DNA of 32,000 nt from Candidatus Saccharimonadota bacterium. Lineage in GTDB: Bacteria > Patescibacteriota > Saccharimonadia > Saccharimonadales > UBA4665. The notes under the pieces are model-generated. The model did not search any database and was not told where the DNA came from. It saw nothing but the letters and a program-made list of their open reading frames with translations. The DNA lies in assembly GCA_016699935.1 (NCBI GenBank), contig CP064992.1, forward strand, positions 1,020,001-1,052,000, written 5' to 3'. A program made the translations under genes and the position numbers. This document shows, in pieces, positions 1 to 32,000 of the stretch. Each line of letters begins with the position of its first letter. Position 1 is the stretch's first letter.

Positions 1-35
1 AACATTGTTGGGAGGCGTTGTATTGGCCATAGTGT

Positions 36-70
36 CTCTTAACTCTTATCTCTTTACTCTTATCTCTGTC
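36..70. repeat. Array of five tandem degenerate heptamers (CTCTTAA CTCTTAT CTCTTTA CTCTTAT CTCTGTC) just downstream of dnaX
   Basis: Read directly. A 12-nt direct repeat ACTCTTATCTCT occurs at 42-53 and 56-67 (period 14, twice 7). No complementary arm is visible within the window. Confidence 0.6.
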
Positions 71-114
71 TGTTGACTATGATTCTAGCAGTTCGGCGCC
101 GCCAAAGATATTGC

Positions 115-1584
115 TTATGGTTGTAATTGCATCGTTGGTTGACGCTTTGTGCGCAACGGGCTCACCTTTTGACAGCGAATGGTGGTTGGCTTGTTCCGCA
201 CCGCTTCGGTGAATTTTGTTAAAATTGCGATATTGCGTGGTTCACTCAGGCGCTTTTGGTGAAACGCAAAGGAAAGTTCAAGTGTGAGGGTATCGTCACT
301 GAGGGTCGGACGAGCCATGCGTGCAATACCGTACAGAGTATTGTGTGTTTGCTTGAGCTGCTGTAAGACATCACGCCACACAGATTCGACGTCGTCTGTA
401 TCTGTATTGGTAGCTACAGCCTGTTTCTCCGTGGTTCGCGATGTTTCGCTATGCGTATCGTCAGTAGCTTCGGGAGCGGGAGATGTTTCTGTTACTGGCG
501 AAGGCTTTGGCTGTTGTATTGTGGGTTTCGTGGGTGTTTCGGGCGCGGGTATAGTAGTTTTAACCTGGGATGGCTCTAGGACCACTGTTGGGCTTAACGC
601 CATTTGTGATTCGGCGTTCGTGCTTTGTAAACAGCTACGCAAAATAACGACTTCGAGCATTGCAGAAGGATTGTGTGCAGGCGGTATGTCGAGTAGTTGT
701 CGCAATAGCGATAGTGTCAGCTCTGGACTCATCGCTGGTTTGGTGCTGTGATCAAGCAGGTTTAAGCGAAGAAGTTGGCTTAGCTGACGAGCGACCATAG
801 CCGGTTCATACCCTTGCACCAGAAGTGCGTGCAGCGCCGAGAGAGCCTTTTGGGCATCGTGATTGACGGTGGCATTCAGAATTTCATCGATGTGTTCCGC
901 CGGTACTCGTCCGAGCAATGATTCAACTTGAACTTTAGTGATGTGACTGCTCAGGCTACTCGCTTGATCAAGCAGGCTTATACTGTCACGAAAGCTGCCT
1001 TCGCCGTGGTCCGCTATGAGCTGCAGTGCGTCATCATCGAGTGTGATATGTTCTGTTTGGGCGATAGTTCGCAGATGATTAACGACTTGTTCCACTGGAA
1101 CGGGCCGAAAACTGAAACGTTGAGTGCGGCTAATGATGGTCTCGGGTAGCTTGTGTGCTTCTGTGGTTGCAAGAATGAAAACGACATGTTCAGGTGGCTC
1201 TTCAAGCGTTTTTAGCAGTGCGTTAAAGGCTGCCTTGCTCAGCATGTGAACTTCATCGATGATAAACACTTTGTACTTGGCGCTGGCTGGTGCGGACATG
1301 ATCTTATCGCGGAGGTCGCGCACGTCTTCGACGCCATTATTGCTCGCAGCATCAATCTCAATGATATCGAAATGCGGTTCTTCGCTGTAAGTGAGGCTAT
1401 TGATTTCATGTGCGAGGATACGGGCGATGGATGTTTTGCCGACGCCGCGCGGGCCAGTCAGTAGATAGGCGTGCGCGATTTTCCCTGATTTGAGAGCGTT
1501 TTGAAGCGTCGTCGTGATATGGTCTTGTCCGACAATTTCACTCAGTGACCGTGAACGGTATTTTCTGTATAAAGCCTTCCCCAT
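115..1584 (-). CDS. dnaX: DNA polymerase III subunit gamma/tau
   Basis: 489-aa ORF. The N-terminus has the clamp-loader AAA+ motifs (GPRGVGKTS Walker A, IIDEVHML Walker B, SRTQRF sensor). The C-terminal half is low-complexity and Pro/Thr-rich. TATAAT at 1595-1600 (minus) lies 10 nt upstream of the ATG, with no SD. Confidence 0.9.
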   Translation of the reverse strand: MGKALYRKYRSRSLSEIVGQDHITTTLQNALKSGKIAHAYLLTGPRGVGKTSIARILAHEINSLTYSEEPHFDIIEIDAASNNGVEDVRDLRDKIMSAPASAKYKVFIIDEVHMLSKAAFNALLKTLEEPPEHVVFILATTEAHKLPETIISRTQRFSFRPVPVEQVVNHLRTIAQTEHITLDDDALQLIADHGEGSFRDSISLLDQASSLSSHITKVQVESLLGRVPAEHIDEILNATVNHDAQKALSALHALLVQGYEPAMVARQLSQLLRLNLLDHSTKPAMSPELTLSLLRQLLDIPPAHNPSAMLEVVILRSCLQSTNAESQMALSPTVVLEPSQVKTTIPAPETPTKPTIQQPKPSPVTETSPAPEATDDTHSETSRTTEKQAVATNTDTDDVESVWRDVLQQLKQTHNTLYGIARMARPTLSDDTLTLELSFAFHQKRLSEPRNIAILTKFTEAVRNKPTTIRCQKVSPLRTKRQPTMQLQP

Positions 1585-1943
1585 CGTCTTAATGATTATA
1601 GTCGCTTATCCGCAAGATTTCGAATGTAGTTATTACAATCAATCACGAACTTCGCACCAGCCAGCCTGCCTGAAACGATCCGCTGTCTTACCATAACCCC
1701 ACGAAACCAGTTACGTGGTGACCCCGTTCTTTATGCTCCTGCGCATTTTTCCTCTCCAGTACTATCTTCACCGTACTTTATAGTACAACTCGTTCCGTGC
1801 ATCGAGGAGAAAATGATTTAAGAGCGTGAGAGTGCGAAACTTGTGTCTATACCAGCCAAATTTGTTTCACTCATTTCGATCATGTGCTGTAGGTGTTATG
1901 CGCCCTACGATTTGCGCCTGAAGCGCAAAACGTACTGGTAAGA

Positions 1944-2825
1944 CTACAAAGCGGTGATAATGACACCGATTACAGCGAGGCCTATGGCTACCCAAAGCAG
2001 CTTATCGTCGTCGCGCTCATGGAGCACAAAGTGTGCGGCGACTGCCGTCAGGGGTAAAACTACTGCTGAGAGGGCCGCAATGAGCGAGATATTGTTTGCA
2101 CCCTGGAGCGCTATGAAGTAGCTGACACCGATACCTGCTACAACTATCCCGAGGAGTGCTGATTCTCTTAAAAGCTGACGCGAAAGTTGTATGCCTGGGT
2201 GTTTCCGCCAGTCCCAAAACGCAAAGAGTATGAGCCACAGGCTTTGTAAGCCAAAACCGAAAATGAAAAATGCCCCAATATCCATGTATTGGATCGCGGC
2301 TTTTTCTACAACCACGCCTATCCCGAGAAAGATTGCAGAGGCAAGCGTGAAAAGGACACCCTTCACGAGATGCTTGTGCGTACTTCTTCCCTGACGATGT
2401 GCCTTAGCGGGCGCCCACACGGCCACAATCCCGCTCATGAGGATACAGGCAGCCCCAATGAGCTGATTGATGCTCAGTCCTTCGCCAAGAAATAGCCACC
2501 CGAGCAGAATGGTTATGGGTATTCGTGTCTGAAATATTGTTTGGTTTAGAGCGGCCGGCAGGTATCGGATGGCAATAAACGATAGCCAAATAAAAGCCGC
2601 AACGAATAGGCTTGCCGACAACAGTAGCCACATGGTCCAATAAGACCATATGATATCGTGTGGGGCTATCACCCCCGCAATGAGACTCAGTGGCATAACA
2701 CCCAGTACGTAGGAGAGTGCGAGCGTCACGCTAGCGGGAACAGTGTGAGACTGAGCGAATCGTCTTCGCAGTAATGTCGATGTTACGAAAAGCAAGAGGT
2801 TGATGACGAGAGCTATAACCCACAT
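1944..2825 (-). CDS. EamA/DMT-family membrane transporter
   Basis: 293-aa ORF, hydrophobic throughout, with about 10 predicted TM segments in two halves typical of drug/metabolite transporter repeats. Confidence 0.75.
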   Translation of the reverse strand: MWVIALVINLLLFVTSTLLRRRFAQSHTVPASVTLALSYVLGVMPLSLIAGVIAPHDIIWSYWTMWLLLSASLFVAAFIWLSFIAIRYLPAALNQTIFQTRIPITILLGWLFLGEGLSINQLIGAACILMSGIVAVWAPAKAHRQGRSTHKHLVKGVLFTLASAIFLGIGVVVEKAAIQYMDIGAFFIFGFGLQSLWLILFAFWDWRKHPGIQLSRQLLRESALLGIVVAGIGVSYFIALQGANNISLIAALSAVVLPLTAVAAHFVLHERDDDKLLWVAIGLAVIGVIITAL

Positions 2826-2831
2826 GGTGTA

Positions 2832-3341
2832 CTAAAGCGCTGCCTCGAGAGCTGCCCATTCGGCCGATGCGTCATCTTCGGGAACGTTTACTGAGACTTG
2901 GTCGCCAGGCTTGGCCTTAAAGTAGGTAACGCTCGCGAGTAATACGCGGTAATCTTTGGTGCCAACAGATACAAAGTAGTGGCCGCCTTCAAGCTTTAGC
3001 TGACCAACGACTTGCTTACGAGGGATGGGGCCAATTTGCTTATACAGAAACGCGCCGTCATCAGCTATGGTGAGCTTCAAGATATCACCCTGGACGAGCT
3101 TTGATTTGCTGGCGTAGTTTGCAGGCACGGGGTAGGTTTTTCCGTCGCTGCCGACCATGTTTTGGCCGTCAAAAACAACTTCGATAACTTTACCGAGGAC
3201 TTCATCGCTAACTTTTGCTTGAATTTTTACGTCATCACCAACAAGGCTAATGAGCAACTCATTGGCTGCAGCAAGGTTTGTTTCGGCTTCTTGTATAAGC
3301 GTTCGGAGACGTTTAATCTGTTTCTCGGGTAAGTCGGCCAT
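2832..3341 (-). CDS. Hypothetical protein (N-terminal coiled-coil-like helix, beta-rich C-terminal part)
   Basis: 169-aa intact ORF, 6 nt upstream of the EamA gene on the same strand. I recognise no family. Confidence 0.55.
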   Translation of the reverse strand: MADLPEKQIKRLRTLIQEAETNLAAANELLISLVGDDVKIQAKVSDEVLGKVIEVVFDGQNMVGSDGKTYPVPANYASKSKLVQGDILKLTIADDGAFLYKQIGPIPRKQVVGQLKLEGGHYFVSVGTKDYRVLLASVTYFKAKPGDQVSVNVPEDDASAEWAALEAAL

Positions 3342-3489
3342 ACTTATTTCTTTCTATTTCCTTTTTTCACCTCTAACTCAACACGGTTTCATTATACCTT
3401 ACCTTAACCGTAGCACACCACCTCTTGCAAGTCAAAGCAATATATTCAGTGTTTTCGGGGACTGTGGATAAGTTTGGCGAGCAAGGAAC

Positions 3490-3595
3490 GGTGAATGGTG
3501 AATGGAGAATGGAGAACGAAGAAAGCGGAATGGGGTGTGAAGAATGAAGAAAATCTATTAATCTGAATATACTCCTTCCACGTTCCTCTTTCCAT
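3490..3595. repeat. Heptamer-array hairpin element (copy E1)
   Basis: Nine consecutive 7-mers at 3490-3552: GGTGAAT GGTGAAT GGAGAAT GGAGAAC GAAGAAA GCGGAAT GGGGTGT GAAGAAT GAAGAAA. They face a pyrimidine arm at 3571-3595 (ACTCCTT CCACGTT CCTCTTT CCATG). Shares AATGGAGAATG with the copies at 7685-7695 (reverse complement) and 11183-11193. Confidence 0.7.
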
Positions 3596-3596
3596 G

Positions 3597-3624
3597 AAAA
3601 AACCGCACATTGCGGCGGCTTTTT
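3597..3624 (-). terminator. Intrinsic terminator downstream of rplL
   Basis: On the minus strand there is a CCGCA-AUG-UGCGG stem followed by a U6 run. An A-run and T-run flank it on both sides, so it may work bidirectionally. Confidence 0.65.
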
Positions 3625-3643
3625 CATATTGCCATATGGGCAA

Positions 3644-4024
3644 TTAGACTAGTTCGACAGTAGCGCCAGCCTCTTCGAGGGCTTTTTTGGCAGCTTCAGC
3701 GTCTTCTTTTTTGGCTTTTTCAAGCACAACTTTTGGTGCGCCGTCGACGATTGCTTTGGCTTCACCAAGACCGAGACCGGTTAGCTCTTTGACTGCTTTG
3801 ATGACAGCAACCTTCTGGGCGCCAGCATCTTTGAGCATGACATCGTATTCAGCTTTTTCATCGGCAGCGGCAGCGCCAGCGTCGGCAGCTGGACCGGCAG
3901 CAACAGCTACAGCGGCAGCTGCTGGCTCAATGCCGTATTCGTCTTTAAGAAAGTTTTTGAGTTCGTTGACTTCTAGAACGGTAAGCTTGGTAAGCTCTTC
4001 TGCTAGTTTCTTTATATCTGACAT
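3644..4024 (-). CDS. rplL: 50S ribosomal protein L7/L12
   Basis: 126-aa ORF with the typical L7/L12 layout: N-terminal dimerisation helix, Ala-rich hinge, and a C-terminal domain ([20 protein letters not shown]). Confidence 0.95.
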
Positions 4025-4039
4025 GGGAATTTCTCCTTT

Positions 4040-4186
4040 ATAGAAATTAATTTTCAGGTAGCAATATTCATTTTACAGATAATTTTCAGATGTCGTTTTT
4101 CAAAGAGCACAGGATTGTAACTGTTTGCAATTTGAAGGTTTGATACTTTTCTGAAAATTGTGAATTGAGAATTGCGAATTTGAAGT
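4040..4186. repeat. Heptamer-array hairpin element, ORF-less copy (E2), filling the rplJ-rplL spacer
   Basis: Right arm GAAAATT GTGAATT GAGAATT GCGAATT at 4153-4180. A 10-bp stem pairs AATTTTCAGA (4081-4090) with TCTGAAAATT (4150-4159). The 24-mer at 4150-4173 is identical to the reverse complement of 23053-23076. Confidence 0.75.
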
Positions 4187-4711
4187 TTAGGCAACAGCCT
4201 TAGCTTCAACGCCATCGAGCAAGGCATGTAGGTTGCCAGAAAGCGCATTGGTGACATCGTTGACCGGTGAAAGCAGTGTGGCCACCACTTGTGCGATGAG
4301 GTCGTTTTTGCCCGGCAGTGTTGCCAGCGCTTTGACGTCCTCTGCTCCCATGAATGTGCCTGTGCTATCAAAGGCACCGACAAACTCTATTGTGGGATTT
4401 GCTTTGGCAAAGGCGTGCAGTGCTTGGGCTGGTGCAACTTCGTCGTCAGCGTTGAAAGCATACAAAAGCATGCCCTCTAAGCTGCTGGTGTCTGCGCTTT
4501 TCATAGCATCGCTTTGCTGCAATGCCTTTATGACGAGACGGTTTTTGACCACCTTTACTCTGGTGCCATTGTTACGAGCGTCGCGGCGCAGTTGCTGCAA
4601 AGCTTTAACAGTAGTGCCTTGGTACTTAGCAACAACTGTCATCTTGGCAGATGTAAGTAGCTCAGCAACTTCTGCGACAACTTCGTCTTTTTGACTTTTA
4701 TTTAGTGCCAT
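4187..4711 (-). CDS. rplJ: 50S ribosomal protein L10
   Basis: 174-aa ORF with the L10 N-terminal domain pattern, located immediately upstream of rplL. Confidence 0.9.
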   Translation of the reverse strand: MALNKSQKDEVVAEVAELLTSAKMTVVAKYQGTTVKALQQLRRDARNNGTRVKVVKNRLVIKALQQSDAMKSADTSSLEGMLLYAFNADDEVAPAQALHAFAKANPTIEFVGAFDSTGTFMGAEDVKALATLPGKNDLIAQVVATLLSPVNDVTNALSGNLHALLDGVEAKAVA

Positions 4712-4862
4712 TCATACTCCTTTGGGGTAATGAGACAAACCTCACGGTTTTTCTCATCGCACCGGCAAAATGAAATACATTTTGTCGGGCTGCTCTTTTC
4801 CCTAACCCCAGGATGAGCATTAATTATTTTAAAGACCTATCGACCATAAGATCTTTTGTTAC
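4712..4862 (-). promoter_or_regulatory. Structured 5' leader of rplJ (possible L10 autoregulatory leader)
   Basis: The minus-strand RNA has nested hairpins: CGACAAAAUG/CAUUUUGCCG with one mismatch, and AUGAGA..AAACC-GUGA-GGUUU..UCUCAU. AAGGAG lies 7 nt before the ATG. The family assignment rests on position only. Confidence 0.35.
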
Positions 4863-4864
4863 AT

Positions 4865-4897
4865 AAGAAAAGCGCTTTCAGTACTACCAAAAGCGCT
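4865..4897 (-). terminator. Intrinsic terminator after the 202-aa gene
   Basis: 8-bp stem AGCGCUUU/AAAGCGCU (4871-4878 with 4890-4897), followed on the minus strand by UUUCUUAU. Confidence 0.6.
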
Positions 4898-4990
4898 ATG
4901 CAAAACGAAATAAATCAATTTCGTCGCCTCGGTGACAAATTAAGGATTTTATCCAGTCACTGTCTTTGGTAACTTACCAAGTGTAACAGA

Positions 4991-5599
4991 TTACAGAAAG
5001 TTACGCAATTTTTCTAGACGATTCTCCTGAGCTTCTTGGATTGCTTGGATGATTTTAATAGGGTTTAGTTCTTTACCTAAGTCGTAGTCTACTTCTAGGC
5101 CTGTTTCTGCAAGGATTCTTGACATTGGGTCGATCGAAAATCCTACTACAGCAAGTTCCAGCCATGGCTTTAGGCCACGTTTACGCATAATATCTATTAA
5201 CCGCATAATATTTCTGGCATCAGAGCCAGGCATTGTATCTTGACTCATAAAAGAAAGTGAAAATTGATTTGGATTCTCTGCTTCTGCCCTCCCCAATCTC
5301 AGTAACCCTTTTTTACCACGAGTAGTATCTTGTTTCTCGCCGCTATAAAACGATTCAGGTAAGTCGGTGTCCCACCGACCAAGATTACCGTCTAGGAGTA
5401 AACAATCCATTGGTCTATACCCGGTTGCAAACTGTTGTAGCCTTTCAACCGCTTCGGGTAATGTTTTTGGTGCATTACCATCATCTATTCCATCAAATTT
5501 TATGCCAGCAGTTGCGTCTGGTGTCTTTAGGGCATCATCAATAGCAGATAACCATATAAACAGATCCTCAAATGCTACAACTTTAAGTCGCTCTGACAT
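4991..5599 (-). CDS. Hypothetical protein, possibly a divergent receiver-like (REC) fold with a large insertion
   Basis: 202-aa intact ORF. The motif spacing loosely resembles a receiver domain (VVAFED..., CLLLDGNLG, AVVGFS, DLGKE). This is a weak, by-eye impression only. Confidence 0.5.
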   Translation of the reverse strand: MSERLKVVAFEDLFIWLSAIDDALKTPDATAGIKFDGIDDGNAPKTLPEAVERLQQFATGYRPMDCLLLDGNLGRWDTDLPESFYSGEKQDTTRGKKGLLRLGRAEAENPNQFSLSFMSQDTMPGSDARNIMRLIDIMRKRGLKPWLELAVVGFSIDPMSRILAETGLEVDYDLGKELNPIKIIQAIQEAQENRLEKLRNFL

Positions 5600-5645
5600 A
5601 AAACTTCCTTCTCAGTAATAGAATAAAGTATCACAAAACTACGAA

Positions 5646-6252
5646 TTACGCAAGTTTCATGTATAAGCGGGTGTCCGGGGTTGTGTCGCCAGTTGTGGTT
5701 GGGCGTTGGCCGGGTTCGGTTTTGATTATCTGGAAACCGAGTTTTTGGTAGATGTGGATTGCGCCGGCATTGCTTTGCCAGCTTTCAAACCAGAGTAAGT
5801 CTGACGAATATTCATGCCTAGTGTATTCGAGAACCACGGTTAAAAACGGTGTCGCCAGGCCCAGCCCCTGAAAGTGTTCGCTCAGTCGGACTCCTCCCGT
5901 AAGCTTCCCTCCAGGGATGTGCGGCGATGTGCCTGGGCCTGTCCAAGCTATTCCGGCTAGCTCGCCAGTAGCTGATTCTTTGAGCAGGAAGGTTAGCCGT
6001 TCTTTTTAGCATCCATCGGCGTATGGTCGGTTCGTCTTTGAAGCGTTCGGTGCAGTCTTTTGGGCAATATTTCAGGATTGATGTCTGGATGGAAAGCGCT
6101 TGGAGCGCAGGTATGTCAGTCTCTGTGATGCCGATTTGTACGGCAAACCCTTTCTCGGCCATGCTTTGCAGGGCGGCGCTGCTTGCTTCGTCGACGTTAC
6201 CTGGCGAAAGAAGCTGTACGGAAGTAGCTAGTGATGTCGGGAATTGTTTCAT
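5646..6252 (-). pseudogene. GNAT-family N-acetyltransferase, frame broken at a T5 run (6003-6007)
   Basis: Two ORFs (5818-6252 and 5646-5837) join into one GNAT once the frame is changed at the homopolymer. The joined sequence contains RLSEHFQGLGLATPFL and YQKLGF motifs. Confidence 0.75.
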
Positions 6253-7568
6253 GTTACGAGCTCCTCTATGTGGTTGGCGATTTCGGTTGCAAGGGTTTCG
6301 GCGTCTGGGGCTTCGACCATGACGCGGGCTAGTGGCTCGGTACCGCTGGGACGTACGAGGATACGGCCGGCGCTGCCGAGTTCGGCGGTTTTCACCTGGA
6401 CATACTCTGTGACCTCTGGAGAGTTTAACTTGGTTTTGTCTGCAATGCGGAAATTTACGAGGGCTTGTGGTAATAGGCTAACTTCGTTGCGCCAATCAGC
6501 AAGTGATTTGCCGGATTGTGATAGCACGCTCAGTATTTGTACTGCCGCTAGTAGCCCATCGCCAGTTGTAGCGAGACTAGGCAAAATGATATGACCCGAT
6601 TGCTCACCACCGATCTGATAACCCGTTTCGATAAGTTTTTCTAGGACATAGCGGTCACCGACTGCTGTACGAAGTAGTGATATGCCTTTACTGGCGAGGG
6701 CCTGCTCAAAACCTAAGTTACTCATAACTGTAGCGACAACTGTTTTATGACCCTGGCCAACTGCCAAAAGGTAAAGCAAATGATCACCAGTACATTCCCG
6801 GCCAAGTTTATCGATCATCATCAATCGGTCAGCGTCGCCGTCGACAGCAACGCCAAGATCACAATTTTCTCGCAAACCAGTTCGGATAATGCTTCGGTAT
6901 GGGTTGCACCGCAAGCTACATTAATATTTTGACCATCTGGGTTATTCCCAAGGCATAAAACTTGAGCGCCTAACCGCTCAAACACTCTAGCTCAATTTCG
7001 CTGGCGGCACCATGGGCTGTATCGATAGCCAGTTTCAGCCCATCTAGCCTAAGTTTACCGGCCGATGCTACCAAATAATCCTCATACTCTTGCACAAGAG
7101 AGCGATCGGTGTGCAACTGAGATTCTGGACTAGCTTGAAAATCATCAGTCGAACGATTTGGCACACCATTTTCAATATCGTAGTTTAGCTTTGCTTCTGC
7201 CTCATCTGGTAGTTTACTGCCTTGGGCTGAAAAGACTTTGACGCCATTAAACTCATAGGTGTTGTGGCTGGCAGTGATCATGACTCCAGCGACGAATTCA
7301 TCATGTGTGGCTGTCAAATAAGCCAAGCCAGGTGTCGGGATAACTCCTACAAAAGTGACTTTTACACCAACTCCCACCAACCCTTTGCTGACAATTTCAA
7401 CAATCTGCTGTGACGAACTACGGGTGTCACAGGCGATGACAATTTGTTGACCTTGCTCAGCAAACTGTGTACCCACAGCTCGGCCAATTGCTTCGCAGCC
7501 GGCGTCGTCTAGTGGATATTCTCCTGCTATGCCTCTTACACCATCGGTGCCGAAAGTTCTCTACTCAT
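6249..7568 (-). pseudogene. glmM: Phosphoglucosamine mutase with three single-base frame changes (about 7554, 6985, 6875)
   Basis: ATG at 7568 with AGGAG upstream. The pieces read FGTDGVRG, MITASHNTYEFNG (phosphoserine loop), VAVDGDADR (metal loop) and GGEQSGH. Each shift is resolved by adding one base to a short run. Confidence 0.85.
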
Positions 7569-7593
7569 TTTTGCTCCTTTCAGTCGCAGAAAT

Positions 7594-7701
7594 AAGAACG
7601 GAGAACGAGGAACGCGGAATGAAGGAGTCACGTTTCCCGAATCCTGTGACGTTGTTTTGCCCAATTTTATCATGCTTCATTCCTCATTCTCCATTCTTTC
7701 A
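7594..7701. repeat. Heptamer-array hairpin element (copy E3), the same element as E1 in opposite orientation
   Basis: Left arm AAGAACG GAGAACG AGGAACG CGGAATG AAGGAGT. Right arm CTTCATT CCTCATT CTCCATT CTTTCAC. A perfect 9-bp stem pairs 7616-7624 with 7675-7683, and pairing extends imperfectly to about 25 bp. Fills the acsA-glmM spacer. Confidence 0.7.
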
Positions 7702-9468
7702 CTAGTAATTCTCCAGGGTTGATGTGTCACCGGTTGGCAGGCCAAGTTCCTTAGCTTTCAAAACACGGCGCATAATTTTTCCAGACCGGGTCTTTGGTAA
7801 ATGATCGATAAAATCGATTTCTCTCGGGTAAGAGTGTCCTGATAAGTGTGATTTTACAAATTGCTGCAATTCTTTTTTCAGCTCGTCACTAGTCTTCACG
7901 CCGTCCTTTAGAACGACAAAGGCTTTGATTATTTCACCTCGGACGGCGTCTGGCTTGCCTATTACAGCAGCTTCAACTACGTTTGGGTGCTCTACCAGAG
8001 CGCTTTCTACCTCAAAAGGGCCGATTCTTTCGCCAGCAGTGTTGATGACATCATCGTTTCGACCAACAAACCAAAAATACCCATCTGCATCACAGTAAGC
8101 ACTATCACCAGAAATGTACCAGTCTCCTATAAAGTACGAATCGTATTTTCCCTGGTTGTGCCAGATGGTTTTCATGAGGGACTGCACAGTTGAAGCCCGT
8201 AGTGCCAGACTACCCTGTTGACCTGGCGCAAGTACGTTGCCAGCTGGATCGAGTATGGCGGCTTCGATACCGGGTAGTGGCTTTCCCATCGACCCAGGTT
8301 TGATGTCTAGCGCCGGCAGATTGCTTATACATATACCACCCAGCTCAGTTTGCCACCAGGTGTCATGAAACGGTAAGCCAAATACTTCTAAGCCCCACCA
8401 TATAGCCTCAGGATTTGAGGGCTCACCGACACTACAGAGATGTCGTAGATGGCTGAAGTCATAGCTAGCAGTGTCTACGCCTGATCCCATGAGCATACGA
8501 ATTGCTGTAGGAGCTGAATACCAGACAGTAACTTTGTGATCTTGCAGGACACGGTACCAGTTTTCTGGGCTGAATCGCCCTTCGTACAAAACACTCGTCC
8601 CACCCAGCCCCCAAATGCCTAGAACGCCGTAAACAACTCCAGTTACCCAACCGATATCAGCCGTACACCAGTAGATGTCGTTTTCCTGGATGTCTAGCAC
8701 GGCGCTGGTAGTAGCCATGGCTTGCACAATGTCAGAATGACTATGAATGACGCCCTTTGGTTTACCAGTTGTTCCCGAAGTATAGAGCATGTAGGCAAAA
8801 TCTTCTGGTTTGACGGCAACAGTCTGAAAGCTATCACTGGCGTCCTGCATGGCGGCTTCGTATGCAACTACATTTGAAGCAACAGGCAGCTCAGTACTTC
8901 CCCGCTGAACGACAATAATTTTTTGTAAACATGGTAGTTTAGACTGAATGTTTTGTATGCGTGGGAGGAGCTCAGTGTTTGTCACCACTACGCTCGCTTC
9001 ACTATCGCTTAGCCGGTCCAGCAGCGCTTCTTCTTGAAAAGCGGCAAACATTGTGCCGACTACAGCGCCAAGTTTCAATATGCCAAGAAAAGCGATGTAT
9101 CTTTCTGGTATAGCTGGCATAAATATAAAAACTCGGTCATTTTTGTTTACTCCCAGGCCACTCAAAACATTGGCAAATTTGTTTGTTTGTTTCTTGAGAT
9201 CAGCGTAAGTAAATCTTTCGGTACTGCCATCCTCGGCAGCATATAACAGCGCTGTTTTGTCTCTGCGGCTATCTTCAGCGTGGCGATCAACGCAGTTGTA
9301 AGTAATGTTGTACTTGCTTGAACAGACATCTGCTACATCGCCAAACAGTTTTGAGTTAGCTGTTTGCCACGAAAAATCAGCTCTAGCTAAGTCGTAATCT
9401 TCAATATTTGGTTTTTGACGGGGTGGATTTGTTGTTTTACTAATTCGATCTGGGTGGGTGCCTAGCAT
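7702..9468 (-). CDS. acsA: Acetyl-CoA synthetase (AMP-forming, AcsA type)
   Basis: Contains the AMP-binding motifs YTSGTTGKPKGV, WWQTELGG and DGYFWFVGRNDDVINTAGERIGPFEVES. I place the start at the ATG at 9468, preceded by AGGAG, rather than at 9489. Confidence 0.85.
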   Translation of the reverse strand: MLGTHPDRISKTTNPPRQKPNIEDYDLARADFSWQTANSKLFGDVADVCSSKYNITYNCVDRHAEDSRRDKTALLYAAEDGSTERFTYADLKKQTNKFANVLSGLGVNKNDRVFIFMPAIPERYIAFLGILKLGAVVGTMFAAFQEEALLDRLSDSEASVVVTNTELLPRIQNIQSKLPCLQKIIVVQRGSTELPVASNVVAYEAAMQDASDSFQTVAVKPEDFAYMLYTSGTTGKPKGVIHSHSDIVQAMATTSAVLDIQENDIYWCTADIGWVTGVVYGVLGIWGLGGTSVLYEGRFSPENWYRVLQDHKVTVWYSAPTAIRMLMGSGVDTASYDFSHLRHLCSVGEPSNPEAIWWGLEVFGLPFHDTWWQTELGGICISNLPALDIKPGSMGKPLPGIEAAILDPAGNVLAPGQQGSLALRASTVQSLMKTIWHNQGKYDSYFIGDWYISGDSAYCDADGYFWFVGRNDDVINTAGERIGPFEVESALVEHPNVVEAAVIGKPDAVRGEIIKAFVVLKDGVKTSDELKKELQQFVKSHLSGHSYPREIDFIDHLPKTRSGKIMRRVLKAKELGLPTGDTSTLENY

Positions 9469-9478
9469 GTATCGACTC

Positions 9479-9913
9479 CTATTCTTCATCTGTAATCATG
9501 ATGCAGCGGTCAGCGATAAGGCATAGCTGATTTTGCTTAGCAAATAATTCTGCACTAGGGCTGCCAGTGCCGCTGGCTAGCCAAGCGGTAATGTGTATAT
9601 CTCTTCTCATCAGCTCTTGTAAATGCGAAACGGTTTCTTCAGATTTGCGAAATATCAGAGCAATATCGATGTGTTTGCTAGCTGGTACGTCAAGCAGGCT
9701 CGGATAGGCTTTTTCACCTAGGATTTCCTGGACGTTGGGATTGATTGGAATTATTTGGTAGCCTTGGCGCTGTAACTGTCGGCTGGCTTTGTAGCTAAAA
9801 CGATCTGTTTTATTAGATGCACCGATAACTGCAATAACCTTGGCATTTTGTAGTATCTGGCCGCTGTCAAGTTGACCGCTCTCAACTTCATTTACCGTTT
9901 TTAACTGCGTCAT
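9479..9913 (-). CDS. CoA-binding domain protein (YccU-like)
   Basis: VIAVIGASNKTDRFSYKASRQLQRQGYQIIPINPN is the typical CoA_binding_2 pattern. The likely start, ATG 9913, lies 4 nt after the kbl stop. Confidence 0.75.
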   Translation of the reverse strand: MTQLKTVNEVESGQLDSGQILQNAKVIAVIGASNKTDRFSYKASRQLQRQGYQIIPINPNVQEILGEKAYPSLLDVPASKHIDIALIFRKSEETVSHLQELMRRDIHITAWLASGTGSPSAELFAKQNQLCLIADRCIMITDEE

Positions 9914-9917
9914 AGAA

Positions 9918-11093
9918 CTAGTTTTTCCCTGAAACCTTGGCAAACTTTTCGACTATGGTTGTGATGTCTTCAGGCGTATGGGCAGCCGAAATCTGGACAC
10001 GAATGCGTGCTTTGCCCTTAGGCACAACCGGAAAAGAAAAGCCGACCACGTATATTCCTTCGTCAAACAAGGCTTTGGCTGTCTCGACAGCTTGTTTTTC
10101 TTCAGCAAACATGACTGGGGTGATTGGGTGTTCGCCGCCGGCGACGTTAAACCCGGCCTCAGTCATGAGCGTCCGGAAGAGCGTGGTGTTATCTTTCAGT
10201 TTTTTAACGAGCTCTGGGTGTTTCTGGATGTAGTCGATAGTGTACAGCGAGGCGCCGCAAGTGCCGACTTCCATTGCATTGCTAAAGAGGTAAGTGCGGG
10301 AGCGTTGTCGCAAATAGTCGACAACTTCTTGGTGACTGACGATAAACGCGCCGCCAGCACCGCCGAGTGCCTTGCCGTACGTACCGGTTAGAAAATCTAT
10401 GCGACCTTCGGTGCCGGTAAACTCAGGTGTGCCACGGCCAGTGGCGCCTAAAACGCCGGTGGCGTGTGCATCGTCGACCATGACGAGTGCACCGTACTTG
10501 TCGGCCAGGTCGCAGATTTCCTTGAGTGGTGCTATGTGGCCATCCATACTGAAAACGCCGTCGGTGGCAATAACTTTGAGGCGTTTATCTTTGACGCTCT
10601 TTAACTTTGCTTCGAGATCGGCCATGTCCATGTGGGTATAAATGAGCCGTTCGGATTTGGTCAGGCGAACGGCGTCGATGATACTTGCGTGGTTGAGCTC
10701 GTCGCTGATGATGGCATCGTCTGGGCCGAAGAACGTCTGGAAAAGCCCCACGTTGGCCATAAAACACGATGAGTAGAGAATGGCATCATCCATGCCAAGA
10801 AACTTTGCGGTAGCGGCTTCGAGCTCTTTGTGGATGCCTTGTGTACCGCAAATGAAGCGCACGCTGGCCTGGCCAAAACCCCATTTTGCCAGGGCAGCAT
10901 CGGAAGCTTCACGGACGCCGTCGGTGCCGGAGAATCCAAGGTAGTTATTGGCGCAGAAGTTTAGAAGTTTTTTGCCGTCTACCGTGATTTCACGGCCTTG
11001 GGGCGACATGATGACCCGTTCTTCCTTCCATAGTGACTGGTCTTTTATTCCTTGTAATTCAGTGTCGAGAATTGGTTTGAGAGCGGTGTACAT
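9918..11093 (-). CDS. kbl: Glycine C-acetyltransferase (2-amino-3-ketobutyrate CoA ligase)
   Basis: 391-aa alpha-oxoamine synthase family protein (DDAHATG, a Lys-containing TYGKALGG motif), adjacent to tdh. Confidence 0.9.
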   Translation of the reverse strand: MYTALKPILDTELQGIKDQSLWKEERVIMSPQGREITVDGKKLLNFCANNYLGFSGTDGVREASDAALAKWGFGQASVRFICGTQGIHKELEAATAKFLGMDDAILYSSCFMANVGLFQTFFGPDDAIISDELNHASIIDAVRLTKSERLIYTHMDMADLEAKLKSVKDKRLKVIATDGVFSMDGHIAPLKEICDLADKYGALVMVDDAHATGVLGATGRGTPEFTGTEGRIDFLTGTYGKALGGAGGAFIVSHQEVVDYLRQRSRTYLFSNAMEVGTCGASLYTIDYIQKHPELVKKLKDNTTLFRTLMTEAGFNVAGGEHPITPVMFAEEKQAVETAKALFDEGIYVVGFSFPVVPKGKARIRVQISAAHTPEDITTIVEKFAKVSGKN

Positions 11094-11113
11094 AGTATTC
11101 CTTTCTAGATTAG

Positions 11114-11230
11114 CCTGTTACCTGTGACGTGTCACTTAACATTATCCTGTATCCTGTCACCATTGATGCGGAATTCATGATCAATGGAGAATGGCCAATG
11201 ATTGGTCACAGGATAAAGGTGACATGACAA
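11114..11230. repeat. Heptamer-array hairpin element (copy E4) in the kbl-tdh spacer
   Basis: Left arm CCTGTTA CCTGTGA CGTGTCA CTTAACA .. CCTGTAT CCTGTCA. A perfect 8-bp stem pairs CCATTGAT (11160-11167) with ATCAATGG (11180-11187) around a 12-nt loop. The right arm contains GGTCACAGG and GGTGACA, plus AATGGAGAATG shared with E1 and E3. Confidence 0.7.
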
Positions 11231-11238
11231 TCTTCTCA

Positions 11239-12428
11239 TTACGCCTCCATGTTAAAGACGAGTTTGGGATGCTCGTTCATTTTTTGCTCAAAAACGGTGG
11301 GGTCGAATTCGCTGAGGTTCAGTACGGTATCTTGACCACCATTCAGAATGACATTCCAAACTTTGTCCTGTATGCCATTACTGGACTGCGCAAGGACGCG
11401 CTGGGAAAGTTGCCAGGTGTTGAAGATTTCTCGCCCGATAATACAGTGCAGTGTTAAGCCTGCGACAATAAGCCTCGGAAACTGTGGAATGACGAGGTCG
11501 CCATCTTTCACTCCGAACAAGACAACGTGGCCGCCGCGGCGAGTGCTATCGATGGCATTGTTGACGCTGCTCGCTGGCCCGGCCATTTCCATACTAACAT
11601 CCACACCCTTGCCGTACGTTATCTCATGGATACGTTCTATGACACCTGGGTCATGTTCCCACGGATTTGCTTTTTCGGTGTTTTCTATGAGGATGGTTTC
11701 GTCTGCGCCGCACTGCTTGGCGAGTTCGAGGTTCGCTGGGCTGACATCAACTGCAATGACCTTGGCCGCGCCAAACTTTTGGGCTATGAGGATACTAAAA
11801 AGCCCAATTGGTCCTGCGCCGAAAACTGCAATGCGTTGGCCACGCACATCTACTTTGGTGAGCGCGTGGATGGCGTTACCGAATGGGTCCATGATGGCAG
11901 CAACTTCCGGTCTAATGCGGTTTTTATCGATAGCCCAAAGGTTTTGGCGGGGAGTTTGACGTACTCGGCGAATATGCCGTCTATGGTGATCCCGAGGATG
12001 GCCTCGTTCATGCATACATTGGCCTGGCCTATTCGACACTGGTAGCATTTGCCACAAGTCACATGGCTGTCGCCCGAGACAAGGCTGCCAACTTCAATTT
12101 TGGCAATGTTTTTGGGGTCCGGATCCCAGTAAAGTGAGTTGACTTTGGAGCCGGCCTCCACGACCTCACCCACGAACTCATGGCCCACAACACGGCTTTT
12201 TTTTTGTGATCTCGCTCGAGCGCTTTCAAGAACTGGTCTTTGAAAGCATTGCGGTACCAGAGGCCTCGGTCGCTGCCGCACACCGGCGTACTTGATTCGT
12301 ACGATGACCGAGCTGGCATCGTCTGGCTCAACAGCTTCATTCAACGTTGGCCGCTCTAGTTCGGCTAGGCTAAACCCACGGGATTCACCCCATGGCTGTT
12401 CTGATGTATCTATAGTAAGTCCACGCAT
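11239..12428 (-). pseudogene. tdh: L-threonine 3-dehydrogenase (Zn-dependent MDR family) with three frame changes (about 12281, the T9 run at 12197-12205, the T4 run at 11942-11945)
   Basis: The pieces read AGV/CGSDRG, GHEFVGEVVEAG, GKCYQCRIG and VFGAGPIGL (Rossmann fold). Adjacency to kbl supports the tdh call. Confidence 0.8.
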
Positions 12429-12495
12429 CGTTCTAGTCTCCTCATAACGTGTTATTTCTCTAGTATACGCGGTGTCACAGCTTTGTCACCAGATA

Positions 12496-13994
12496 TTACG
12501 AGAAAATTTTTAGTGCGGGATTTGTGTCAACTCGACAAAAGATGAAGCCAGTCGCCCTCAATTTTATTTCTAGGCTAGATCGGTCTGTTGCTTCAAACCC
12601 TATGAGGACGCGGCCCAAGTCGCTTGCGGTGGAACGGTAGTGAAAAAGAGATACATTCCATTCGATGCCAACGGTGTGCAGAAACTCTCCAAGCGCACCC
12701 GGGCGTTCGGGAAATTCCACATGATAGCGGAGTTCTTGTGCCGGTCCGGGACCACCTATCATGTGTCGGACATGTTCCTTGGCAATGTCGTCATCCGATA
12801 AGTCAATATGTTCGAAGCCGTGTTTGTCATGAGACCGAGCAGAGTAGCTTTGTCTCCAGCGTCTTTTACCGATATACCAGCGAGGACGTGGGCGACGGCG
12901 CGCTCACGGAACCGGTAGGAAAATTCAGTGATACTGCGCTTACCGACGATACGGTCGCAAAATTCAAGGAATGCTCCGGGTCGTTCAGGTAACGTGACGG
13001 CGATGAGTGCTTCTCTGCCAGAGCCTATGAGTGTGCGTTCGGCTATCTGTTGGAGGCGTTCAAAGCTGACATTGGCACCGCTACAAATAGCGACTGCATG
13101 GGCAGTCGCAGGCAGATTGTAGTTTTTGAGTCCCGCAAGCGCAAGAGCTCCGGACGGTTCAAGGATGGTGCGGGTCGCATCGAACGCGTCATTTATGGCC
13201 GAGCAAATCTGATCTGTAGAGACGGTAACGCAATCGTCCACAAGCCGCTGCGCCGCTGCAAAGGTGTTCTCGCCAACCTGCTTCACTGCAACACCGTCAG
13301 CAAAGATGCCGACGTGCTTTAGGTTGACGCGCTCGCCTTTTGCGAGGCTTTTTGTCATAGCGGCGCTATCGACTGGTTCGACGCCTATGACCTGTACATC
13401 TGGCCGAACAGCCTTCACGTAGTGAGCGATTCCGGCTATAAGCCCACCGCCGCCAACTGGCACAAATATATGCGTTACATCTGGCAGCTGCTCTATGATC
13501 TCTTGGCCTATGGTTCCTTGGCCGGCGATAACGAGTGGGTCGTCAAACGGATGGATAAACGTACGCTTTGTCTTTTTTGCGAGTGCCGCACAGGCTTCGG
13601 CTGCCTCGGTATAGTTATCTCCCTCCAACATAACTTCTGCGCCGTAGCTCTTGACCGCCTCTACTTTGATAGCTGGAGTCGTCCGAGGCATGACGATGAG
13701 TGCTGATAGCTCCAGCTTCTTGGCTGCAAGGGCGACACCTTGGGCATGGTTGCCAGCGCTGGCGGCGATGACACCACGCTTTTTCTCGGCTTCGGTGAGG
13801 CGACACATCTTGTTATACGCTCCGCGCAGCTTAAAACTATGGACTGGCTGCATATCTTCGCGCTTCAGGTAGATGTTTGTGTTCAGGCTTTTGCTCAGTT
13901 TCCCAGCCCTTTCGAGTGGCGTCTTCCGGGCGACATCGTAGACGCGTGAGGTCAATACCTCCCTGACGATATCATTAATGGTGGTGGGGCTCAT
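12496..13994 (-). pseudogene. ilvA: Threonine ammonia-lyase (biosynthetic type with a C-terminal ACT-like regulatory region), one frame change near 12822
   Basis: PLP-dependent fold (SFKLRGA, GNHAQGVA, GGGGLI). The regulatory region continues in the 12496-12762 ORF. Likely start is ATG 13994. Confidence 0.85.
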
Positions 13995-14070
13995 GGTTGC
14001 CTCGATGACAGATGGCACAAGTCAGATGCTAGTAGGTAACCGGAGTGCGTACTGGTGGAGCAGAATTTGC

Positions 14071-14448
14071 TCATTTTTTGTACTCCCGAAGGAGCGCGAC
14101 AGCTTCTATCTCCACTACTAACGGGTGGTCGGCAACGCGCGGTAGCTCCGCGACCGCCACACAGGTACGAGCTGGTGCAGCACCTACTTTTTCAAACTCG
14201 GCCGCGTACACCTCATTCATAGCGCTGTAGTGCGCCATATTTGTCAGGAAGACGGTGGTTTTTACAACTTTGTCAAGCCCGCTACCAGCTTCTTCGAGTA
14301 CGCCGGCAAGGTTTTCGAGCGCTTGTTTCACCTGGGATTTCACATCTGGTTTAGCTACGCCCTTGACCGCCCCAATCTGCCCAGACGTATACACAAACCC
14401 ATCCGCCACATGAAACAAACTATACGGCCCATATGTTTTCGCAGTCAT
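14071..14448 (-). CDS. ridA: RidA family reactive-intermediate (enamine/imine) deaminase
   Basis: 125-aa YjgF/RidA pattern (GPYSLF.., RTCVAVAELP, IEAVA). Sits directly upstream of ilvA. Confidence 0.85.
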   Translation of the reverse strand: MTAKTYGPYSLFHVADGFVYTSGQIGAVKGVAKPDVKSQVKQALENLAGVLEEAGSGLDKVVKTTVFLTNMAHYSAMNEVYAAEFEKVGAAPARTCVAVAELPRVADHPLVVEIEAVALLREYKK

Positions 14449-14624
14449 TCCACCTCCAATACGGTTTTTCCTGCAAAGTGTAGCGCGTCGTCAGGTACTT
14501 CCCGAATACAGTCGTAGCTGTTGGTGCTTGGATTATAAACAAATGTTTTTGGGTACTCTACGTAATTTGGTGGTCTAACCACAGCAATGAACTGTCTTCT
14601 TACTACTCCGCTAAGTGAGTCCAT
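14445..14624 (-). CDS. Small hypothetical protein (59 aa), stop overlapping the ridA start
   Basis: ATG at 14624 preceded by AAGGA. ATGA overlap with ridA. No family recognised. Confidence 0.4.
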   Translation of the reverse strand: MDSLSGVVRRQFIAVVRPPNYVEYPKTFVYNPSTNSYDCIREVPDDALHFAGKTVLEVE

Positions 14625-14641
14625 GTATTTTCCTTTCAATT

Positions 14642-14776
14642 AAAAAATGGCTCGGTTGAAGCCATTTGGGGTTTCGGACTGTGCTGACGAGTTTATGTTC
14701 TCGAGGCTTCAACCATGCTGAAGCACAGCCCATGTAGGCCGAGAATAATGAGCACGCTTCGCATAGTTGATGACAT
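14642..14776 (-). promoter_or_regulatory. Candidate transcription attenuator with a 27-codon leader ORF
   Basis: Leader ORF 14776-14693: MSSTMRSVLIILGLHGLCFSMVEASRT. There are three mutually exclusive hairpins. The 1:2 pairing is GCUUCA/UGAAGC. The 2:3 pairing is GGUUGAAGCC (14714-14705) with GGCUUCAACC (14663-14654). The 3:4 pairing is AAUGGCU/AGCCAUU followed by a U-run (14666-14642). Confidence 0.45.
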
Positions 14777-14786
14777 AAAGACAATG

Positions 14787-16415
14787 TTACCGATAATGCT
14801 GCTCTGAGTCAAGCATTATCATTGCAGCACCAGAAAGAAGCGGATGTTTTTCAGCTAGTATTTCAGAAGTGCCGTACATTTGCGCACCGTGTTTAAATAC
14901 TTTGACAGTGTCTGGAGCCGAAAGCGTCATACTCCAGCGTTGTTTGTGGCCGAGGAGGGTGGCGTATTGGGATTCTGGCAGGAAGCCACGGGCTTGGAGG
15001 GTGCTTTGTAGTTGGAGGCTTTGGTCGAAGATGGCGTCGTAATCGTCGCTGAGGCCGGCTGCCTCTACTTCCGGGGGCATGTCGTAACCGTAGCGTGGTG
15101 TGAGCATCTGAAGTTTAACGCGGGTGTGCAGTTCATTTGGTAGGTCTTGCAGAAGTCCAAACTCTGCCAAAAAGTCCCATTCGTAAGTTGCACCGGCCAG
15201 TGCTTTTCCATGTGGATACCGGCGCACGTACTCTAGGAATAGTCGCGATTTCACCTCATATGGCCATTTCTCCACCGTGGCTTTCACTTCGTTCATGGGC
15301 AAGTCGAGCGATTCGTAGAGCATAGCGGGTAGCAAATTGAGCTCGTTACGTGGGGTGTAGCCGACTAACTGGACGCGCTCGGTGCTGCTAGCGAAGCCAT
15401 TTGGTATACGTTTTTGCATGCTTGAGTCGAATACTATAGGTTCGGTTGTAGTGAGTAGGTTGCGCAGTTCTTCTCGGGCGCATGCAATTGGCAGTAAAGG
15501 TCGTAGTAGCATGAGGGCGGACTTTTTAGCTAGAGTCTCATCGGTGAGGGTGGCATCCTCTGCCCGCAAGTGAGCCACTAACTTGGATACGAGCTTACGG
15601 CGGTCGCTGAGCAATCGTTCTATGTCATCACAGTAATCACATTGGATGTCATCGGGGAGGGTTTGCGGGACAAAGTATGTACTTTGCTCTGCATTGATTT
15701 TTGCGTTTTGCTGTAAAGAAAGCTCCTGCGCAGCTGAACTTTTAGCAAGTACGGCTGCCACCGATGTCGGTTCGGTAACTGCAGCACCTTCAAGCTCAAG
15801 GAGCACTGCCACATGCCGCCACACAGCTTCGAAGACCTCGTCTATACGGCCAGTCGCATACACTACAGGCATGTTACGCTGCTTTGCTTCCCACAGGTAC
15901 CCAGCCCGAATCCGTTCGAGTGTTTCTGCGGCCAAATTATCAAAGCGTTCGGTTTCGCCGCGCTGTCGTGCACGCTCATGCAACATCTGAACGGGAGCAT
16001 CGAGCACAATTGTCAAATCTGGCCACATATCGCCGACGGCGAAAGCAATGATCTCGTTCAGCCGCCGGTAATCTGCTATGTCGCCTCTACCGTAAAACTG
16101 GACGGCGAGAGTCGTAAGAAAACTTCGGTCAACTATGACGATATCACCGCCGTCACGGGCGGCACGAACTGCCTCGAGTGACTGACTACGCGCGGCATTG
16201 TATAGCAGCACCTCGGTGCGGGTGTTCATAGGGTATTTTGGGTCTTGGGTAAGGCGCCGAATTTCACTGGTGGTTGCATCTGCCTTGCCGTCTGGCTCGT
16301 GCATAAGGCGCGCCGAAAGACCAAGCTGCAGAAGCTCATGCACGAGCATGTCGGCAATAGTCGACTTCCCGACGCCTTGTGCGCCTTCCAAGACAATATA
16401 CTTGCCACGAATCAT
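14787..16415 (-). CDS. tmk: Thymidylate kinase fused to a C-terminal degenerate ThyX (Thy1)-like region
   Basis: The N-terminus MIRGKYIVLEGAQGVGKST plus DRSFLTT is a dTMP kinase. The C-terminal ~330 aa align by eye to ThyX (FLEYVRRYPHGKAL.., ..LHTRVKLQMLTPRYG.. in place of RHRxxSxxxxSxRY). The 87 codons upstream of 16415 in the tracked ORF translate REP-like repeats and are discounted. Confidence 0.75.
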   Translation of the reverse strand: MIRGKYIVLEGAQGVGKSTIADMLVHELLQLGLSARLMHEPDGKADATTSEIRRLTQDPKYPMNTRTEVLLYNAARSQSLEAVRAARDGGDIVIVDRSFLTTLAVQFYGRGDIADYRRLNEIIAFAVGDMWPDLTIVLDAPVQMLHERARQRGETERFDNLAAETLERIRAGYLWEAKQRNMPVVYATGRIDEVFEAVWRHVAVLLELEGAAVTEPTSVAAVLAKSSAAQELSLQQNAKINAEQSTYFVPQTLPDDIQCDYCDDIERLLSDRRKLVSKLVAHLRAEDATLTDETLAKKSALMLLRPLLPIACAREELRNLLTTTEPIVFDSSMQKRIPNGFASSTERVQLVGYTPRNELNLLPAMLYESLDLPMNEVKATVEKWPYEVKSRLFLEYVRRYPHGKALAGATYEWDFLAEFGLLQDLPNELHTRVKLQMLTPRYGYDMPPEVEAAGLSDDYDAIFDQSLQLQSTLQARGFLPESQYATLLGHKQRWSMTLSAPDTVKVFKHGAQMYGTSEILAEKHPLLSGAAMIMLDSEQHYR

Positions 16416-16550
16416 AATTATGCGTTCTATTATACTGCCCATTTCTCTAACCGCAAAACCACTTTCAATAATCTCAAAAAACGTACGACCGTACGAAAAA
16501 TGATAAAAATGATTTAGTGGTATGACTGACCCATACTCACTTTTTGAGCT

Positions 16551-16652
16551 GTTATCTTGAGCGCAGTCGAAAGATCTCCATGACATTGACACCGACAAGA
16601 TCCCTCCACGAAGCCTGCCCCGCACTTGATGCGGGGGACGGTATGACAACGA
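16551..16652. repeat. Cluster of REP-like palindromic units in the divergent tmk/folA spacer
   Basis: Hairpins ATCTT..AAGAT (16554-16575) and CCCCGC-acttgat-GCGGGG (16618-16636). The tail GGGGACGGTATGAC resembles GGGGACGGGAATGAC at 18754-18768. Confidence 0.55.
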
Positions 16653-16714
16653 GAAAAGTGGATGTCGGTCAGCCATTCTTCATACATCATTCTTCCATAC
16701 GATATACTAAAGCA

Positions 16715-17196
16715 ATGATTGCAATGGTAGTAGCAATGGCGGAGGGGGTGATAGGGCGTCCAATGACCTGCCCTGGTACCTGCCGGCGGATCTGAAGCAT
16801 TTTAAAGACATTACATCGGGGCATACCGTTGTAATGGGTCGGACGACGTTTGAGTCCATACTGGCGCGGCTAGGTAAGCCCCTGCCCAACCGGCGTAATG
16901 TTGTCCTCACGCGTGATACGGCATTTGCTGTCGAAGGCGTCGAGAGCATCCATGACACGTCCGATATCGCACGCCTGGCTAAAGACGTCTACATCATCGG
17001 TGGAGCGCAAGTATACGCCGCCGTGATTGCACAAGCAGATCGGTTATACGTCACTGAGGTTCATACCCATGTAGATGGTGATGCGCACTTCCCCGTTATC
17101 GACCCGTTGCAGTGGCGTGAAGTATCTAGGGAGCGACATCTAGCTGACGATATAAATCCGTACGACTACGATTTCGTGCTCTACCAACGCAGATAA
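16715..17196 (+). pseudogene. folA: Dihydrofolate reductase, one frame change near 16760
   Basis: MIAMVVAMAEG.VIG, then NDLPWYLPADLKHFKDITSGHTVVMGRTTFESI in the adjacent frame, continuing into the 16834-17196 ORF. TATACT lies 6 nt upstream of the ATG, with no SD. Confidence 0.85.
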
Positions 17197-17235
17197 CCCT
17201 AGTGATATAATTGAGACAACTAAGTGGAGGTTTTG

Positions 17236-18219
17236 ATGTCAGATATTTCAACCCATGTTGCGCCAGTGGAGTACCGCAAAGGCCGAAAGCCCGACGAGCA
17301 GTACAAGGCGCTGCTGCGACGTATACAAGAAACTGGCAATCCTGCGCAGTCTGGCATGGATGAAGGCTCCACGGAAGTTCTCGGTGCTATCCTCGAATAC
17401 GACCTCGAAAACGGTTTTCCGCTGATTACCGAGCGGGACCTCACAAAGGTTTCAACTCCCGAAGCCATCGCTGCGTATGCGTCAGATAAAACGCATCGCC
17501 CCCTCACTGGTATGGTCAAGCAGTCGGTCGGAGAGATCCTAGGCTTCATAAACGGGGCACGGACACAGGAAGAGCTTGAGGCTTATGGCTGTAAATTTTG
17601 GAAACCATGGACAATGGACGAGCAAAAAGCCAAGAAACGTGGGTTAGAACTCGGTGACCTTGGTCCAGGTTCTTACGGCGCAGCTTTTCATGATTTTCCG
17701 ACTCTTGAGGAGGGCGGATTTGACCAGTACAAAGTAATGATTGAGCAAATCAAAGCTCGCCCAGAGTTACGAACCCATATAATTACACCGTTTATACCGC
17801 AATATATCTCGCGAGCACCTGGCCGGCAGCAGAAGGTTTTAGTCGTACCTTGTCATGGGCTGCAACACTATAATATTGATGTGAAAAACGGTGAAATATC
17901 GCTCGTGCATTTTCAGCGAAGCGGTGATGTGCCTATTGGCGTGCCATTCAATATGGTTCATTACGCACTGCTACTTATAATGGTGGCCCAAGTCACGGGT
18001 TACAAACCGCGCAAGCTGGTACACGTTATCTCAAATGCGCACATGTATAACCAACACAAAGATATGGTTGAAGAACTTTTGGCTCGACCATCTTACCCTT
18101 TTCCGAAACTCAAAGTCGATCCTAGCGTAAAGCGACTAGAAGATTTCCGAACTGAACATTTTTCGATAGAGGAGTACATTGCGCACCCACCGATACGCAT
18201 GGGAGGCACTGCTGTTTAA
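17236..18219 (+). CDS. thyA: Thymidylate synthase (ThyA family), divergent and longer than canonical
   Basis: VPCHG (catalytic Cys), FQRSGD, GVPFNM and SNAHMY motifs appear in canonical order. GGAGG lies 5 nt upstream of ATG 17236. About 328 aa, with insertions in the N-terminal half. Confidence 0.8.
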   Translation: MSDISTHVAPVEYRKGRKPDEQYKALLRRIQETGNPAQSGMDEGSTEVLGAILEYDLENGFPLITERDLTKVSTPEAIAAYASDKTHRPLTGMVKQSVGEILGFINGARTQEELEAYGCKFWKPWTMDEQKAKKRGLELGDLGPGSYGAAFHDFPTLEEGGFDQYKVMIEQIKARPELRTHIITPFIPQYISRAPGRQQKVLVVPCHGLQHYNIDVKNGEISLVHFQRSGDVPIGVPFNMVHYALLLIMVAQVTGYKPRKLVHVISNAHMYNQHKDMVEELLARPSYPFPKLKVDPSVKRLEDFRTEHFSIEEYIAHPPIRMGGTAV

Positions 18220-18657
18220 ATGAGTGGCTTCATAAATATGGACAATGCCCGTCACGATGACCAACGTGAGGTCATGCAGGCTAGCGCCAATGCTGGTGTT
18301 TGTCCGTTTGATGAAGAACACCTGCCAACGTATCACAAGACACCCGTGCTCCGGACTGGTACATACTGGGTGATTACGGCCAATCAGTGGCCTTACGAGC
18401 ATACTCGCGTACATCTGCTGGCAATCGCGAGACAGCATGTCGAGACTATCACTGAGCTACCGACAGGAGCTGGCGACGAACTTTTTGACCATGTGCGCTG
18501 GGCTATAAAAGAATATGACATTGATTTCGGCGGACTTGCCATGCGGTTTGGCGATGTGAAGCATAACGGTGCTTCGGTCAATCACCTACATGCCCATATT
18601 ATTGTTCCGGACAAAGACAAGCCAGCCGATGCAAAGGTAAAGTTCAAGATTAGTTAA
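18220..18657 (+). CDS. HIT-family nucleotide hydrolase/transferase
   Basis: Histidine triad NHLHAHIIV near the C-terminus. The ATG immediately follows the thyA stop. Confidence 0.8.
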   Translation: MSGFINMDNARHDDQREVMQASANAGVCPFDEEHLPTYHKTPVLRTGTYWVITANQWPYEHTRVHLLAIARQHVETITELPTGAGDELFDHVRWAIKEYDIDFGGLAMRFGDVKHNGASVNHLHAHIIVPDKDKPADAKVKFKIS

Positions 18658-18682
18658 TCTGAGTCTTTTGAACCACCATGAT

Positions 18683-18840
18683 GTCATTCCAGCGAAGGCT
18701 GGGATCCAGATGAATGAACTAGATTCCCGCCGGAGTTTATCCTCAATTCGGTTGGGGACGGGAATGACGACAATAGTAGTGTCATTTTATTGACTTACTT
18801 TGGCTGGTATCCGCTTTCATTCCGAGCCTGTCGAGGAATC
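18683..18840. repeat. Cluster of three REP-like palindromic units between the convergent HIT and dCMP deaminase genes
   Basis: Hairpins CCAGC-gaag-GCTGG (18689-18702), ATTCCCG...CGGGAAT (18723-18765) and ATTCC...GGAAT (18819-18839). Confidence 0.55.
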
Positions 18841-18856
18841 TCGTAGCTAGGTATAA

Positions 18857-19732
18857 CTATGCTTTGGGATACTTTGTAAGCTTCTGGCGAGTTGAGATTT
18901 GCAGCCTTGTTTCAATTTTGATAATCTCTACGTCATTTGCTTTCAAGATTGATTGGCCATCGAGGCTGGCGTAGCCTTCGACGAAATAGCAGTGGCGGAT
19001 GCCGCTGGCGGCAATCAGTTTGGCGCAGGTCGGACATGGAAATGTCGTAATGTAGATGGCTGATCCAGCTAATTTTGTGCCGCGTGAAGCTGCATCTGCG
19101 ATTAAACGTGATTCGGCATGTATGTCGATGCTCGTGTCGATAGCAGAGCCACGCTGCGCCAGGATGCGCGGGTCGCCGTCGAGAGCGGAGGAATATTCGG
19201 TCGGTACTGAATTATTATGAGCTAGCGACACAATCTGACCATTTGTCACCAAAGCTGCACCGACATTGCGCCACCAGTTCGTACTTTTTGCTGCTTCATC
19301 AGACAAAGCTAGTACAATTGGGTCATCAGCCGACATACTCAAAGTTCGATCTGGCATTACTTCTAGATTTGTTTCAACGGCTTTCCTGTCCCAGCGCAAG
19401 AAAACGGGTTCAAAAACGACATTTTTGGCGCGAAATTCGGCGGCCAGCGCGTGTGAAATATCGTCGTCAGGCATAATGACGCCTCCTGTTTGAAGCAAAC
19501 GTTTCACTTCGGATGCCTCTTTGACCTCTGTTGCGTTTCTGCCGATTCCTCTGAGCAGTTCTATGACGCTTTTTGCCGGCAATGCTCGGATGTCTTTGCG
19601 CAGGTAGTCAAACCGTGGCGTAAGGATATGATCCCCTAGTATGTGTATCGAGGCATCGGGGTAGTCTGCAAGCCACTTTAGATAACCGTCATGGATAACA
19701 GGTATGTAGCAAATGAGGTGTTGATGCGGCAT
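18857..19732 (-). CDS. dCMP/cytidine deaminase-family protein with an uncharacterised ~140-aa N-terminal domain
   Basis: The C-terminal half has the zinc motifs HAE (DIHAESRL) and PCPTCAKL. I recognise no family for the N-terminal half. Confidence 0.8.
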   Translation of the reverse strand: MPHQHLICYIPVIHDGYLKWLADYPDASIHILGDHILTPRFDYLRKDIRALPAKSVIELLRGIGRNATEVKEASEVKRLLQTGGVIMPDDDISHALAAEFRAKNVVFEPVFLRWDRKAVETNLEVMPDRTLSMSADDPIVLALSDEAAKSTNWWRNVGAALVTNGQIVSLAHNNSVPTEYSSALDGDPRILAQRGSAIDTSIDIHAESRLIADAASRGTKLAGSAIYITTFPCPTCAKLIAASGIRHCYFVEGYASLDGQSILKANDVEIIKIETRLQISTRQKLTKYPKA

Positions 19733-19733
19733 T

Positions 19734-20393
19734 TTATTTCTTGCGACCAGAAGCGCCTTTTAGAATCTTGTTAATAATTATGCGGGACTTTTCAGGAAGC
19801 CCTCCCAGTGATAAAACCTCACTCAGTGGCTCGACGATATTTGCACTCCAACTGATTTGCATACGTCGGATTTGGGCAGAGGTAGAGGTGGTCGCTTGCG
19901 GTGCCAGTACGACGACTTTCTTGCAGTATTTTTCTAGTTTCTTGAGTTCACTGGCGTCATACGTTTCGGCAGTAGCGATGAGACAATCGGGTTCGACAAT
20001 TTTTATAAGATTCCATTTTGGGTCATCATGCTGCTTCAGAGTGATGAGGTCGACCGAGCGGAGAAACGCGAGCATTTGGACGCGTTCGTCTTCTGGAACA
20101 ATCGGTCGTGTTGGCCCTTTGCGTTTTTTCACTTTTGCATCTGAATCAACACCAACTATAAGAACGTCGCCGAACGATTTGGCACGCTCCATGTAGCGGG
20201 CATGGCCGACATGGATAAGGTCAAACGTACCAGACGTAAGGACTATCTTCATACCGAGCGTTTTGAGGGCTTCTACGTAAGCCTTGAGTGTCGCATGGTC
20301 GCGGATGAACCGCGCCTCCGGGTTTGAACCATAACCTAGCACGCCCCTATCAGCATGACCTGTTTTTTCTACGCCCTGTTGCTCACTTCCCAT
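19734..20393 (-). CDS. Cytidylyltransferase-family nucleotidyltransferase (RfaE domain II / TagD-like)
   Basis: The GTFDLIHVGH signature, plus VGVDSD and RSVD motifs. Start taken at ATG 20393. Confidence 0.75.
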   Translation of the reverse strand: MGSEQQGVEKTGHADRGVLGYGSNPEARFIRDHATLKAYVEALKTLGMKIVLTSGTFDLIHVGHARYMERAKSFGDVLIVGVDSDAKVKKRKGPTRPIVPEDERVQMLAFLRSVDLITLKQHDDPKWNLIKIVEPDCLIATAETYDASELKKLEKYCKKVVVLAPQATTSTSAQIRRMQISWSANIVEPLSEVLSLGGLPEKSRIIINKILKGASGRKK

Positions 20394-20511
20394 ATCTGTA
20401 CCTAATAGTAATACAAATTCGGTGCATCGGCTAGCCTGATGACTTGCCAAACCTTTCGTTCTCGACTTGACGAGCCTAGAAAGTTACAATGGGTGCAAAT
20501 GGAGGTGTTTG

Positions 20512-21186
20512 ATGGTTACAGTGCATAATATCGGTGAGTTGGGTGGGAGTATTCTCGAGTTTGTGACAGATCTACGAGATGTCGAGGTCCACGGTGAACG
20601 GGAACGGTTTCGTCGCAACATGGAGCGTGTGGGGTTTCTACTTGGCAATGAGCTGAGCAAAAAGCTGGCGTACGAAGAACTTGCCATAGAAACACCACTG
20701 CAGAAAACACATGGCTATAGACTGTGTAGCCAGCCGGTGGTGGCTACCATACTTCGCGCTGGATTACCGCTATGGGATGGGGTGATGCAAGTATTTCCGC
20801 AGGCAGATAGTGCGTTTTTAGCCGCCTATCGTAAACATGATACTGCCGGTAATTTTACGATAAAAGCGGATTACTGCACCTGTCCAGACATGAGTGGTCG
20901 TCTGCTCATTGTTGCTGATCCTATGCTTGCCACGGGCGCTTCCTTGCTCGACGGTATCGACAAGTTTCTTGCAGAGGGCGGTCAGCCGAGCAATATACAT
21001 GTGGTAGTCGCTATTGCCTCCCAGGAAGGCGTAGACGCGGTTCGAACTGGACTAGAAAAGCGCGGCCATAAAGACGCAACCATCTGGTGTGGTGCCATTG
21101 ACCCAAAACTCAACTCGCAGAAATACATCGTCCCAGGCCTCGGCGACGCCGGCGACCTCGCCTTCGGCCCCAAGAAACAATCGTAA
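20512..21186 (+). CDS. upp: Uracil phosphoribosyltransferase
   Basis: PRPP loop LLIVADPMLATGAS and C-terminal YIVPGLGDAGD. GGAGG lies 7 nt upstream of ATG 20512. Confidence 0.9.
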   Translation: MVTVHNIGELGGSILEFVTDLRDVEVHGERERFRRNMERVGFLLGNELSKKLAYEELAIETPLQKTHGYRLCSQPVVATILRAGLPLWDGVMQVFPQADSAFLAAYRKHDTAGNFTIKADYCTCPDMSGRLLIVADPMLATGASLLDGIDKFLAEGGQPSNIHVVVAIASQEGVDAVRTGLEKRGHKDATIWCGAIDPKLNSQKYIVPGLGDAGDLAFGPKKQS

Positions 21187-21190
21187 TCTC

Positions 21191-22145
21191 TTATTCGTTG
21201 GGGGTGACGGGGATGGAGGGGCCCATGGTGGTGGTGACGTGGATGGCTTTGATGTAATTGCCCTTGACGCTTTGTGGCTTAGCGCCTTTAATGCTGGCCA
21301 TGACAGCGGCTGCATTCTCAAGTAGTTTGGCTCCACCAAAGCTAACTTTACCGACGGCAAGATGGACTATGCCAGTGCTATCGACACGGTATTCAACGCG
21401 TCCAGCTTTGGCTTCGGCAACAGCTTTGTTGACGTCAGTCGTGACGGTGCCGCTTTTTGGGTTAGGCATGAGGCCGCGAGGACCAAGCAAGCGAGCGTAC
21501 TTGCCGAGCTTTGGCATGTTGGTGGGTGTTGCTATGAGAGTATCAAAACTAATCTCTCCCTTTTCGAGCTGCTTGGTGATTTCCTCTACACCCGAAATGT
21601 CTGCGCCGGTGACTGTATCGTCTGAAAACACTGCCACGCGAACAGTTTTACCGGTACCTTGCGGTAGAACCAGGTTGGCGCGGATGTTTTGGTCGGCCTG
21701 ACGGGGGTCAACACCTAGGTTGACATGTATTTCGACGCTGGCGTCAAACTTTACGCTACTCGTTTTGGTAGCGAGCTCTAGTGCTTCACCGAGCGGGTAG
21801 ACCTTGCCAGTTTCTATAAGTTCAGCGCTCTTGCGGTAACCTTTGCTACGGCGCTCTAGGCGGCTGCGAGTTGGTTTAACCAGGCGAGTAGGTTTGGCTT
21901 GGGCTTCAGCCTCTAGCTCGTCGCGGTGTTTCTGATGCTCAATCTTCTCGACTTTGGCTTCAGCTTCCTGAAGACCTTTGCGCTGCGCTTGCCTGCTTTG
22001 GCAAGTTTTACTTCATTTGCGGCTTCTTCCTCTGTAGTCTCAACTTCATTTACGTCTGCAGTGTCATCTACCGCTACCACCGCGGCGGCCTGCGCCTCAA
22101 GCTCTAGTGCGGCTGCTGCCGCGTCATCTACTTTTTCTTTGCCAT
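21191..22145 (-). pseudogene. rplA: 50S ribosomal protein L1 with a ~95-aa N-terminal extension. Two single-base frame changes (T5 run 22132-22136, T3 run 21977-21979)
   Basis: Canonical L1 starts around RSKGYRKSAELIETGKVYPL..VDPRQADQNIRANLVLPQGTGK. The upstream part is Ala/Glu-rich. ATG 22145 has GGAG 8 nt upstream. Confidence 0.8.
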
Positions 22146-22437
22146 CTCTCATTCTCCTTTCGTGGTACAAACCCCTCCGAAGCTTTCAGCGAAGGAGGGT
22201 CCCACAATATTGTATTAATTATGCGGCTAATAATGCTTTTTAACCAGTTCTTTATTTGAGTTAACAAATTCACCGAGGATATCAGTTGCTCTACTGCGAA
22301 CAATATTTAATGCTACTTTTTGTTGTACCTTCTCTGAGGGTTTAGTACTCGAATCATGCTGACGGTCGGAAACCCTCAAAAGCAGCCAATGTTTGTATAA
22401 GTGCTATACGGGATAATGAAAATTTCCGTCAATACCG

Positions 22438-22939
22438 TCAGGAGTCATTACAAGACTGACCAATTCCGAATATGCGGTTTGTTCCCCGGGCGATATTTGT
22501 ACTTTTCAGGCAATTTATTTCTACTTCCACGCCCATGCTGCGGGCGGTGCCGGCGACCATTTTCATGACAGCATCGACATCATCAGTGTTCATATCCATA
22601 GCCTTTTCGGTGGCGATTTTGCGCAGGTCTGCTTGGCTGAGTTTCTTGGCGATTTTTCGCTATTTGGCCGGCCAGAACCCTTTTGGATGCCCAGCGCAGC
22701 GCGATGCGGTCGTCGGTTGGTTCTGCCACAACACGGAAAGCCATGGTGCGGTCTTCGTAAATGGTGATGTGGGCTGTGACCGTTTTGCCCTGCATGTCTT
22801 TCGTGGCGTCATTGAAGGGCTGTATAAAGTCCATCATGTTCACACCATACTGACCGAGGGTAGAACCCACGGGTGGCGCAGCAGAGGCCTGCCCGCCTTT
22901 AATTTTCATTTTTAGATTGGCCTTTACGACTTTGGCCAT
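22438..22939 (-). pseudogene. rplK: 50S ribosomal protein L11 with two single-base frame changes (about 22695 and the T5 run at 22653-22657). The 3' end is uncertain
   Basis: MAKVVKANLKMKIKGGQASAAPPVGSTLGQYGVNMMDF.., then [14 protein letters not shown], then [28 protein letters not shown], each in a successive frame. The apparent 24-aa C-terminal tail may be another indel artefact. Confidence 0.85.
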
Positions 22940-23023
22940 AGTTATTCTCCTTTCGAACGCTTATTTTGCGGCTTTTGAAGCTATCCGCGACGTTCTCCTA
23001 CCTTTGAGTAGTGCGTAACAAGA

Positions 23024-23045
23024 ACATCTTAACAGATTAAGATGT
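23024..23045. other. Perfect 9-bp hairpin with a tetraloop (ACATCTTAA-caga-TTAAGATGT)
   Basis: Read directly. Lies between the four-helix-bundle cassette and the rplK start, followed by ATTTTT on the plus strand. Confidence 0.5.
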
Positions 23046-23046
23046 A

Positions 23047-23520
23047 TTTTTCAATTCTCAATTCACAATTTTCAGAAAATTTTCAATTTTTCAAGGCTTA
23101 GAGCCCATTCTCGGAACTGTTTTTAAGAGTGTTTATAATTTTTTGGAGAATCATGATGATTTGCTGTATTTCATCTTGCAACTCAACGAGTATTTGACTT
23201 TTATCACCGGAACGCTGAAAGAAGTTGAACCAGTAGCGAGTTTCTGATGCTTCTTTAGCTATAAAGACTTTTATTGCGAAAGTCTGCCTTGGAAGAGGCG
23301 TTGTTTGCCTCGACGTAGTTAGCTCTATAATGGTCGAAGACTTCACGACTTGTTCGATTGGCTTACTGAAGATAGGGTCTTTGTATGTCCGAAAATGAGC
23401 CAGAGTAGATACTCCAAACATAGTGAAGCGTTCCTCTAGATCGTAATAGCGTTGACCCATATATGAAACTTGTTATTTGTTAATTTTCTGAAAATTGAAA
23501 ATTGAAAAATGTGAATTAAA
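23047..23520 (-). mobile_element. Heptamer-array / inverted-repeat cassette carrying a four-helix-bundle ORF (copy E5)
   Basis: A 16-bp perfect inverted repeat (23066-23081 with 23482-23497) brackets the ORF. The flanks are arrays of GNGAATT-type heptamers. The left flank is identical over 24 nt to the ORF-less copy at 4150-4173. Mobility is inferred, not shown. Confidence 0.45.
23098..23460 (-). CDS. Four-helix-bundle protein (23S rRNA intervening-sequence protein / Avd-like family)
   Basis: 120 aa. QVVKSSTII...TFAIKVFIAKEASETRYWFNFF matches the family pattern QlirSatSI...dFihKl.ialKEa.Et.yWl.ll, as I recall it from memory. No SD upstream. Confidence 0.7.
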   Translation of the reverse strand: MGQRYYDLEERFTMFGVSTLAHFRTYKDPIFSKPIEQVVKSSTIIELTTSRQTTPLPRQTFAIKVFIAKEASETRYWFNFFQRSGDKSQILVELQDEIQQIIMILQKIINTLKNSSENGL

Positions 23521-23525
23521 AACTG

Positions 23526-24071
23526 CTATACTCTTTTGACTTGAAGAGAGTCGAGTTCTACTGGGGTTTCGCGGCCAAACATGTTAACGAGTACTTTGAG
23601 CTTGCCCTTTTGGGGGTCAAGTTCGGAGACTGAACCATCGAAACCCTTGAATGGGCCATCGATGATGTTTACAACCTCGCCAATAGCAAAATCTATCTTG
23701 TGTTTTGGCTGCTCAAGACCCATGCGCTTCTGTATCTTCTCGATCTCTTCTGGGTCGACTGGGGTAGGTTCGGTGCCGCTGCCCACAAAGCCGGTCACAG
23801 ACGGCGTGTTGCGCACAATATACCAGGCATCTTCGCTTAGCTTCATTTGCACGAGCACGTAGCCCTGGAATATGCGCTTTTCAACTATCTTGCGCTTACC
23901 GTTTTTGATTTCTATTTGCTTTTCCTTTGGCACGAGGGCTTGGAAAATCTTGTCTTTCATATCGAGGCTTTCGGCGCGCTGGCGAATGCTTTCTGCTACC
24001 TTTTCCTCGTAGCCACTATAGGTATGGATGGCGTACCATTGTTTGCTTGTGTCGTAGCGTTTCGTACTCAT
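23526..24071 (-). CDS. nusG: Transcription termination/antitermination factor NusG
   Basis: 181 aa. WYAIHTYSGYEEKV NGN domain and a C-terminal KOW domain (GEVVNIIDGPFKGFDGSV). Confidence 0.95.
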   Translation of the reverse strand: MSTKRYDTSKQWYAIHTYSGYEEKVAESIRQRAESLDMKDKIFQALVPKEKQIEIKNGKRKIVEKRIFQGYVLVQMKLSEDAWYIVRNTPSVTGFVGSGTEPTPVDPEEIEKIQKRMGLEQPKHKIDFAIGEVVNIIDGPFKGFDGSVSELDPQKGKLKVLVNMFGRETPVELDSLQVKRV

Positions 24072-24079
24072 ATAACTCC

Positions 24080-24463
24080 TTATTTCACAAATAGCTCTTT
24101 AAAGACTTTGTCTAGACCATAATCTACCACAGCGATAATGAGGCCAAACACTATCGAAAAAGGATTACCGCGGAATGTAAGCCGACGGCTATCTCGAAAC
24201 GTCGGCCACGTAACACCACGAAGCTCTTTCCAGCTTGCGCGTATATACGTGAGGCCAAGAACACGCCACAGCAGACGAAACGGTGGCAGCTGAGATATCC
24301 AACGCAGCAGATGCCCCACATGCTTTAGTGGGAATTGATGGCTTAACCAGGTTAAGGTGCGCCACAGTAGCTTTGCCGGTAGGAAAAAACCGCTCCAAAA
24401 TACTTGCCAGAGAGTCTGGTCGTCTACTTTATTTTGCTTCTTCTTTGCCACCTTCTTGCTCAC
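24080..24463 (-). CDS. secE: Preprotein translocase subunit SecE with an N-terminal extension
   Basis: The C-terminus ELRGVTWPT.. followed by a TM helix (FSIVFGLIIAVVDYGL) is the SecE signature. Position upstream of nusG fits. GTG start. Confidence 0.8.
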   Translation of the reverse strand: MSKKVAKKKQNKVDDQTLWQVFWSGFFLPAKLLWRTLTWLSHQFPLKHVGHLLRWISQLPPFRLLWRVLGLTYIRASWKELRGVTWPTFRDSRRLTFRGNPFSIVFGLIIAVVDYGLDKVFKELFVK

Positions 24464-24493
24464 TTTCGGCTTACGTAATCATTGATACCAATT

Positions 24494-24517
24494 AAAAAAG
24501 CCTACAATGCTGTAGGC
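24494..24517 (-). terminator. Intrinsic terminator-like hairpin immediately upstream of secE
   Basis: Minus strand: GCCUACA-gcau-UGUAGGC followed by U6. Confidence 0.6.
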
Positions 24518-24528
24518 GTTCTTTGTCA

Positions 24529-24557
24529 AGCATACGGGATTCGTTTCACGGAGTCAA
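24529..24557 (-). promoter_or_regulatory. Sigma-70-like promoter (TTGACT-N17-TATGCT) reading toward secE
   Basis: The -35 box is at 24552-24557 and the -10 box at 24529-24534 (minus strand), with an exact 17-nt spacer. Confidence 0.5.
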
Positions 24558-24612
24558 GCCTCTTCGGTTTTGGAGTACAGTTTTGTTGAAATTTTCTAAC
24601 CCCATATCCCAT

Positions 24613-26148
24613 ATGCTAGCAAGCTGGTATAGTGTAAGTATGTATGTTTGGTTTGGTTTCTGGGCGGCCGTGGCTGTTCTGGAAGCGTTCATCTACGCAA
24701 TCGGCACATCGCGCTTGGGAAAAAATGTTTTCTTGCGATATATGGCTGTCCTAAGTGTGACAGTGGCGATTATTTTCGCTCACATTGGGTTGCTTTCGTA
24801 CGACTGGACGCTCTGGTGGGTACCCATGCTCCTTTTGCCATACCGTCTGATAAACATCGCTCGCTACGCACGGTATAGAATGCCTGCCCCACGCCTTCGA
24901 GCCGTAACACTAAGGACACATAGTTGGGTTGTCACGGCGCAGGTAATACTCGCTCTTAGCTCATGGCTGTTGCGTGATGTCTCGGTGACGGTGCTATTTG
25001 GCGTCATTGCGTCTCTGCAGTTTGTCGGTGTTCTTGCGCTTCTACGGGCCAGCATACGCACCTGGGAGCACGCGAAACCTGCAGAGATTACCAAACACTA
25101 CAATGATGCAGACCTACCGAGTCTGAGTGTGCTTGTGCCAGCGCGCGACGAAACCGATGCACTACAGCGGTGTCTTGAAAGTCTCATTGCCAATGACTAT
25201 CCAAAGCTTGAGATTTTGGTTCTCGACGACTGTTCGGTAGGTAAAAAAACGCCCGAAATAATCCGTAGCTATGCCCAGAACGGAGTACGCTTCGTACAGG
25301 GAGAGATTCCACCAGATAATTGGGTAGCCAAGAATTTCGCTTATGAACAACTGCGACACGAGGCTTCAGGTGAGATTCTCATATTTTGTGGTGTTGACAC
25401 GCTGTTTGAGTCAAGCGCTCTACGAGCTATCGTAGAGACACTGTTGTCAAACAACAAAATGATGAGCGTCCTACCGACGCGTTCGTCCGGCGTTATGATT
25501 GTGTCATTTTTGCAAACCATGAGGTACTACTGGGAGCTCTGCCTGCCAAGACGGATGTTTAAACGCCCACCAGTGCTTAGTACCTGTTGGGTCGTACGAT
25601 CAGCTGTCATTGACGAGCTCGGGGGATTTGCATCTGTCACGCAAAGTGTGTCACCTGAGGCTCACTTTGCGAGGTTGGCTGTTGCGAAAGATATGTATAC
25701 GTTTGTGCGCACAAACGCTACCTTGCAGATTCACAGTACAAAAACATTTCGAGACCAGTTTGATACCACTGTCCGCATGCGCTATCCACAGCTACACCGA
25801 AGGCTTGAGCTTGTAGCCGCCACAACACTGTTTGAACTCGTCTTTTTTATTGGTCCATTTCTTGGGTTGCCACTCAGTTTCTTGCTGCCAGATACTGGGG
25901 CATTCTTTGCGCTCTGGTTCGGCAGTGTACTCGCGGTAGAGGTTATGTATTTTCTTATAGCTGTCCAGACGAAGCTAAATAGTCCCTTGGTCGCGCTCCT
26001 CACGGCTCCCTTTGGGTTTGTTGCAGACATTGTAATGTTACACGTATCTATGCTGCGCTATGAGTTTGGCACCGTAAACTGGAAAGGCCGCAATGTTTGC
26101 ATCCCCGTTATGAATGTAATCCCAAAACTACCTAAAATATCCGAATAG
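24613..26148 (+). CDS. Family 2 glycosyltransferase with N- and C-terminal transmembrane domains
   Basis: The central GT2 domain (SVLVPARDE, VLDDCS, FCGVDT) is flanked by multiple hydrophobic segments. The start is uncertain. ATG 24613 or ATG 24640 are both more plausible than the TTG at 24523. Confidence 0.8.
   Translation: MLASWYSVSMYVWFGFWAAVAVLEAFIYAIGTSRLGKNVFLRYMAVLSVTVAIIFAHIGLLSYDWTLWWVPMLLLPYRLINIARYARYRMPAPRLRAVTLRTHSWVVTAQVILALSSWLLRDVSVTVLFGVIASLQFVGVLALLRASIRTWEHAKPAEITKHYNDADLPSLSVLVPARDETDALQRCLESLIANDYPKLEILVLDDCSVGKKTPEIIRSYAQNGVRFVQGEIPPDNWVAKNFAYEQLRHEASGEILIFCGVDTLFESSALRAIVETLLSNNKMMSVLPTRSSGVMIVSFLQTMRYYWELCLPRRMFKRPPVLSTCWVVRSAVIDELGGFASVTQSVSPEAHFARLAVAKDMYTFVRTNATLQIHSTKTFRDQFDTTVRMRYPQLHRRLELVAATTLFELVFFIGPFLGLPLSFLLPDTGAFFALWFGSVLAVEVMYFLIAVQTKLNSPLVALLTAPFGFVADIVMLHVSMLRYEFGTVNWKGRNVCIPVMNVIPKLPKISE
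24625..24633 (+). promoter_or_regulatory. Extended -10 box (TGGTATAGT) 6 nt upstream of ATG 24640, suggesting a possible leaderless GT2 transcript
   Basis: Sequence and spacing read directly. No SD lies upstream of either ATG. Confidence 0.35.
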
Positions 26149-26518
26149 TTAAGGAATAGTAGCTTTAACTCCTAGGTTTTTTATTGCCCAATACACCTTT
26201 TGTTATTTTGCGATGTTTTTATCTACAACCCATTCAATACACCTAATTATTTGTTAACAATAGCTATAGGCAAAACGTGGAGCTTTTGTCCTTCTGTCTG
26301 CGTGTAACAATACCATTTTACGAGCGCCCTTTGATGCTCGTTTGTCATTTCTCGATGCAGGCCTGGTGCGTAACTGACTATTACTGCCACCCTCAACGTG
26401 GTTGGCTGTTTGTCAGTAACTTGAACGGTGCGCAGTGCGCACCTGCTTAAATCCTGCTCCTTGAAAAATTTCCTGAAAGTTGTATGTTGAATATTGAACA
26501 GTTAATGCTACTCAAAGC

Positions 26519-27622
26519 TTAGTGCATATTAGGCACGAAAATAGTGAAGATGGAGCCTTGGTTAAGTTCGCTCTCAAGCGATACATCAGCGTGGATGAGG
26601 CGGGCGAGCTTCATGGTTACATATAGCCCAAGACCAGTCCCGTTTGTAGCACGAGTACGGAAATCTTCGCTGCGGAAAAATTTGTCAAATACACGTTCTT
26701 GGTCAGCCTTACTGATGCCAATGCCCGTATCGGAGACAGTGAATAACACACCGTCATTGTGCGGTTTCGCGGCTACTATAACGCTCCCATGCTCGGTGTA
26801 CTTTAACGCATTGGTTATAAAGTTTTGCAGAACTTCACGAACGTATAGTTCACTCGAAGACAGCGTCTCAAGGTGAGGATTGATATCTGCACGGAGAGAC
26901 ACATTCTTTACCTGCGCATCATGCTGGTATGTTTCAACGAGGCTCCTGACAAGCTGGTGGGCATTAAAGCCCGACACTTCAAGAGTCAGCTTGCCACGTT
27001 CTGCGCGGCTCAAGGTAGATAGATCGTTCACCATGCTCGCAAGAAAGACAATCTGTTCGTGAGCTTGGTTGAGTGCATTTAGAATACTCGGGTCTCCGCC
27101 TGCCTTTTTTATAATAAACTGAGCGTTACTAATGTTGCCTTCGGCGATGGCAATCGGTGTACGCAACTCGTGACTGACAACTGAAATAAACTCATCGCGT
27201 TCTTCCTCGAGTGATTTTTCGTGGGTAATGTCGCGCAGGAGCAAAACAAAACCCCTATCTCCAGCCTCCCCGTAGCCTAGGTGGACTGGTGCAATCGAAA
27301 GGTAAATATTTATGCGGCTGCCATCATCGTAGTGCAACAAAAGATCACGGTTACTGGTAGCTCTTTCAGCGCTTCGGACAAGTCTTTCGATATCAACTAA
27401 CATACCATTGTTATCATAGAGCCGTAAAAGACGTTTGAGATTGCGGTTTTTTATAGTGCCATTAGTATCTAGTATGTTCAGTGCAGCCCCGTTATACAGC
27501 ACGACTTTTATGTCATCATCCACCGCAATGACACCATCTGCCATGCTGCCAATGAGGCTTTGCAGACGTTCGTGCTCGATCGCTGCCTCTGCTAGCACTG
27601 CTGTATTCTGTTTCCCACTCAT
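26519..27622 (-). CDS. Cytoplasmic PAS-domain sensor histidine kinase (no adjacent response regulator)
   Basis: H-box SHELRTPI, N/G boxes (NALKYT, DTGIGI, GTGLGL), an N-terminal PAS-like region and no TM segments. Confidence 0.85.
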   Translation of the reverse strand: MSGKQNTAVLAEAAIEHERLQSLIGSMADGVIAVDDDIKVVLYNGAALNILDTNGTIKNRNLKRLLRLYDNNGMLVDIERLVRSAERATSNRDLLLHYDDGSRINIYLSIAPVHLGYGEAGDRGFVLLLRDITHEKSLEEERDEFISVVSHELRTPIAIAEGNISNAQFIIKKAGGDPSILNALNQAHEQIVFLASMVNDLSTLSRAERGKLTLEVSGFNAHQLVRSLVETYQHDAQVKNVSLRADINPHLETLSSSELYVREVLQNFITNALKYTEHGSVIVAAKPHNDGVLFTVSDTGIGISKADQERVFDKFFRSEDFRTRATNGTGLGLYVTMKLARLIHADVSLESELNQGSIFTIFVPNMH

Positions 27623-27629
27623 ACTCTAT

Positions 27630-28373
27630 TTAGTATGTCATATCGTCGTCAAAAGCAGTAGCAGTTTTCGTGGGTGTCAGAGCGGGCTGGATGTGGCGGA
27701 CCCGCTTGGCAATCATACGGGCATCGGGCATCATGCGCTTCATCTCTGTCCAGAATGCAGCGCTATGGTTCATATGTTTTGTGTGCGCCAGTTCGTGGCA
27801 CAGCACATAGTCTATTTGCTGCCAGCTGAGCTGCATAAGAAACAGGCTCAAAGTTATGTTCCCGTGACTATCGCAGCTTCCCCAGCGTCGTTTCAGATTT
27901 TTCACGTTCACTAAAGCGTAGGATAAGCCGTGTTTGTCTGCAAGCGTGCGGATGCGTGGCGGCAATACCACAGACGCTTCTTTCTTGAGCGCACGTAACG
28001 CCGCAGCTTCAGCCCGCTTTTGCACTGACAAGTCCGAGCTGTTTTCACTTGGTTTTAGCATTACGATAAGTTTTGTCGGTGTTACGCGGGTGCGCGGTAC
28101 ACTTCGTTCCGGTATGCTCTCAAAATGAACTGTGTGCAATTTGCCAATCTTATCACCCTCTCTCAGTAACGAACGTGTGTGTTTGGCCAGCTCAGATTCT
28201 ATCCACTGCGCGTGGCGACCCGTAAAAGCTACCGCTACTGCATAAGGCGTCCAGCGTGGCAGAGAAACGCGAACGCCGTTTGCGTTTACGCTGAGTCGTA
28301 TATTCCTGCTCCGTGCTGATTTCACGAAACTGACCGGTCCGACTCCGGTAACACTAATAACCTTAACTGCCAT
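27630..28373 (-). CDS. DUF45 / YgjP-like (M48-type) zinc metallopeptidase
   Basis: HELAHTKHMNH (HExxH) near the C-terminus of a 247-aa protein, typical of the YgjP/DUF45 family. Confidence 0.75.
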   Translation of the reverse strand: MAVKVISVTGVGPVSFVKSARSRNIRLSVNANGVRVSLPRWTPYAVAVAFTGRHAQWIESELAKHTRSLLREGDKIGKLHTVHFESIPERSVPRTRVTPTKLIVMLKPSENSSDLSVQKRAEAAALRALKKEASVVLPPRIRTLADKHGLSYALVNVKNLKRRWGSCDSHGNITLSLFLMQLSWQQIDYVLCHELAHTKHMNHSAAFWTEMKRMMPDARMIAKRVRHIQPALTPTKTATAFDDDMTY

Positions 28374-28375
28374 AC

Positions 28376-29038
28376 CTATTGGATGTTTATGTTTCGCCGT
28401 GAGAGGTCAACGCGTCCGGCTGCGGGGTTTGGTACGATGTTTACAAGACCTGGCTTACTCAACTGATGGGTGGATGCCTCGAGATTAATAAGCCGTTTTT
28501 CTACCAAATAGCGGATAACGGCATTTTTTTGCGTGTTAAAGACATGTTTGCCACTGAGTACAAGGAAGTTTTCTGTAATTTCGGGATTTTGCATACCACC
28601 AAGCAGCTCGCGAAAGGTGGCTGGTTCCATCTCTTGGGCGTAATGGTCATCTTGTTTGCGGCGGTCTCGTCGACCGGATCGTTTAAAAGCAGAATCGGGG
28701 TCAATTTGTAACCATAGCAACACCGGGTGCGCCCCTACTTTAATAGCCAGATTACGAAGCGCGCGTCGCTGCGTCATACGCATGGCATTCGTGTCGAACA
28801 CTACGCTTATACCAGCCTGCAAAAATTCGCCAGTCATATAGGCCATAAGGCTCGCGACAATGTGATTTTCTTCTTTGCTATAGGTTGGTTTTTCAAATAA
28901 CTCGTCCCGGATTCGATCACCCTGGACGTGTGCAGCCGATATCTGTTCGCAAAGCTGACGTGAAAAAAACGTCTTGCCTGAGCCAGGCATACCGTACAAC
29001 ATGATTAAGAGTGGCTTTGTAGGTTGGAGTTTCCCCAT
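28376..29038 (-). CDS. P-loop kinase-like ATPase (AAA_33 / zeta-toxin-like fold)
   Basis: Walker A GMPGSGKT at the N-terminus. A VVFDTN and RRALRN pattern suggests small-molecule or polynucleotide kinases. There is a C-terminal ~60-aa extension. Confidence 0.65.
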   Translation of the reverse strand: MGKLQPTKPLLIMLYGMPGSGKTFFSRQLCEQISAAHVQGDRIRDELFEKPTYSKEENHIVASLMAYMTGEFLQAGISVVFDTNAMRMTQRRALRNLAIKVGAHPVLLWLQIDPDSAFKRSGRRDRRKQDDHYAQEMEPATFRELLGGMQNPEITENFLVLSGKHVFNTQKNAVIRYLVEKRLINLEASTHQLSKPGLVNIVPNPAAGRVDLSRRNINIQ

Positions 29039-29078
29039 ATCGTAATCTAGTATAGCAAAAATTCACTATAAATATCCA

Positions 29079-29155
29079 TGGTGGGTGATGAGGGACTCGA
29101 ACCCCTGACCCTCTCGTGTAAACGAGATGCTCTAGCCAACTGGAGCTAATCACCC
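29079..29155 (-). tRNA. tRNA-Val (anticodon UAC) with encoded CCA. The anticodon loop is one nucleotide short as written
   Basis: Manual cloverleaf: acceptor GGGTGAT/ATCACCC, D arm GCTC/GAGC, anticodon stem TCTCG/CGAGA with the 6-nt loop TTTACA, T arm AGGGG-TTCGAGT-CCCTC, discriminator A, then CCA. Confidence 0.8.
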
Positions 29156-29358
29156 ATTATTCTTATTGGTGCGCCAAAGCGACTGCTTTTGAACACCTCT
29201 GTAATATAGCACGGTGGTTATTTGAAAACCAAAATCAGGCGGCATTCCGACTACCCCAAATCACTGTTACGCAGAGGTCGCAGCAGGTGTTAGCGGCAAA
29301 ACTACGCCTTTAGTAGTATCACTGACTGACAGGATTTGAACTTCTAACACTATGTCAA

Positions 29359-30312
29359 CTACTGAGCTTTGCGCAAGCCATCACGCCCAAGACTTAGCCA
29401 ATAGTCTGTTTCTTCGGTGTCGTTACCGTTTATATACTTCTCTTGGTGTGCGCCCATAAACTCCATAGCTACACCAGCAAGCGCATAGACAGGTAGATGT
29501 TTGCGCTCTTGCTCGGTCAATGGATTGAACCCACTGTATTCATCTGCTACCTTTACACATTTCTGTTCTAGTAGCCTCGTCGTTATCGTGCAGTAGGTTC
29601 GCAACAATTACAGCCAGCTCTTGTATGCGCGGGTAGCGATTAGCAACTGAGAAATCCAGAATATATTTTTGCCATCCTGACCCTTAATGACATTGGCTTT
29701 GGTAAAGTCGCCGTGTACAAAGCAGTGCGGTAAGTCGTCTACCGGAATAGCATCATAGCTGGCAATGGCTCGTTCTACTATGAGTAAATCCTCTGGCTCA
29801 ATATACTGCTTCACTTTCTCAAACATCGCGTGAATGTTTGGAATAGCCCAACTATCAAATAGATAAGGTGGTTCGTAGTCAATGCTGTTTACTTTAGCCG
29901 CTTGTTCCAATACTGCCTTGCGTTCTTCATCGGTTGGTGAGCGGTCTAACTCCAAGAAACTCTTGCCCTCAACAAACCGCATTAGTATGAGGGTAATACC
30001 ACTATCGCCATATGTCGTTTCGCCAGCATTAGTTTTTAGTAACTCTGGGTGATGCACACCAGCATCAACAACCTTTTCCATCGTCGTAGTGTAGCGAGTA
30101 ATATCTTCTGGTGTTCGCGTCTTGGCAAACATCTTAGCTACAAACTTTGCTTGGTCGGTCTCTATGACGACATTACAATCTTCATACCCAACTTCAACAA
30201 TACTGCTTGCGTTTAAACTACCCACACCGAAGGCTTCGCATACACGCTCAATGACTGGCGTGAGGTCGCCTGAATACTCTAAGCGGTCTGCTGGTGTTTG
30301 TAGCTCAGACAT
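29359..30312 (-). pseudogene. Phosphotransferase (APH / choline-kinase / homoserine-kinase-II family) with at least two frame changes (T5 run 29666-29670 and about 29585)
   Basis: Brenner motif CFVHGDFTKANVI, with a downstream YILDFS in the adjacent frame. The C-terminal part lies in ORF 29359-29607. Confidence 0.7.
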
Positions 30313-30632
30313 CCGACAATTCCGCTAGCTCGTATATATCAATGGCTGGCTCTTCGTAGGAATGAGCTGCACGGATTGCATCAATAACTGCTTTAACATT
30401 TTCACCGTCGCAGGTAATCTCTACGCGTTCTTTCTACAACTTCTTTAGGTTGACCGACTTGCCCTATGGCAGGATTAGCACCATCAACAGGCAAAAATCG
30501 TCCTGTACCTTTTACTGAGAAACTGCAATGAATGTAGTTACCAACCTTACCGCCACCAGCGTCGCCGATAGCTTGACGAAGATTATCAGCCTCATCCTCA
30601 GGAACGGTCACAATTACTTTATAATTAGTCAT
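30305..30632 (-). pseudogene. Small protein resembling the Nif3/YqfO-associated PII-like insert domain, one frame change near 30431
   Basis: YKVIVTVPEDEADNLRQAIGDAGGGKVGNYIHCSF..GRFLP..GANPAIGQVG, then VEITCDGENVKAVIDAIRAAHSYEEPAIDIY in another frame. The stop overlaps the downstream ATG. Confidence 0.5.
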
Positions 30633-30667
30633 AGGACAATAATAACAGTTCTGACACAGTATTAGCT

Positions 30668-31508
30668 ATGAGTAAAGACAGCCAAGACCACCACCAAAAC
30701 ACATAGACGACATCCACACTAAGCTGATTAGCCGTGTTGAATTTGCCGCCAAGCGAGGCACTGAATTTAGTACGGAGGTTCGTAAATGGGGAATGACCAC
30801 CCTGTATCATTAGGCGGTGAAATTGCGGATGACAGATTATCGTATAAGGTTGTTCTAAACTTTAGCCAACAACCATACCTTGATGATTGGGGCGCACCTT
30901 TGGTGATGCGATGCATAACCTTAGAAGTGTGCTGAATAATATGGTCGCGGAAATTGCACAAGCCGAGGGGAGCAACAAAGGAACAAATTAAGAGTGTCCA
31001 ATTTCCGGTAGCGTTGAGTGTAAAACAATGGCGTTCCGAAAAAAGGCGAATTCAGACACTGCCACAAGAGGTACAATCTGCTATTGAGAAAGTTCAGCCG
31101 TTTACCGAGATGTCGCAGTCACCCGAGCAACATCCTCTTGCGGTCCTTTCCGCTCTTAGCAACCAAGATAAACACCGACTTGAGCTGACACCAGCTATTG
31201 AGCCTTTGCAGCTAGCTCACGATACATCTATTGAATTTGAGGAAGTTCCTGACCCTATCGTATTGCAGCAGGTAATGAATAGAATGAAGATTGATGGTCG
31301 TTTCCAAGACGGGGTTGAGGTTATTACTCATGACACAACACCTTATCGTGTTGCACAGCTTATCGGCTACCACCAATATCACGGTAGAGTGCAGGTAGTT
31401 ACGGATGATAATGTCACTCTTAGCCCCGCTGAAGTAATGAATACTGTTTTCCCAAAAGTAACTAGCATTATTGATACCGTTTTGTATGCTTGGGCTAACA
31501 AATCTTAG
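30668..31508 (+). pseudogene. Hypothetical protein (contains FGDAMHNLRSVLNNMV and LSNQDKHR motifs) broken by about four frame changes
   Basis: Coherent peptide segments in successive frames join at about 30697, 30808, 30900 and 30969. The last segment is the tracked ORF 30954-31508. I cannot name the family with confidence. Confidence 0.5.
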
Positions 31509-31690
31509 GCTAAAATAACGGGGGGCATACCGCCCCACCCCTGTTAATTTGCGATACCACCGTATAAATACTCAATTTCGCGGAGCAATTCTGCCAGCGT
31601 TTTTTTGGCAAAAAGGTGGTGTCGAATTTTTGTCTCTCACTCTCAAAAAACGATTTTTGAGTAGTTTTGAGCATAAAGAGGACCTACTTT

Positions 31691-31891
31691 TGCTACAATG
31701 AAGAGGTCCAAACCAGTTACAGAGGATATTTTTATATCCGAGCTTTTTAGTTTGAAAGCGGATAAACCCAAACAGGGGCATCTTGCTGACAAACAATAAG
31801 GGTTTATCCTTTGTTGCTGGTTTGGACACCTAGGCAGGGTGTCCCTTTTTTATGTGGACCTCCTGCGAATAGCAAATTAAAGGAGGTCAAA
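31691..31891 (+). promoter_or_regulatory. Extended -10 promoter plus a structured 5' leader (riboswitch-like, class unknown)
   Basis: Promoter TGCTACAAT at 31691-31699. An 11-bp P1 stem pairs GTCCAAACCAG (31706-31716) with CTGGTTTGGAC (31817-31827). P1 encloses two hairpins, at 31724-31739 and at 31760-31809 (10 bp). A terminator overlaps the 3' strand of P1. GACCTCCT (31857-31864) is complementary to the SD AGGAGGTC (31881-31888). Confidence 0.45.
31824..31851 (+). terminator. Intrinsic terminator inside the leader
   Basis: GGACACC-taggca-GGTGTCC, followed by C and then T6. Confidence 0.6.
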
Positions 31892-32000
31892 GTGAATAAG
31901 CAAATCTTTAAAAAGTGGTGGTTTTGGTTAGCTGTGGTTGTCGTACTAGGCGCAATCGGCGCAGCCGGTCAATCAGGCAACAAGACTGACACCACTAGCA
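31892..32000 (+). CDS. Partial CDS: small membrane-anchored or secreted protein (N-terminus only)
   Basis: GTG start 5 nt after AGGAGG. The peptide VNKQIFKKWWFWLAVVVVLGAIGAAG is a signal/anchor helix. The ORF runs off the window. Confidence 0.5.
   Translation, partial: MNKQIFKKWWFWLAVVVVLGAIGAAGQSGNKTDTTS

Follow-up and report, generated by a model that had tools for sequence, protein, structure and literature searches.

Four-helix-bundle (4HB) proteins of the PF05635/TIGR02436 family are numerous, and we know of no function established for them since the rRNA intervening sequences (IVSs) were described around 1990. To our knowledge, the tandem heptanucleotide repeats of cyanobacteria and other bacteria are likewise unexplained; the cyanobacterial STRR heptanucleotides were reportedly described by Mazel and co-workers in 1990 as heptamers in tandem between the genes of operons, with no assigned function, and we are aware of no association of these repeats with a gene family. 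The closest described systems are the IVSs of 23S rRNA that code for the protein S23p in Coxiella burnetii, Leptospira, Brucella and Haemophilus (PMC4990558). In the Coxiella IVS, tandem GACAGAT heptamers, whose number varies between strains, precede the S23p start codon, RNase III cleaves at the first heptamer repeat and the encoded protein is apparently not made, and the S23p of Xanthomonas has been described as a homopentameric toroid (PMC4990558). Paired inverted tandem heptamers are also known from Geobacter metallireducens, whose ORF-less class 3 sites (five MTYCTGA units) lie on opposite strands, 80–110 bp apart, at proB-proA, moaA-mosC and cbiG-cobQ (PMC2700814).

The locus considered here shows the gene and the repeats as one package, which occurs between the genes of operons as well as in rRNA. 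It lies in a stretch of 32,000 nucleotides from a Candidatus Saccharimonadota genome (contig CP064992.1, positions 1,020,001 to 1,052,000), hereafter the window, whose relevant features are the following.

23526–24071, minus strand: nusG (PF02357 NusG, 1.6e-29), the upstream same-strand neighbour of the cassette
23487–23525, minus strand: 5' arm of tandem degenerate heptamers, in mRNA sense CAGTTTTTAATTCACATTTTTCAATTTTCAATTTTCAGA, the paired part of a -34.1 kcal/mol duplex
23482–23497, no strand assigned: right copy of the perfect 16-bp inverted repeat, AATTTTCTGAAAATTG
23098–23460, minus strand: four-helix-bundle ORF of 120 aa (TIGR02436/PF05635, S23p/Avd fold)
23051–23095, minus strand: 3' arm of tandem heptamers complementary to the 5' arm, in mRNA sense CTTGAAAAATTGAAAATTTTCTGAAAATTGTGAATTGAGAATTGA
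23066–23081, no strand assigned: left copy of the perfect 16-bp inverted repeat, CAATTTTCAGAAAATT
23026–23054, minus strand: rplK promoter-like site, TTGAAA-17-TAAGAT with extended TG
22940–23025, minus strand: conserved rplK leader, …GTTACGCACTACTCAAAGGTAGGAGAAC…GCGGATAGCTTCAAAAGCCGC…AAAGGAGA
22583–22939, minus strand: rplK, N-terminal domain (PF03946, 1.8e-22)
4025–4186, minus strand: ORF-less paired-array element that fills the rplJ-rplL spacer, with arms at about 4150–4184 and 4053–4090

The ORF, nusG, rplK and the heptamers all lie where an initial annotation had placed them, and the kinship with rRNA IVSs that it had suspected becomes concrete with the tandem heptamers of the Coxiella IVS and their cleavage by RNase III. 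The window cassette and the S23p-coding IVSs have in common the protein family, an ORF that follows the orientation of the host transcript and occupies the loop of a long stem formed by terminal inverted repeats, a poor or absent Shine-Dalgarno (SD) sequence, tandem heptamers of strain-variable number immediately before the start codon, and a sporadic distribution suggestive of horizontal spread (PMC4990558). Unlike these IVSs, the cassette sits between protein-coding genes and not in rRNA, and it has arrays on both sides; RNase III cleavage, which has been demonstrated for the Coxiella IVS, is what we infer for the cassette. No Rfam family matched at the cassette, the only matches elsewhere in the window being an L10 leader (4857–4987) and a tRNA, with no rRNA, and no universal rRNA motif was found near related 4HB copies among about 100 loci.

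The 5' arm begins at the first base past the stop codon of nusG, whose product is 87–98% identical to NusG of 80 Saccharibacteria MAGs. The nusG-rplK spacer that follows is hypervariable among Saccharibacteria relatives (52–1841 nt, with many unrelated small ORFs) and counts as a hot spot of small insertions. We found no terminator-like site on the minus strand between nusG and rplK. The sequence at the ORF start is AACAAGTTTCATAT-ATG, with no SD upstream, as already noticed from the letters of the sequence, while rplK and rplL have AAAGGAGA. At the other end of the cassette, the last heptamer unit forms the -35 hexamer of the rplK promoter-like site; an equivalent -35/-10 pair precedes GTTACGCAC in relatives with or without inserts, and the rplK leader can be aligned across L002, L005, L008, L012 and L083. 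The initial annotation had placed the cassette within a secE-nusG-rplK operon: the position between nusG and rplK stands, but to speak of a single operon is too strong, because a conserved promoter-like site separates the cassette from rplK. Relative to L012, rplK has lost one nucleotide at about 22703 and another at about 22653, which disrupts its reading frame. Indels are also present in rplA and in the phosphoglucomutase gene and, like those in rplK, may be errors of the assembly.

The deposited ORF is identical to P0006, a sequence that NCBI names "four helix bundle protein"; it matches TIGR02436 with 24.8 bits, above the curated cut-off of 24 and over the C-terminal half only, and has no match in Pfam. 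This poor score is due to two indels relative to the L012 orthologue, -1 near 23327 and +1 near 23268, a compensated double frameshift that is probably an assembly error. Once repaired, the ORF reaches 53.2 bits with TIGR02436 and 32.3 bits with PF05635, just under the gathering score of 33.8, whereas orthologue P0001 scores 74.3 bits with TIGR02436; PF05635 is precomputed for all close relatives of the ORF. A PDB profile search retrieved 2RLD at 7e-23. The AF2 model of P0001 (alignment A1, pLDDT 91.5) contains four helices (8-23, 29-53, 58-84 and 90-115) and, in Foldseek, its top match was again 2RLD (E 2e-5, TM 0.75/0.85), further matches being 2GSC, Avd (4DWL) and the ribonucleoprotein entries 8UBx of diversity-generating retroelements (DGRs). 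The orthologue thus has the up-down four-helix-bundle fold of 2RLD and 2GSC, and this fold agrees with the TIGR02436 match in favour of the S23p/Avd-type bundle first proposed for the ORF. Since 2RLD, 2GSC and 4DWL each contain five chains, and in view of the literature, the ORF product may well form a homopentameric ring. A known defence protein was also considered and rejected, PADLOC giving no match.

The resemblance to Avd raises the question of whether the locus could be the remnant of a DGR, the ORF being its Avd accessory protein. The fold does match Avd, with a TM of 0.64–0.70 when query-normalised (0.71–0.78 target-normalised), but sequence identity to Avd is 13–14% against 32–34% to the non-DGR protein 2RLD, and the relatives of the ORF are placed between housekeeping genes, a genomic context unlike that of Avd. 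A Pfam scan of 20 of the larger ORFs of the window (all those of at least 290 aa included) returned housekeeping families or no match and no reverse transcriptase, and apart from the array arm the window has no direct repeat that reaches 40 nt; both searches agree with the earlier remark that the window holds neither a reverse transcriptase nor a TR/VR pair. On these grounds we rejected a DGR remnant, which we regard as scarcely credible.

The arms are built of the units AATTCTC, AATTCAC and AATTTTC on the left (23053–23073) and AAAATTG, AAAATTG, AAAAATG and TGAATTA on the right (23491–23518). The perfect 16-bp inverted repeat that had been reported between 23066–23081 and 23482–23497 is present and exceeds what shuffled sequence yields, in which the longest perfect repeat averaged 7.3 with a maximum of 14 (500 shuffles). 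One caveat is that the 16-mer is itself a palindrome (AATTTTC-N-GAAAATT), its right copy being located where the orientation of the units switches, and the two copies can therefore be read equally as a 14/15 direct repeat; the palindromic 15-mer has five occurrences at up to two mismatches against 0.12 expected. The arm duplex of about 37 bp has an energy of -34.1 kcal/mol, compared with -10.6 +/- 3.0 for shuffles (z -7.7), and the arms can be extended to 42 nt at 79% complementarity. In the 586-nt spacer RNA, the long-range stem is present in both the MFE and the centroid structures, in line with the proposed closing of a loop of about 400 nt by the inverted heptamer arrays of the flanks. The layout of an IVS, with terminal inverted repeats, a long stem and an ORF in the loop, is accordingly found in the window cassette and in its relatives.

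It might be argued that there is nothing special here, i.e., that a small gene of no particular kind lies in a spacer rich in A and T and prone to slippage, where low complexity gave rise to the inverted repeat by chance. AT-rich flanks made of similar units render some complementarity automatic, the 16-mer is palindromic and, in the window, mirror order brings no gain over unit composition (score 40 versus 42.9 with units permuted). However, the complementarity is far above that of shuffled flanks, both in the window and in most relatives (see below); arrays of period 7 are rare in about 1.3 Mb of related genomes and those of periods 8–11 are absent; and the pattern recurs in other phyla with unrelated heptamers that contain G and C. 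Comparative data therefore already contradict this reading, and we hold it to be very improbable.

The arms have no sense-strand G:U excess (122 G:U-type versus 111 A:C-type mismatches) and the sense and antisense duplexes are equal in energy (-28.7 versus -28.8 kcal/mol); no RNA-specific signature that would speak for selection at the RNA level was thus found in the arms, and their complementarity is explained equally well by symmetry at the DNA level. A simple stem has no need for tandem heptamers with a conserved core, so the periodicity requires something in addition, be it a protein by which it is recognised or a process from which it arises. An array classifier based on the AATTT core was dropped, the AATT core being palindromic and the two orientations confused, and motif matches in L002 and L054 were set aside as chance matches.

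The comparison with relatives gives the architecture its generality. Among 86 distinct metagenomic 4HB relatives, the inverted-repeat score of the flanks exceeded a z of 3 in 87% (median 7.2), and the self-identity of the flanks was 0.45 at lag 7 versus 0.32 at other lags. The arms, about 46 nt long, directly adjoin the ORF, with median offsets of -5 nt at the ATG and +3 nt beyond the stop codon, and comprise a median of 5 units each, with modes of 4–6. Unit usage agrees between the two arms of one locus (0.70 versus 0.32 with loci permuted), and mirror order surpasses unit-permuted arms in complementarity at 53 of 66 loci (p 3.6e-8). Neighbouring genes lie on the same strand upstream in 69 of 73 cases and downstream in 62 of 71, with median gaps of 59 and 69 nt. 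The same pattern, with other heptamers, surrounds 11 of the 12 plasmid-borne copies (cyanobacterial, Bacteroidota, Chloroflexota and spirochaete plasmids; five other phyla), and some of these other-phylum cassettes have heptamers of unrelated, GC-containing sequence. The 4HB genes of Nostoc, Dolichospermum, Planktothrix, Aulosira and Euhalothece are flanked by tandem heptamer arrays; these arrays resemble the cyanobacterial STRRs, which, unlike the window cassette, have been defined purely as repeats. Exceptions include a Treponema locus (L177) with arrays in the same orientation on both sides and a Chlorohelix locus (L183) with a direct repeat of about 100 bp on both sides. A gene bounded by inverted heptamer arrays is thus a general pattern across relatives in several phyla, and the idea of a cassette is strongly reinforced by finding the same architecture round most relatives in many unrelated contexts. 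In the literature at our disposal, in which subscription journals were thinly covered, we found no work linking 4HB genes to flanking heptamer arrays beyond the Coxiella IVS, and the gene-plus-repeats cassette is apparently undescribed as a class.

Several observations would fit movement of the cassette as one unit. ORFs with 65–79% nucleotide identity are found at loci without any resemblance between their flanks, one contig has a pair of paralogues with different heptamers, and each cassette has a heptamer sequence of its own. At the nusG-rplK site itself, AATTTNN-type cassettes occur in L012, L081-84 and L094 and CAACNNN-type cassettes in L008, L005 and L095, other relatives having none. 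L094 is one GTGAATT unit apart from L081 and L082, with ORFs 99.2–99.5% identical at the nucleotide level; the copy number of the arrays slips between near-identical strains.

The ORF-less copy that the initial annotation had located at 4040–4186 is real. Its 5' arm shares 28 of 33 positions with that of the cassette (42 nt at 83% identity) and it folds into a hairpin of -27 kcal/mol (z -3.4). The rplJ-rplL spacer measures 14–47 nt in most of 35 relatives and the element is absent from all 35, relative to which it is an insertion. Aligned globally with the full cassette, the element gave an over-fitted result, which was discarded; homology is claimed for the arms only, and there is a weak hint that the element retains the 3' end of the ORF. 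The window therefore contains two copies with related arms, in addition to a weak, solo arm-like match at 26461–26502 without an inverted partner, and its 32 kb harbour five of the 10 heptamer arrays found in 1.32 Mb. The Geobacter class 3 pairs, situated between consecutive genes of operons, closely resemble the rplJ-rplL element but, unlike the arrays described here, have been interpreted as IHF/HU binding sites, with no link to a 4HB gene reported (PMC2700814).

These copies invite a comparison with MITEs and REP-type palindromic elements, which are likewise short, intergenic, hairpin-forming and multicopy, with ORF-less forms beside a longer one. It is conceivable, although we consider it rather unlikely, that the locus belongs to a small mobile element, autonomous or MITE-like without an ORF, for which the arms serve as terminal inverted repeats at the DNA level and which is moved by a recombinase or by hairpin formation or template switching at replication, RNA pairing being a by-product. 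Several observations would fit: mismatch types and energies are alike on the two strands, the arms within a locus evolve in concert (those of L012, read by hand, are 38/39 complementary with an inverted-repeat score of 72), cassettes are present or absent among close relatives and sit in many unrelated contexts, two related copies, one of them ORF-less, occur within 32 kb, and a transposon origin of IVSs has long been suspected (PMC4990558). On the other hand, neither a transposase nor an integrase was found in the scanned ORFs of the window or beside the cassette in the gene tables examined, and the proposed comparison of nusG-rplK spacers bore out presence and absence among relatives but revealed no evident target-site duplication at the boundaries of either the cassette or the rplJ-rplL element. 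In contrast to MITEs and REPs, the arms consist of tandem 7-nt units, and the would-be autonomous form has coding capacity for nothing beyond a helical bundle of 120 aa. Moreover, the strong co-orientation with the neighbouring genes and the exact contact of the arms with the start and stop codons suggest that expression, and not DNA ends alone, imposes constraints on the cassette.

We favour, by a modest preference, the explanation that the locus is a copy of a widespread self-contained cassette whose arms pair on the read-through RNA and are cut by RNase III. The cassette consists of about five tandem heptamers, an SD-less 4HB gene and about five heptamers of complementary sequence, and it may have arrived as one unit in the nusG-rplK spacer, given how often Saccharibacteria have small inserts there. 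It would be transcribed by read-through from secE-nusG, with no terminator-like site between; on this RNA the arms are predicted to pair into an A/U-rich duplex of about 37 bp that extends inwards as far as the start and stop codons. RNase III would then cut the duplex, as it does in rRNA IVSs carrying the same protein family, and free the cassette RNA from the host transcript. The rplK gene would be served by its own predicted promoter, the -35 hexamer of which is supplied by the last heptamer; this promoter also counts against the explanation, since processing is then unnecessary to account for tolerance of the insert. The rplJ-rplL element would represent an internally deleted derivative of which the hairpin alone is left.

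Processing leaves the periodicity of the arms to be accounted for, and it is tempting, if tentative, to regard the arrays as recognition sites of the encoded basic toroidal homopentamer, one heptamer per subunit. The target could be RNA, single-stranded DNA or duplex DNA, arm pairing would be secondary, and the protein would control the expression of its own gene and of those beside it, or else label the cassette termini for mobilisation; such binding is compatible with processing by RNase III, and both RNase III processing and repeat binding by a pentameric protein are steps that we infer. The median of 5 units per arm (modes 4–6) is near the five chains of the three crystal structures of the fold and the toroid described for Xanthomonas S23p; 4HB proteins are basic (median pI 9.2); and Avd (4DWL; 8UB7 and related entries), which shares the fold, is a basic pentamer that binds a defined, structured RNA element in the DGR ribonucleoprotein (8UBx). 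Cassette-specific heptamers that differ between paralogues of one genome are as expected of cognate protein-site pairs, a 5-nt core followed by two variable positions (AATTTNN) is unnecessary for a stem, and the genome of the window is unusually rich in arrays. Against this, binding data exist for DGR family members alone; the arms are reverse complements, and a single-strand binder would meet different sequences on one strand; 35 bp of double-stranded DNA cannot be wrapped around a ring of about 5 nm; arrays have as few as 3 units or as many as 13; the Coxiella protein is seemingly untranslated; and ORF-less copies persist without the protein in cis.

In its broader form, which we put forward as a speculation, S23p/Avd-fold pentamers would read heptanucleotide arrays sequence-specifically, and gene and arrays would make up an unrecognised cross-phylum class of mini-elements residing in operon spacers and rRNA helices. 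If true, array-reading pentamers would offer one explanation for S23p-type IVSs, cyanobacterial STRRs and the ORF-less paired sites of Geobacter. With repeats specific to each cassette and a unit number near the presumed pentameric state of the protein, the package makes the puzzles of 4HB function and of the heptamers testable, through binding of pentamer to heptamers, RNase III excision from mRNAs and movement. For annotation, it is worth considering that cassettes split operons and may donate a promoter or an SD-like sequence to the gene downstream. They occur inside defence and efflux operons as well, and the arrangements observed include ybaB-4HB-recR, RND adaptor-4HB-permease and DrmD-4HB-PglX.

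The nusG-rplK spacer of this Saccharimonadota genome exposes a package of gene plus heptamer arrays that crosses phylum boundaries and, as such, is apparently undescribed. NusG from this genome shares 87-98% identity with its counterparts in 80 Saccharibacteria (TM7) metagenome-assembled genomes, and the genes around the spacer are arranged as follows.

Genes at the site, in minus-strand order
24080-24463, minus strand: secE, first in order
23526-24071, minus strand: nusG, after secE
23098-23460, minus strand: 120-codon ORF, between nusG and rplK
from 22939, minus strand: rplK, after the 120-codon ORF

The initial annotation had described three heptamer units on the left of this ORF (23053-23073), four on its right (23491-23518) and a perfect 16-bp inverted repeat (23066-23081 and 23482-23497), and we found all of them at these positions. 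Its observation on the cassette is confirmed and its interpretation of the locus is largely right, with three qualifications: the operon status, the palindromic nature of the 16-mer, and a processing that is unproven.

The proposed membership of the ORF in the four-helix-bundle family (4HB; TIGR02436/PF05635) is borne out. As deposited, the ORF gives no match in a Pfam scan and 24.8 bits with TIGR02436 (cut-off 24), confined to the C-terminal half; protein P0006, annotated as 'four helix bundle protein' at NCBI, is identical to it. Against the orthologous cassette of a relative, L012, one nucleotide is missing near 23327 and one is extra near 23268. The ~20 codons between the two sites, once read in the L012 frame, encode the most conserved motif of the family (…ANYVEANNASSKADFRNK…), most of the differences being synonymous; after repair the protein reaches 53.2 bits with TIGR02436 and 32.3 bits with PF05635. 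A profile built from 60 relatives matched a single solved structure (2RLD, 7e-23), and the AlphaFold model of the orthologue P0001 (pLDDT 91.5) is a four-helix bundle with structural matches to 2RLD, 2GSC, Avd (4DWL) and the Avd chains of DGR ribonucleoprotein entries. Because rplK (22653 and 22703) and rplA (21979) also bear indels relative to their L012 orthologues and the phosphoglucomutase gene is broken into two ORFs (6249-6914 and 6970-7476), assembly error seems the simplest reading of the single-base indels in the ORF, recent decay being a tenable alternative. Such lesions in several essential or conserved genes suggest assembly errors or a decaying genome, and would account for the degenerate look of the 4HB ORF. 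A tRNA called at 29079-29155 (Rfam, 42.7 bits; 'tRNA-???' with a two-base anticodon call in ARAGORN) may be affected by an indel in the same way. As for a diversity-generating system, the claim that the window lacks a reverse transcriptase and a TR/VR pair agrees with our searches: 20 of the larger window ORFs, including every one of at least 290 aa, yielded housekeeping families or no match and no RVT domain in a Pfam scan, and the only direct repeat of at least 40 nt in the window is the heptamer arm, with nothing else DGR-like.

The stem that was said to bracket the ORF is well above chance. In 500 shuffles of the cassette flanks the longest perfect inverted repeat averaged 7.3 nt and never exceeded 14, whereas the real flanks share one of 16 nt, and the ~37-bp duplex of the 5' arm (23525-23487) with the 3' arm (23095-23051) amounts to -34.1 kcal/mol, as compared with -10.6 +/- 3.0 in shuffled arms. 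When the 586-nt spacer is folded as RNA, the long-range stem is present in both the minimum-energy and the centroid structures (z -3.3). It is worth noting that the 16-mer is a palindrome, AATTTTC-N-GAAAATT, placed at the switch of unit orientation in each arm; its two copies are therefore equally a 14/15 direct repeat. Both arms of this cassette share one unit family, and the mirror order of their units contributes nothing on top of that.

The same spacer is occupied in some relatives. That of L012 holds a 4HB gene (69.6% amino-acid identity) whose arrays use the same unit family as the cassette at 23098-23460 and form a nearly perfect inverted repeat, about 39 bp long (38/39, counted by hand from the sequence), and L081-84 and L094 have a 4HB gene there as well. 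At L008, L005 (decayed) and L095 the gene comes with very different heptamers of the CAACNNN type, the two sides being again complementary, while the remaining relatives are mostly without it. The ORFs of the L094 and L081/L082 cassettes are 99.2-99.5% identical in nucleotides and differ by one GTGAATT unit, a copy-number slippage of the same kind as that reported for the Coxiella IVS.

The insertion had been placed inside the operon, which holds only in part. No terminator-like site was found between nusG and the cassette, so that read-through from secE-nusG is plausible, but rplK is preceded by a promoter-like site of its own. This predicted site (TTGAAA-17-TAAGAT, extended TG, 23054-23026) separates the cassette from the conserved rplK leader, and the last heptamer unit forms its -35 hexamer. 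The order -35/-10/GTTACGCAC upstream of rplK recurs in relatives, insert-bearing or not; where the spacer is shortest, its -35 runs into the nusG stop codon. Among 72 relatives the spacer is anywhere from 52 to 1841 nt long and contains many unrelated small ORFs, all upstream of the predicted rplK promoter; it is an insertion hot spot for small genes. The cassette thus lies in such a hot spot, where the secE-nusG unit has its 3' end. The small ORFs (L001-L080, about 10546-11500) often encode predicted membrane or hypothetical proteins, and several terminate in …GQQG at the conserved GGACAACAG -35 region. A perfect 8-bp hairpin (23030-23049, CATCTTAA-CAGA-TTAAGATG) sits within the -10 region and the spacer of the predicted promoter and is retained in L012 with compensating changes (CATTCTAA…TTAGAATG).

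A protein search returned 849 relatives of the 4HB protein; a metagenome scan yielded 80 loci of the candidate phyla radiation (CPR), and statistics come from the 86 distinct genes whose flanks were adequate. Relative to shuffles, the score for inverted repeats between 90-nt flanks has a z above 3 in 87% of these genes and above 5 in 74% (median 7.2), and flank self-identity is 0.45-0.46 at lag 7 versus 0.32-0.33 at other lags. The usual CPR unit is AATTTNN upstream and NNAAATT downstream, NN depending on lineage, with a median of five units per arm. Unit usage agrees at 0.70 between the arms of one locus and at 0.32 +/- 0.04 between loci; mirror-ordered arms are more complementary than unit-permuted ones in 53/66 loci (p 3.6e-8). 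The arms, about 46 nt long, lie directly against the ORF: the median distance is 5 nt from the end of the 5' arm to the ATG and 3 nt from the stop to the start of the 3' arm, which means that the stop codon often falls within a unit. The cassettes are co-oriented with their neighbours (same strand upstream in 69/73, downstream in 62/71) and tightly packed into operon spacers (median gaps 59 and 69 nt), an anatomy that is general. One widespread copy sits between ybaB and recR of Nomurabacteria with arms TTTACNN/NNGTAAA, and none of the loci contains universal rRNA motifs. ORFs remain 65-79% identical in nucleotides across loci whose flanks outside the arms are dissimilar. Where one contig carries two paralogues, their heptamers differ, so the arrays belong to the cassette and not to the host genome.

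Beyond the CPR, tblastn against plasmid sequences detected 4HB genes in Nostoc, Dolichospermum, Planktothrix, Aulosira, Euhalothece, Gloeocapsa, Treponema, Bernardetia, Chondrinema and Chlorohelix. Flank inverted repeats exceed z = 6 in 11 of the 12 plasmid loci fetched, and tandem heptamers of lineage-specific sequence are present in all 12.

Examples of plasmid arrays
upstream AATTCGT, four units; downstream ACGAATT, four units
upstream CAATTCG, four units; downstream GCGAATT, four units
upstream AGTGATT, eleven units; downstream AATCACT
upstream CAGTTAC; downstream GGTCACT, thirteen units
upstream AAATTCA; downstream TTTGAAT, five units

These copies are again operon-internal (DrmD-4HB-PglX; helicase-4HB-methylase; DUF1156-4HB-Swt1/HEPN, twice; RND adaptor-4HB-RND permease). 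Those on Planktothrix, Dolichospermum, Gloeocapsa and Chlorohelix plasmids (L176, L174, L182-L184) lie between defence-type operon subunits (DISARM DrmD / BREX PglX, helicase / methylase, DUF1156 / Swt1-HEPN), the DUF1156-4HB-HEPN order being common to two distant phyla. Two layouts are atypical: in Treponema (L177, about 1060-1680) the ORF-adjacent arrays have the same orientation on both sides and an inverted array lies further upstream, and in Chlorohelix (L183, about 870-1500) the ORF is flanked on both sides by a ~100-bp direct repeat that itself has inverted arrays. Both may be alternative pairings or recombination products.

In Coxiella burnetii, the 23S IVS encodes a 4HB-family protein in the loop of a stem, carries three tandem, strain-variable GACAGAT heptamers directly before the start codon and is cut by RNase III at the first of them; the protein is apparently not produced, and a Xanthomonas homologue is a homopentameric toroid (PMC4990558). 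CPR bacteria harbour 23S_rRNA_IVP ORFs within rRNA insertions (PMC11270868). Our literature search, whose incomplete coverage makes this weak evidence, found no paper tying 4HB genes generally to flanking heptamer arrays and no description of such cassettes between protein-coding genes. The locus belongs with the S23p-type IVS elements but is one that lies outside rRNA, and since the sole experimental precedent supports it, we give most weight to an IVS-type passenger cassette with RNA pairing: the cassette would be transcribed by read-through, its arms would pair in the RNA, and RNase III would cleave them, as in rRNA IVSs of the same protein family. Against a purely RNA-level explanation of the arms, duplex energies are equal on the sense and antisense strands (-28.7 and -28.8 kcal/mol), G:U-type mismatches (122) show no excess over A:C-type (111), and stem formation needs no 7-nt periodicity with a conserved core. 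It is attractive to regard the encoded protein as a putative binder of the arrays, in addition to or instead of RNA pairing; the 7-nt periodicity with roughly five units per arm, a basic (median pI 9.2) and pentameric protein, and the cassette-specific unit sequence all favour this, and Avd, a basic pentamer, binds a defined RNA element (bioRxiv 10.1101/2023.10.23.563531). A mobile element with terminal repeats at the DNA level is likewise consistent with how symmetrical the arms are. The three readings are compatible with one another. Repeats are specific to each cassette, unit numbers slip, ORF-less derivatives occur, and the genomic contexts are many and independent.

An ORF-less copy had been claimed and is indeed present (4025-4186, minus strand), its 5' arm identical to that of the cassette at 28/33 positions. 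It fills the rplJ-rplL spacer, which measures 162 nt here and, among 35 relatives, mostly 14-47 nt. The copy has an L10 leader upstream of it and can form a hairpin (-27 kcal/mol, z -3.4); for embedding in mRNA it is a cleaner case than the cassette. The Geobacter metallireducens genome paper records arrays of five tandem heptamers that are paired across opposite strands, lack an ORF and lie between operon genes; it reads them as IHF/HU sites (PMC2700814). The rplJ-rplL genes (3644-4711; L10 leader 4857-4987) and rplK-rplA (21191-22939) are not adjacent, ~16 kb with metabolic genes intervening. Period-7 arrays are rare: ten, at a looser threshold, in 1.32 Mb of Saccharibacteria loci, where arrays of periods 8-11 are absent. 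Five of the ten fall in the 32-kb window, namely the two elements and three solo arrays, and heptamer arrays are unusually abundant in this genome.

Solo heptamer arrays of the window, all intergenic and without inverted partner
33-67: CTCTTAN, five units
3478-3535: GGTGAAT GGTGAAT GGAGAAT GGAGAAC…
7587-7622: GAGAACG-like units

A weak third match to the heptamer arm (64%, 26461-26502), also without inverted partner, lies in the convergent spacer of glycosyltransferase and histidine-kinase genes and may be a decayed solo arm or chance. Among relatives, L018 has a solo array of AACCTAN units (14405-14442) in an enlarged, 80-nt rplJ-rplL spacer, and the cassette-bearing L008 a solo GGTAGGG array (15117-15162) about 4.5 kb from its cassette.
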